Assembly: GCA_022601645.1 (NCBI GenBank)
Contig: JAJACH010000002.1
Location: 445,696 to 509,695, forward strand
DNA from: Chlamydiia bacterium
Lineage (GTDB): Bacteria > Chlamydiota > Chlamydiia > Chlamydiales > Simkaniaceae
Length of the DNA: 64,000 bases
Direction: 5' to 3'
Shown here piece by piece: positions 1-64,000 of this stretch; within the stretch, counting starts at the first letter, position 1; every line of letters begins with the position of its first letter. The notes beneath the pieces were generated by a model. The model saw only the letters and a list, made by a program, of their open reading frames with translations. It was not told where the DNA came from and did not search any database. Both the position numbers and the translations under genes were made by a program.

Positions 1-380
1 TTTACGACACAGGTCTTGTAAGCTATCTTACTGGAATTTCTACATTTAAACAGTATGATGGAGGACCTTTAGCTGGTCCACTATTCGAAAACTATGTAGT
101 TAGCGAGTCGTTAAAACGTGAACGGCACACTGCAACTGATGCTCAACTGTACTATTTACGTACAACAGGTAAACAAGAAATTGACCTCATAATAGATAGG
201 AAAACGCATCGTGAGTTTATAGAGATCAAAAAATCGGCAACCTTTAAATCTGCGATGACAAATACCCTTTCTCGGCTTGTTCCTGAAGGGGACAAGGCGA
301 TACTGGTCTACCAGGGGGCTTCAGAGTCGTATAAAGAGGTTGATCTTAGGAATGTCAATGACTATCTACTTAATAATTAA
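1..380 (+). CDS. 3' fragment of a DUF4143-type (AAA+ ATPase-associated) protein; the 5' end lies outside the window
   Basis: The frame is open from the window edge (codon phase of nt 3) to TAA at 378-380. The translation contains GPLFENYVVSE and LYYLRTTGKQEIDLII, which are typical of DUF4143 C-terminal domains. Confidence 0.55.
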   Translation, partial: YDTGLVSYLTGISTFKQYDGGPLAGPLFENYVVSESLKRERHTATDAQLYYLRTTGKQEIDLIIDRKTHREFIEIKKSATFKSAMTNTLSRLVPEGDKAILVYQGASESYKEVDLRNVNDYLLNN

Positions 381-449
381 TAATATAGGTAGAATATAGT
401 ACATATTAACATTGAATGTTAATACGTACGGTTTTTTTTGCATCTGACT

Positions 450-743
450 CTAAATAAGAAGGATGTAGGTCAAAGTACCCGCAAAGATACTTACAAAGGT
501 TTGCTTGATGGTTAAATGGGCCAGTGTAGTTGCGGCAATGCCAACCATCGCGGGGAAAAATTCGGCAGAGGCGATGTTGTGGGAGAGGAGCAACGTCATA
601 ATGGCAAGGGGGAGACCGGCAGCAAGGGTGTTTGCAAGGGGGCTTTCTTTAAGCCGCTTTGAGAAGAAAAACGGGAGCGCACGCGTTAGGTAGATCATGG
701 CGGTGAGAGAAAAGGTGATAAGAAGAAATATGGTTATGTCCAT
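450..743 (-). CDS. azlD: Branched-chain amino acid transport protein AzlD
   Basis: 97-aa protein with 3-4 hydrophobic helices. Its start overlaps the stop of the upstream azlC-like gene, the usual azlCD arrangement. Confidence 0.7.
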   Translation of the reverse strand: MDITIFLLITFSLTAMIYLTRALPFFFSKRLKESPLANTLAAGLPLAIMTLLLSHNIASAEFFPAMVGIAATTLAHLTIKQTFVSIFAGTLTYILLI

Positions 744-1393
744 GCGATTTTCCTCCGGCTAAGGTAAAAGCATGAGGCGATAAGCCCCACTAAAAAGGCG
801 TAGGTTGGCGTGACAAGGTAGGCAAGAGAGAAGGTGATCAAGGCTGTGAGGACAAGGAAGTAGTCTTTGGATTTTTTCCACTGCTCGATGAAAAAGACGG
901 TGAAAAGTGCGGTGAGGCTAAATTCAAGTCCGGGGATGAGGAGTTTTGGATTAGAAAAGTAAGCGCCAATAAAGGTGCCGATCACCCAGGATGAGTGAAT
1001 AAGCGCTGTAAGCCACATGAGGTAGCGGGTGTCGTGGGGTTGTTCGGGTTTGCTTGAGATCACTGAGTAGGTGGCATCGACAAGACCGAAGATGAGGTAG
1101 TGTTTTTTCATCGGGGAGACATTGTAGCGATCTAAGACAGAAAGTCCGTAGAAGCTGTTTCGAAGCGCAATGAAAAAAGCGGTAATCATGAAGGCAATAA
1201 GGGAGGCCTTGGCGGCAATGGTGGCAAGGAGAACAAACTGGATGGTGCCAGCAAGCACAATAAAGCTCATGAATGGGGCCATGAACCAAGGTAAAGCTAA
1301 ATTTTGAAAAAGAAGCCCAAAAACGATTCCAAGCGGGAGGTATGAGCAAAAAGCAGGGATTGAATCAAAAAAAGCTTCTCTAAATGTGCGCAT
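734..1393 (-). CDS. azlC: AzlC-family branched-chain amino acid permease subunit
   Basis: 219-aa polytopic membrane protein with AzlC-like size and sequence character, translationally coupled to azlD. Confidence 0.75.
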   Translation of the reverse strand: MRTFREAFFDSIPAFCSYLPLGIVFGLLFQNLALPWFMAPFMSFIVLAGTIQFVLLATIAAKASLIAFMITAFFIALRNSFYGLSVLDRYNVSPMKKHYLIFGLVDATYSVISSKPEQPHDTRYLMWLTALIHSSWVIGTFIGAYFSNPKLLIPGLEFSLTALFTVFFIEQWKKSKDYFLVLTALITFSLAYLVTPTYAFLVGLIASCFYLSRRKIAWT

Positions 1394-1436
1394 AAATAGC
1401 TCCTAACTTAGGAGCTATTATAGGCGCAATATTAAG

Positions 1437-2702
1437 TTATTGTGAAGGCTTTTCTTGTAGTCCTCGGTGGAGGGCAACGACGGCTCTAAAGCTTGCTGCC
1501 ATACAGATGATGAAGATCCCAAAGTAGATCCAGGCGTGGTGGAGGATGTTTGCATCGTGGTAAGTGAGAAGGATTTGGGGGATGTAGTAACCTACATCGG
1601 TGGCGAGGGTGAAGATGAGGATGTCTAGGACAAGTTTGGCGGTAAAGCGTTTTTCATGCGGCACGCCAAAGTAGGCGAGCTCTTTGCCTAGGAGCATAAA
1701 GAGGGGAATGATGGGTAAAAAGAGAGCGAAGGCGCTATGACTAAAGGCGAAGTTAGCCTCTGTTAAGGGGTGAAAGGCCGGTGTGTTAAAAGAAAGGACA
1801 CCGCAAGCTGTTAAGGCAAGGACGATTAGAGCGCCGATCCAGCCATAGGCTTTTCTGCCAACAAAATAGAGAACAATTCCAAGAATGATCCCAAGAATAA
1901 TAAAGTAAATTTCGTAGAGGCCTTTAATCGGGGCGTATTTCAAAACAGCATTTGTGTAGGCGGTGGCTGTTGTGTGTAGTGCTTTCATTTCAGCGCGCAT
2001 GAGAAGAGTAATGAGGTGTTTAGCGATCGGGATAAAGAAGACAATCGCCGCAAAGCCTGCGTAGTATTTGCGAAGAACTTCGTTTCCTGGATCAATGGCG
2101 CCAAGATCGAATTTTTGCCAAGAGAGGTAGATGAGGAAAATAATGAGCGCTGCAAAAAAGAGGACTAGTGCTGAAAATTCAGGGGAGTTTGCTGGGAGGA
2201 GTTTGGGGCTTATGATCAACGCAGGAATCAAGAGGATCATAAGAAAGGGGTAGTGGAGAGCAGCTGTTTTAAACGAGTAGTTTTGGTTGGCAAAACCCCA
2301 GGTAAAGATCACGGGAAAAAAGGCAGCGATGTTTAAAAAGCAGAAGGTTGCGCCGAGAAAGAAGGGATGTTGAAATGCCTCATTGGAAAAACGTAGAAAA
2401 CCTGCAAGGGCAAGGAGGAGGATGAGGTTAATTGGAAAAAAGACCATGAAAGTGCGCTTGAGATGCCCTCCTTTAGATAGGAGAGCGAAAAAGATACCGA
2501 CAATGAAAGTTGTTATTAAAGCATATTGCTTCATGTAAGGAAGGGCTTTCACCTCACCGTGACTTAAGAGCAATGCTGTTTGAAAATTCTTAGTCATAAT
2601 AAAGGTAAGAAAGCTCAAAAAGAGCATGCATCCTATGCCGATAAAGAGTTTAAGTTGCTCAGCTTTTGTTTTCATCCTTGACTCCGTCGTACTTTTTTTC
2701 AA
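1437..2702 (-). CDS. Polytopic membrane transporter, possibly a divergent TLC/NTT-like nucleotide transporter
   Basis: 421-aa ORF with about 11-12 hydrophobic segments. The N-terminal stretch LSFLTFIMTKNFQTALLL..ALPYMKQ loosely resembles the FNYxILRDTKDxLVV..IPFLK start of ATP/ADP translocase-family proteins. The similarity is weak. Confidence 0.4.
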   Translation of the reverse strand: MKKSTTESRMKTKAEQLKLFIGIGCMLFLSFLTFIMTKNFQTALLLSHGEVKALPYMKQYALITTFIVGIFFALLSKGGHLKRTFMVFFPINLILLLALAGFLRFSNEAFQHPFFLGATFCFLNIAAFFPVIFTWGFANQNYSFKTAALHYPFLMILLIPALIISPKLLPANSPEFSALVLFFAALIIFLIYLSWQKFDLGAIDPGNEVLRKYYAGFAAIVFFIPIAKHLITLLMRAEMKALHTTATAYTNAVLKYAPIKGLYEIYFIILGIILGIVLYFVGRKAYGWIGALIVLALTACGVLSFNTPAFHPLTEANFAFSHSAFALFLPIIPLFMLLGKELAYFGVPHEKRFTAKLVLDILIFTLATDVGYYIPQILLTYHDANILHHAWIYFGIFIICMAASFRAVVALHRGLQEKPSQ

Positions 2703-2730
2703 TATAGGAGAAAAAGCGAAGGATGTAAAG

Positions 2731-3948
2731 ATGAGCGAGCATTATATTGAGAATCCAGAAGGTGGCGTGAAGCAAGAACTCGGTCCACCTGAGAAAAAAT
2801 GCCCCTCTGTAGCGCTTGCGATCTTTACGCTCGCTCTTTGTTCGTTTGCGATCGGCACAACAGAATTTGTGACGACAGGTTTATTGCCTGAGATTGCAAA
2901 GTTTTTTAGCGTTTCGATTCCAACAGCAGGGTATGTGACATCCGGCTATGCGATGGGGGTTGTCGTGGGAGCGCCTCTTCTTACAGCGGTTACCATCCAT
3001 TTAGTGCGTAAGTATGTTTTGATTGGCTTGATGACGCTGTTTATCATCGGTAGCGTTATTTCTGCCTTAGCAGGCTCTTTTGGGATGCTGATGGTAGGGC
3101 GGATCGTCTCGGCATTTTGTCATGGAGCTTTTTTTGGCATTAGCGCCGTTGTTGTTTCGGGAATGGTAAAACCTGAAAAGAAAGCAAGTGCGATTGCCCT
3201 GATGTTTACAGGGCTTACTATTGCAAATGTTGTGGGTGTTCCAATGGGGACGTATCTAGGACAGAGTTTTAGCTGGCGTTTTCCATTTTGGGTGATTGCA
3301 GCAATGGGAGTCATTGGTTTTATAGGGATTTTATTTCTCGTGCCCCGTCAAGAAGAGAAAGAGCCTCCAAGTTTAATGCGAGAGCTATCTGTTTTCAAAC
3401 TACCGCGTGTTTGGATGGCACTTGCCATTACAGCTTTTGGATTTAGTGGTCTTCTCGCTGCATTTGGGTATATTTCGCCGATGATGGTCGATGTCGCAGG
3501 CTTTGCTAAAGGAAGCGTTGTGTGGCTACTTTCCCTATTTGGCATCGGGCTTGTTATAGGAAACCTTCTTGGGGGGAAACTTGCTGACTGGAATTTAAGA
3601 AAAGCCATTTACATTACTCTTGGTTTGCTCGCATGTTTGCTCCTTCTCTTTACTATCACTTCTCATGCTAAAATTCCGGCGGTAATCACACTCTTTTTCC
3701 TTGGCGTTGTGGGATTTGGAACGATTCCAGGGTTGCAAATGCAAATCATGCAAAAGGCCAAAGCCGCGCCAACACTTGCATCAGCAGCCAACATCGCCGC
3801 ATTTAACTTTGGGGTAACGATGGCTGTATTTTTCGGAGGCCTAGCCATCCGTGCTGGATGGGGTTATTCTTCAGTGAATATCGTCGGTGCAATCCTAACC
3901 CTAATAGGGCTTAGTTTGTCTATTGCCTGCAATTTGAAAAAAAGCTAA
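2731..3948 (+). CDS. MFS transporter (DHA1 / YdhP-NepI-like efflux type)
   Basis: 12-TM profile with FAIGTTEFVTTGLLPEIA and GYAMGVVVGAPLL motifs typical of this MFS subgroup. The start was chosen at the ATG at 2731 (MSEHY...), because the upstream part of ORF 2626.. overlaps the divergent gene. Confidence 0.8.
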   Translation: MSEHYIENPEGGVKQELGPPEKKCPSVALAIFTLALCSFAIGTTEFVTTGLLPEIAKFFSVSIPTAGYVTSGYAMGVVVGAPLLTAVTIHLVRKYVLIGLMTLFIIGSVISALAGSFGMLMVGRIVSAFCHGAFFGISAVVVSGMVKPEKKASAIALMFTGLTIANVVGVPMGTYLGQSFSWRFPFWVIAAMGVIGFIGILFLVPRQEEKEPPSLMRELSVFKLPRVWMALAITAFGFSGLLAAFGYISPMMVDVAGFAKGSVVWLLSLFGIGLVIGNLLGGKLADWNLRKAIYITLGLLACLLLLFTITSHAKIPAVITLFFLGVVGFGTIPGLQMQIMQKAKAAPTLASAANIAAFNFGVTMAVFFGGLAIRAGWGYSSVNIVGAILTLIGLSLSIACNLKKS

Positions 3949-3959
3949 GTTCCAAAATT

Positions 3960-5480
3960 ATGAGCGATTTAATCATTCGCACCGCGATCGATATCTTCTG
4001 TCCTATCCAGCAAAATAAGAAATGGGGATTTTTTCGTGCCCTTTTAGGGTATGCCAAAAAGGTCCTTTACCTGCCTATTTTGATCGTTGTGATCCCTCAC
4101 CTATTTATCAAGTGGGCAAGAGAGCATTATAGAAAGCGGCATGCGAAAGGATTTTCTAAGGTTGTGAATAACCACGCTCTTTGGAGCGATATCGATGTGA
4201 AACAAACGCAGTTTCCCAAAGAAATGAAATTTGGCATCGCCTCAAGTCACTATCAATTCGGAGGTGCAAGCGTTCATCCAGAGTCTCACTGGAATAATCC
4301 CGAGCTATTCCCTTGCGATCAAGCCACAGAAACGCCGCGCTCTCTTGCAGAATTAACACAAGGCGGGCGTGATCTTTGGGAGAACCCCGAGCGCGTGATC
4401 AACACGCTTAGAAAAATAGGGGTTAACTCTTTTCGCGTTTCTCTTCCCGAAGAACTTTGGGATTCAGAAGAAGCCGTTTTAAAATATCGTGAACATCTTT
4501 GCCTCTTAAGAGAAGCTGGTATTAAACCCCTAGTGACCTTGCACCATTTCTCCCATCCGAAAGACTTTGACTTCTTGGAAAATCCTGACCGCTTCCTTGA
4601 TTTTGCCGATCGGATGCATGCCGCATTTAGCGATCTTGTCACCGAGTGGTGTACCATAAACGAGCCAGCCGTCTTTGCCGTATCCGCCTACTTTCGCGGC
4701 GTCTTTCCCCCATGCAAAGTCAACTTCAAAAAAATGGCTAAAATCATGCTCGCTATGATCAAATGCCATAACGAAATTTATAAACGCTTCAAGGCGCGCG
4801 ACCCTCAGTGCACAGTAGGGTTCTCGCACGATGAAATCCATTTTCGCCCTTACCACTGGTGGAATCCTGCAGAGCAAGTTCTCTGCTACTTTCTAACCCA
4901 CGTCTTTTCTGAAGCCTACCTCGGTTTTTATAAATCGGGCAAATTCTGGGTCAAACTGCCCTTTCTCCTCAATTACGCTTTCGAAGATCCCGACTTCGCA
5001 AAAAACAACGGCTACCTCGATGTGATCCAGCTGCAGTGCTATACGCGCCCGCTTCTCACCGTCTTCCCCGTGCCCGACTCGGTTGGCTATCCAGGCGAAG
5101 CGATGACCCACATGCGTTTTCGCGAAGACCCCGCAGCGCTTCACACCGCCATGCACCGCGTGTACGCCGCCACAAAAAAGCCGGTCAGCATCACAGAGTT
5201 TGGATGTACTACCCACGACGAAGAGCAACGTAAGCGGTTTATTGAACGGGCGCTCTACGCCATTTCAAAAGCGCATGAAGATGGCATACCTCTCCACTCC
5301 ATCCACGGCTGGAGCTTCTACGGTGATCGAGGGGAACACGGCGCATACCATGAGTGGAATGAAGATCCCGAACGGCAAGACTTTGGTCTTTGCAGCTACA
5401 CGTCAAAAGGAGACCATTATCCCCTCCGCCCAGCTGCAGAGTGCTTTAGGGATGCAATTTTTCGCTCAAGAAGTGATTGA
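3960..5480 (+). CDS. Glycoside hydrolase family 1 (beta-glucosidase-like) with an N-terminal membrane anchor
   Basis: TINEP (acid/base Glu) and SITEFG (nucleophile Glu, canonical I/VTENG) occur at GH1 spacing. An N-terminal hydrophobic helix (LYLPILIVVIPHLFI) precedes the catalytic domain. Confidence 0.75.
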   Translation: MSDLIIRTAIDIFCPIQQNKKWGFFRALLGYAKKVLYLPILIVVIPHLFIKWAREHYRKRHAKGFSKVVNNHALWSDIDVKQTQFPKEMKFGIASSHYQFGGASVHPESHWNNPELFPCDQATETPRSLAELTQGGRDLWENPERVINTLRKIGVNSFRVSLPEELWDSEEAVLKYREHLCLLREAGIKPLVTLHHFSHPKDFDFLENPDRFLDFADRMHAAFSDLVTEWCTINEPAVFAVSAYFRGVFPPCKVNFKKMAKIMLAMIKCHNEIYKRFKARDPQCTVGFSHDEIHFRPYHWWNPAEQVLCYFLTHVFSEAYLGFYKSGKFWVKLPFLLNYAFEDPDFAKNNGYLDVIQLQCYTRPLLTVFPVPDSVGYPGEAMTHMRFREDPAALHTAMHRVYAATKKPVSITEFGCTTHDEEQRKRFIERALYAISKAHEDGIPLHSIHGWSFYGDRGEHGAYHEWNEDPERQDFGLCSYTSKGDHYPLRPAAECFRDAIFRSRSD

Positions 5481-6324
5481 TGAAGTAGTCGTCATCCATG
5501 ATTGCCTGGAGGGTATCAACAGGAATCAGCTGACCTTGATCAATAAGCTCTTTTGAAGATGCTCCAAAAGGCATGACGATGCTTCTTTCCATCTCACCAT
5601 TTGGAACAATGTTGTCGTCAAAAAATAGGGATGTGCACTCGTCTGAATTGATCGCAATAAACGGTTTGCCGAAACTTGCATGTTCATCATGGCTGTGCCA
5701 GTAAGGGAAATCGTCTTGGATCATGAAATAACGACTTGAAGTGAAAATTTGATGCCATTCACTCGGCTCATGGTAAATTTCACCGCCAAAGTGAAGTGCA
5801 CCTTCGATGAACTTGCCGTATTGAACGGGTGTTTCAAACTCAAGGCCTAGTTTCTCAAAATCTTTCCCAAAGGTTCGAAAGACAAGGTGGACATCTTTAT
5901 CTTTGAGGTAGTCCATAAACTTTAGAAAAGAGGGGAAGGGAGCGTCTTGAATCGTCTCCATTTTCTCCATGACTTGATCAAACGTTGTTTGCAACGCTTC
6001 ATAGCAAGGCAGATCTCGAATGTCTTCTAAGAAATGGTGGATTTTAGAGCGCCGCTTTTTTCTCAGCACTTGGTCCGATTGCTCTCCTGGCAGTAAATAA
6101 TCGTAGACGTAGTCGTAGTAGCTAATCGGCGTTTGCACGCGCTCATCCCAGCAAAGATAGGTCGTTTTCGCTAAGCTTAAAGCAATGAGATCTTCGTAGT
6201 TATAATTTTGGTGTGAATCAAGTGCGATAATCGTGCGGTTAATATCGACGTTGATCACAAACTCTTTTGCAAATAGAAGCGTTGTTGCGCTGCACAGGAG
6301 AAGAAATTTCAGCATAGGAAGCAA
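5446..6324 (-). CDS. Secreted hypothetical protein (weak HAD-like motifs)
   Basis: 292-aa ORF with a signal-peptide-like N-terminus (MLPMLKFLLLCSATTLLFA). INVDINRT (DxNxT) and FFDDN are faintly HAD-like. The 3' end overlaps the GH1 3' end convergently by 35 nt. Confidence 0.5.
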   Translation of the reverse strand: MLPMLKFLLLCSATTLLFAKEFVINVDINRTIIALDSHQNYNYEDLIALSLAKTTYLCWDERVQTPISYYDYVYDYLLPGEQSDQVLRKKRRSKIHHFLEDIRDLPCYEALQTTFDQVMEKMETIQDAPFPSFLKFMDYLKDKDVHLVFRTFGKDFEKLGLEFETPVQYGKFIEGALHFGGEIYHEPSEWHQIFTSSRYFMIQDDFPYWHSHDEHASFGKPFIAINSDECTSLFFDDNIVPNGEMERSIVMPFGASSKELIDQGQLIPVDTLQAIMDDDYFINHFLSEKLHP

Positions 6325-6469
6325 TTTTGCACGCTTTAGTGTTTGTTGTCAATCGACCTGAAAAGGGGGTCTCAGCCTGTTTTTAGCTGAAGGTAAATTA
6401 TTTCTTGTTGGAAAAATGGGGATGGCCTATGTTCCCCTCCTTTATATGAAATTTATTTGAAGGGAGTTT

Positions 6470-7258
6470 ATGAGGGCTTTATTGATCGGAATGGGTTTAC
6501 TTGCAATGTCAACGGTGAATGCGGCTTTTGAAAGGCACCCGCCTGAGGCAATCATCATCAACACTTTGCCAAAATCGGGAAGTATTTATTATTGGATGTC
6601 TCTTGGTACTTTTTTTAAAGGAACGGGAAGTCTTTGTGTTCATAAAGATCCAGATCACGGACCGCCTTATCCTATTGCAGCTATTGCGATTAATGAAACC
6701 AATTTCCGTACGGTAGTAGACAAAAAATTCTTAACGCAAAATCACCTAACAGCCACACCTGAAAATATCGCAATGCTTAAAAAGTATGGCGTTAAAAAGA
6801 TGTTGCTTCATGTGCGAGACCCGAGACAAGCTGTTCTATCCTGGTTGCATCACTTAAAGAAAAACACCATTTATAATAAGTGGTTTGATTTGCCTGATGA
6901 TTATATTGAAATGGAGTTTGAAGATCAGGTGGATTGGAACATTGAAAATTTCTTTAAGCCTGCCGTTCAATTTATTGAAGACTGGTTGGATTTTATGGAA
7001 ACCGATGATGAGCTTAAGATCCATTTAACAACCTTTGAGGTCATGATTCAAGATCCTGTATCCTTCATACAAGAAGCATTAGCTTTTTACGATGTTGATG
7101 GGAGTGAATTTACAACCCCGCTTAAGCCATCTTCTGGGATGCATTTTAGGAAAGGATTAGTTGATGAGTGGCGTGAGGTGATGACCGATGAACAAAAGGA
7201 ATTAGTCAATTCACTGATGCCAGAGCGCTTTTTCGAAATTTTTGGTTGGGAACGTTAA
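6470..7258 (+). CDS. PAPS-dependent sulfotransferase-domain protein with a signal peptide
   Basis: TLPKSGSIY resembles the 5'-PSB loop (PKSGTT-like) and HVRDPRQAVLS resembles the 3'-PB motif (RDPRD-like). The N-terminus MRALLIGMGLLAMSTVNA looks like a Sec signal. Confidence 0.65.
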   Translation: MRALLIGMGLLAMSTVNAAFERHPPEAIIINTLPKSGSIYYWMSLGTFFKGTGSLCVHKDPDHGPPYPIAAIAINETNFRTVVDKKFLTQNHLTATPENIAMLKKYGVKKMLLHVRDPRQAVLSWLHHLKKNTIYNKWFDLPDDYIEMEFEDQVDWNIENFFKPAVQFIEDWLDFMETDDELKIHLTTFEVMIQDPVSFIQEALAFYDVDGSEFTTPLKPSSGMHFRKGLVDEWREVMTDEQKELVNSLMPERFFEIFGWER

Positions 7259-7274
7259 ATAAAAGGAACATTCG

Positions 7275-8981
7275 TTGAAAAAAAAGACTTCATTGCGCGT
7301 TTTATTCATTGTACTCTTCAACGTTTGCGGGGTACTTTTTGCAGATGTTTCAGTTGATGCGTCATCCCTTGTCTTGTCAAAGCGACAAACCAATGACTTA
7401 GAGCTTATTCTTTGCGGGGCATTTGCACCCTTAGAGGGCTTTTTAGGTAAAGCAGACTACGATGAAGTGGTGCAAAACTGTCGACTTTCAAGCGGCGATG
7501 TTTGGCCAATGCCGATTATGCTTGATGTGGAAGAAGCATTTGCAAAAGACTTGACTCTTGGTGAGGAAATCGTGCTGCGAGATATCACGGGCACGATTTT
7601 GGCAACTTTAGAGGTGTCTGATGTGTGGCAGCCAGATAAAATGCTAGAAGCTAAGCAAGTTTATGCAACTGAAAGCACAGACCACCCGGGCGTTGCTTAC
7701 TTGATGGAACAGACAAAACCCTTTTATGTTGGTGGAAAGCTTAAAGAGGTGAGCGCGCCATCCCATGCAAATTTCACGGATCTTCGAAAGACTCCAGCAG
7801 AAATGAAGGCGTATTTTGAAGAGAATGGGATTAGTAAAGTGGTGGCCTTTCAAACAAGAAACCCGATGCACAGGGCACATGTTGAGATTACAACGCGTGC
7901 CGCGAGTCAACTTGGAGCCCATCTTTTAATTAATCCTATTGTAGGGCAAACAAAACCCGGTGATATCGATCCGTATACGCGTGTTCGATGCTATCGAGAA
8001 GTATTAAAGCATTATGGTAATGGAGCCACCTTGAGTGTATTGCCCCTTTCTATGAGAATGGCAGGCCCAAGAGAAGCTCTTTGGCACGCTTTAATTCGTA
8101 AAAACTACGGGTGTACCCATTTTATTGTGGGACGAGATCATGCCGGGCCAGGATCTGATAAAGAAGGGAATCCCTTCTATGGTCCTTATGAAGCACAAGA
8201 TATGTTAGCGCGTTACTCTGATGAAATTGGGATTGAAATGGTTCCTTTTCAGATGGTTGTCTATGTGAAAAATGAGGATCGGTATATCCCAATGAATGAG
8301 GTGCAGCCTCACCATGAAATTGAAATGATTTCAGGGACTGAGCTCCGTCGTCGTTTAAGTTCCGGGGAGACGATCCCTGAATGGTTTTCTTATCCAAGTA
8401 TCATTGAAGAGCTTAGAAGGTCTTATCCACCCCCACATAAGAAAGGCCTGACAATTTTTTTTACAGGCTTATCGTGTTCTGGAAAGTCCACGCTTGGCAA
8501 TGCTTTAGAAGCCCGCTTGCATGAGACAGATCAACGCTCGATTACTCTTCTTGATGGGGATATTGTCCGCACAAATCTTTCAAAGGGCTTGGGATTTACA
8601 AAAGAAGACCGCTCAACAAATGTGAGGCGAGTTGGGTTTGTAGCGTCCGAGATTGGGCGAGCTGGGGGGATTACTATCTGTTGTTTGATCGCTCCCTACG
8701 AAAGAGATCGTACTTTTAATCAAAGCTGTATTCAAAAGGCAGGAGGCAATTATGTTGAGATTCATGTTGCTACACCTTTAGAGGTTTGTGAGGCGCGTGA
8801 TACAAAAGGGCTTTATGCGAAAGCACGCCTTGGCCTGATTAAAGGGTTTACAGGGATTGATGACCCGTATGAAATTCCAAGTCATCCAGCATTAACAGTG
8901 ACAACCTTTGGTGCAAGCGTTGATTGCAAAATTAACGAGATCATGGACTATCTTGCAAGGGAAGGATATATTCAGCTTTAA
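7275..8981 (+). CDS. Bifunctional ATP sulfurylase / APS kinase (PAPS synthase)
   Basis: QTRNPMHRAH and GRDHAGPG (sulfate adenylyltransferase) are followed by a GLSCSGKST P-loop and an APS kinase C-domain. The only in-frame starts are TTG (7275 or 7293), which gives a signal-peptide-like N-terminal 30 aa. Confidence 0.9.
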   Translation: MKKKTSLRVLFIVLFNVCGVLFADVSVDASSLVLSKRQTNDLELILCGAFAPLEGFLGKADYDEVVQNCRLSSGDVWPMPIMLDVEEAFAKDLTLGEEIVLRDITGTILATLEVSDVWQPDKMLEAKQVYATESTDHPGVAYLMEQTKPFYVGGKLKEVSAPSHANFTDLRKTPAEMKAYFEENGISKVVAFQTRNPMHRAHVEITTRAASQLGAHLLINPIVGQTKPGDIDPYTRVRCYREVLKHYGNGATLSVLPLSMRMAGPREALWHALIRKNYGCTHFIVGRDHAGPGSDKEGNPFYGPYEAQDMLARYSDEIGIEMVPFQMVVYVKNEDRYIPMNEVQPHHEIEMISGTELRRRLSSGETIPEWFSYPSIIEELRRSYPPPHKKGLTIFFTGLSCSGKSTLGNALEARLHETDQRSITLLDGDIVRTNLSKGLGFTKEDRSTNVRRVGFVASEIGRAGGITICCLIAPYERDRTFNQSCIQKAGGNYVEIHVATPLEVCEARDTKGLYAKARLGLIKGFTGIDDPYEIPSHPALTVTTFGASVDCKINEIMDYLAREGYIQL

Positions 8982-9242
8982 GGGGAACAGGGCTTTTAAA
9001 TAAATCGTATACATGCTAACCTCTTTGGCCTCAACCAGACAAAGGAGGATAAAGTGTTACAAAATGTTGGTTCTGTCATTTCCCCAGCCTTAGCGTGCAC
9101 CGCAATCATGCATGCATCGCATAAGCCTATGTTTCAAAAGTATACAGGTTTCAGCGTGTCGTGGGGATTTGAGATGAGTGCAAGCTTGCAAGGTAGGGTG
9201 ACACTACCATCTCAGGCTCTATATTTCTTTCCCGTGACTCAA

Positions 9243-9758
9243 TTAGCAAGAAGTTTTTGGAGGCGTTGAGCTGTATAAGTGGGGGGTTGATTGATAGCGA
9301 GTTGGGCTAAGCCATTTTGCTTTATCATCTCCTACACCATCCAATGCGTCATTCACAGAATTTCGGTGGTCTGTTGGAAGGCCGCTTATGATATGCCCTA
9401 AGTGCACAAGAGCCTCAATGGACGATGAGCTTGTTGCTTTATACTTAAGAAAGAGCCTCTGTCCCACTGCATTTAAGGAACCTGATGCTAAGACAGTACT
9501 TAAAACTAGAGCGATGTCCTCTGTATAGACAACGTCTTTTGGAGTTGGAAGGGGTGGTGCGACTAAAGCTGCAACTTTCACGGTGGTTGTATCAGTTGGA
9601 GATTGACAAACCTTTTTGTGGGTCGGCCAATGTTTTCTTTGGCAATCTGTGTTGCAGTAAAAAACAAGCTTACATGCCGAGCATCGAAGCGGAGCAACAA
9701 GCCTAGTAGGCGGTTTATGGCAAAATACGCATGATCTATCTATTGGTGCTACTGACAT
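9243..9758 (-). CDS. MYND-type zinc-finger domain protein (eukaryote-like; effector candidate)
   Basis: The N-terminus CVFC-x12-CSAC-x5-YCNTDCQRKHWPTHKKVC fits the MYND C4-C2HC pattern exactly. The remainder has no recognisable motif. Confidence 0.75.
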   Translation of the reverse strand: MSVAPIDRSCVFCHKPPTRLVAPLRCSACKLVFYCNTDCQRKHWPTHKKVCQSPTDTTTVKVAALVAPPLPTPKDVVYTEDIALVLSTVLASGSLNAVGQRLFLKYKATSSSSIEALVHLGHIISGLPTDHRNSVNDALDGVGDDKAKWLSPTRYQSTPHLYSSTPPKTSC

Positions 9759-9780
9759 TGCCCAAAAATTATAGTCATCA

Positions 9781-10344
9781 GTGTCTTTTATTGACAGTGA
9801 AAGAAGGAGGTTTTATAGGGAAAGTATGGGACACCCTTGGAAAGCCCGCTTAGTTGTTGGGATCATTATGTTACTTTTGGCCTTTGTTGGCTTAATTATC
9901 ACTGATGTGGCAAAAAGTGCTGCTTGGACTTATTTGTGGATTATATCGATCGTCTTTGCCGTTTTGTGTTTGGGCCTTAGTTGGTACTTAAGGCATCACG
10001 ACCAGAAGCTTGGGTGGAGTACGATATGGCATGAGCTATTTCACTGGTTTGGGATGATCGTTGCCATCTTTTTAGTATCAAGGTTTGTGAGCATTGGGAT
10101 AGTAGGGCGGTTTGAGGCAGCTCTTATGGTCATGACACTGCTGTCTTTAACGACGTTTTTGGCCGGCGTTTATGTTGATTTAACATTTGTTTTGGTTGGC
10201 GTTGTGATGGGGCTTTTCACATTTAGCTCAGCGTATTTGGCAGAGTATCTCTATACGATTATGTTGCCTGTCGCGGTTGTGGCTGTTCTCGTTCTTTTCT
10301 TTATCTTAAGGTATCACAGGAAACAGCATTCATCAAAAGAATGA
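9781..10344 (+). CDS. Hypothetical membrane protein (about 5 TM)
   Basis: 187-aa ORF with a GTG start and several long hydrophobic helices. Its 3' end overlaps the dnaJ 3' end convergently. Confidence 0.45.
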
Positions 10345-11484
10345 CTTGAGTTTGTCAAAGAAGCTCTTCTTTTGAGGGGAGTTGCTTGGCCCTTCGATTT
10401 TCTGGAAATCTCTTAGAATATTTTTTTGTTTGTCATTGAGATTAACAGGTGTTTCGACGTGGATCACTACAAGCATGTCGCCTTTGCCGTGGCCATGGAC
10501 GTTTTGCATGCCTTCGCCTTTGACGCGTAGAACTTTTCCGTTTTGGGTGCCTGATGGGATGGTTAGGCGAGCGCTTTTATTGAGGGTGGGGATTTCCTTT
10601 TTTGAGCCAAGAGCTGCGTCGGTGAATGAGACGGGCAGTTCTAGGATCAGGTCGTCGCCCTCGCGGGTGAAAACTTCGTGAGCTTTGACGCGGACGTAGA
10701 CGTAGAGGTCTCCAGGAGGGCCTCCGCCTTCACCGGCGTCGCCAAGGCCGTTCATCTTAAGACGCATGCCGTCGTCGATGCCAGCTGGGATTGGGATGGT
10801 AACTTTTTTCTTCTCTTTAGTGCGTCCAGCGCCGTGGCAGCTGTCGCACGGTTTGGAGATAATCTGTCCTGCGCCGTGGCAGTTTGGACAGGTTGTTGCC
10901 ATGGTGAAAAAACCGCGAGACTGTTGCACTTGGCCGTGGCCGTGGCAAGTAGGGCATGTTTTCACATCGCTTGGGTCTTTGGCGCCTGTGCCATTACATT
11001 TTGTACAGTTAACGTGGGTTGTGAGCTGAATTTCTTTGTCGACGCCTTTTGCAGCTTCGTTAAAGTCGACGGTAATGGTGGTTTTTTTGCTCGCTCCTTG
11101 CGAGGCAAAGCCTCCGTGATGGCCGCCACCACCTCCTCCACCAAAGAAGGAGTCAAAAATCGATTCGTTCCCGCCGCCACCGAATGCTCCCATAAAGGTG
11201 CGCATGGCATCCTCCATGGAGGAAAAGCCGCCTGGGCCTCCACCTTGAGGTCCGCCCATGCCACCACGCAATCCATCTGCGCCGTATTGGTCGTAGATGT
11301 TTCGCTTTTGGTCGTCACTTAAGACTTCATAAGCCTCTGAGATTTCTTTGAATCGTTTCTCAGCGGCATCATCTCCGGGATTTTTATCGGGGTGGTATTT
11401 GACGGCGAGCTTGCGGTAGGCCTTTTTGATTACGTCGGGGCCTGCTCCTCGCTCGATTCCTAGCACTTTATAGTAGTCACTCAT
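10333..11484 (-). CDS. dnaJ: Chaperone DnaJ
   Basis: J-domain with KYHPDKN, a G/F-rich linker, and four CxxCxGxG repeats ([32 protein letters not shown]). Confidence 0.95.
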
Positions 11485-11517
11485 ACGATGGATTTTAGCA
11501 AATAAGTCGTTTAAGTG

Positions 11518-11709
11518 CTAGTTATGTTTGGTTTTTTTTAGCTTATATTTAAGGGCTGCTTTTGACTTAGCACGTTTTCTGTCAGAAGGTTTAGCGTAGA
11601 AGCGATTAGCCTTGGCGGCTTTCATAATCCCTTCTTTATCAATTTTTTTCTTTAAGGCGCGCAGGGTTTTGTCGATCGATTCTCCCGTGCGGTGTTTGAC
11701 GCTTGGCAT
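11518..11709 (-). CDS. rpsU: 30S ribosomal protein S21
   Basis: 63-aa basic protein [22 protein letters not shown]... typical of bS21, downstream of dnaJ as in Chlamydia. Confidence 0.9.
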
Positions 11710-11727
11710 GTGTAGGTTCCTTTTCGG

Positions 11728-12192
11728 TTAGTAAACGAGATTTATTTTAGGGGAGGCCTCGATATTTTTCAAGTGAACAATTGTACTCTTTTCTGAGGTG
11801 ATGGGCAGGCTCTGATCGACTTGCTCTACAAGGACGGGGGCTTCGTAGGTGAGGTTTTGGCCGTCAAACGAGCCTTTTAGCGTGTAGAATCCTCGACTTT
11901 TTGCATCAGAAATGGCTTGAAAAGGGCCAATTCCTGGAGGGGGATTGCGCTTTAACGAGGAAAAACCGCGGATGGGGACATCAAGGGCCTTTGCAAGGGC
12001 TTTTCCAAACATCACGCCAATCCGCGTTCCTGTAAAAGTTCCCGGACCCATTCCGACGGCAATTTCATCGATCGAGCTGAGGTCAATTTTCGCAGCATAG
12101 AGGGAAATATCGCGCGCTTTTTCAAAAAAATAGAGTTTGTCTACGCCAAGAAAACAAAGATTTGAGCTGGTATCTATAAATAAAGTGTTCAT
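11728..12192 (-). CDS. tsaB: tRNA t6A biosynthesis protein TsaB (YeaZ-like), short form
   Basis: IDTSS at the N-terminus and a GPGTFTGTRIG motif. At 154 aa it is shorter than typical TsaB. Confidence 0.65.
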   Translation of the reverse strand: MNTLFIDTSSNLCFLGVDKLYFFEKARDISLYAAKIDLSSIDEIAVGMGPGTFTGTRIGVMFGKALAKALDVPIRGFSSLKRNPPPGIGPFQAISDAKSRGFYTLKGSFDGQNLTYEAPVLVEQVDQSLPITSEKSTIVHLKNIEASPKINLVY

Positions 12193-12215
12193 AGGTTAGA
12201 GGATGATAGCCTAAA

Positions 12216-14675
12216 TTGGGATTATTTGATATGCTTGCGCAAATGAAAGATGATGAAATCCAGTCCCCAAAAGACTTAGAGAAACTTGTTGAAGGTGAAC
12301 TCAAAAGTGAAGGTGAGGCGCCTAAAACCCCTGATCAAGTGTTTATTTTACCCCTAACACGCCGCCCCTTTTTCCCTGGGATGGCCGCCCCCCTCGTGAT
12401 CGAGCCAGGTCCCTATTACGAAGTTCTTAAGATTGTCGCCAAATCCGAGCATAAAACGCTTGGTCTTGTCATGACACGCGAAGAGGGTGCTGATATTTAC
12501 AATTTACTCCCAGATGAACTGAACGAAGTGGGTGTTGCGGCATCTATTTTGCGCATTGTCCCACTAGAAGGTGGGGGAGCTCAAGTTGTATTCAACATGG
12601 AATCTAGAATCAAGATTTCCAAATGGCTTGAAGGCAAATACCTTCGCGCGAATGTCAAATATCACATCGATAAAGACGTACGTCAGCAGAAAAAAACCAT
12701 TAAAGCCTACTCGATTGGGATCATCACAACGATTAAAGAGCTTTTAAAGCTCAATCCTCTCTTCAAAGAAGAGCTTCAAATTTTCCTTGGACATTCAGAT
12801 TTTACAGCGCCAGGAAAGCTTGCCGATTTTGCCGTTGCTCTCACAACTGCAGGGCGCGAAGAGCTCCAAACGGTGCTTGAAGCGTTTGATATTGAAGACC
12901 GCATCGATCGTACCCTCACCCTCTTAAAAAAAGAGCTCGACCTTTCAAAACTTCAAAGCAGTATCAATCAGAAGATTGAAGCGACCATTTCCAAAACTCA
13001 GCGCGAATTTTTCCTACGAGAGCAGCTCAAAGCCATTAAAAAAGAACTCGGTCTTGAAAAAGACGACAAGCAGTGCGATATCGAAAAATTTGAAGCGCGA
13101 CTGATTGATAAAGAGCTGTCTGAGGAAGTGCAAGAGGTCATTGAAGAAGAACTCGATAAGCTCTCTGTGCTTGATGTACAATCAGCAGAGTACGCCGTTT
13201 GCCGCAACTACCTCGATTGGCTCACAGTAGTCCCATGGTCAACACTTTCAGAAGAGTGCCATGACTTAGAGCATGCCGAAGAGGTGCTTGAAAAAGACCA
13301 CTACGGTCTCAAAGATATTAAAGAGCGGATCTTAGAATTTATCAGTGTAGGCAAACTTTCTGGTGGCGTTAAGGGAAGCATCATTTGCCTCGTTGGTCCT
13401 CCAGGGGTTGGTAAAACAAGCATCGGTAAAAGTGTTGCACGCGCCCTTAATCGCAAATTCTACCGTTTTTCTGTTGGTGGGATGCGCGATGAGGCTGAGA
13501 TCAAAGGACACCGGCGCACCTACATTGGAGCGATGCCAGGGAAGCTGATACAAGCGCTCAAAAGTTGCCAAACAATGAACCCTGTCATCATGCTCGATGA
13601 AGTTGACAAGATGGGGCAAAGCTACCAAGGTGATCCAGCATCGGCACTTTTAGAAGTGCTAGATCCCGAACAAAACAAAGATTTCCAAGATCACTATCTC
13701 GATGTACGCGTTGATTTATCCAATGTGCTGTTTATCATCACAGCAAACGTTTTGGATACGATCCCTGCAGCGCTGCGTGATCGGATGGATATCCTTCGCC
13801 TTTCTGGTTACATCAAAGAAGAGAAAGTGCAGATCGCGAAAAAGTACCTTGTCCCGAGAAATCGCAAAGAAATGGGGCTCAAAGCCAAACAAGTCTCTTT
13901 CACAAACGCGACGCTTGATGCGATCATCGAAGGGTATGCAAGGGAAGCTGGCGTGCGGGTGCTCGAGAATAACATTAAGAAAATCTTGCGCAAGATTGCT
14001 GTGAAAATCGTTCGTGCAAAAACAAAAGCGCAAAGCTTTAGCATCACGCCGAAGAACTTGGCTCAGTATTTAGAGCAGCCGATTTTCACCTCAGATCGTT
14101 TTTATCCAAAAACGCCTCCCGGAATTGCTATGGGACTTGCTTGGACCTCCATGGGAGGGGCAACGCTCTATATTGAAACTGTCCAGACACCTGCTGAAAA
14201 AACGGGCATGAAATTGACCGGACAAGCAGGCGATGTGATGAAAGAATCCTCACAAATTTCGTGGAGCTTTTTGAAAAGCTCTTCTGAAAAGTATTTGCCA
14301 CGCGTCAAGTTCTTCCCTGAAAGTGAAGTGCATATTCATATTCCCGAAGGCGCAACACCAAAAGATGGGCCGTCAGCTGGAGTGACAATGGTGACAGCAC
14401 TGATCTCACTTCTTGCGAAAAAGCCTGTGCTTGATGACTTAGCCATGACAGGGGAGATCACCCTAACAGGAAAAGTCTTACCTGTTGGTGGCATTAAGGA
14501 AAAACTCATTGCAGCGCGCCGATCAAAAGTCAAAACGCTCATCTTCCCATTTGAGAACAAACGCGATTACGATGAACTCCCTGACTATTTGAAAAAAGGT
14601 CTGAAAGTGCACTTTGTGCATCACTACGACGAAGTATTTAAAATTGCCTTTCCTGCAAGGAGAAAGAAAAAGTGA
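12216..14675 (+). CDS. lon: ATP-dependent Lon protease
   Basis: LON N-domain, Walker A GPPGVGKTS, and a proteolytic PKDGPSAG serine motif. The start is ambiguous (TTG 12216 or ATG 12231). Confidence 0.95.
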   Translation: MGLFDMLAQMKDDEIQSPKDLEKLVEGELKSEGEAPKTPDQVFILPLTRRPFFPGMAAPLVIEPGPYYEVLKIVAKSEHKTLGLVMTREEGADIYNLLPDELNEVGVAASILRIVPLEGGGAQVVFNMESRIKISKWLEGKYLRANVKYHIDKDVRQQKKTIKAYSIGIITTIKELLKLNPLFKEELQIFLGHSDFTAPGKLADFAVALTTAGREELQTVLEAFDIEDRIDRTLTLLKKELDLSKLQSSINQKIEATISKTQREFFLREQLKAIKKELGLEKDDKQCDIEKFEARLIDKELSEEVQEVIEEELDKLSVLDVQSAEYAVCRNYLDWLTVVPWSTLSEECHDLEHAEEVLEKDHYGLKDIKERILEFISVGKLSGGVKGSIICLVGPPGVGKTSIGKSVARALNRKFYRFSVGGMRDEAEIKGHRRTYIGAMPGKLIQALKSCQTMNPVIMLDEVDKMGQSYQGDPASALLEVLDPEQNKDFQDHYLDVRVDLSNVLFIITANVLDTIPAALRDRMDILRLSGYIKEEKVQIAKKYLVPRNRKEMGLKAKQVSFTNATLDAIIEGYAREAGVRVLENNIKKILRKIAVKIVRAKTKAQSFSITPKNLAQYLEQPIFTSDRFYPKTPPGIAMGLAWTSMGGATLYIETVQTPAEKTGMKLTGQAGDVMKESSQISWSFLKSSSEKYLPRVKFFPESEVHIHIPEGATPKDGPSAGVTMVTALISLLAKKPVLDDLAMTGEITLTGKVLPVGGIKEKLIAARRSKVKTLIFPFENKRDYDELPDYLKKGLKVHFVHHYDEVFKIAFPARRKKK

Positions 14676-15142
14676 GAGATAAAGTCATCCCCCCAGAGGA
14701 GATTGGCAGCTATTTAGAAACCATCCGCAAAGGAAAGACGGTTGTCTCCTTAAATGGCTCGTTTGACCTGATGCATGCTGGACATCTTTACCAGATCCAC
14801 GAAGCAAAAAAACAAGGGGATATCCTCGTTGTTTGTTTAAATAGCGACTCATCCATTCAGCAGTATAAAAGCATCAATCGCCCCATCATCCCCCTAAAGT
14901 ATCGCTTGCAGATGATGAGCGCTTTAGAAGCCGTGGATGTTGTGACCTACTTTGATGAACTCGACCCTTGTGAAATTTTGACAAAGGTTAAACCCGATGT
15001 ACACGTAAATGGTGTTGAATATGGGAAAGAGTGCATCGAAGCTAAGACCGTGAAAAAACTTGGAGCGAGATTACATCTCGTCGACTTAATTGATGGATTA
15101 TCCACCTCAAATATAATCAAAAAGATCAAATGCGAGTCATAG
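14672..15142 (+). CDS. Cytidylyltransferase-family nucleotidyltransferase (RfaE domain II-like)
   Basis: NGSFDLMHAGHL (GxFDxxHxGH) signature. The GTG start overlaps the lon stop. Confidence 0.7.
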   Translation: MRDKVIPPEEIGSYLETIRKGKTVVSLNGSFDLMHAGHLYQIHEAKKQGDILVVCLNSDSSIQQYKSINRPIIPLKYRLQMMSALEAVDVVTYFDELDPCEILTKVKPDVHVNGVEYGKECIEAKTVKKLGARLHLVDLIDGLSTSNIIKKIKCES

Positions 15143-16065
15143 GAAAACTTAATAGCGAGAGAAAAGCCCAGGACTTTGTCCACTATCTCTTAATGAAACA
15201 GATCGAAGCGAACATCGAGCACGTGGATGATCTTTATTATGTCTGGGCGTATGACGAAGATCGCCTAGAAGAGGCTGTAGAGCTTTTAAAGCACTTTGAA
15301 GAAAATCCCGATCAAATCCAAATCGAAGTACCAAGAGATCCAATCAGTTTAGGTGAGCCTCGCATCGTAAAAGTGCGTAAAATTGGTAAAGCGCCCTTAA
15401 CAAAGCTTCTGATTTTTGTGTGCGTTGTACTCTATCTCATCTCACTTACTTTGAAAGCTGAGCCGCCTTTTGGTATGAATGCCCTTAGCCAGTGGCTCAT
15501 CTTCGAAATGCCTACAACCTTTCCCTTTTGGCAAGGAATTTACCCAGCACTTCTTTCAAAGATGGGAATCGTTGGCGTTCCCGTGTTCACTCAAATCCTC
15601 GATGGACAAGTGTGGCGCCTTATCACCCCGATTTTTCTCCACTTCGACTTTCTCCACATCCTCTTCAATATGCTCTGGCTCTGGTTACTTGGCCGTCAGG
15701 TCGAAGAGCGCCTTGGCATTGTTAAGTTTGTCATCTTAATGCTCGTCGCTGCTGTTGTATCAAATACCACTCAATACCTGATGAGCGGCCCGTTTTTTAT
15801 CGGTTTTTCAGGCGTCGTCTGCGCCTTAGCTGCCTACATTTGGATCAGGCAGAAGAAAGCGCCGTGGGAAGGTTACCCCTTGCCGCACTCAACAATCGTC
15901 TTCCTCTTCATCTTTGTCTTTGGCATGGTAGGCCTGCAACTCCTCTCTTTTATCCTCTCCTACACAGGCATTGCAAAGTTCCCCATTAATATCGCGAATA
16001 CCGCCCACGTTGCAGGGGGGCTTGTTGGGTATCTCTTTGGCAAATTTGGCTGGAGGCGTAAGTGA
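15130..16065 (+). CDS. Rhomboid-family intramembrane serine protease
   Basis: Soluble N-domain followed by 6 [11 protein letters not shown] (catalytic Ser) and AHVAGGLVG (catalytic His) are present. Confidence 0.8.
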
Positions 16066-16967
16066 GCGTTCGCGATCTGACCATTCTCGGTTGTTCCTCG
16101 CAGCAACCAACGCGCTTACGTAACCACGGAGCCTACTTACTGCGCTGGAACACCGAAGGGTTTCTCTTTGATCCAGGTGAGGGGACCCAGAGGCAATTCA
16201 TCTTTGCTGACATAGCCCCGCCAACGGTCACCCGCATCTTTGTTTCCCACTTTCATGGCGACCACTGTCTTGGTCTCGGCTCGATGCTCATGCGCTTAAA
16301 CCTCGATAACGTCACTCACCCCATCCACGTTTACTACCCAAAAAGCGGCAAAAAATACTTCGACCGCCTCCGTTACGGCACCATCTACCACGAGCGTCTC
16401 AACGTCATTGAGTATCCAGTTGAAGGCGATGGCATCGTTCATGATGACGGTAACTTCCGTATCGAAGCACGCTTTTTAAACCACGGCGTCGACAACATTG
16501 GCTGGCGCATTCAAGAAGCGGACACCGTTAAATTCGAGCGCGAGAAACTGAAAGAATTTGGTCTTAAAGGCCCCATCATCAAAGAGCTTGAAGACAAGGG
16601 GGTGATCGAACATGAAGGGAAGAAAATTCAGCTTGAAGATGTCAGTTACCTTCGAACCGGTGATATTTTCTCTGTTGTGATCGATACCAAGTTTACCCAG
16701 GCCGCCATCGATACAGCAAGAGATGCTAAAATGCTTTTATGTGAAAGTACCTACTTAGAAGAGCATAAAGACCTTGCTAAAGCGCATTACCATTTAACAG
16801 CAAGGCAAGCTGCCGAAATCGCACGTGATGCCGGGGCGCAAAAACTCATTCTCACTCACTACTCAGCACGCTATCGCGATGTGGAAGAGTTTGCAGATGA
16901 GGCGCGTACAATCTTTCAAGAGAGTTATGCTGCAGACGATTTCCGCCGCTTTGAATTTCCCCGCTAA
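16062..16967 (+). CDS. rnz: Ribonuclease Z (metallo-beta-lactamase fold)
   Basis: HFHGDH motif and the length and organisation of short-form RNase Z. The start overlaps the rhomboid stop. Confidence 0.8.
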
Positions 16968-17350
16968 AAATAGCCAAGCTCTTCGATCAAGCGTTCTTTA
17001 GCCATCGGATAGCGATCAAACTGTTGGAGCATCGGGCCGAGCTTTGCATGCTCTTTTGAAGCTTGGTGCAAAGAAATCTTTTCCCCATCCACGTCAATAT
17101 GTTGTGTTAAAATCGTGTGGAGGATCTGGGTATCTTCATCAGGCGCATTTGCCGTTGATTCATGAAGCGATTGAATGGTGGAGGCAACTTCCGTTAAGTA
17201 TTGAGGGTCGTCATAGCGGCTTGTTTCAGCAAGGTGTCCGCGGAAAGTGTGAAGCGCTTGCTTGTAATCTCCCGGACTAGCGTGTCCTTCTGACATTGAA
17301 TTATGAGGGGTGCCCTGGGCTCCACTTGTTGGCTCAACTGACATCTTCAA
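16964..17350 (-). CDS. Small hypothetical protein (Gly/Pro-rich N-terminus, helical remainder)
   Basis: 128-aa ORF in an otherwise unoccupied interval. The N-terminus [15 protein letters not shown] loosely resembles the small proteins at 23.2-25.6 kb. Confidence 0.45.
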
Positions 17351-17371
17351 CTCCTAGCGTTTTTTCTCATC

Positions 17372-18040
17372 TTAGCAATTGTTGAATATTACACCAGATA
17401 AGAGTGCAAAAGCGCAGGCGACATTCAACGAGTTCTTGGAGCCAGGAAGGGGAATCTGCACAATGTGATCGGCAAGTGCGAGATTCTTTTCCGAGATGCC
17501 AAACTCTTCGTTCCCAACGATGATAGTACAGATGGATGGAAAGGAAAAATCATAGATGGAAGGTGCATCGGGCGCTGTTTCAAGGGCGATAATTGGGCGC
17601 GGAAGATCGATTAGTGAAGTGTGGTTAGTGGGGACAAGAGATGCGCAGCCCATGGCGCTGTCGCACACTTTTTTGTTGTCGATGTAGGGAGTGTTTTCTG
17701 AAAAAGATACGGGACCAATGCGAAGCGCTTCGGTTGTACGAAGGATGCTCCCTACGTTGTGGGCAGAGCGGATGTGGTCGAGGTAGATGTGGATATTGCC
17801 AAAGGGAACCGATGAGGCTTTGTCGCCCGTTTCTATCAGTAAGTTGTGTTCCTTAACTGAAAGGCCTGCCTCTTTTAAATGAATATGGAAACGGTTGGAG
17901 CGCGCCTCAATCGTCCAAGGAATGGGGGAGAGTTGAAGGCGCTTTTCAAGTGTACGGTAGAGCGCCTCGTCACTTCGAAGCGCATTAACAGCCAGCTTAT
18001 GCGTGGACTTTAGAGTAATATGTTTCGAGATTGCCGTCAT
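17372..18040 (-). CDS. SpoU/TrmH-family RNA 2'-O-methyltransferase
   Basis: NVGSILRTTEALRIG, GNEEFGIS and IPLPGSKNSLNVACAFAL motifs. The start is placed at the ATG at 18040 (MTAISK...), overlapping the ABC-F 3' end by 44 nt. Confidence 0.8.
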   Translation of the reverse strand: MTAISKHITLKSTHKLAVNALRSDEALYRTLEKRLQLSPIPWTIEARSNRFHIHLKEAGLSVKEHNLLIETGDKASSVPFGNIHIYLDHIRSAHNVGSILRTTEALRIGPVSFSENTPYIDNKKVCDSAMGCASLVPTNHTSLIDLPRPIIALETAPDAPSIYDFSFPSICTIIVGNEEFGISEKNLALADHIVQIPLPGSKNSLNVACAFALLSGVIFNNC

Positions 18041-19577
18041 AAAACTTAGGTCCAGATGAGTCGAACACAACCAGTTTGTTAGCACATTCTCCGATCAGGT
18101 CACGGTCGTGCGCCGCAACGATCACGGTCCCCTTAAATTCAGCAAGGCCCCATGAAAGGGCAGACACAGATTCTAAGTCGAGGTGGTTGTTGGGCTCATC
18201 AAGAACGATTGTGTTGTGCTCAGATAAGAGCATGTGAGCGAAGATTAAGCGAGCCGTTTCTCCACCCGAGAGTTTGCTGATTTCTTTAAACGCATCATCT
18301 CCACCAAAGAGCATTTTTCCAAGAGCGGATCTTACATCTTGGTCGTAGTGTTTAGAGTGGCGCTGTTTTAACCAGTCAAACATGGTGATTTTTTCTGACT
18401 TATCGATTACGTCGTTATGATCTTGCGGAAAGTAGCCCACATCAACTAGGTGGCCGAGTTCAACCGAGCCGCGGTCAGGTTTAATCACACCTGCAAGCAT
18501 TTTTAGTAGAGTTGTTTTACCAAGACCATTTGGGCCGATGACACCAATGTGGTCGCCACGCATCACTTCAAAAGATAATCCTGAGAACACTTCTTCATCG
18601 TAATCTTTTCCAAGGTCTTCGACTTTCATCGAGATTTTACCCGACTTGTTTTCGTTGAGGGGGAAGCGGATATAAGGGCGTTGAATATTGGACTTTTTAA
18701 GTTCTTGCGGTTGAAGGCGGCCAATTTCACGAAGGCGCGATTGCACCTGCGAGGCGCGCGTTCCAGCGGCGAATTTTGCGACAAACTCTTTAAGCTGCGA
18801 GATCTTCTTCTCGCGAGATTTCGCATCTGCTTCAGCGCTTTGTCTAACAGATGTCTTAGCAACAACCATCTGGTCGTAGTTGCCAGGATAGGTAATAATC
18901 GATTCGTAATCAATGTCGGCAATATGAGTTGTCACGCTGTTTAAGAAGTGGCGGTCGTGCGAAATCACGACGAGAGCGCCAGAGTAGTCTTTTAAGAAAT
19001 TTTCGAGCCAGCCGATCGAGTCCATGTCGAGGTGGTTAGTCGGTTCATCAAGTAACAGGGCTTCAGGCTCACCGAAAATCGCTTGGCAAAGTAGCACTCT
19101 AAACTGCATATCAGAGGGGATCTCTTTCATCTGTTTATTAAACATTTCTTCCTCAAGGCCCATGCCAGAGAGAAGCGTTTCCGCGTCGGATTCGGCCGTA
19201 TAGCCATCTTCATCAGCAACCACTTCCTCTAAGTCGCCAAGGCGCAAGCCAATTTCATCTGTCATCTCTTCATCATAGAGGCGATCGCGCTCTTCTAGCG
19301 CTTCCCAGAGGCGGTCATTCCCCATGATCACAACGTCAAGCACCTTTGCATTTTTGAAGTCCTCAATGTTTTGGCGTAAAAAGCCCACTTTCCTCGGCAA
19401 AGTCACCGTACCAGATGTGGCATCTTCAAGCCCCATCATGATCTTCATCAAAGTCGATTTACCAGCGCCGTTCGCACCCGTTAAACCATAACGATTTTTT
19501 TGATTAAAGGAGATAGAGACAGCATCGAACAGGACGCGTGTACCGATTTTCTTGGAAATTTCATTGAGGGTAATCAT
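17997..19577 (-). CDS. ABC-F family ATPase (translation-factor type; two ABC domains, no TM)
   Basis: Two Walker A loops (GANGAGKST, GPNGLGKTT), an LSGGE signature and an inter-domain linker. The start was chosen at MITLNEISKK (19577). Confidence 0.9.
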   Translation of the reverse strand: MITLNEISKKIGTRVLFDAVSISFNQKNRYGLTGANGAGKSTLMKIMMGLEDATSGTVTLPRKVGFLRQNIEDFKNAKVLDVVIMGNDRLWEALEERDRLYDEEMTDEIGLRLGDLEEVVADEDGYTAESDAETLLSGMGLEEEMFNKQMKEIPSDMQFRVLLCQAIFGEPEALLLDEPTNHLDMDSIGWLENFLKDYSGALVVISHDRHFLNSVTTHIADIDYESIITYPGNYDQMVVAKTSVRQSAEADAKSREKKISQLKEFVAKFAAGTRASQVQSRLREIGRLQPQELKKSNIQRPYIRFPLNENKSGKISMKVEDLGKDYDEEVFSGLSFEVMRGDHIGVIGPNGLGKTTLLKMLAGVIKPDRGSVELGHLVDVGYFPQDHNDVIDKSEKITMFDWLKQRHSKHYDQDVRSALGKMLFGGDDAFKEISKLSGGETARLIFAHMLLSEHNTIVLDEPNNHLDLESVSALSWGLAEFKGTVIVAAHDRDLIGECANKLVVFDSSGPKFYDGNLETYYSKVHA

Positions 19578-19627
19578 AGACGAAAACCATAGCAAAAAAC
19601 GCCCCTTTCGTCCATACTATTTCTCTT

Positions 19628-20989
19628 ATGGCAGTCGCAAATCTAGTAGCACCAGGACCTGATCCATCAGCTGTGATGGAATATTTTGAAACCGCCCGTT
19701 TTGATTGGGATGATGATATGGTGCGTTTAAAGGGGATGAGTGTAGGCCGGGTGGGTCTCCATAAGCTGCATGTTTTTGCTATGGCAGGAGATATTCCACA
19801 CCTCACAGACGAGCTTACAAGAATGGCAGCCATTGGTGCTGGTTGGCAAAATTTACGCGGCCCTTCAGGGCATACCCCTCTTCATTTTGCGGCATTGACT
19901 GGGCAAGTTGAGGCGATAAAAGTGCTCTGTGCATTTAAAGCTGATACAAAACGGCGAGCAGATGATGGGGGCCTACCAGAGGATGTTTGGCTATTAACCA
20001 AAGCAAAGATCGCACAGGTTACTCATGATTACCCTCTTATCGATGGCGTCCATTTTGATGCACTTGACCTATTCAAAATGTGGTGTTTTGGTGTACATAA
20101 TGTACTTTCCACAAGAATTCTTAGCCCTGCATCTGTGATTGATCCTACAAGTCTCGAGGTGCGAGTGCATGAAGTGGCAGGTCGCATACTTATTGCCCCC
20201 TTTTCAATCCCGGGAAATTCATATATTGGGCCATATGGAGGATGTACGATGTCGCGTCTTCTTTCTGACGCCTCTAATGGAGGGTGTATTGATGCGAGGT
20301 ATTTCCCCGATGCAGCTCCTGTTAAATCAGGCGAGTACGTTCTAGGGCATGTTGATGCCGCTAAATTTGGGAATACGGTAGCCATGGCGCCTGATGGAAG
20401 CGGAGGGTATTTCTGCGGAGTGGATAACTTCAGGGGATTGGCTCATGCGTCATTTTTACATGTCACTTTCCCTATTCCAGAGGAGGGTGTTATCTCTGTA
20501 GATTATGGAGATACGCACCCAATGCGGTTACAAAGAGATTATGTTGATTTAACCCCAGAGCAAAATCACGAGCGTTTAAAGCAGGTGTTAGAAACTCCTG
20601 CTGCAGAGATCAAGCAGATACAAAAGCACTTTGTTTGTTGGGCCGTTTCTACACCTCCTCTTATGATCAAATGGTTGCAGGAAGGGGTCTTGGATCTTTC
20701 CCAGTATGCACAACTTTGTGAGATTGCAACACACTGGAAAATGCCACATACCCTTAAAGTTCTCAAATTATTAGGAAAAGGAAGAGAAAAGTTTTTCTTA
20801 ACATGGCTTGAAGCGATGGTTAACCAAGGAGCAAAGCTTAGAATGAATTTTGCAAAATATATTAAGGCGCAAGAAAAGGCTTTTGAAGCCCTTTTGGAGC
20901 GAAATATAGGGAATTCTACTCCTTTAAGAGAGTTTATGGAAATCTACAGTCCAGTGCTTCAAGCCCCATGGGTGAAGGTGGCCGAATGA
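19628..20989 (+). CDS. Ankyrin-repeat + SET-like domain protein (eukaryote-like; effector candidate)
   Basis: Ankyrin repeat GHTPLHFAALTGQVEAIKVLCAFKAD. The downstream SET-like core is LEVRVHEVAGRILIAPFSIPGNSYIGPYGG ... FGNTVAMAPDGSG ... EEGVISVDYGDTH. The NHSxxPN motif is degenerate. Confidence 0.6.
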   Translation: MAVANLVAPGPDPSAVMEYFETARFDWDDDMVRLKGMSVGRVGLHKLHVFAMAGDIPHLTDELTRMAAIGAGWQNLRGPSGHTPLHFAALTGQVEAIKVLCAFKADTKRRADDGGLPEDVWLLTKAKIAQVTHDYPLIDGVHFDALDLFKMWCFGVHNVLSTRILSPASVIDPTSLEVRVHEVAGRILIAPFSIPGNSYIGPYGGCTMSRLLSDASNGGCIDARYFPDAAPVKSGEYVLGHVDAAKFGNTVAMAPDGSGGYFCGVDNFRGLAHASFLHVTFPIPEEGVISVDYGDTHPMRLQRDYVDLTPEQNHERLKQVLETPAAEIKQIQKHFVCWAVSTPPLMIKWLQEGVLDLSQYAQLCEIATHWKMPHTLKVLKLLGKGREKFFLTWLEAMVNQGAKLRMNFAKYIKAQEKAFEALLERNIGNSTPLREFMEIYSPVLQAPWVKVAE

Positions 20990-22296
20990 TTGCCTTACCA
21001 GGACCTAGTTCAGCTGCTATCAACTCATTTTGCAAAATGCACCAGGCTCGCATTGGATTAGACACCCTACATTATCTTGCGCTAGTTGGAAATGTATCTG
21101 GGCTTCGCAAAGCTCTTAAAGAGGGAAGAGATGTGAATGTGCTTGATCGTGGAGGCCGCACCCCTATGCACTACGCAGCGCTCGCCGGTCATAACCATGT
21201 CATGCTCCTCTTAATGATTCATGGAGGAAACACTCGCGCAACAGATATGTGGGGTGGCTATCCAAGAGATATCCGGCAATACACCGCCGCAAAAACAGGG
21301 GAGCTCATCCCGTGTGCTCATATCACAGCGATCCAAATGCTCAAACTCTGGCATTTTGTCATACCTAAACAAACCATTAAACCCTTTCCTCGAGATAAAT
21401 CGGTATGTATTGTAGATGTCTCGCGCCTTGAAGTGCGTATGGTTGCAAGTGTGGGAAAGGCATTGTTTACAAAAGATCCTTTACCTGCCGGAACCTTTGT
21501 GGGCCCATACTACGGCATTCAAGATGAAGGCTCGATGGCAAGTGAGCTTCAAGAACAATATAACCTCTCACCTGATAATTTTAGACAGCCATCAACAAAA
21601 GATCGGCAATACATCCTAGCCGGGCAAAATGCGCTTGGACCAGGTTCCATCACAAAATATGCCACAGATGGAGCGGGCGGCCAATTTCGCGCTCTTATAG
21701 CATACCGCGGATTACCCCATGGAATCTACTTGCAACTCACAAGGCCCCTTGATGCAGGAGATGCTGTCACCGTTTTTTATCGAGACGGCCATCTAGTTCG
21801 TACCATGGCAAACTACCAAGACCTAGAGCCGGTGCGTAATCAGGAGACGATCAGGGGCATTTTGGCAAAAACTTGTGAAGACACTATTTGCTTAGAGTGG
21901 TTTGTAACAACACCTGCAGTGATGTATGCGTGGCTTATGAACAAGACTATTACACCGCTTGAAGCAGCCCTTCTTTTTGAAATGCGAAAAGACATCATGC
22001 CAACAACAGAAGTGACCTATTTGCGCCTAGCAAATGAACGGCCAGAAATCTTGTCTGACATGGATCGGTGGATGACAATTGCACTGAATTACGCCGAGAG
22101 AAATGGCGTGCTACTTGAGAGGTTTCGTCTCTTAACCGAGAGCATGTTCCTCGCAGTTCATAAGAAGGCTCAAGCAAATACCATTGGAGTTCCCTATGAA
22201 GCACATGTCGCCTATCTTCTTCGAAATCGCGATCCCCAATTTACACGAATCGGAGGCCTTGATAGATTTGAATTAGTCCCTTGTGCTACTACTTAA
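20968..22296 (+). CDS. Ankyrin-repeat + SET-like domain protein, tandem paralog of 19628..20989
   Basis: Ankyrin repeat GRTPMHYAALAGHNHVMLLLMIHGGN and SET-like LEVRMVASVGKALFTKDPLPAGTFVGPYYG ... GDAVTVFYRDGH. An alternative ATG at 20986 forms an ATGA overlap with the upstream stop. Confidence 0.6.
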   Translation: MGEGGRMIALPGPSSAAINSFCKMHQARIGLDTLHYLALVGNVSGLRKALKEGRDVNVLDRGGRTPMHYAALAGHNHVMLLLMIHGGNTRATDMWGGYPRDIRQYTAAKTGELIPCAHITAIQMLKLWHFVIPKQTIKPFPRDKSVCIVDVSRLEVRMVASVGKALFTKDPLPAGTFVGPYYGIQDEGSMASELQEQYNLSPDNFRQPSTKDRQYILAGQNALGPGSITKYATDGAGGQFRALIAYRGLPHGIYLQLTRPLDAGDAVTVFYRDGHLVRTMANYQDLEPVRNQETIRGILAKTCEDTICLEWFVTTPAVMYAWLMNKTITPLEAALLFEMRKDIMPTTEVTYLRLANERPEILSDMDRWMTIALNYAERNGVLLERFRLLTESMFLAVHKKAQANTIGVPYEAHVAYLLRNRDPQFTRIGGLDRFELVPCATT

Positions 22297-22299
22297 AGA

Positions 22300-23145
22300 G
22301 TGAAGCATCAAACCGACTTTTTAACCTATCTTGAAACCATCAAGGGCGCCTCTAAACACACCCTGCGCAGCTACGACCTCGACCTCAAACGCTTTTCCAC
22401 CTTTCTTTCCGGCAAAGCGCCCGATAAACAACAAATCCGCTCCTACCTAGCTCACCTTAGCGAAAAAGGCGCCGCGCGTAAAACCATCCTCCGCCACCTC
22501 TCCACCTTGCGCTCCTACTTCAAGTACCTTATCCGTCAAAAACACATCACCAAAAACCCGATGGAAAGCATTGCACGCTTTAAAGCCGCCAAGCCGATCC
22601 CAAGCCCCCTCACCCATGACGAAATCGACCACCTCTTCAACCTCCCCGATACAAAAACTCTCCTCGGCCTCCGTGATCGTGCCATCATGGAACTGTTTTA
22701 CAGCTCAGGCCTTCGCCTTTCAGAACTTGCCAGCCTTCACACCACCTCCATTGATAGCAACACCCTCAAAGTTCTTGGAAAAGGCCATAAAGAGCGCATC
22801 ATCCCCCTTACAAAACGCGCAAAAGAGTGGATCGACACCTACCTCTCCCACCCCGAGAGAAGCCATGACCCCCACATCTTCTTAAACCACCGCGGTAAAC
22901 CCCTTTCCACCCGCTCCATCGACCGTCTCTTCAACAAATACCTCAAACTCTCAGGGCTCTCCTCCAACGTCACACCTCACGTCCTGCGCCACACCATCGC
23001 CACCCACTGGCTTGAAAACGGCATGGACCTCAAAACCATCCAAACCCTCCTCGGCCATAACTCGCTTACCACCACAACCATCTACACTCAAGTATCCAAG
23101 CGTCACAAGCAAGACGTCTACGACAAAACCCACCCCCTCGCTTGA
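22300..23145 (+). CDS. Tyrosine recombinase, XerC/XerD family
   Basis: N-terminal SAM-like domain (TLRSYDLDLKRF) and a C-terminal catalytic region HVLRHTIATHWLENGMDLKTIQTLLGHNSLTTTTIYTQV. GTG start. Confidence 0.85.
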   Translation: MKHQTDFLTYLETIKGASKHTLRSYDLDLKRFSTFLSGKAPDKQQIRSYLAHLSEKGAARKTILRHLSTLRSYFKYLIRQKHITKNPMESIARFKAAKPIPSPLTHDEIDHLFNLPDTKTLLGLRDRAIMELFYSSGLRLSELASLHTTSIDSNTLKVLGKGHKERIIPLTKRAKEWIDTYLSHPERSHDPHIFLNHRGKPLSTRSIDRLFNKYLKLSGLSSNVTPHVLRHTIATHWLENGMDLKTIQTLLGHNSLTTTTIYTQVSKRHKQDVYDKTHPLA

Positions 23146-23194
23146 CAAACCGCCTTCAATCAGCTACTTCTAAACGAAAAGCAGAGGTGATAAA

Positions 23195-23575
23195 ATGGCA
23201 ATACCCGTAAACCCCGCAAGTGGGGGACAAGGCCCCAAATTCTCCACTAATTCCGACGTCAACCAATTGACAAACCAAATGGATACCATCCTAAAGTCCC
23301 AAAGCTACCATGAGCTCTACTATGAAAATGGCAGCCATGATGGAGCGCTAGACCTCAAAACCCACCTAGAGGGGATGCAATCCACCCTTGAAAACGGCAC
23401 CTTTCCCCAGGGCTACGACACAAGCCACGCCTTAGACCTTGTCAGTACAGCTCTTAATAATCTCAAACAATTATCCACCCTTTTAGACCAAGATCCCGAC
23501 ACATCAAGTGCTGAATTTCAAGACGTTAGAAAAGAAGCGGCAGATTCAATAGACGACCTAGGCAAATACACCTAG
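23195..23575 (+). CDS. Small hypothetical helical protein (N-terminus MAIPVNPASGGQGP)
   Basis: 126-aa ORF with an AGAGGTG Shine-Dalgarno upstream. It is the first gene of an array of similar-sized genes. Confidence 0.5.
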   Translation: MAIPVNPASGGQGPKFSTNSDVNQLTNQMDTILKSQSYHELYYENGSHDGALDLKTHLEGMQSTLENGTFPQGYDTSHALDLVSTALNNLKQLSTLLDQDPDTSSAEFQDVRKEAADSIDDLGKYT

Positions 23576-23627
23576 TATTAATAAAACACCAATTATGTTA
23601 CTAATTAAGTTGACAAGGGGTATTTTT

Positions 23628-23984
23628 ATGGTTAATCCAATCGGTCCGTCAAATCATGCACATGAGGTTGGTCAGTCAGGTTCAGCTCCTGATTTACAGC
23701 AAATTCAAAGTACCCTCACAAGTTTAGATGCTCACAATCCCCCAGTCGTTAATGATCAAACAATCAAAGAGTTAATGGCACTTTCTAATGAAGTTATCCA
23801 GCAGCTAGGGGGTAATTTTCCAATTGCACAAAAGGCGCAAACGCCCAAAGAAGTTTCAGTTCAAGGGATAGAACAACTACAAGAGGGACTACAAAACTAT
23901 CCTACCCATGCAGAAAAAGTCGTAGCCTTTCACAATTTGTGTGTAGGGTCCTTGAATGCGGTCAATAAATTGCTTAATGACTAA
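23628..23984 (+). CDS. Small hypothetical helical protein (N-terminus MVNPIGPS)
   Basis: The ATG at 23628 is preceded by AAGGGG. About 118 aa. The N-terminus resembles its neighbours. Confidence 0.45.
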   Translation: MVNPIGPSNHAHEVGQSGSAPDLQQIQSTLTSLDAHNPPVVNDQTIKELMALSNEVIQQLGGNFPIAQKAQTPKEVSVQGIEQLQEGLQNYPTHAEKVVAFHNLCVGSLNAVNKLLND

Positions 23985-24057
23985 TAAAAGGCTGCAATAC
24001 TTCCTTCACAATTTTAAGCGAATATGCTATCTTCTTCCCCTTAAACAAGAGGTGGTT

Positions 24058-24285
24058 ATGAGAATTCCTGATTCACTAATAAAAGTTCTTGGAGAGCTTG
24101 AAGCTTTAGAGACTGAGGCAAGAAGTCATGGTGTGCCCTGTATCGTTCGAAGTGATCTAGGGCTTGTAAAAGAGTTCTGCCTGCTTTGCGACAAGGGGAA
24201 CAAGAATGCAGAGGACGTGCGTAGAGTGGATGAGTTAAGAGCGAAGTTCCTAACGGAAAACGCGCGTTTTCTTCAGCTTAATTGA
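24058..24285 (+). CDS. Small hypothetical protein (75 aa)
   Basis: The ATG at 24058 is preceded by AGAGGTGG. No recognisable motif. Confidence 0.35.
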   Translation: MRIPDSLIKVLGELEALETEARSHGVPCIVRSDLGLVKEFCLLCDKGNKNAEDVRRVDELRAKFLTENARFLQLN

Positions 24286-24347
24286 TTCGCAGCTAAGGGA
24301 TTGCCAAATAATGGCTTCTACGTTACGAGTGGGGAAAGGGGGAATTT

Positions 24348-24755
24348 ATGAGTATTGGACCAGTTGGAGGGGCGGGGGCAAATTATCAACCAAGCCCATC
24401 TCTCTCACCGCAAGATTGGCAGACTGAAATGAATCTTCTTCAAAAAGTTCAAACAGCAACAGCTCCTCTTAAGGAAGATTTAGATACGAAGAGTGCGTCT
24501 GACCTAGTTAAAATTTTTGAAAATGTCAAAACAGTTGCCGAAAGTGCAGGGAAAACACAAGATGCAACAACTAATTCTTATATGAATCGGATTGTCGATG
24601 ATCTGAATTTTGCGATTAATTATATCAACAGCCATGTAGATGCAGATGGGATGGTCGGAAAGAAGAAACCTATCGGATTTTATAAGGAAATCGAGGACGC
24701 GACAACACAGTCTGGGTTAGCTGTAGATCACTGGAACACACAAAAACCAAGTTAA
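24348..24755 (+). CDS. 'MSIGP' small-protein family, copy 1
   Basis: MSIGPVGGAGANYQP... ends ...HWNTQKPS. The initiation region GGGGGAATTTATGAGTATTGGACCA is conserved and shared with copies 2 and 3. Confidence 0.6.
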   Translation: MSIGPVGGAGANYQPSPSLSPQDWQTEMNLLQKVQTATAPLKEDLDTKSASDLVKIFENVKTVAESAGKTQDATTNSYMNRIVDDLNFAINYINSHVDADGMVGKKKPIGFYKEIEDATTQSGLAVDHWNTQKPS

Positions 24756-24779
24756 ACACCATATATTAAGGGGGGATTT

Positions 24780-25196
24780 ATGAGTATTGGACCAACAGGC
24801 GCTTCAGGTGCGGGTTTTCAGTCAATGGGTCCATCAGGTGATTGGCAAAATGAGATGAACATTTTAACATCATCACAAACGGGGATTAATAGTACTCTGA
24901 AAGACCTTCAGAACAAGCCAGATATCTGGAATCCAAGTTTCTATGACATGGGGATTAATATGTTAAAAGGAGAGCTTAGTAAGGCAGGCCAATCTCAAAA
25001 TGCAACTCTCAATAACTTAGTTTCTACCGTGACTAATGATATTCAAGGAGCACTAGATCATTCTACAACGACAGTGACAATTTATGGGGAAAAGCAGACA
25101 GTCCTAGATCCTGAGGCGATGATTCCTTACATGGAACATGCTCAGACGGATATAAAGGCAGTTATTTCCTATTGGAACACACAAAAACCAAGTTAA
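24780..25196 (+). CDS. 'MSIGP' small-protein family, copy 2
   Basis: MSIGPTGASGAGFQ... ends ...YWNTQKPS. Same Shine-Dalgarno/start region and same C-terminal peptide as copy 1. Confidence 0.6.
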   Translation: MSIGPTGASGAGFQSMGPSGDWQNEMNILTSSQTGINSTLKDLQNKPDIWNPSFYDMGINMLKGELSKAGQSQNATLNNLVSTVTNDIQGALDHSTTTVTIYGEKQTVLDPEAMIPYMEHAQTDIKAVISYWNTQKPS

Positions 25197-25223
25197 CATT
25201 ATTTAGGGAAGTAGGGGGAATTT

Positions 25224-25643
25224 ATGAGTATTGGACCAACAGGTCCAGGTGGGGCTAACTACCAACCAATGGATCCGCTAGGCGATGAGCCTATTCCGAA
25301 AAATGCAAAATCTGTTTTAACTCAAATAATACCGAATGTAGAAGGGTTGATCAATCATCCCCCCACCTATGAACCACAAGCAGCGGCAATGGCTTTAGGT
25401 GAGATGTACCAACAGGTTATCGCGCTTGGGAAGGGGCAAAATGCAGCATTCAATCAAGAGCTTGAGCCAGTTGCTTCGAACCTAAAAAATGCTCTAGATA
25501 ACTGCGAAAAGACCGTGACAATACGCGAAGGAGGGGCTCCACCTGTTAACATACAAGAATTCAATCCACAGTGTATTCCTCAACTGCAAGCTGCTGTAGC
25601 GGGAGCAAAATCAGCGCTTGCTTGGATTAACTCGAATACTTAA
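25224..25643 (+). CDS. 'MSIGP' small-protein family, copy 3
   Basis: MSIGPTGPGGANYQP... Same Shine-Dalgarno/start region. The internal KTVTIxxG motif is shared with copy 2. Confidence 0.6.
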   Translation: MSIGPTGPGGANYQPMDPLGDEPIPKNAKSVLTQIIPNVEGLINHPPTYEPQAAAMALGEMYQQVIALGKGQNAAFNQELEPVASNLKNALDNCEKTVTIREGGAPPVNIQEFNPQCIPQLQAAVAGAKSALAWINSNT

Positions 25644-25669
25644 GACAAATAGAGGTTAGTTTTTTCAAA

Positions 25670-26033
25670 AGGCTAAGGAGAGCGTAAGCCGGATTCTGTC
25701 GAGGGCAATCATTCATCTAGGATGCGCATTACTGCGCATCTCAAGCGGCAGCCTTGCCTTGCTTTAGGTGGGGTTTGCAGCACTCTAGATCTCTCTAGAT
25801 GTGGTCCGATCTCAAATCGAGCATTTTCAGCCTGTCTGACGAAACGTCAGCGGAGTGTTTTCTGTTGCACTTTCCGTAGCCTTGCGGCCCCCAGTCTTTC
25901 ACTGGCACCCGTGCTCCCTTCCAAAAAAAAGGGATTGCCACCAGTCCTTAAAAAGGGCGGGGCAGATTGTAAAGTCCAGACTTTCCTCTCCTTGCCTAAA
26001 AGGCAAGCAGCGATTGCCTGCTCTCCTTAGCTT
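25670..26033 (-). ncRNA. rnpB: RNase P RNA (bacterial type A)
   Basis: The minus strand reads ...GGAGAGGAAAGTCTGGAC... (universal GAGGAAAGTCCGGGC box), GTGCAACAGAAAAC (CR-II/III) and CCTAGATGAATGATTGCCCTCGACAGAATCCGGCTTAC. The last is nearly identical to the E. coli 3' region CCUAGAUGAAUGACUGUCCACGACAGAACCCGGCUUAUC. The P1 stem GCTAAGGAGAGC / GCTCTCCTTAGC closes the ends (26020-26031 with 25672-25683). Ends are accurate to a few nt. Confidence 0.88.
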
Positions 26034-26800
26034 GATTTTGCAGTGACGCGGCGTCTTCTTTGACGGGTAGCCACGGTTGTGCTTTCGACAGCCTCGCTCT
26101 CTTGCCAGTAGTGGACGCGTGAGCAGTGCTCGCAGAAGACGATGTTCTCACCTTTGCGGACGAGGTTTTCGTGTTGGATTGTGAGTGTGATGTGGCATCC
26201 AGAGCATGTTCTGTTTTCGATCGGGACAACAACACGGTCTTTTTTGTTGCGAAGCAGTCTTTCGTAGATGGAGAGGATGGTAGGTTCTGCTTTTGTCGCG
26301 AGTTCTTGTCTCTCTTTTAGGAGGACGACGCCTTCGTCGTTGACGAGATTGATGCTGTTCATGATTTCGTCTTTCAGGCCTGTGCTGCTTGAAGCAGACG
26401 TTTTCAGACTTTCTTGGATTTTAACCAGAATTTCTTCTTCGGCCGTTTTTTTGTCGAAGAGGTTTGATGCCTCTTGCTCAAGGGCGATCTTTTGTCTTTC
26501 GTGTGTTGTCATCTCTTGGGTAAGAGCGTTGAATTCTTCAACTTTTTTCACGTTTGACTGTTGATCTTCGAGTTTTTTAAGTTTTTCCTTGGTTTCAAGA
26601 ACTTTATCCTCGAGGGCTTGGATTTGCTTATCGTACTCGGTGATTTCCACCTTTTTAGCACTTTCTTGCTCTTTAAGTTCGGTGTGTAGGGCTTCGATTT
26701 CTCCAAGTTCCCCCTGACGCTGCTTTTTAATGCGCATCAGACGGATCATCTTAATGTCTAATTCTTGGATATCTAGAATGGGCTTAAGTGATTCGAGCAT
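26027..26800 (-). CDS. Coiled-coil + C4 zinc-ribbon protein (COG1579 family; CT398/CdsZ- and HP0958/FlgZ-like)
   Basis: Long heptad-rich helical region, then CSGCHITL...-x-...FCEHCSRVHYW (a CxxC...CxxC ribbon). The start was chosen at MLESLKPILDIQ (26800). The stop overlaps the rnpB 5' end by a few nt. Confidence 0.7.
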   Translation of the reverse strand: MLESLKPILDIQELDIKMIRLMRIKKQRQGELGEIEALHTELKEQESAKKVEITEYDKQIQALEDKVLETKEKLKKLEDQQSNVKKVEEFNALTQEMTTHERQKIALEQEASNLFDKKTAEEEILVKIQESLKTSASSSTGLKDEIMNSINLVNDEGVVLLKERQELATKAEPTILSIYERLLRNKKDRVVVPIENRTCSGCHITLTIQHENLVRKGENIVFCEHCSRVHYWQESEAVESTTVATRQRRRRVTAKSS

Positions 26801-26891
26801 GCAAGTTCCTGTAATTTTTGTTAATACAGTGCCTGATTTAAGAGTTTTTCTCAAGAGAAAACTTTTGTAAATATATCCCTCGGTACTTAGA

Positions 26892-28313
26892 ATGACCTTC
26901 ATGTCTACACTTTGTCAGGGAAAGACAGCATATGCTGCTGTCATAGATTTTTTGAAAGCCTCTCACCCTGAGGTGGCAAGTGCTATTGTGGGTGAGCTGA
27001 AGAGCCAGCGCGAATGTCTGAAGATGATCGCGTCGGAGAACTATTCATCCTTAGCCGTTCAACTTGCGATGGGGAATTTACTGACCGATAAGTACAGCGA
27101 AGGGTATCCTGGACATCGGTTTTATGCAGGTTGTGAGCATGTCGATACGGTTGAGCAGCTAGCGATTGATGAACTCAAAAAACTTTTTGGGTGTGATCAC
27201 GCGTATGTCCAACCTCATTCAGGGGCGGATGCCAACATGATTGCCTTTTGGGCCATTTTGGTGCACAAGGTTCAAAATCAGCAGCGAAAGAAAATTGAAT
27301 CGATGTCAGCTGAGGAGTTTGAAGCGCTTCGAAAAGAGATGTGCAACCAGAAAATCATGGGGATGGGGCTGACAAGTGGTGGTCACTTGACGCACGGCTA
27401 TCGTCACAATGTGTCGGCAAGAATGTTTCAAGCAGTCCAATACGACGTTGATCCCGAAACTGAAGAGCTCAACTACGACACACTTGAGGCGCAGGTTAAA
27501 AAAGAACGCCCACTTATCTTGATCGCAGGCTACTCGGCCTATCCGAAAAAAATTAATTTTAAACGGATGCGCGAGATAGCAGATTCTGTTGGCGCTGTTT
27601 TCATGGTTGATATGGCGCACTTTTCTGGCTTGGTTGCTGGAGGTGTGTTCACCGGTGAATTTAATCCTGTGCCGTATGCGGATATAGTGACCTCGACAAC
27701 GCATAAAACACTGCGAGGCCCGCGTGGAGGATTGATCCTTTGCACGGAAGAATATCGTGAAGTCGTTGATAAAGGGTGCCCGCACGTCATTGGTGGCCCG
27801 CTTCCTCATGTGATGGCTGCAAAAGCGATTGCCTTTAAGGAGGCCAACTCTCCCGAATTTAAAATCTACGCACAAAAAATTGTGGAAAATTCAATCGCCT
27901 TAGCTGAGAGCTTGAAGAAAGAAGGGGTTAAACTCTTTGCCAACGGCACGGAAAATCACCTTGTTGTTGCAGATGTTGCAACATCTTTTGGTTTAACAGG
28001 AAGGCAAGCAGAGCTTCTTTTAACATCGATCGGCATCACGCTTAATCGCAACACCATTCCGTTTGATGAAAATGGCCCTTGGTATACCTCTGGAATACGT
28101 TTAGGAACTGCGGCCTTAACATCGCGTGGCTTTGGCCCTTGTGAAATGGAAGAGATTGCAGAGATGATTGTCATGCTTTTAAAAGCGGCAAAACCTGCAG
28201 GGGACAGCAGAGCTAAAACACTCATTGATGACACAATGGTTGAGCAGATGCGAGAGCGTGTGAAAAATTTACTCGCTAAGTTCCCTCTTTACCCAGAACT
28301 TGAAATCGGTTAG
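26892..28313 (+). CDS. glyA: Serine hydroxymethyltransferase
   Basis: [21 protein letters not shown] and the PLP-lysine motif [14 protein letters not shown]. Confidence 0.95.
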
Positions 28314-28332
28314 TATCACATCAAATTGGAGG

Positions 28333-28899
28333 ATGAATATGCATAAACTTGACGATAAGATTGACGAAAAACTCTTAACCGAAAGAAGAATTTTCTTATC
28401 AGATGCCGTTGATCAAAACAGTGCGAAAGAAGTGATTCGTAAGCTTTGGTACTTAGAACTCAGTGAGCCTGGTAAAGCAATTTTGCTGATCATCAACTCG
28501 CCCGGCGGTTCTGTAGATTCAGGTTACGCCATTTGGGATCAGATTAAAATGATCACCTCGCCTGTGACAACCCTTGTTACAGGAATGGCAGCCTCCATGG
28601 GATCAGTCTTGTCTCTTTCCGCTGAGAAAGGGCGCCGTTTTGCAACGAAAAACGCGCGTATCATGATCCACCAACCCTCGATTCACGGTGTGATTCAAGG
28701 CCAAGCAACAGACTTAGAGATTCAGGCAAAAGAAATCTTAAAGACGCGAGATGACATCATCCATCTTTACATGGACGCGACAGGAAAAGATTTTGAGACG
28801 ATCGAAAAGGCGCTTGACCGCGACACATGGATGAATGCAGAGGAGGCGCTAAACTTTGGGCTTCTCGATGCAATTGTCTCAAGTTATAAAGATCTCTAA
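28333..28899 (+). CDS. clpP: ATP-dependent Clp protease proteolytic subunit
   Basis: [18 protein letters not shown] (Ser) and IMIHQPS (His) motifs. The start ATG at 28333/28339 follows GGAGG. Confidence 0.9.
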
Positions 28900-29545
28900 A
28901 TATCACGGTCTCGGCAATGACTTTTTGATCATTGATAACCGAGACCATCGTTATAGCCTGTGTGCTTCAAAGCTTTGCCACAGGCAAAAAGGCATTGGCG
29001 CAGACGGCGTAATTCTCTTCGAAGATTCAGAAATTGCAGACTTTAAAATGCGTGTTTTAAACAGCGATGGGGGAGAAGCCGAAATGTGCGGCAATGGTCT
29101 GCGCTGTTTGGTGCTTCACTTGCGTGAAAACGGCTTGCCATGCGAGAGCATAGAAACGCTCTCAGGGATCCTAGAAGTGGAAAACGACTGGATTAGTTTA
29201 GGTGAGCCAACAGTTACAAAAGACATCATCAATACAGGCGTTCCTCACGTTGTCCTTTTTGAGCCCTGGGATGAGTGGTTAGGGGAACGGCTTTGTCGCG
29301 AACGCTCTTCTAACATCAACTTTGTCACGAAAACAGATAACGGATTGCACGTTCAAACATATGAACGCGGCGTTGGGCCAACGCTTTTTTGTGGGACAGG
29401 AGGGGCTGCAAGCGCGTTTGCATATGGCATCTGGCCCATCTGTGTAAATGACGAAATGTTTTACGACCTAAGACAAAAGAAAATTTGGATGAAAGGACCT
29501 GCCAAACACGTTTTTAATGGCGAGATTAATGCTAATTTGCTATAG
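28868..29545 (+). CDS. dapF: Diaminopimelate epimerase (short form)
   Basis: [14 protein letters not shown] and the two catalytic Cys motifs MCGNGLRC and FCGTGGAAS. It overlaps the clpP 3' end. Confidence 0.8.
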
Positions 29546-29557
29546 TCTTTCCTTATT

Positions 29558-30667
29558 ATGCTAATTGGAATTCCAAAAGAGGTCAAAAACCATGAAAATC
29601 GCGTTGGCGCGACTCCTGCTATGGTTTATGCCCTTGTATCAGGTGGCCATGAAGTCCTGATCGAAAAAGGTGCAGGAGAGAGAATCGGTTTTTCAGACGC
29701 CATGTATGAAGAATCTGGCGCTAAAATTGTGGAAAAGGCAATCGATGTTTACTCAGCTGAGATGATCATCAAAGTCAAAGAACCACAGCCTAGCGAATAT
29801 GGATACTTAAAAGAAGATCAAATTCTCTTTACCTACCTGCACTTAGCTCCCGATCCCGAACAAACAAAAGCCCTCTTAGAGGCAAAAGTTGTAGGCATTG
29901 CCTATGAAACCGTTATTGACAAAGACGGGCGCTTACCTCTTTTAACGCCCATGAGTGAAGTGGCAGGGCGCATTGCCATCCAAGCTGGCGCTTCAGCGCT
30001 TCAAATGGCAGGCGGCGGACGCGGCGTTCTCTTAGGCGGCGTCCCAGGAGTTGCTCCTGGAAAAGTCATGATCATCGGCGCTGGCGTTGTCGGCACCAAT
30101 GCCGCCAAAATGGCCATGGGCCTTGGCGCGAATGTCACCATTTTAGACCGCTCCCTCAATCGACTAAGAGAACTCGACGAACTTTACGGTGCAAGGTTAA
30201 CCACCATGTATTCTACACCACAGGTGATCAAAGAACACGCAAGGCACGCGGACCTCATCATTGGAGCTGTGCTTATTCCCGGTAAAATGGCCCCGAAACT
30301 TGTCGATAAACAGACCATTTCAGAGATGAAAAAGGGCGCTGTCATCGTCGATGTAGCCATTGACCAAGGCGGTTGCTTTGAAACATCACGACCAACTACC
30401 CATGCAGACCCTGTTTATGAGGTCGATGGCGTTGTCCATTATTGCGTCACAAATATGCCTGGAGGCTGTGCACGTACAGCAACAATGGCCTTAACAAACG
30501 CCACCATGCCATTTGCCCTGAAAATTGCAAGTTTAGGCTATAAAAAAGCACTTCTAGAAGATCCATGGCTTCTGCCTGGATTAAATGTTTACCAAGGTAA
30601 AGTGACTAACCGTCACGTAGCCATGGACTTAGGGTATGACTACTTCCCACCTGAAAAATTGCTCTAG
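29558..30667 (+). CDS. ald: Alanine dehydrogenase
   Basis: [18 protein letters not shown]-terminus and a GAGVVG NAD-binding loop. 369 aa, full-length for AlaDH. Confidence 0.9.
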
Positions 30668-30700
30668 AAAATAAGCATTTTTTCATGTATTTATAGAGGT

Positions 30701-33700
30701 ATGGAGGTCTCAACTGTCCTCTTTTCGGAGGGCACCTATCAAGTGCAGGTTCTCAACCATGAAAATGGTGAGGAATTCTGGCCGTTTCTCCAGATCAATG
30801 ATCTGGGTGAGCTCAAGGATGCCTTTTGCACGTGTGAAGAGGAGGGGCGCTGTTCCCACCAGAAAGAAAGCCTAGCCTTTATCACGGCTAAGGGCGATCC
30901 ATTGCATGTCCGTTTTCGGAACTCTTTTTGGAATCAAATCTGTTTAATGGCCGCAAAGCGCCACGGGTTTGAAGCTAAATCGTTTAAGATAGTTGGTGAA
31001 AGCTATTTTATCGATGATGTGAAAGTCATCACTGCGCTTAACAACGATGGAAAAAGGATCCTCTCAGAATTTATTGAGAATAGGGTAGAGGAAACAGAGG
31101 AGACATCCCTTAAATTTTCTAATCTCTCAGAAGATGACATCGCTCTATGGAGAAAGGGCAAACCCACAGAGCACTTGTCTTATGAACTGTCTCCATGGTC
31201 AGATCTTGCTAAAGCCATGATGATCTTTGAAGAGCACGGCTCAGAGTACAAGCTCGATTTTTCTGGAGGAGATCTCCCGGATCAGCTGACCATCACGTTC
31301 CCTTATTTTGAGATTTTCCTCCAAATTGCCAAAGTCAACTGGCCATCCCTTATTCCGACACTCCCAACTGTTGAAACACCATTTTGCGTCCATGAATTCC
31401 GCAATGTAATCGTGGAGAAAATGGAATACGATGCAGAGAAACGAGAGCTCAGAGTCTTTAAATCGGTTAAATGCGAGGACAAAGAGGAAAAACCCATTGT
31501 CTCCTTAAATGGATGGGATTTTTATCCCGATCATGGGTTTTACCCCACTAAGACAGATGAATTCTTTGAGAAAGAAGTGATGCGAGAGGACGAGATCGCC
31601 GATGTGCTCCGTTCCCACACAGAGGTCATCAAGCGCTACTTAAAGAACGTTTCCTTTCATGAAGGGGCAGAAGAACCCAAATACCATATTTATTTCGATG
31701 ACGAAAAAAACCTCCATATCGACGCTTACATTCACGAGATTGGAGATATGCAACGCCCCTTAAGCACGCGTTATGGCCCTTGGATCTATGTAGAAGGTGG
31801 GGGCTTTTGTCTGCTTGAAAACGTGATGTTCGACGATCTAAAAAAAGTCGTGCATTTTCCCCTTGTTGCCGAATTTGTTACCAAGCACAAAACCTTCTTA
31901 AATAACTTCGAAGGCTTTCAAATTCACCTCACCGCTTTAGAAATGCGCATGACCTATCGCATCGAGAAGAAAAAAGCGCTAATTTTTGAGAACCAGTCCG
32001 AACTACTTGTTGAATCCCAAGATATCCTCGATTTTGGAGAGTGGGCGTACGTCGCCTCGCGTGGCTTTTACAGCAAAGCCGCAAAACCTGGCAAAATTCA
32101 GCACGGCACACGCGTCCCCTGGGAGGAAATCACCGATTTTATCGTAGAACATCACGATGAGCTCGAACAAGTCGGAACATTTTTCCATTCAGACAACGAC
32201 TGTCCACTAGAGAAATTTGGACTAGAGGTCACCCTTGGAAAAAAATCCGTCATCACCATCACTCCTCACATCGTCTACAAGAAAGGAGTAGATGCAGAAT
32301 TCATCGGTGATTACGTGTATGAGGAGGGGAAAGGCTTTTGCGCCATCCCAGCTAAATGGCACTTACCCAAGAAATTTCGTTCCAAAGTTGAAATTCAAGC
32401 CAAGGGCGAAGCCTACTTTGTCACCCACGAGCTGTCGAAAATTAAACCGTTTATCACCAAAATCGACCCCAAACTCGTCACGCCGCGCAACTTCTACCTC
32501 CACATTAAGCAAATCGAGCGAGATGGCCCCGATTGGGTCATGAGCGTTAACTACGAGAGCGAACTCGGGCAAGAAACCGTTGGACGCTTCTTACGGGCCG
32601 TACAAAAAAACGACTCGTATATCATGTGTAAAGCTGGCCTAATCACCTTAAAAGATCCCCGCTTTGGTTGGCTGCGAAACCTTTCAAAAGAACGGATCAT
32701 CTCCAACGGGCGGAAGGTCAAACTTACAACACTTGAGTGGATTAAAATGACGCTCATCGAAGACATCGTCTACCCACGCTACCGTGAGTCACTCAAACTC
32801 CTCGACCAACTCGAAAGCTTTGAAACAGATATCCCCATCAAACTAAATCGCCTCGAATCCCAGCTCAGACCCTACCAGGAAATCGGGGTGAAATGGCTCT
32901 GGTTCCTCTACCAAAATGGACTCTCAGGGATGCTTTGCGATGAAATGGGGCTTGGTAAAACACACCAAGCGATGGCTTTGTTATCTCTTGTCGAAAGAGG
33001 GGAAAAATGCCTAGTCGTCTGCCCAACATCCGTCATCTACCACTGGGAAGAGCTATTAGAAAAATTCCTCCCGGACGCCCTTGTCACCACCTACTACGGC
33101 CTAAAGCGCGATATCGGTAGCGGCTGGGAAATCCTTCTCACTTCCTTTGGAACACTTCGTACTGATCGAGAAATCCTCACAGAAATTGATTGGGAAGTCG
33201 CCATCTTCGATGAACTTCAAAACGCAAAAAACACCCAATCCCAAACGCATAAAGTCCTCTCAGAAATCAAAGCGCGTATGCGCATCGGCCTAACCGGTAC
33301 CCCAATTGAAAACCGCTTAACAGAACTCAAAGCCCTCTTTGATATCGTCCTACCCCAATACTTCCCCCCACCAACACCCTATCGTGAACATTTTGTTAAC
33401 CCCATTGAAAAACACGACGATAAACACACTAAAGAACTCCTCTCACGCATGATACGCCCGTTTATGATGAGACGCAAAAAAGCCGATGTTTTAGACGACC
33501 TACCAGACAAAATTGAAGAAGTCGTTCACTGCACCATGAGTGATGAACAAATGACACTCTACAAAGAAGCTTTCCTCGCAGAGCGCGATGAACTTTCCAA
33601 AAAAATCGACGATGAAAACGAGCCCGTACCTTACGTCCATGTCTTTGCTATCATCAACAAACTCAAACAAATCTGTAACCACCCAGCCCTTATTACAAAA

Positions 33701-34255
33701 GAGCCCTACCAGAAACAAGAAAGCGGAAAGTGGGAACTGTTCCTAGAACTCCTAGGTGAAATACGCGACTCAGGACAAAAACTCGTCATCTTCTCCCAGT
33801 ACCTTGGCATGCTTGATATCATCGAAAATCACCTTAAAGAACATAACATTCCCTTTGCAGCCGTGCGAGGCACAACGCGAAACCGGAAAGAAGAACTTGA
33901 ACGCTTCCGCGACGATCCAAAATGCGAAGTCTTCGTCGCTTCCCTAAAAGCCGTTGGTGTAGGGGTCGACCTCGTTTCAGCCTCTGTTGTCATCCACTAT
34001 GACCGTTGGTGGAACCCCGCCGTCGAAGACCAAGCAACAGACCGCGTCCACCGTATCGGACAAAAACGGGGCGTCCAAGTCTTCAAACTCGTTTCCAAAC
34101 ACTCCATCGAAGAACACATCGACAACATCATCTTAAAAAAACAAGGCCTCATGGAAGGGATCCTAGGCTTTGACGACCACAACCACATCAAGCAGTTAAC
34201 CCGCAACGAGCTCAAAGAATTACTTGAGCTTATCGAACGCGACATCGAATTCTAA
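30701..34255 (+). CDS. SNF2-family helicase/ATPase with an N-terminal SWIM-like zinc finger
   Basis: CTCEEEGRCSH (SWIM CxC..CxH), helicase motifs DEMGLGKT and DELQNAKN, and a C-terminal HELICc (NPAVEDQATDRVHRIGQ). Confidence 0.9.
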   Translation: MEVSTVLFSEGTYQVQVLNHENGEEFWPFLQINDLGELKDAFCTCEEEGRCSHQKESLAFITAKGDPLHVRFRNSFWNQICLMAAKRHGFEAKSFKIVGESYFIDDVKVITALNNDGKRILSEFIENRVEETEETSLKFSNLSEDDIALWRKGKPTEHLSYELSPWSDLAKAMMIFEEHGSEYKLDFSGGDLPDQLTITFPYFEIFLQIAKVNWPSLIPTLPTVETPFCVHEFRNVIVEKMEYDAEKRELRVFKSVKCEDKEEKPIVSLNGWDFYPDHGFYPTKTDEFFEKEVMREDEIADVLRSHTEVIKRYLKNVSFHEGAEEPKYHIYFDDEKNLHIDAYIHEIGDMQRPLSTRYGPWIYVEGGGFCLLENVMFDDLKKVVHFPLVAEFVTKHKTFLNNFEGFQIHLTALEMRMTYRIEKKKALIFENQSELLVESQDILDFGEWAYVASRGFYSKAAKPGKIQHGTRVPWEEITDFIVEHHDELEQVGTFFHSDNDCPLEKFGLEVTLGKKSVITITPHIVYKKGVDAEFIGDYVYEEGKGFCAIPAKWHLPKKFRSKVEIQAKGEAYFVTHELSKIKPFITKIDPKLVTPRNFYLHIKQIERDGPDWVMSVNYESELGQETVGRFLRAVQKNDSYIMCKAGLITLKDPRFGWLRNLSKERIISNGRKVKLTTLEWIKMTLIEDIVYPRYRESLKLLDQLESFETDIPIKLNRLESQLRPYQEIGVKWLWFLYQNGLSGMLCDEMGLGKTHQAMALLSLVERGEKCLVVCPTSVIYHWEELLEKFLPDALVTTYYGLKRDIGSGWEILLTSFGTLRTDREILTEIDWEVAIFDELQNAKNTQSQTHKVLSEIKARMRIGLTGTPIENRLTELKALFDIVLPQYFPPPTPYREHFVNPIEKHDDKHTKELLSRMIRPFMMRRKKADVLDDLPDKIEEVVHCTMSDEQMTLYKEAFLAERDELSKKIDDENEPVPYVHVFAIINKLKQICNHPALITKEPYQKQESGKWELFLELLGEIRDSGQKLVIFSQYLGMLDIIENHLKEHNIPFAAVRGTTRNRKEELERFRDDPKCEVFVASLKAVGVGVDLVSASVVIHYDRWWNPAVEDQATDRVHRIGQKRGVQVFKLVSKHSIEEHIDNIILKKQGLMEGILGFDDHNHIKQLTRNELKELLELIERDIEF

Positions 34256-34415
34256 TTTTTAGGGGATGATGAGCGTCGTATTTTGGCATACAGCACGACC
34301 GTTTTTCTATTCGAAAAACTTATACCAAACTACTTGCTCCTAACCCCTAAAAAATATGTCAAACCTTTATAGATGAGGGTTTAAGCAAATCCTAGACTTG
34401 GTGTATCATGCTCCC

Positions 34416-35711
34416 ATGACACTTGCCAAAATAGCCATTGTAGGACGCCCAAACGTGGGTAAGTCCGCTCTATTCAATAGGATATGCAAAAAACGCATCT
34501 CCATCGTCGATGAAGCAGAGGGCATCACGCGTGACCGTATCATCGCAAAAGCCGATATCTTCGGGACCCCCTTTGAAATAATCGATACAGCCGGGATCGG
34601 CCATGAGTGGGAAGATGTCAAAGAACAAATTGAAATCGCCATCGAAGAGGCTGATCGCCTCGTCATGGTTGTCGACTCACGAATAGGCCTAACCGAAGAA
34701 GACATGGACGTCGCTAAGATCGTCCGCCGCTCAGGCAAAGAAGTCTTTTTAGCTGTTAACAAAGTCGATAACCGCCATAGCACAGACGCTATTCACGAGT
34801 TTCACCGCCTTGGATTTAAGAAAATCTACGCCGTATCCGCGCTCCAAGGATTTAATATTGCAGAGCTTTTCATTGACGTCCTAGACGGCCTGGAATCTCA
34901 AATTGATCCACGCGATGAGAAAGTCCGAGTGACATTCATCGGCCGCGCCAACGTTGGTAAATCCACGCTTGTCAACCAGCTGGCTAAAGAAAAGCGCTGC
35001 GTTGTGCGTGATGTCCCAGGTACCACCCGCGATAAAGTCGATATCCACATCGGCTCCTATACCTTTACCGATACAGCCGGTATCAGACGGAAAAGCGCCG
35101 AAAAAGAAGTCGTTGATAAATTCGCCGTTGTGCGGACCTTAGAAGCGCTCAAAGATTCCGACGTCGCTGTCCTCCTACTCGATGCTCGAGAGGGGATGAC
35201 CCGTCAAGAAAAACGCATTATGGAAACCATTGAAGCCGCTGGTAAGGGCCTGATCATCTTCTTCAATAAATGGGACCTGATCAAAGAATTTCGCATGGAA
35301 CACTGCTTAAAACAAATCCGCGACGAAGTTCCCTTTCTTAACTTCTGCCCCGTCATCTTTGGCTCGGCTAAAACTGGCCGCAACATGGAACAACTTGTCC
35401 ATCATGTCGATCTTGTTAAAGAAGCCATGGGACAACGTGTCCCCACAGGAGCCCTTAATAGCGCGATTGAAAAAATCATGCAAAAATACCACCCACCGAT
35501 GATCCGCGGCAAACGCCTTCGCCTTTACTACACAACGCAAGTAAAAGCCCACCCGCCGATCTTCGTCTCATTTGCCAACTACCCCGACCTCATGACCGGT
35601 TCGTACAAACGCTACCTCACAAATGAACTGCGCAAGGTCTTTCCCTTTACTGGCGTGCCACTTGTTCACCAAATTCGCCAAAAAGCCCGATCAACTCCGA
35701 ACTTCGGATAG
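34416..35711 (+). CDS. der: Ribosome-associated GTPase Der (EngA)
   Basis: Two tandem GTPase domains with GRPNVGKS and GRANVGKS P-loops and a KH-like C-terminus. The start was chosen at MTLAKIAIVG. Confidence 0.9.
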   Translation: MTLAKIAIVGRPNVGKSALFNRICKKRISIVDEAEGITRDRIIAKADIFGTPFEIIDTAGIGHEWEDVKEQIEIAIEEADRLVMVVDSRIGLTEEDMDVAKIVRRSGKEVFLAVNKVDNRHSTDAIHEFHRLGFKKIYAVSALQGFNIAELFIDVLDGLESQIDPRDEKVRVTFIGRANVGKSTLVNQLAKEKRCVVRDVPGTTRDKVDIHIGSYTFTDTAGIRRKSAEKEVVDKFAVVRTLEALKDSDVAVLLLDAREGMTRQEKRIMETIEAAGKGLIIFFNKWDLIKEFRMEHCLKQIRDEVPFLNFCPVIFGSAKTGRNMEQLVHHVDLVKEAMGQRVPTGALNSAIEKIMQKYHPPMIRGKRLRLYYTTQVKAHPPIFVSFANYPDLMTGSYKRYLTNELRKVFPFTGVPLVHQIRQKARSTPNFG

Positions 35712-35782
35712 AGTGATCACCTCTGAATTTTAACACGTCTCTTCTAAAGAAAGGTTTTCTTGTCTGACCTTACTCTGTATGA

Positions 35783-36154
35783 CTAAGGCAAGCGCTGCAT
35801 GTAAAATTGGGTGGGAGTTTCTATAGGCTCGTCTCCAGCAGTTGGTGCCCGGGCGACCTCAGTGAATCTACAATGAGTACTTTGGTTTAGGGCAATTGCA
35901 TGTAGATCAATCGTACCATCAGGACGGGCAGTCATTGTTACCGTCATATGGGCTCCGGTTGGTGCGATTGGGGTGATTTTATAAATATGAGGACCTTCTC
36001 CAACCCCAGGTACAAGGGCTGCAGCTCCTAAATCCTCAATTTTAACACGGACTGGTTCTAAGGGGTCCAGATGAGCTGGTGGTGCAAAGGCAACTAGAGC
36101 TCCAGGGTGGGGAGCTAATTCTGGTGGGGCTCCACCTGGTGTATAAATAGACAT
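35783..36154 (-). CDS. Hypothetical protein (Pro/Ala-rich; N-terminus MSIYTPGGAPP)
   Basis: 123-aa ORF in an otherwise empty interval, followed by an AT-rich spacer. No motif recognised. Confidence 0.45.
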   Translation of the reverse strand: MSIYTPGGAPPELAPHPGALVAFAPPAHLDPLEPVRVKIEDLGAAALVPGVGEGPHIYKITPIAPTGAHMTVTMTARPDGTIDLHAIALNQSTHCRFTEVARAPTAGDEPIETPTQFYMQRLP

Positions 36155-36259
36155 AATGACCTCTTTTTGTTTGTTGAATAAATAATTATAGCATATTAAT
36201 TACTTTAACACAATAAAATCATAACTAACTAGTAAGTAAGAGGATGGGTGCGTATCTTG

Positions 36260-36571
36260 TTATAGTTGCTCGAATAAGTGTTGCACAAGGGGGATCCCTA
36301 CGGCTGTAACAACAGCTCCTATTACACCGATTGCAATAACAGGAATCGTGTTGTTGAGGATGTCTTGAGGGCCCATTATATTAAAGGCTAATGCATTTTT
36401 AGGATCTCTAGCATCATGAAGTGCAACAACGACACTTCCACTTAGACCAATTACCATTCCAGGGAGAGCATTTAGACCTACTGTTGTCGCTTTTTCAACA
36501 ACAGTCCCCCAAGAAGGAATGTTCACGTAGTCACAGATAGAGTAGCTTTTAGTATCGGTAGTTACAAACAT
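36260..36571 (-). CDS. Small membrane protein (two hydrophobic helices)
   Basis: 103 aa. The helices are LPGMVIGLSGSVVVAL and IPVIAIGVIGAVVTAVGIPLV. Confidence 0.4.
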   Translation of the reverse strand: MFVTTDTKSYSICDYVNIPSWGTVVEKATTVGLNALPGMVIGLSGSVVVALHDARDPKNALAFNIMGPQDILNNTIPVIAIGVIGAVVTAVGIPLVQHLFEQL

Positions 36572-36614
36572 GACGGAAAGGATAAGGCATCATCTACAAT
36601 TGTTGCCAGCTTAT

Positions 36615-37853
36615 TTAGTAGCCCTGTGCTGCTAATAGGCCGAGAACGGAGTTATAGTAAGGTGATGAACCTTGTTGTGAATACGGCCCAGGCATTGTCT
36701 TCATATACTTGTTAACATTGTCATTAAGAGTAGTTAAAAGTGAAGCTCCCTTGGGGTTGGTATAAAGTGGTTTGCCTGAAATATTATTATTCATGAGCGT
36801 ATCAAGCGCATACGCAACGGGTGCATCAAAGGCTGGAGATGAGCCAGGAGAACCAATAGGGTTTCCATCTAATTTATAGCCTTCTGGGCTAAGAGAATGT
36901 GTACCACCTGTTTTCTGAATAAATGTGTTCATCATTGGCGTAAGGATTTTGATAATTTCCTTGGCATTTGCATCTGTTGTTGAAACCGCCTGGAGATATC
37001 CAGCAAGTCGCATTGGTACTCGGCATGCATCAAAGGAATAAACTAGATTTTTTGGAAAATTTGGAGCTTTATCTTGAGGGTTAGTTGTATCACACCAGTC
37101 TGGTATAAGCCCGGTTGTTGGATTTGCAGACTGTGCAATCTCAGCTAAACAATTTGAAGTTAGTGCACTCCAATTATCTCCTGCACTTTTATCAAATTCA
37201 GCGAATTGCATCCACATTGTAGGATCAACATAACTTGGGTCAAAGTTATGTTGCCCTGCAGTTCCCCAATTATCACCAGGTAAAATCATGGGCTTTCCGT
37301 CTTTTGTAAAAACGTCGTACTTAAATATATTTTGAAGCATTGTGTGCGCTTCACTTGTGTAATTAAACTCAGAATCACTAGGCCATTTTTTGCCAGCTTG
37401 CATCAAAGCGTAAGCCATTCCCATATCGGCATCAGTGGCAGATCCTTTACCAACAACAGCACCACTGGAGTTAATTTCCCAATTCATTAACCCATGAGTA
37501 TCAAATTTACTTTTTGCATAACTGAAAAGAGCTCCGAATACTTTTTGCGTTGGAAAAGAGGTGATTTTCCCATTAAAATTGATGGGAATATCTTTTTCGT
37601 TTGAGTGAACAAGTAAACGCAAAGCATAGGCAGTTCCTTCGGAATTACTCATGACACCAGAAGAGGTATTGTCAAAGTTAACGCGACACTGGGACAGTGA
37701 TGAGCTACTACCCCAACCTGCAATAAATTGACTGCACCAGTGATCTAGATCAGAAGTTGTTTCAGGATTTAAGGATGTTTCGGAACTCTCATTGATAGGA
37801 TCTATTGGATTGAAGTGACTATTGTGCGGGTTAACCCCATCTATATTTGTCAT
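36615..37853 (-). CDS. Glycoside hydrolase family 8 (endoglucanase/BcsZ-like), no Sec signal
   Basis: SNSEGTAYALRLLV (catalytic Glu box SEGQxYG-like), GSATDADMGMAYALMQA (ATDADxxxAxAL box) and FDPSYVDP (NPSY box). The N-terminal ~45 aa are polar and not hydrophobic. Confidence 0.7.
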   Translation of the reverse strand: MTNIDGVNPHNSHFNPIDPINESSETSLNPETTSDLDHWCSQFIAGWGSSSSLSQCRVNFDNTSSGVMSNSEGTAYALRLLVHSNEKDIPINFNGKITSFPTQKVFGALFSYAKSKFDTHGLMNWEINSSGAVVGKGSATDADMGMAYALMQAGKKWPSDSEFNYTSEAHTMLQNIFKYDVFTKDGKPMILPGDNWGTAGQHNFDPSYVDPTMWMQFAEFDKSAGDNWSALTSNCLAEIAQSANPTTGLIPDWCDTTNPQDKAPNFPKNLVYSFDACRVPMRLAGYLQAVSTTDANAKEIIKILTPMMNTFIQKTGGTHSLSPEGYKLDGNPIGSPGSSPAFDAPVAYALDTLMNNNISGKPLYTNPKGASLLTTLNDNVNKYMKTMPGPYSQQGSSPYYNSVLGLLAAQGY

Positions 37854-37952
37854 AAATACACACCCTTTTTATTAATAAGTAAATGGGGGGAGTGATTTTT
37901 GTCATTATTTATTTTTTTTATAATATAAGGTAAAAGATCTTCTATAACTGAG

Positions 37953-38167
37953 TAGGTGGGGTCCCGCTTATAGGTGATGCCACCGATTTCTTTAGTGCGC
38001 TACACCCAGTCATCTTTGTTTTCAGGGAGGAGGCGATCACATCCCATGATGTAACCCTTAACAAAGCCGTGGCGGCGCATGGCAAGCAGCATGTAGCGCG
38101 CTGAGGTGTCTGCTGGTGAGATGATGTTTTGGTGGCTAGAAAATTTAGAGGAACAACCCGGTTTCAA
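37953..38167 (-). pseudogene. Truncated, degraded copy of the 3' part of the YidD-like gene at 39104..39523
   Basis: 37953..38135 aligns to 39108..39314, with 15 mismatches counted by eye and one 24-nt in-frame deletion. TAC is changed to TAG (38000-38002 on the + strand), the normal stop is lost, and there is no 5' half. Confidence 0.65.
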
Positions 38168-39001
38168 CTAAGAAGTTTTGTGGCATAGATTAAAAATTGC
38201 GTACGCGGCTGATTTTACTCTATCTGGTTCGGTATTTTTCTGTAGTTTTCTCACGTTCATAATTAATCTCTTAATCATTTTTCTTGAAATGGTACCTTTG
38301 TAGGCTTCGGAAATCGCTTTGTGCAGTCCTGGGACATTCCTTGACCTGGTGGCAGCATCATAGATTACTTGGCATTGGTCAGGTTGTTCCAACACCCTAT
38401 ACTCTAAGTCATGAGGTTTAAGGGAAGGCAAACCGATTGTATGGGAAGGGCCTACAACCCGTAAGATTTTTAAAGCGGTTTGATGATAACGCTTTGCCTT
38501 TCCTGGATTACCCAGGAGTATATGCTTAAGTGCACGTACTATATGGCTGAGCGATGTTAGATCGCCATGTAATTTGTATTGCATGCTTAGAGTAGTAAAA
38601 GTCTTGGGAGGGGTAAAGCTTTTCTTTGCAATGTTGACGAGTTGTTCACATAGCGTTTTATGCCTCAAGATAACAGAAGATAAACCACCATGAGGTTTGG
38701 CTACGGGAAGTATAGTTGCACTTGCGGCGGCATTTTTTATTCTTCTAACTAGAGTGATGAAGTCTTCTGGCAATATGGCAGTTTGTCTCTCATCATCAAG
38801 TATTCTAAGCGTTCTTATGACATTCTTGACATATTGTGTTTTTAGAAGAGTTATTCTGCATATAAGCTGAACGTCTGAGTCACGAGTTCTATCGTATTGA
38901 GCGGCGTCAACAAACAACTTACATGCATCTGGTGCGTGCTCAAGTAAAGAAAGTTTTCTTTCTGATGTAAAATGTGAAAAACTTGAAATTGCGGTAGCCA
39001 T
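38168..39001 (-). CDS. Hypothetical protein (277 aa, orphan)
   Basis: Long ORF in an AT-rich segment, bracketed by the two copies of the YidD-like 3' sequence. No recognisable motif. Confidence 0.5.
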   Translation of the reverse strand: MATAISSFSHFTSERKLSLLEHAPDACKLFVDAAQYDRTRDSDVQLICRITLLKTQYVKNVIRTLRILDDERQTAILPEDFITLVRRIKNAAASATILPVAKPHGGLSSVILRHKTLCEQLVNIAKKSFTPPKTFTTLSMQYKLHGDLTSLSHIVRALKHILLGNPGKAKRYHQTALKILRVVGPSHTIGLPSLKPHDLEYRVLEQPDQCQVIYDAATRSRNVPGLHKAISEAYKGTISRKMIKRLIMNVRKLQKNTEPDRVKSAAYAIFNLCHKTS

Positions 39002-39103
39002 GATTGTTCCTCCTTTCTGTATCTAGGATAATATTATAATGGAAAATAAAAAGCACCTGAAATTTAAGAAAGTATAAATATTTTGTGCGGGAGGATGAGC
39101 TAT

Positions 39104-39523
39104 TTAATAGGTGGGGTCCCACTTATAGGTGATGCCACCGATTTCTTTAGTGCGGTACACCCAGTCATCTTTGTTTTCACGAAGGAGACGATCGCACCCC
39201 ATGACATAGCCTTTGAAAAAGCCGTGGCGGCGCATGGCGAGCAGCATGTAGCGTGCTGAGGTGGGACGAAAGTGGGAGCGGGGGCCGTCTGCTGGTGAGA
39301 TGATGTTTTGGTGGAAAAGGATGACTTTTTCGGCCATTTTGGTCAGGCGACTTTTCCGATCTGTAATGGGAGGGATGAGCGATTTTTCAGCGGGGGCAAG
39401 TGCGCTGTCTTTGCCCCATGGCGCTTCGTAGCCAGGGCGCGCTATGAGGCTAGAAGCCGTAGCGCAGAGTAAGCACAGGGTAGAGGCCTTGGCGCCCCAT
39501 AATGGAAAAAGCTTTTTTCTCAT
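39104..39523 (-). CDS. YidD-like domain protein with a signal peptide; the conserved cysteines are replaced
   Basis: VILFHQNIISPADGPRSHFRPTSARYMLLAMRRHGFFKGYVMGCDRLLRENKD aligns to the YidD core (FYQxxISP...CRFxPTCSxYxxxAIxxHGxxKGxxLxxxRIxRCHP), but all three Cys positions are Ser/Ser/Glu. The start was chosen at MRKKLFPLWG (39523). Confidence 0.55.
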   Translation of the reverse strand: MRKKLFPLWGAKASTLCLLCATASSLIARPGYEAPWGKDSALAPAEKSLIPPITDRKSRLTKMAEKVILFHQNIISPADGPRSHFRPTSARYMLLAMRRHGFFKGYVMGCDRLLRENKDDWVYRTKEIGGITYKWDPTY

Positions 39524-40382
39524 ATAGTCTCTCATTATAGAGTTTTGCGGCTTCTCCTGCACCATAAATTCCCCCGAAGTACCAGCCTGACTCAAAGCTT
39601 GTGGTTATGAGACCTGCGGCGACGTGGCCGTTTCTGAAAAACTGGACAGCTGCTGTAATAAAGAGCGCGTTTAGGAGAAAGGAGGTGGCAGCGGTTTGTT
39701 TTTGACCGACGTAATAGTAGCCAGCGCCTGGAAAGAAGGTGTTGAGGAGTTGCGCGCGTGAGACGAGTTTTTTCTCGGCTTTATATTCGGTGACGAGTTC
39801 TGCTAGGACTTCTTCATCGGTGGAGATTTGGGAGATGGCGTCGATGTGGCCTGTTGCAAAAGCGGTTGAGACTTCGAGCTTCTTGGCAGTTTCGGGGTAG
39901 CGCTCGTCGATGCATTCTAAGATGGCAAGGGCTTCTTCTTCCTGATCGGTCTTCAAAAAGCTTTCGTAAAGGATGACAAGAAAGTCGTGGTAAGCGGGAA
40001 AACCTGGTGTGACTTGTCTTAATTTTGAATGGTTATAGATGTAGATCACATCATCGTAGCGTTTGGCCAGGTAGTAGCAATAAACGGTGTAGTATTGCAC
40101 TTCCATAAGACGGGAGACGCGATCTTTCGGGATAAGGATTTCGGTACGCTTAAACGTTGAGATGGCGCGGTAGAGATCGAGCTCTTTTGCAAAGTGCATG
40201 GCGATTTGGTACTCAGCGCCCCACTGGGTATTTTTTTCAACAGCGGATAGAGGGGGAAAGGCGGGGGGCAACGCTTGGATGTAGCCATCTTGGACGGTAT
40301 AATCAAGTTGGGGTTCTAATTTGTCGGGAACACGGTAACAAGCAGTTAGTACTAGAAATACTGTCAGTAAAAAATAGCGCAT
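39450..40382 (-). CDS. Lipoprotein with a TPR-like helical domain and C-terminal hydrophobic helices
   Basis: Lipobox-like MRYFLLTVFLVLTAC, helical repeats, and C-terminal segments (FFPGAGYYYVG, FLLNALFITAAVQFF, GWYFGGIYGAGEAA). Confidence 0.6.
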   Translation of the reverse strand: MRYFLLTVFLVLTACYRVPDKLEPQLDYTVQDGYIQALPPAFPPLSAVEKNTQWGAEYQIAMHFAKELDLYRAISTFKRTEILIPKDRVSRLMEVQYYTVYCYYLAKRYDDVIYIYNHSKLRQVTPGFPAYHDFLVILYESFLKTDQEEEALAILECIDERYPETAKKLEVSTAFATGHIDAISQISTDEEVLAELVTEYKAEKKLVSRAQLLNTFFPGAGYYYVGQKQTAATSFLLNALFITAAVQFFRNGHVAAGLITTSFESGWYFGGIYGAGEAAKLYNERLYEKKAFSIMGRQGLYPVLTLRYGF

Positions 40383-40406
40383 GAAGTGATACTAGCACGG
40401 ATGTTT

Positions 40407-43400
40407 TTACATGTCATCTGGTGTTTTAACAAGCTCGATCGCGCGATCAAAGTCTTCTTTGTATGGTGCTTGTTCTCTAAAGAGATCTTCTTGAGCATCG
40501 GTGATGTCTTGGTATTCTTCGAAAGTATGGATGATTTGAGGGTAGATGAAAATGATTGTATTGCCCGTATTAAATGAGCGGTTATTTTTAGCAAACGCTG
40601 CGCCAAGAATGGGTAAGGACCCTAGGCAGGGAATTCCAGTTTTAAGGCGATCTGTTGTGTCATTGACTTGTCCAGAAAGAGCTAAGAAATGACGATCGGG
40701 CATCGTCACGCGTGTTTGTGTTGTTTTCTTTGCAGTGCGAATTCCCGTTAGTTGAGCTGTTGAGATATCTTGATCATCACCAATGTTCGTCGCTTCTGTG
40801 ATTTCTTCATCGATTTCTAGAGTGATGATATCACCAGAGCCAAGAGTTGGAGTAATGATGAGTTTTGTGCCTACGTCGCGGTATTCTACACTGTTAGCCG
40901 TGATGTTTCCGGCATTTTGCTGAGTTGTGACAACAGAACCTGTATAGGGTAAGTTTTGACCAATAAAGATGGTCGAGGTCTGGTTGTCTTGAGTGATGAT
41001 CTTTTGATTCCATACAGAGACGGTGTCTTCTGTGGCTTTTACAGCGTTGATAAAGTCACCGAGTCCAATGTAACTTTTTCCATGGTGAAGGATGATATCA
41101 CCAATCACTCCAAGAGTTCCTCCGGAAGGTAATGGGATATTTTGTGCACTTGGCCGAGTTGAAGCAGTTAGCCCTCCGACAGCTGTATCCTGGAACTGGT
41201 TATCAACCTCCTGTGATGGTTGAGTGGGGAACGTTCCTGTTTTCCAAGCTAAGCGTTTTTTGTAGTTGCCTTGGCTTTGCCAAAGTAGCTCGATGTCTAA
41301 TGAATCAGTGCTTGTGGTTTCAATCACGAGCACTTCGATCATGACTTGTCTTAGGGGGACATCAAGACCTTTAATCAACTCACGGAGTTTTTCAAGCGTT
41401 TGCGCGTTTCCTGAGCCGATAAGGGAGTTGGTAATTTGGATCCACTGGATTGAGTTAATTGAGCGGGCAATGGCGCTTTCCTTGCCTTTTGCTTCACTTT
41501 GCGAAGTCAGGTCAGCTGCAAGGCCTTGGAGAGCCGTTTGGATGTCAAGCCCTTGGTGGTATTGCAACTTGTAAACGAGGAAAGAGGTGTCGTCGATGGT
41601 TTCAATGGAGGTTGTGGGATGATCACCTTTTTCGCCAACGACGTCAAAACGCTCTAAGAGTTCTTTCACTTTCGTTGTGGCTTCTTTTGTCCCGGAGATC
41701 AAGATCGATTGTGTTTTGGGCATCCATTTGAGGTTGTTGATCACCTCGATGAGCTCTTGGTCTTCAACGCCTGAGGTTGAGAGATTTTGCTCAAAATCGT
41801 GGAGGATCTGAATGAGCTCTTCGCCGGATTGATGTTTTGGCTTGTAGACGAGATAGGTTTCAGCGGGGGTAGATCTTACATCTGCAAGATCGATCACATC
41901 GAACTTTTTGACAATCGCTTGGACTTTCTTAAGTGTGTCTTCTGTTCCTGTAAAGACGACTGAATTGGTCTCTGGAACATAGCGCATATTATTGAGAGCT
42001 TCGATCAGGTGTTTGTCGGGATTCGGGGACTTTTTCAAGTCAGAGGATAGCGCTTTTAGGTGTTTTGAAAGTTGCGGCCCTGTGATGTATTGGAGTTTGT
42101 AGATGAAAAAGGTGGTTTGTCCAATCTTCTGAATGGGCTTTGCGGCATCGGGATTGTCGAGTGTTTTTAAGAGCTCTTTAACCTTAGCAATTGAGTCAGG
42201 CTCGCCTGTGAAGAGAAGAGATTGGCTAGATTCGACGGTGCGCACGGTCAAGATGGTATTGATGAGACTTTGATCAGTAAGACCTGCAGCTTTTAAGTCT
42301 TCAGCGACGGTTAAAAGCGATTCTTTGAGTTCTGCAGGTGGAGCATACGTGGGCTTGTACATGAAGAAGTTAGAGTTATCGCTGATATCGCCTTTGGGGC
42401 GGACGATGTCAAATTGTTTGATCAGTTCGATGACTTCTTTAATCGTATCGGGTGTGCCCGTGACGTAGATCGAATTTGTTGACTTGATGTAGCGCAGGGT
42501 GTCTATCGATGCGACAACAGGATCTGCTTCTAAACCAGAGCGCTGCATATTATCAGCAACTTGCTTGAGCTCTTTAAGGATTAGGTTTCCTGGAACATTC
42601 TCGACCTTGTAGAGTTCAAAGGTTTGCCTTCCGTGGGCCATGTCTTTCCCATCTAAGATCATTAGATAATCTTTGATACGCGCAATCGTACTGACAGAGC
42701 CTTTGAAGACAAAGGAGTTTGACTCGGGAAGGTATTGCATGTTCTCGATCGAAACTTTTACCGGATCAGTTTTCGTTAAAGAATTTTCGAGTTGACTAAG
42801 CCCTTCAGTCAGTGTTCTTCTATTGGTATTTTGAATCCTGTAAATATAGATTTCTTGGCGCTTAGCTTCTGTGACATCAAGCGTTGGAATAAGAGCTTTA
42901 AGACGATCGATGGTTGTCTTATTACCAATAAAGGTCACAGCGTGAGACTCAGAGGACCATTTAGCGGATTCAATCGATTTTAAAAACCCTTCGTCAGCAA
43001 GCCCTGCTTTTTTTAAGTTTTTTCCCATCTCAGTAAGAGCTGTCATAAACTCTGAGACATTGAGATTTTTGGGCGTGTAGACATAGAAGTCTGACTTTAA
43101 GAGATTGGATTTGTCATCGAGCTCTGGCAAAAGTTCTTTGACCCGGGCAATCGCGTTTTTGTCGCCGGTAAATATCACCGAGTTAGAGTCTGGAACGTAT
43201 TTTAATGTTTCAAGCGTCTTAATCAAATTCCGATCAGGATTATACGATTTTTTCAATCGATCGATGAGGCTGTTCACCTCATCTGTGAGCACTTGAGGGG
43301 TAACGCTTTTCAGCTTATAGATGTAAAAGTCAGCCGTTGTTTCATTCTTCTTGTCAAGTTCAGGCATCAGCTGTTTGAGTTTGTCAATCGAGCTTGCAGG

Positions 43401-44660
43401 ACCTGTAAAGACCATTGAATTCGTGTCTTGAATCCATTTCATGCTGTTTAGTGTCGCAATCAGGCCTTCGTCTGGAGTCTTAGCGGCTTTTAATCTAGTT
43501 GTAAGTTGTTCAACAGAGTCTCTAAGTTCGTCAGAATCTGCATTTTTGATCTGATAGATGTAAAACTTGCTTGTTGATAAATCTTCATATTTTTTCGCTG
43601 TTGCCGTATCGAGTTCTGAGAGGAGGATTTTGATTTCGGTGATTGCTTTTTCAGAGCCGATGAAGATGAGTGAGTGGCTTGTTTTATTGTAGCGCATTGA
43701 GGTGATCAGTTCGCTTAAATCGGTCGGTCTTTTAGATTCTTTAGTAAGGGTTGTAGCGACCTGTTTTAGCGAGTTGATTAAGTCTTCAGGTGACTGGTGG
43801 TTGATTTGGTAAACAAAGACATTTTTGCCGGTGAGCTTGATGTGTTTTGCAGTTGGCGGAATATCAAGTAATTTGAAAATGTCTATTGCTTGACTTAAGA
43901 GGTAGGGGGTTGTGACGATGTAGGCTGTATTGGTCTCAGCTTGTGGGACAATGATGAGAGGATTACCGTCTCCAAGCGGCGTGAGAACTTGTTTGAGCAC
44001 GGGGATAAGCATTTCAACGGATGCATCTTTTGCCTGATATTTTCCAACAGCGAGGGAATTTGAGGGGGCGTCAAGGGTTTCAAGCAGGTCGGCAATTTTG
44101 ACAACATTTGCGACAAGGTCTGTGACGATTAAATGCCGTGTTTCTGATGAAACTTCGATTAAAGCATCTTTTGAAAGCATGGGTTTTAAGACATGCGCAA
44201 TCGAATCGGGATTGCCCTTTTCGATGAAAAAGACGCGTGTGACAAGCGGTGGGATGTGCTCACTGTTAAAGGGGCGCTCTGGTGAAATGACATCGGCTAA
44301 GTGTCCCATGCCATCATTACCGTGAATGATGAGGTTTGATCCATCTTCTGTGAGCTGCAAATTATTAATGCTTAAAACTTGTAAAAACGCTGTCATGATA
44401 TCGGCTAAGCTAGTTTGCCTTTCTGAAACGATAGTGACATTGAACCCAAGTTCTGCTTCGTTGTAGAGGAAGTTAAGTTTTCCAATTTTACTTAAGAATT
44501 TAACGACTTCAATGGCGGAGACATCCTTAAAATTCACGGTGTAACCTGGCTCTTGATCGAGCTCACGTAATACCTGTTCAAACTTTGGGCTTGCAGGTTT
44601 ATCAGCGCATAGAGGAATCGCTCCGATGAGAAGCAACAAAAACATCAAATGTTTTGCCAT
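40407..44660 (-). CDS. cdsC: T3SS outer-membrane secretin SctC (CdsC), strongly expanded (1417 aa)
   Basis: Signal peptide, an N0-like domain (YTVNFKDVSAIEVVKFL), many Secretin_N-like modules, and a C-terminal secretin core (VMIEVLVIET..., GIPCLGSLPILGAAF). It sits next to pkn5 as in Chlamydia CT673/CT674. Confidence 0.9.
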   Translation of the reverse strand: MAKHLMFLLLLIGAIPLCADKPASPKFEQVLRELDQEPGYTVNFKDVSAIEVVKFLSKIGKLNFLYNEAELGFNVTIVSERQTSLADIMTAFLQVLSINNLQLTEDGSNLIIHGNDGMGHLADVISPERPFNSEHIPPLVTRVFFIEKGNPDSIAHVLKPMLSKDALIEVSSETRHLIVTDLVANVVKIADLLETLDAPSNSLAVGKYQAKDASVEMLIPVLKQVLTPLGDGNPLIIVPQAETNTAYIVTTPYLLSQAIDIFKLLDIPPTAKHIKLTGKNVFVYQINHQSPEDLINSLKQVATTLTKESKRPTDLSELITSMRYNKTSHSLIFIGSEKAITEIKILLSELDTATAKKYEDLSTSKFYIYQIKNADSDELRDSVEQLTTRLKAAKTPDEGLIATLNSMKWIQDTNSMVFTGPASSIDKLKQLMPELDKKNETTADFYIYKLKSVTPQVLTDEVNSLIDRLKKSYNPDRNLIKTLETLKYVPDSNSVIFTGDKNAIARVKELLPELDDKSNLLKSDFYVYTPKNLNVSEFMTALTEMGKNLKKAGLADEGFLKSIESAKWSSESHAVTFIGNKTTIDRLKALIPTLDVTEAKRQEIYIYRIQNTNRRTLTEGLSQLENSLTKTDPVKVSIENMQYLPESNSFVFKGSVSTIARIKDYLMILDGKDMAHGRQTFELYKVENVPGNLILKELKQVADNMQRSGLEADPVVASIDTLRYIKSTNSIYVTGTPDTIKEVIELIKQFDIVRPKGDISDNSNFFMYKPTYAPPAELKESLLTVAEDLKAAGLTDQSLINTILTVRTVESSQSLLFTGEPDSIAKVKELLKTLDNPDAAKPIQKIGQTTFFIYKLQYITGPQLSKHLKALSSDLKKSPNPDKHLIEALNNMRYVPETNSVVFTGTEDTLKKVQAIVKKFDVIDLADVRSTPAETYLVYKPKHQSGEELIQILHDFEQNLSTSGVEDQELIEVINNLKWMPKTQSILISGTKEATTKVKELLERFDVVGEKGDHPTTSIETIDDTSFLVYKLQYHQGLDIQTALQGLAADLTSQSEAKGKESAIARSINSIQWIQITNSLIGSGNAQTLEKLRELIKGLDVPLRQVMIEVLVIETTSTDSLDIELLWQSQGNYKKRLAWKTGTFPTQPSQEVDNQFQDTAVGGLTASTRPSAQNIPLPSGGTLGVIGDIILHHGKSYIGLGDFINAVKATEDTVSVWNQKIITQDNQTSTIFIGQNLPYTGSVVTTQQNAGNITANSVEYRDVGTKLIITPTLGSGDIITLEIDEEITEATNIGDDQDISTAQLTGIRTAKKTTQTRVTMPDRHFLALSGQVNDTTDRLKTGIPCLGSLPILGAAFAKNNRSFNTGNTIIFIYPQIIHTFEEYQDITDAQEDLFREQAPYKEDFDRAIELVKTPDDM
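41361..43820 (-). repeat. About ten tandem 75-90-aa Secretin_N-like coding repeats inside cdsC
   Basis: Units start at aa 281, 366, 445, 525, 604, 681, 765, 851, 936 and 1027. Each follows the pattern F-x-[IV]-Y-x...(NS/TNS)-[ILV]-x-F-x-G...[LI]-x-x-[LF]-D, for example FYIYQIKNADSDEL...DTNSMVFTGPASSIDKLKQLMPELD. Confidence 0.8.
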
Positions 44661-44702
44661 GTTCTCATCCTATTACACTTAAAATGTTTTTAGCAAGAAA
44701 CG

Positions 44703-46286
44703 TTATCGAATTCTTTGAATGGTGAGCACCCCGTGATGACAACTTTGGTCATTCGAGGGTCCAGAGAGCTTTCTAAAGAGGGATTCTGCTTGTTTTTCTG
44801 GCGATAAATTTCGGTATTCTTTGATGAATTCTGGAAGGGATGCGGTCGCTTTTTCGTTTGTAAAGGTGTGAAAATGCAAAAGATCGCCTTCGTTCCATCC
44901 ATCTTTTAGGGCTTCAAAGGTATTTTCTGGGATTTCACCGAGTTTTGGATGATCGTTTTGCAAAACGCGCGCATCTTGACTGCCGAAATTTGTATGATAC
45001 GCATGCTCAAGTCCTAAAAGGGCTAGCGAGAAATCTTCGCAATCAGCAGAGAATAAAAGGGCACCAAAACTTGAGCTTGGAAGATAAGAGCTTTCATAGA
45101 CGAGCTGATTTAAGTCGTGCAAGAAGGAGGGGAGGTTGATTAAAACGGTTGAATCGTTATGCGCTTTTGCAAAAAGCGTTTGAATCATGCCTTTGAGTTG
45201 TCCTATATAGGCGAGGGCTTCAACTTCTCTTGTATCAAACTCACCCATGTAGATGAAGTGTTCTCCACTAGGAAATTTGAGGAAATCATAAAAAAGACCG
45301 AGTGAGGCGATATTTTTTGCAGAGCTTAGGCCAATATCGACCTGTGACCATTTGGGGAGACTAGGAGGGAGGAGTTTTGCGTGTGAAGCTGATACTTGTT
45401 CGAGTACTTCTGCGACTTCATCGCCACTTGGGCGATCTTTTTTCATGCTATCGGATTTTAAATAATTCGAAACGTCAGTGATAAAATCGACGATATCTTG
45501 ATACCGATCGTCAAGACTTGGTTCCAAACACTTTTTGATGATTCTTTGCATGCCTTTGGGTAAGAGGGCGAGTTGGATGGTGCCGTAACTTAAACGGCCT
45601 AAAATCAGTTCGTAGGTGATGACTCCTAGGGCATAAATATCTGTTGCAAATGTGACGCTTTTTGGGTCTTGCTTTTGCTCGGGGCTCATGTAGCTGGGCG
45701 TACCAATTAGCTGGCCGGGACCGCCTTTTAGAGCGCTGCCTTGGTTGATAAGCTGAGAGATTCCAAAATCAATGACTTTCACCTGTCCATCTTCTGCAAT
45801 CAGAATATTTTCTGGCTTTAAATCTCTATGGATTACGCCATGAGTGTGTAGATGTAAAAGCGCATAAGCGACTTGTAGTGCAACTTCGAGTGAACTTTTT
45901 AGCGAGAGGGTTTGCTGATTGATAAATTGCTTAAGCGAAATGCCCCCAATAAATTCCATGGCGATATAGAGGCCGTTTTCCCATTCGCCTTGGCCATAGA
46001 GTTTGATGATATTGGGGTGATCTGTCATGGAGATTACTTCAGCTTCACTTAAAAATTGGGAGACAACCTCTGGCATGGATGCAAAGCGGGGAGATAGGAC
46101 TTTAACAACGATATGATCGCCTGTTTTTGGATGTAATCCAAGGTACAAGATGCTCATTCCCCCTTTTGTGAGAAGGCTTTCTATCTTGTAGGGACCAATT
46201 TTTGCAGGAAGCTCTTCTGTTTCAAACGTTTCTTCTCTCGCAACATGGGGAAGGGTGTCTTGTGTGTAGAAGTGCTCTCCGCTCAT
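44703..46286 (-). CDS. pkn5: Ser/Thr protein kinase of the T3SS cluster (Pkn5-like)
   Basis: Kinase subdomains are intact: VVKVL (Lys), HRDLKPENIL, VIDFG and YMSPEQ, followed by a C-terminal ~250-aa domain of unknown type. The start at MSGEHFY (46286) lies 4 nt after the cdsQ stop. Confidence 0.85.
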   Translation of the reverse strand: MSGEHFYTQDTLPHVAREETFETEELPAKIGPYKIESLLTKGGMSILYLGLHPKTGDHIVVKVLSPRFASMPEVVSQFLSEAEVISMTDHPNIIKLYGQGEWENGLYIAMEFIGGISLKQFINQQTLSLKSSLEVALQVAYALLHLHTHGVIHRDLKPENILIAEDGQVKVIDFGISQLINQGSALKGGPGQLIGTPSYMSPEQKQDPKSVTFATDIYALGVITYELILGRLSYGTIQLALLPKGMQRIIKKCLEPSLDDRYQDIVDFITDVSNYLKSDSMKKDRPSGDEVAEVLEQVSASHAKLLPPSLPKWSQVDIGLSSAKNIASLGLFYDFLKFPSGEHFIYMGEFDTREVEALAYIGQLKGMIQTLFAKAHNDSTVLINLPSFLHDLNQLVYESSYLPSSSFGALLFSADCEDFSLALLGLEHAYHTNFGSQDARVLQNDHPKLGEIPENTFEALKDGWNEGDLLHFHTFTNEKATASLPEFIKEYRNLSPEKQAESLFRKLSGPSNDQSCHHGVLTIQRIR

Positions 46287-46290
46287 GAGT

Positions 46291-47421
46291 TTATCCAACC
46301 TCGTCGATTTTGACACCGACCATATCACCGACTTCAATCAATTCGCCGCGGGCAATGATCTTGCCTCCGACAGTGAGGTTGACTTGTCCGCTGTTTTCGA
46401 GACCACAATCGAGCACGTTGCCTGGCTTTAAACTTAGGAGTTTATCGAGGTTCATTTTCATCCGGGAGACCTCAACGACAATTTCTAAGGGGACTTCGCC
46501 AACGGCACTTAATTCTTCTTGCTGAGCGACCATTTCATCTCCTGTCTCGCTCATCATTTCTTCTTGATGCTCAGCCATCGCTTCTTCTTCATGTTCCATC
46601 TCATCCATGGGGCTATCCTCTAATATGACGGCAAAATCGAGAACTTTAAGCTCGCCGTCTTTGAGCTTAACCTGAAACAAGGGAGTGCCTTCAAGGGTTA
46701 ATTGAAGCATCCCTTTTTCTGTTGAGGGGTGGTAAGTTGTTTGATCAAGTAGAACAAAGTCTCCGACCTCAATCTCTTTAAAATCTTCTAAGTCAAGAGA
46801 GACCCTACCGGCATTGAGCGCAATCGTCACGCTGGCTTCTTGAGCAACTGGTGAGCCGTGAAGAGGTGGCATGTGGTTTTTGTAGTGATCAAGGATTGCA
46901 CTGTGAAAGCTTTCGGGGAGCACTAAACGACACCAGATGGTTTCACTTTGATGCATCAGGGCAACATCAACTGTATAAGCGCTTTGTTTTGTAAACGGTG
47001 CATCATCAATTTTTGGGGAGAGTTGGTGAAAAATCGCTAACTGGTCGGTTGATGCGAGTGCATGGAGCGTTGCAAATTCAAAAAAGCCTTTTTGCAAATC
47101 TTGATCGGTAAACGTTTCAGAGCCAAGCATCCATGTTGAAAGACGTGTTAAATCTTCTTGGGGGATGACGAGGAAACAGGGATCTGTTAGGGGGGTTAAG
47201 TTGATAGCAATTTTTGTTGGATCGGCTCCAAGTCCAGAGGTGAGTTCGTGTTGATCTCTCCAATTTGATTTCCCAACGTTTAAAGTGAGATCCTCGATTT
47301 CCAAAGAGGTTTTAAGTTTTTCTGTAAATTCATCCCAAGGAAAATTGGGGACTTCGCCCCACATAGGAACGAGTTTAGATGCTGAAACGATCGATTCGAT
47401 TTTTTTCGTGTATACGTTCAT
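46291..47421 (-). CDS. cdsQ: T3SS cytoplasmic sorting-platform protein SctQ (CdsQ)
   Basis: C-terminal SpoA/FliN-like domain (LSLKPGNVLDCGLENSGQVNLTVGGKIIARGELIEVGDMVGVKI). It sits between the ruler genes and pkn5. An alternative start at 47364 would avoid overlap with the upstream gene. Confidence 0.8.
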   Translation of the reverse strand: MNVYTKKIESIVSASKLVPMWGEVPNFPWDEFTEKLKTSLEIEDLTLNVGKSNWRDQHELTSGLGADPTKIAINLTPLTDPCFLVIPQEDLTRLSTWMLGSETFTDQDLQKGFFEFATLHALASTDQLAIFHQLSPKIDDAPFTKQSAYTVDVALMHQSETIWCRLVLPESFHSAILDHYKNHMPPLHGSPVAQEASVTIALNAGRVSLDLEDFKEIEVGDFVLLDQTTYHPSTEKGMLQLTLEGTPLFQVKLKDGELKVLDFAVILEDSPMDEMEHEEEAMAEHQEEMMSETGDEMVAQQEELSAVGEVPLEIVVEVSRMKMNLDKLLSLKPGNVLDCGLENSGQVNLTVGGKIIARGELIEVGDMVGVKIDEVG

Positions 47422-47926
47422 CTTTATTCCGTAGGCGTTTGTTTTTGCTCAGCATAGACGACTTATCAAATTGTGACAAGAGCGCCGGCTGTGCAATGTG
47501 ACAGGTGATATGAGGAAGTGCTGCTTTTAATGCTTCTTGAAGGGCAGAAATATTTGATCCGAGAAGAGCGACGGCTTCTGGATGGGTTAAAAGTTCAATG
47601 TGAAATTGATTTGCTGCCATCGGATCTGTTTCAACGACAATTTGCGTGCCTGCAAAAAGGCTTTGCTGCCCAACGGTAAGCGTTGTCGAGGTGCCTTCAT
47701 CTCTAATATGTGTTTCGATAAGTTCTGCAACTTCTGCAATTGCAGCTTCTAAGGAAATATCGTCTTGGACCTCAAAGGCAGTTTGTTGGAAAATTGAGGC
47801 TTGAATGGGTTCTTGTTCTTTCGGTTTGTCTTTTTTAGGCTTGTAGACTTCTTTGAAATTTCTCTTAGGGGGGGGCGGTGTTCTTTTTGTTTTTGGCAGA
47901 TTATCAGGTATTTCAGTGATCTTCAT
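47375..47926 (-). CDS. Second T3S4 (FliK/SctP C-terminal)-like domain protein, paralogous to the CdsP C-terminus
   Basis: TSTTLTVGQQSLFAGTQIVVETDPMAANQFHIELLTHPEAVALLGSNISALQEALK parallels CdsP TTTTVQVSIPGSVFDGSSIVLTQSDTARGSYNLQFQGTPEAIEVFNQNVAELAAALQ. ATGA overlap with the cdsP stop. Confidence 0.55.
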   Translation of the reverse strand: MKITEIPDNLPKTKRTPPPPKRNFKEVYKPKKDKPKEQEPIQASIFQQTAFEVQDDISLEAAIAEVAELIETHIRDEGTSTTLTVGQQSLFAGTQIVVETDPMAANQFHIELLTHPEAVALLGSNISALQEALKAALPHITCHIAQPALLSQFDKSSMLSKNKRLRNKDERIHEKNRIDRFSI

Positions 47927-49584
47927 TTCTTACCCTTATCCTTCGCAGATTGTACGCGGTAGCTCGCGCGGTGTTTTTTCGTAAGTTCTGGGGATAAGAT
48001 ATTAATCTCAAAGCGCCTTCCTTGCAAGGCCGCAGCGAGCTCTGCCACATTTTGATTAAAGACTTCAATTGCTTCAGGGGTTCCTTGAAACTGGAGGTTA
48101 TACGAGCCACGTGCGGTATCACTTTGTGTTAAAACAATACTCGAGCCGTCAAAAACAGATCCGGGAATAGAGACTTGGACGGTTGTGGTGGTTTGGCCTG
48201 TCGCTTTCATGACGGTGATGACCCCAGCGCACCGGTTGATGATCTCGTCCATCTCACTTGGCATGAGAGTCCGGGCGGCTTGCTGGACGGGTTCAACGCC
48301 TGGAATGGCTGTATCAAACCCTGTAATAGGGGTGATCCCCTCCATTCCAACGCCTCTTGTTGCCGCATAGGCTTGGGCGTCTTGTTGATCGTCTTGCTCT
48401 TGATCTCCTTTATCCGAATCGCCTTCATGCTTGTCTGTTTCAAGATTTGAAACAGGATCTGTGTGACCGGCAGCCGTTTTCACGGGGCCATGCTGCTCAC
48501 CTTTTTTACCAGTATGTTGCTCAGTGTGAGCTGAGGCAGCGGCAACGGGGGCAGCGGCGGCTTGTTCTTTTTGCGTAGCCTCCGGCATCCCAGCTTTTTG
48601 CACGTCTTCTGGTTTTGCCTGAGGGGTTTTCGCCTTAACTTCAGTAGGTTCAAGGCCTTTTTTAGCCTGACGGGCTTCTTCAAGCTTCTTTTGTTTTGCA
48701 ATGAACCGTTTTTGCTTGAGAGTCATTTTTTTCGGTTTCATCTCACCGAGCATAAACTCTTCGACAGCGCCTTTTTCCCCTTTTTTCTCCCCTTTCTTTT
48801 CGACCTTTTTATCTTCAGGGGTACTTTGCTGATTGGGATCGTTCTCTTTTTGCTCTTGGCCTTGGACAGGTTGCCCTTGAGATGAGACATCATCAGATTG
48901 CTCAGGGGGCTGTCCTTCTTGTTGTGGCTGCCCAGGTTGATTAACAGGTGGAGGCTCAGCTGGCAAAGTAGGTTCGGGAGGAAGTGGTGGAGCCTCAGGT
49001 TCTGGTGGTGGCGGGGCTGCGTGTTGTTCTGGCGGTTCGACTGGAGTTGATTGAGCCTCGGTAGGCACCGATTCTGGAGGAGTAACATCCTGATTCGGCA
49101 CCGCTTTTGGAGCCGCTGTTTCTGGAGCTTCACTTCCAAGAGGGGTTTCTGCTGCGGGTTCTTCCCCATATTGAATGTCAGCGGATGGACCGCCCCAATA
49201 ATCTTCTTCAGAGACAGTCGGGGCATAAGCACTCTTTCCGCTTGTCGCGCCTTCTTCTCTTGACGTTCCCAAATTGCGTTTTGCACTTACACCCTCACCG
49301 GCATCGAGTTCAGAAGACTCAAGATCAGCGCCTGAAACCACATCTCTAAAAGCAACCTCAGCTTGAGGCCCTTCTGGTGCGGCAATTTTCTTTTGATCTT
49401 CTTTTTCTTCTTCAGCTTGCTTAGATTTCTTATTTTTTTTCGGGTCGTGCTTTTGTTCTTCTTCTGTCTCACCGACTTTCAGATACTTTTCACGAAAAAC
49501 TTCGGGATCACGCGTGTCTTGAAGCTTTTTAGGGGAGGGGAGTTCTTGTTTAATCCCTTTGATCTTATCGATATCACCGGTCAT
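47923..49584 (-). CDS. cdsP: T3SS needle-length ruler-like protein SctP (CdsP-like), Pro/Glu/Lys-rich
   Basis: It occupies the position after cdsO. It has a long low-complexity region (PPPPEPEAPPLPPEPTLPAEPPPVNQPGQPQQ) and a C-terminal T3S4-like domain. ATGA overlap with cdsO. Confidence 0.6.
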   Translation of the reverse strand: MTGDIDKIKGIKQELPSPKKLQDTRDPEVFREKYLKVGETEEEQKHDPKKNKKSKQAEEEKEDQKKIAAPEGPQAEVAFRDVVSGADLESSELDAGEGVSAKRNLGTSREEGATSGKSAYAPTVSEEDYWGGPSADIQYGEEPAAETPLGSEAPETAAPKAVPNQDVTPPESVPTEAQSTPVEPPEQHAAPPPPEPEAPPLPPEPTLPAEPPPVNQPGQPQQEGQPPEQSDDVSSQGQPVQGQEQKENDPNQQSTPEDKKVEKKGEKKGEKGAVEEFMLGEMKPKKMTLKQKRFIAKQKKLEEARQAKKGLEPTEVKAKTPQAKPEDVQKAGMPEATQKEQAAAAPVAAASAHTEQHTGKKGEQHGPVKTAAGHTDPVSNLETDKHEGDSDKGDQEQDDQQDAQAYAATRGVGMEGITPITGFDTAIPGVEPVQQAARTLMPSEMDEIINRCAGVITVMKATGQTTTTVQVSIPGSVFDGSSIVLTQSDTARGSYNLQFQGTPEAIEVFNQNVAELAAALQGRRFEINILSPELTKKHRASYRVQSAKDKGKK

Positions 49585-50078
49585 TTTTCCTCCCGCTTTT
49601 TCTTTGAATGCATCGCAGAACCGAGCTCATCCGATTCGATCGCTTCAGCTCGACGCTCTTCTATGCGCATCTCTTTTTCCCAGTCTTTTCGATGCATATT
49701 CATTTTCTCAAGCTCAGACTGTTTACGTAGCATGTTTTGTCTTGCTACCTCAACTTCTGCCTCAGCCTCTTTGACTTTTACTTCTTGCGCTTTGACAGCC
49801 TCTTCTTTTTTGACAAGTTCGACATCAACCGTTTTAAGGTATTCTTTCATCGCGATGATTTTATCAGTTGACTCACCTTCATCCATTTTATTGCGTAGCT
49901 CTGAGAGTTTATCTTCTCGATGGAGTTTGGTTTTATCGCGCTCTTCTTCAACTTTTTTTAACGCTTCTTTCTCATTTTCAAGTCTTTCTTTCGCTTCTTT
50001 AAGTGCTTTCTCAGCTTCTTCTAAGCGACGTTTTTTAATGAGAACGAGTTGTTCAAGTGGGTACTTTTCTTTAGTCAT
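49581..50078 (-). CDS. cdsO: T3SS stalk protein SctO (CdsO)
   Basis: 165-aa highly charged coiled-coil protein immediately downstream of the ATPase gene (ATGA overlap), as for YscO/CT670. Confidence 0.7.
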   Translation of the reverse strand: MTKEKYPLEQLVLIKKRRLEEAEKALKEAKERLENEKEALKKVEEERDKTKLHREDKLSELRNKMDEGESTDKIIAMKEYLKTVDVELVKKEEAVKAQEVKVKEAEAEVEVARQNMLRKQSELEKMNMHRKDWEKEMRIEERRAEAIESDELGSAMHSKKKREEK

Positions 50079-51385
50079 CTAAAGAGGGTCTTTAGTTGTT
50101 GCACGGTCTCTTCAAACGTGCTTTTTTCTTCAACTTTTTGTTTTAAGAAGCGATTGACCTTGTCGACGTATTTGATCGCAAAGTCAGCAGCCTTATCAGA
50201 GCCGGGCTTATATTCCCCAATGCGGATCAAAAGTTCGTTTTTCTTGTAGTTAGCGAGAACCTCGCGGATTTGACCGATAAGACCGAGTTGCTCTTCATCG
50301 ACAATGGAGGATAGAATACGACTTGCCGAGCCGAGAACATCGATGGCTGGAAAGTGATATTGCCTAGCAAGTTCTGCGGATAAAATAATGTGACCATCTA
50401 AAATGGAGCGGACTTCATCAGCTACCGGTTCATTCATGTCATCCCCGGCAACAAGAATGGTATAAAAGGCTGTGATCGATCCTTTGTCGGAGTTTCCTGA
50501 ACGCTCGAGTAACTTGGGCAGTGTGGCGAAAACAGAAGGTGTAAATCCAGCACGAGCAGGAGGCTCACCAGCAGCGAGACCAATCTCTCTTAAGGCTCTG
50601 GCAAAACGGGTCACAGAATCCATCATTAAGATAACAGTTTTTCCCTGATCGCGGAAATATTCGGCAATGGCTGTTCCGACATATGCCGCGTTGAGTCTTA
50701 GCTGAGCTGCTTGGTCAGATGTTGAGACAATAATGCATGAACGAGCAAGGCCTTCATCACCAAGCGAGTGCTCAATAAATTCGCGTACCTCACGACCCCT
50801 TTCCCCAATAAGCGAGATCACATTGATATCTGCTTGTGCATAGCGAGCAATCATACCAAGGAGCGTTGACTTACCACCACCGGCTGCCGCGAAAATCCCC
50901 ATTCTTTGACCGCGCCCCACCGTGAGAGCTCCGTCGATGGCGCGAACCCCAACAGGAAGAGGGGATTCGATCATTTCTCTATGGAGAGGATTTGGCGGCG
51001 GATTTAAAACAGAAAAAGGCAGAGTGTTTTCTAAAGGACCTTTGCCGTCGATAGGTTGGCCAAGACCATTAAGCACGCGGCCTAGAACACTATCGCCAAC
51101 TTGGATGTGAATCGGAAGGCGCATCGGAATAACTTCTGAGGAAGGACCAATGCCTGACATTTCACCGAGAGGGGAGAGATAGACTTCTTCTTTTGTGAAA
51201 CCGACCACCTCAGCAAAAAGAGGTTCGCCTTCGCGTTTGATCATGCAAGCTTCGCCCATTTGCACCTGAGGAACAATGGCTTTGATGAGCATACCGACAA
51301 CTTCAGTGATTCTACCGTGTACAGTTGTGAGCTCAACGTCTTCGAGCTTGCCAAGGAGATTGTCGAAGTCCCCGTTATCATCCAT
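50075..51385 (-). CDS. cdsN: T3SS ATPase SctN (CdsN)
   Basis: F1/FliI-type ATPase with Walker A AAGGGKSTLLGMI, Walker B VILMMDSVTRFA and C-terminal helices. 436 aa. Confidence 0.95.
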   Translation of the reverse strand: MDDNGDFDNLLGKLEDVELTTVHGRITEVVGMLIKAIVPQVQMGEACMIKREGEPLFAEVVGFTKEEVYLSPLGEMSGIGPSSEVIPMRLPIHIQVGDSVLGRVLNGLGQPIDGKGPLENTLPFSVLNPPPNPLHREMIESPLPVGVRAIDGALTVGRGQRMGIFAAAGGGKSTLLGMIARYAQADINVISLIGERGREVREFIEHSLGDEGLARSCIIVSTSDQAAQLRLNAAYVGTAIAEYFRDQGKTVILMMDSVTRFARALREIGLAAGEPPARAGFTPSVFATLPKLLERSGNSDKGSITAFYTILVAGDDMNEPVADEVRSILDGHIILSAELARQYHFPAIDVLGSASRILSSIVDEEQLGLIGQIREVLANYKKNELLIRIGEYKPGSDKAADFAIKYVDKVNRFLKQKVEEKSTFEETVQQLKTLFR

Positions 51386-51387
51386 GG

Positions 51388-52044
51388 TTAAATCTGAATG
51401 TTAAAGAGGGTTTTCACATCACCAACTGCCTGTGAGAGGAGGACAGAGGTGTACTCTAATTCTTGCTGGGCTTTCGCAAGTTTGACCTGAACCATCAAAA
51501 GCTTACCGCTGTCAATCTTCCCGCCCTGTTTGTTGAGCGAGGCGATGGATTTACGAGCGCCTTGAAGTTGAGTTTGGCTATCTGCTGCCATAGCCAAAAA
51601 TTTAGCAATTGGATTTTTCTTGGACATGCCCGTTGGCATCGGTCCAACTTCAGCGCCCGCTTTTTGGGCAGCTGAACGAATCATTGCATTAGATTCGCTA
51701 AGCTTATTTCTCAAAAGATACTTTTGAGAGGGCTTTAGCTTGAGATTTTTTGTATGCAGCTGATTTTGGATGTCACCAAGCACAGAGCTGGCACTTTCCA
51801 TTTGCGCTTGAACAGATTCGTGGCTTGGAGTTCCAAGTTGCGCTTGATTCGAATTTTGTTGGGCAAGCTCAATTGGAGAAGGCTCACCTGGAGCCTTTTC
51901 TGTACCACCCACTTTTCCCGAATCGTCCATATAGTCCGAAAAGGACTTGCCGGGCATTTTCCCTTCATCCTGTGACCCACCAATCGAGCGGGTAGGATCT
52001 AGCTTGTCTACATTTGTGATATCGTCGGGAATGCCTTTAACCAT
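51388..52044 (-). CDS. T3SS-cluster hypothetical protein (positional equivalent of CT668)
   Basis: 218 aa with a polar, disordered N-half. The C-terminal helix LLMVQVKLAKAQQELEYTSVLLSQAVGDVKTLFNIQI resembles the C-termini of needle/inner-rod family proteins. Confidence 0.5.
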   Translation of the reverse strand: MVKGIPDDITNVDKLDPTRSIGGSQDEGKMPGKSFSDYMDDSGKVGGTEKAPGEPSPIELAQQNSNQAQLGTPSHESVQAQMESASSVLGDIQNQLHTKNLKLKPSQKYLLRNKLSESNAMIRSAAQKAGAEVGPMPTGMSKKNPIAKFLAMAADSQTQLQGARKSIASLNKQGGKIDSGKLLMVQVKLAKAQQELEYTSVLLSQAVGDVKTLFNIQI

Positions 52045-52050
52045 AAAATC

Positions 52051-52482
52051 TTATCCCAAATCCATTGGTGATGGTTTTGAAGTGCCTTTCTTTTCAATGA
52101 AAGTTTCCACAAAATCAATCGTTTCTTTCGCAACAGTTTTTGTGTTTTTATCACTTGCTTTTTCAGCAACTTCAGAGAGAATGTTCTTTCCATGCTCACC
52201 CATATCAGGTGTTAAGCTTAAAGCCATTCCTAAGAAAGCACGAGCCATCTCATTGTTGCCGTCTTCTTCTAAAACTTTTTCAAAAATCGCACAGGCTCTC
52301 TTCAGTTCAAGCTTGTGAAAGTGGAGATAACCTTCTCCAATTTTTGGCAAGTGATGCTCAGGTTCTAAAGCTTTTGCAGCTTCAAAAAGTTTCATTGCCG
52401 TATCTTCATCGGCTTGATTAACCGCAATGAAGCCTGCTTCACAAAGCAGGATAAAATCATCTTTAAATTTATCCAAAGACAT
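52051..52482 (-). CDS. cdsG: TPR-like needle co-chaperone (CdsG/YscG-like)
   Basis: 143-aa helical-repeat protein directly downstream of the needle gene, as for CT667. Confidence 0.6.
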   Translation of the reverse strand: MSLDKFKDDFILLCEAGFIAVNQADEDTAMKLFEAAKALEPEHHLPKIGEGYLHFHKLELKRACAIFEKVLEEDGNNEMARAFLGMALSLTPDMGEHGKNILSEVAEKASDKNTKTVAKETIDFVETFIEKKGTSKPSPMDLG

Positions 52483-52500
52483 AGTGTCTCCCTAAAACGT

Positions 52501-52752
52501 TTATTGACCCTTCTGATTTCGAATCGTTGTGTTAATCATAGAGTTGACCTGCGAAATCAAGTTTGAAATCGAGTCACCAATCTGTGTCACCTGGCTCATA
52601 CCAAATTGTAATAGTAAGAATTTACCAGGAGTTGCAGAACTAATGTGGGATGCTAAGTTCCGAACTTGAGAAACAACCGATGATTGCAACTGAATGTATC
52701 GGCTAATCAACGTGTGGAAACTAAGCGTCGCCCATTGGCTTTCTGAACCCAT
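52501..52752 (-). CDS. cdsF: T3SS needle filament protein SctF (CdsF)
   Basis: 83-aa helix-turn-helix protein. The FLLLQFGMSQVTQIGDSISNLISQVNSMINTTIRN C-terminus is typical of YscF/MxiH/PrgI family needles. Confidence 0.75.
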   Translation of the reverse strand: MGSESQWATLSFHTLISRYIQLQSSVVSQVRNLASHISSATPGKFLLLQFGMSQVTQIGDSISNLISQVNSMINTTIRNQKGQ

Positions 52753-52765
52753 ATTTTACCTCCGT

Positions 52766-53005
52766 TTACCCTTTTGAAGCTTTGTTGATCACTTTGGACA
52801 GTGCTGCATAGCCATGGAGCAAAATCCCATACTTGTCAAAATGCTCAGACCCAGCGCCTTCACGTATTAAGCCTTTCAGCTCATTTGATCGAGTGTCAAC
52901 CAAATCCATTAACATCGTGCGCTTTTTTTTGTCTTCACGTAGCTCTTTTTCCAAGTCAAACTCAAAAGGAGCTTTTTTCTTCTTACCTAAGCCAAACATA
53001 TCCAA
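52766..53005 (-). CDS. cdsE: Needle co-chaperone (CdsE/YscE-like)
   Basis: 79-aa charged helical protein immediately upstream of cdsF, as for CT665. Confidence 0.6.
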   Translation of the reverse strand: MDMFGLGKKKKAPFEFDLEKELREDKKKRTMLMDLVDTRSNELKGLIREGAGSEHFDKYGILLHGYAALSKVINKASKG

Positions 53006-53053
53006 TCCTTATCAAATTAAGCCACTTTCACTGCATAGTGCCGTGTATGTGGG

Positions 53054-54781
53054 TTATTGCTGATTGTAGTTAATCCGAAATTTTAATCCATCTTTTTCTA
53101 AATAAACGGTATTTTGCATGATTTTTGTGATCATCATACCATCTAAAGTGTCACCTCTTGAAAGTATCTTGCCATTGACCACAACGTATTGATCGATGTT
53201 ACCAAATTTAGAGGTTCCTGTCACTTTGTATTTCCCTGAAAGATCCATGACAGCACTCGAAGCATTCACAAAGATTACAAAGCTTTTAACCGTGCGCACA
53301 CCTTTTGCTTTTGAAAGTGTTGCAATCATGTCATTAAACTTTCTCTCATCTTTCTTGCTGACTCGACCAGCTAAGATCACTTCTCCGCCAGCAAGTTGGA
53401 ATGTCACATTGACAAAACCGCGCTCTAAAAGATAGGTCTGTACCTCATCCTCGAGGGTTTTTTCCACAATTACGTCGTTATTTAAGTGTTCTAAAAAGGG
53501 GAAGTTAACTGTGATATAATCATCGAGCTTAATTGCTTCATCATTACTTGCAACAAAACCGCGCAGGATGAATTTGCCAGGAGAAATAGAGGAGACCGAG
53601 ACACTACGCCACTTTGGATTTTTCATTAAAAGGGCGTTGAAATTTTCCCACACAAGTTCATCAATAATGACGTTATCATCAACTGAGCGAATAAAAGGCA
53701 GCGTTTTAATCATGTACATCAGTTCCTGATGCTCGATTTCCGTCATCACATGACCGATTAGAAAAACCTTGCCCGTTGATTTAGTTAAGTTAAAATTCAC
53801 AGACGGGAATTTATCGAGAACGTCTTGAATTTGTTTACTTTCATCGACTTTGACAATTTCAATTGCGCTCGACTTAAAGAGAGAGAACACTCCGCCAATT
53901 GCAACTAACACAAGAATTAAGAACACACAGCCGATGACAATGTGACGCATCGGGATGATTGTATCTTTCCAACTTTTCTTACCTTCAACCTCATCCGATT
54001 CTTTTTCAGGAACAACCCCAAAGTTTGAGGGAGGCGAATAAATTGTTTCCCGTTCTTCATCACGATCAATTAAAAGAAGCGTTGTCGTTCCAAGCGCAAT
54101 GACATCTTGGGATTTAAGCGCCTTTGGCTCCATCAATTTGTGGCCGTTGACTAAAACGCCATTGCGAGAGCCCAAATCTTCCACCGTAATCACCCCATCC
54201 TCACCAAGAGAAATGCGAGCATGTTGGCGAGAGACCGATAAATCCTGGAACGTAATATCAGTTGTTCCAGCATCCTTTCCAATCACATAAGTTTTTCCAG
54301 CTTCCAGGTTGAATTCTCCACCTGAATTGGGCCCGGAGATGGCTTTAACAACCCAGCGAGAAGGATCTTGGCTAAGTAATGTGAACTGATCAAGTTCTTC
54401 GTCTTCATCATAAATGGTAGGGGTTGAAGAAAGCGCTTCTTCATCTTCAAATTCGTCGTCCGTTTGAAGCGCTCCTTGTGGATCGTCATGCGTAAAGCGC
54501 ATCACAACCTCACCGATCTGAACTAAATCGCCTTCACCAAGTAGCACAGGTTCAGCAATAGGTTTTCCATTTAACTGAGCAGGATTGACAGCAGACAAGT
54601 TTTCACAAATAAAACCCTCATCTGTTAAGCGCACCATCACATGCTTTCTAGAGACCATCGGGTCTTCTAAGGCTTGGAAAACACTTTCAGGGTCTCGCCC
54701 AATCAACCACTCGTCACCTGTCTCAAAACGTATTGTAAGACCGGAAAGAGGTCCTTCTTCAACGATAAAAAATCCAGCCAT
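53054..54781 (-). CDS. cdsD: T3SS inner-membrane ring protein SctD (CdsD) with two N-terminal FHA domains
   Basis: FHA signatures WLIGRDPES...VSRKHVMV and YVIGKDAGT...VSRQHARISL, a single TM (IVIGCVFLILVLVAIGGVF) and periplasmic alpha/beta repeats. Confidence 0.8.
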   Translation of the reverse strand: MAGFFIVEEGPLSGLTIRFETGDEWLIGRDPESVFQALEDPMVSRKHVMVRLTDEGFICENLSAVNPAQLNGKPIAEPVLLGEGDLVQIGEVVMRFTHDDPQGALQTDDEFEDEEALSSTPTIYDEDEELDQFTLLSQDPSRWVVKAISGPNSGGEFNLEAGKTYVIGKDAGTTDITFQDLSVSRQHARISLGEDGVITVEDLGSRNGVLVNGHKLMEPKALKSQDVIALGTTTLLLIDRDEERETIYSPPSNFGVVPEKESDEVEGKKSWKDTIIPMRHIVIGCVFLILVLVAIGGVFSLFKSSAIEIVKVDESKQIQDVLDKFPSVNFNLTKSTGKVFLIGHVMTEIEHQELMYMIKTLPFIRSVDDNVIIDELVWENFNALLMKNPKWRSVSVSSISPGKFILRGFVASNDEAIKLDDYITVNFPFLEHLNNDVIVEKTLEDEVQTYLLERGFVNVTFQLAGGEVILAGRVSKKDERKFNDMIATLSKAKGVRTVKSFVIFVNASSAVMDLSGKYKVTGTSKFGNIDQYVVVNGKILSRGDTLDGMMITKIMQNTVYLEKDGLKFRINYNQQ

Positions 54782-54791
54782 TCACATCTTC

Positions 54792-55193
54792 CTAAATTTG
54801 CACTTGATGTTTAACCACCTCGTCGAACCAGTAATCAAGATAGTTGATAAAATCTTCGATCTTTTCCTTGAAAATCTCGTAGTTCACTTCATAAGGGATC
54901 GTAAGAGAGAGTGTCAAGAATTTCTCTTCACGATCCATTCCTATCACACAATCGCCAGTGCCCTGACCTAAAAAATTCGCCTTCATTAAGTGAATAAACA
55001 ATTCCTCTCTACGTTCACCCGGGATCTCAATGATCTGACTCCATAAATACACTCCCGGATTCATGTCTCGCATTTTCAGAAGCCTATCACCCACAGGAAG
55101 AGAAAACGTTCCCTTCTTGTCTTCAGTAGGTGGAACGCTTAAACCGAGTTCGTCCGCCAACCTATTTAACATTTGAGCGAGCATTTTTTGCAA
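54792..55193 (-). CDS. CesT/SycE-type class I T3SS chaperone (CT663/Scc4 position)
   Basis: 133-aa acidic protein with the usual class I chaperone size. It is the first gene of the cdsD operon. TTG start. Confidence 0.55.
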   Translation of the reverse strand: MQKMLAQMLNRLADELGLSVPPTEDKKGTFSLPVGDRLLKMRDMNPGVYLWSQIIEIPGERREELFIHLMKANFLGQGTGDCVIGMDREEKFLTLSLTIPYEVNYEIFKEKIEDFINYLDYWFDEVVKHQVQI

Positions 55194-55309
55194 CCTATTA
55201 ATTTAAAAGTAGTTATAATATTCGCTATATATCACAGCCCATAAATTATAAATTAATCTTTTAATTGTACACCTATATCCCATATAATGAGGGTAAGAGG
55301 AGGTATTGT

Positions 55310-55759
55310 ATGTCAGGTGAATTTGAGAAAATCATGGGTTTCTTTGACCTTTCCATGAAGGAAAAGGCGACGCGACTCGAAGATGTCTTTGAAGAATCGA
55401 TCGAATTCTTCGAAAAGTTTAAATACCTTCTAGAAAACGGCTCACCAGAAGAAAAGCGCCAAATTTTCGCTCAAATCAATAAACTGCAATCAAGGCTCCA
55501 AAAGGAGTCAGAAGATATGCAGAAGGTGACAGGTCTTAACGAGCAGCAATTAAAAGAGTTCTCGCTCAATCCAGATAACTTTAACGAAGACGAGTGGGGC
55601 ATCATCTCCAGTGCGAAGAAAAAGCTTGAGACTCAAGCAGATGAGATTAACGTTATCGTAAAAGGTCCAGAAGCCGCTGCGGAAGAGAAGAAAAAAGCCG
55701 CCAAAAAGAAGAAATCTACAGGTAAGAAGAAAAAGCGCAAAGACTGGGTCAAATCGTAA
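55310..55759 (+). CDS. Hypothetical acidic protein with a strongly basic Lys-rich tail
   Basis: The ATG at 55310 follows AGAGGAGG. The C-terminus is EEKKKAAKKKKSTGKKKKRKDWVKS. It is divergent from the T3SS chaperone gene, with TATAAT at 55283-55288. Confidence 0.55.
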   Translation: MSGEFEKIMGFFDLSMKEKATRLEDVFEESIEFFEKFKYLLENGSPEEKRQIFAQINKLQSRLQKESEDMQKVTGLNEQQLKEFSLNPDNFNEDEWGIISSAKKKLETQADEINVIVKGPEAAAEEKKKAAKKKKSTGKKKKRKDWVKS

Positions 55760-55870
55760 TCAACTAACCATCAAAGTGATGCAAGTTCGGTTTTTCAGAG
55801 TTAGCTTCTACGTAGTGATTTTTTAACCCGCTAACAGAGAGCGGGATACGTTTCTGCATTTCGTTAAAAC

Positions 55871-55899
55871 TTAAACTAAAATTAAATCTATGCTATAAT
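55871..55899 (+). promoter_or_regulatory. Sigma-70/66-type promoter P1 (TTAAAC-N17-TGcTATAAT)
   Basis: -35 TTAAAC at 55871-55876, a 17-nt spacer, and an extended -10 TGCTATAAT at 55891-55899, followed by CTAGGG. It is homologous to P2, P3 and P4. Confidence 0.5.
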
Positions 55900-55906
55900 A
55901 ATCATC

Positions 55907-56016
55907 TAGGGAAGAGAGTGTATTTAACTTCTTCCCTTAACAGTTGTCCTTTTTAGCGATCTTTTAGGCCATAACCCCCCTTTCATGTCCCTTTTCGCTA
56001 AAAAGGACTTTTTTTT
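55907..56016 (+). ncRNA. Candidate small RNA or attenuator, copy 1 (hairpin plus U-run downstream of P1)
   Basis: Perfect 14-bp stem (55946-55959 with 55995-56008) around a 35-nt loop containing AGGCCATAACCCCCCTTTCATGTCC, followed by T8 (56009-56016). The element is conserved at 57448..57560 with compensatory stem changes. Confidence 0.35.
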
Positions 56017-56044
56017 GGTTTTTTGGGGGATTTTGATGAGTTTT

Positions 56045-64000: not shown

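Follow-up and report, generated by a model that had tools for sequence, protein, structure and literature searches.

What is the role of two similar hairpins, each standing behind a predicted promoter and ahead of an orphan gene, beside a type III secretion block in a chlamydial genome? The window, the whole 64,000-nucleotide stretch of DNA that was analysed, corresponds to C2:445696-509695 (C2 being contig JAJACH010000002.1) of a 1.78 Mb genome in three contigs with 45% G+C. Contigs identical to the window were found in a sponge metagenome (JAHZIS01) and in a genome bin derived from JAHZIS01, both described in a study on sponge-associated chlamydiae (PMC9666466). Upstream of the hairpins, the minus strand carries the type III secretion block, including cdsD and the gene for a CesT-type chaperone. 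A row of orphan genes without a Pfam match follows downstream on the plus strand. The gene for Hfq was not found in this genome, which is 93% complete; its absence is expected for the phylum. An earlier note had described a duplicated promoter-proximal hairpin with a conserved C-rich loop, and the letters confirm it at 55907-56016 and at 57447-57560.

Architecture of the two units

The anatomy of both copies is established and is the same in outline. Behind a near-consensus extended -10 promoter come, in this order, a 5' hairpin, the linker CCUUAACAGUU, which is invariant and single-stranded, and a perfectly paired stem capped by a 35-nt loop; a run of eight to ten U residues (U8-U10) ends the unit. 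The parts are as follows.

55871-55899, plus strand: promoter P1, TTAAAC, 17-bp spacer, TATAAT, with TG at -15/-14 (TGCTATAAT), read from the sequence
55907-56016, plus strand: candidate small RNA, copy 1, about 110 nt, from the fold and a covariance-model match of 146.7 bits
55908-55937, plus strand: copy 1, 5' hairpin
55938-55945, plus strand: copy 1, single-stranded linker
55946-55959 with 55995-56008, plus strand: copy 1, terminator stem of 14 bp, GTCCTTTTTAGCGA paired with TCGCTAAAAAGGAC
55960-55994, plus strand: copy 1, loop of 35 nt, with the U8 run at 56009-56016
55963-55991, plus strand: copy 1, invariant loop core UUUAGGCCAUAACCCCCCUUUCAUGUCCC, with GGCCAU/AUGUCC as inner helix and AACCCCCCUUUC as apical loop
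57411-57439, plus strand: promoter P2, TTAACA, 17-bp spacer, TATAAT, with TG before the -10 (TGTTATAAT), from a consensus scan
57447-57560, plus strand: candidate small RNA, copy 2, about 114 nt, from the fold and a model match of 63.8 bits
57448-57481, plus strand: copy 2, 5' hairpin
57482-57489, plus strand: copy 2, linker
57490-57502 with 57538-57550, plus strand: copy 2, stem of 13 bp, GTCTCTTTTCAGC paired with GCTGAAAAGAGAC
57503-57537, plus strand: copy 2, loop of 35 nt, with the U10 run at 57551-57560

The predicted start in both units is TAGGGA. P2 agrees with the consensus at 11 of 12 positions and is the best-scoring promoter-like site in the 9 kb between 55000 and 64000. Ahead of the stem both copies carry CTTAACAGTTGTC. 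The loop core UUUAGGCCAUAACCCCCCUU(U)CAUGUCC is invariant, the copies differing there by the insertion or deletion of one U.

Copy 1 folds with -34.9 kcal/mol (z = -4.85) and copy 2 with -40.3 kcal/mol (z = -4.40), and in neither case was any of 200 shuffled sequences as good. The folds contain two elements that the earlier note did not mention: the 5' hairpin, which begins at the predicted transcription start in both copies, and the inner helix GGCCAU/AUGUCC, which is common to both minimum-free-energy folds. It leaves only AACCCCCCUU(U)C open at the apex, unpaired in both folds. A C/U-rich sequence exposed in the loop of a terminator hairpin is one mark of the RepG-like class of small RNAs, and both copies have it. 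The perfect 13-14-bp stems, running immediately into T8 or T10, also have the stable stem and U-run of an intrinsic terminator. The loop of such a terminator is typically 3-8 nt long, whereas here it has 35 nt, partly closed by the 5-bp inner helix, which is unusual for an efficient intrinsic terminator. Short open reading frames were read directly on both strands. They differ between the copies, so the units are taken to be non-coding, and a coding function was rejected.

Conservation between the copies

The differences between the two stems had been interpreted as compensatory change. A covariance model was built from copy 1 alone and copy 2 was aligned to it pair for pair. In this structure-guided alignment of the two copies, 8 of the 14 pairs of the terminator helix are invariant and 6 are changed on both sides; no pair is changed on one side only, and none is broken. 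Paired cells amount to 98%; sliding the 3' partner by 1-3 columns lowers this to 40-57%. A gapped alignment explains the same differences by about three mirrored events (insertion of a U-A pair, one U-A to C-G replacement, and loss of the two innermost pairs), so six compensatory changes is an upper count. Every difference is mirrored and none is disruptive. Since the comparison comprises two sequences, the covariation is suggestive, not statistical.

The distribution of the changes is more telling than their count, as far as an alignment of two copies can indicate. The linker (11/11) and the 27-nt loop core have no substitutions and a single indel. Identity is 73% in the stem arms, 48% in the 5' hairpin and about 55% in the DNA upstream of the promoter. 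In order, the linker is identical, the 5' arm changed, the loop identical, the 3' arm changed, and the T-run with the adjoining repeat identical. A single gene-conversion tract cannot yield this mosaic, because identical and changed segments alternate. The duplication is old, as the proteins encoded downstream of copies 1 and 2 share only 26% identity over 113 aa. High conservation alone is not proof of RNA function here, because the GC-rich repeat adjoining the units is also 90% identical between the copies.

Distribution of the units

The pair is unique in its genome. The loop 20-mer TTTAGGCCATAACCCCCCTT occurs exactly twice in the window, where 0.02 occurrences are expected, and twice in the whole genome of 1.78 Mb. 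Ten perfect stems of 10 bp or more stand before T6 in the genome, and only these two combine a 13-14-bp stem with a 35-nt loop. The other strong terminators of the genome have loops of 3-6 nt.

The loop-core search of related genomes that the earlier note had proposed yielded no further copies. BLAST of the 39 genomes of the family (38 others) returned no homologue, and a covariance model made from both copies (R2), run on the same 39 genomes, matched nothing outside its own genome. In 301 genomes of the order, the 20-mer with 3 mismatches gave matches at the control level. An exact 16-mer occurred at 77 loci in whole-genome and metagenome contig collections, none of them with the linker, the 3' part of the loop or the terminator context, and these loci are judged to be chance matches. 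Rfam gave no gathering-level match at the units. RsaE (RF01820) and the other curated C-rich small-RNA families stayed below the gathering threshold. A permissive scan of 55860-57860 gave sub-threshold matches only, most of them on the GC-rich repeats and two on the minus strand overlapping the loop of copy 2. The sole gathering-level match in the window is RNase P RNA, a bacterial class A molecule at 25670-26029 on the minus strand (186 bits).

The 270-aa protein encoded downstream is an orphan, with no relative among 5.8 billion proteins, and the other assemblies that carry its gene are 100% identical to the window and therefore add no variation. Syntenic intergenic regions in ten relatives held no recognisable counterpart of the RNA, only loosely similar promoters and G5 ribosome-binding sites. 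Even the closest of these relatives reach no more than about 50% identity in the chaperone gene, which puts non-coding homology out of reach. With no homologue in Rfam, the family, the order or the whole collections, the two copies are the only comparative data.

GC-rich palindromes and a third unit

Behind each terminator lie two GC-rich palindromic repeats, and a further unit of the same design but unrelated sequence is found 14 kb downstream of the two copies.

56017-56127 and 56154-56238 (56017-56238 overall), plus strand: two GC-rich palindromic repeats after the copy 1 terminator
57561-57675 and 57702-57785 (57561-57785 overall), plus strand: two GC-rich palindromic repeats after the copy 2 terminator
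C2:515945-516066 (L129:6946-7066): third unit

A profile search found 12 copies of the palindrome in the genome, each about 85-115 nt and all on the plus strand. Eleven of them fall within C2:501.7-521.8 kb, among co-oriented orphan cassettes, at the places listed above and at C2:513729-521825. The twelfth stands directly 3' of a tRNA gene at C1:139282-139396. Away from the two hairpins the palindromes come after an ordinary terminator, after stop codons or after the third promoter-to-terminator unit. The arms are built from T-tracts and A-tracts that recur with a phase of about 10-12 nt. Pairing of the hairpin loop with the UUUUGGGGGAUUUUG flank of these repeats was considered and rejected, as direct reading gave only 5-6 bp.

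The third unit has an extended -10 promoter, a 5' hairpin, a single-stranded pyrimidine-rich stretch CUCCUCUCUAAC (CUCCUCUCU), and a 13-bp terminator stem with a pyrimidine-rich loop AUACACACUCUCUCUCAGUA (ACACACUCUCUCUCAG); its fold has z = -7.1. Downstream of it are three repeats of the GC-rich kind and another promoter. Intergenic units made of an extended -10 promoter and a terminator number 11 genome-wide, and the three in this island are the cleanest.

Two further sequence features recur in the island. The motif TTGCAGGT(A/T)T is found 3' of GC-rich repeats and before the next promoter, at about 56281-56290, about 57319-57328, about L129:4870-4930 and L129:7457-7466. Between GC repeats and the proximal promoters of the cassettes, at 56320-56410 and L129:7500-7640, the DNA is strongly G+T-rich over 100-150 nt.

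Predicted targets of the loop

Duplexes between the loop and the initiation regions of 1688 crudely called genes were scored, with 60 mononucleotide shuffles and 60 C-run-keeping shuffles of the loop as controls. The ten best duplexes average -29.5 kcal/mol, against -26.0 +/- 1.3 kcal/mol for shuffled loops, and none of the 120 shuffles was as strong. This excess arises because GGCCAUAACCCCCCUU complements a G-rich Shine-Dalgarno sequence together with UUAUGGCC. Initiation regions that score below -16 kcal/mol are no more frequent with the true loop (314) than with shuffled loops (303 +/- 58 and 252 +/- 42). The expectation that targets would score better than shuffled controls is thus borne out at the top of the list and fails for moderate matches, and the target prediction is suggestive only. 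Contiguous complementarity is at the chance level, 12 nt at most. A long antisense target was accordingly rejected for the loop, and likewise for the linker and for the seeds of the third unit.

Two sets of genes had been proposed as targets. The G-rich initiation regions of the MSIGP genes exist as described; the one that was scored (24780) reaches -21.7 kcal/mol, beyond the cut-off of -20.4 kcal/mol that marks the 5th percentile of all initiation regions. The MSIGP genes are three tandem paralogues of 135-139 aa at 24337-25643, each preceded by AGGGGG(G/A)AUUUAUG. The proposal that the loop pairs with the ribosome-binding site at 57920 did not hold up, as this duplex is unremarkable (-13.8 kcal/mol, 33rd percentile). 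The ribosome-binding sites immediately downstream of the two hairpins, 56477 and 57920, have median energies and were dropped as main targets. The best candidate lies slightly further upstream.

57872-57892, plus strand: most promising candidate target, UAAGGGGAGUUGUGGCUUAAC, within the leader of the gene behind copy 2, 30-50 nt 5' of the 57920 ribosome-binding site

Here the invariant loop is predicted to form 18 bp, including 2 G-U pairs, with one bulge. The duplex has -27.6 to -29.1 kcal/mol, and 2% of 300 loop shuffles were as good. Because of the two G-U pairs, this pairing is open to the plus-strand RNA only. When both genome strands were scanned with the 20 invariant bases, the site ranked fifth among non-self sites. 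Its net cofold gain is small, -2.8 to -4.8 kcal/mol. Ninth among the non-self sites comes the initiation region at C2:522143, which belongs to a 474-aa gene of the same island. The secretion-associated island, 25 kb or 1.4% of the genome, thus holds two of the top nine sites, both on the sense strand and at gene 5' ends; by a post hoc calculation this has roughly p = 0.002-0.01. About a dozen effector-like genes with plausible starts use runs of G6-G9 as ribosome-binding site.

The leader of the 57920 gene reads AAGGGGAGUU GUG GCU UAA at 57875-57892 (AAGGGGAGUUGUGGCUUAA). The reverse complement of the loop, on the minus strand at 55963-55982 and 57507-57526, reads AAGGGGGGUU AUG GCC UAA (AAGGGGGGUUAUGGCCUAA). 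Each has the form of a Shine-Dalgarno sequence, a start codon, an alanine codon and a stop codon. The resemblance suggests that the loop may be an inverted copy of the leader element.

Small RNA or cis-acting element

Six promoters of the island share (TG)nTATAAT, a spacing of 6-7 nt and TAGGG at the predicted start. Further promoter-like sites lie just upstream of the genes that follow the units.

55891-55911 (P1) and 57431-57451 (P2): TATAAT-TAGGG promoters preceding small-RNA-like units
About 60006-60020 (P3), about 63706-63726 (P4), C2:518274 and C2:520133: TATAAT-TAGGG promoters predicted to precede mRNAs directly
56406-56434, plus strand: proximal promoter-like site, TTGAGA, 17-bp spacer, TAAAAT, TG, 43 nt 5' of the ATG at 56477, from a consensus scan only
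57838-57866, plus strand: proximal promoter-like site, TTGACT, 17-bp spacer, TAGTAT, TG, upstream of the 57920 gene, from a consensus scan only
L129:7641-7668: proximal promoter-like site of the gene behind the third unit, TG-extended -10, consensus match only

An open reading frame of about 60 aa after P3 (60098-60283) shares an N-terminal motif with the 490-aa gene after P4 (63894 onward), AVHDARTKDGVLSTTV against AVHEARSKDGMLATAV, and looks like a truncated paralogue of it. The leaders of both contain GAAGGGGTGAGG.

The earlier note had left the choice between a small RNA and an attenuator. As an attenuator, the hairpin would be a conditional terminator in a cis-acting leader, relieved by a factor or an alternative fold; P1 and P2 would be the real cassette promoters, and the short RNA would be a by-product like the transcripts between phage PR' and tR'. 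All three island units do stand upstream of a gene in the same orientation, and P1 and P2 have the TGnTATAAT-N6/7-TAGGG form of the promoters that directly drive mRNAs. The purine-rich 5' ends are loosely like the 3' arms of the terminators on direct reading, and the loop is complementary to the site in the leader downstream of copy 2. There is precedent for promoter-proximal transcripts that are terminated and also serve as small RNAs (PMC7547250). The matching leader site of copy 1, however, is weak (-17.6 kcal/mol). No antiterminator common to both copies was found in folds truncated before the 3' arm of the terminator: copy 1 retains its 5' hairpin, in copy 2 the 5' end is paired to the loop instead, and the 5' arm is not engaged in a shared way. 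An attenuator would also call for a gene with no other promoter behind the terminator, whereas a separate proximal site with a TG-extended -10 precedes the gene at all three units, by consensus match only, and the 360-460 nt from terminator to start codon include two long GC-rich palindromes. The missing antiterminator, this palindrome-filled distance and the predicted proximal promoters favour an independent small RNA. The small-RNA half of the original alternative fits the anatomy; the attenuator half is the weaker reading and, in our estimate, rather unlikely to be right.

A simpler view takes the hairpin as plain punctuation, the terminator or insulator of the upstream gene beside an unrelated promoter, with loop and linker kept alike by concerted evolution of a repeat-rich block. 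Both hairpins lie about 190-200 nt past the stop codon of a co-oriented gene, and like any intrinsic terminator they have a perfect stem directly followed by U8-U10. Homogenisation is plausible, since the GC-rich repeats beside the hairpins share 76-90% identity from one copy to the other and about 85% with further repeats in the island. The mirrored changes in the arms could have come from template switching in a palindrome, a process that can mirror mutations in quasi-palindromes without selection. The alternating mosaic, on the other hand, goes beyond one conversion tract. A terminator needs no invariant core of 27 nt in its loop, and the candidate differs from an ordinary intrinsic terminator in its A/U-rich stem and in a long loop with a conserved core, the other strong terminators of this genome having short loops. 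A near-consensus promoter about 40 nt 5' of the hairpin, present in both copies and in the third unit, would be unexpected of punctuation, which we regard as unlikely. The hairpin and palindromes could instead act as DNA, serving a cassette array as a site for recombination or protein binding with a loose likeness to integron attC, the loop being conserved as the binding site. The eleven palindromes between co-oriented orphan cassettes in one 20-kb stretch speak for this, as does the twelfth next to a tRNA gene, a classic integration site; on direct reading the mismatches in the repeat arms have no consistent G-U bias on either strand. Yet only two places have the hairpin with the C-rich loop, and the other sites with GC-rich repeats lack it; a promoter with 5' hairpin and U-run is a transcriptional signature, and attC consensus boxes are not evident to our own reading. 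An element acting as DNA is highly improbable.

Proposed mechanism

We give about an even chance to the reading that the units encode two paralogous small RNAs, transcribed independently, which use the terminator loop to pair with G-rich ribosome-binding regions and need no Hfq. Each unit would be transcribed from an extended -10 promoter of the sigma-70/sigma-66 type. A protective 5' stem-loop would open the RNA, followed by a short conserved single-stranded linker, and the RNA would end at an intrinsic terminator whose hairpin is its working part too. The apical region GGCCAUAACCCCCCUU would be kept single-stranded or weakly paired; it is complementary to a G-rich Shine-Dalgarno sequence and start codon (AAGGGGGG..UUAUGGCC). 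Without Hfq, the loop would pair with the G-rich ribosome-binding regions or 5' leaders of a few mRNAs, many of them for effector-like orphan proteins encoded near the type III secretion genes. The pairing would block 30S binding or alter mRNA stability. The hairpin may also terminate transcription from the upstream gene.

We infer transcription, termination and every target in this scheme from sequence. The small-RNA reading is supported by the promoters, the fold z scores, the mirrored stem changes and the mosaic around an invariant loop and linker, the rarity of the element, the third unit, the absence of Hfq, the top duplexes and the precedents of RepG and sX13. It is weakened by the number of sequences, which is two, the lack of a homologue, the 35-nt loop, the counts of moderate matches, contiguous pairing at chance level and the small cofold gain. 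An extended version, which we think quite improbable, equips each secretion-associated cassette with a regulatory module of its own, in which a strong promoter is combined with GC-rich palindromes and a terminator-loop small RNA. The 5' leader of the cassette gene would recur, inverted and diverged, as the loop of the RNA in front of it, the RNA having been born by inverted duplication of the initiation region of its target, and it would now time or cap neighbouring secretion substrates and other G-run genes in the developmental cycle.

Comparison with known small RNAs

RsaE/RoxS of Firmicutes behaves like sX13 of Xanthomonas in setting C-rich motifs against G-rich sites. Three C-rich loops are present in sX13 and two C-rich motifs in RsaE; the candidate RNA differs in having one C-rich loop, and in matching no Rfam model. 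Helicobacter pylori, the bacterium of RepG, is not known to have Hfq. The C/U-rich terminator-hairpin loop of RepG binds a homopolymeric G-run that lies in the 5' leader of an mRNA (PMC8295292). The candidate is like it in that the proposed seed is the C/U-rich loop of the terminator hairpin, in a genome with G6-G9 ribosome-binding sites. It differs in having no sequence or Rfam similarity, in belonging to another phylum, and in a loop that adds an anti-start-codon segment (CCAUAA); its targets are predicted. The C-rich loops of sX13 repress, without Hfq, mRNAs that have G-rich motifs at or near the translation start, and sX13 affects type III secretion genes (PMC3771888). For the candidate the association with secretion is one of genome position only. 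IhtA of Chlamydia is a small RNA that inhibits translation of a developmental gene (PMC3469542). The likeness is that of a small RNA of the same phylum; the difference is that no Rfam family reaches the gathering score on the unit and no covariance-model match appears in 38 family genomes. The candidate RNA lies outside every curated family; with about an even chance, we rate it a new, lineage-restricted molecule of a design already known.

Significance

The pairing of a C-rich loop with a G-rich initiation region is well established in other phyla, so the finding would extend a known principle and add no new one; judged by its predicted features, the candidate RNA looks like an ordinary kind of bacterial regulator. 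To our knowledge, the only Chlamydiae with described regulatory RNAs, such as IhtA, are those of the pathogenic genus Chlamydia, and we know of none described for the large environmental and symbiotic part of the phylum. If expressed, the RNAs would be the first small-RNA example for the environmental and symbiotic chlamydiae. Together with the third unit they would then link Hfq-independent regulation directed against ribosome-binding sites to orphan cassettes beside type III secretion genes.
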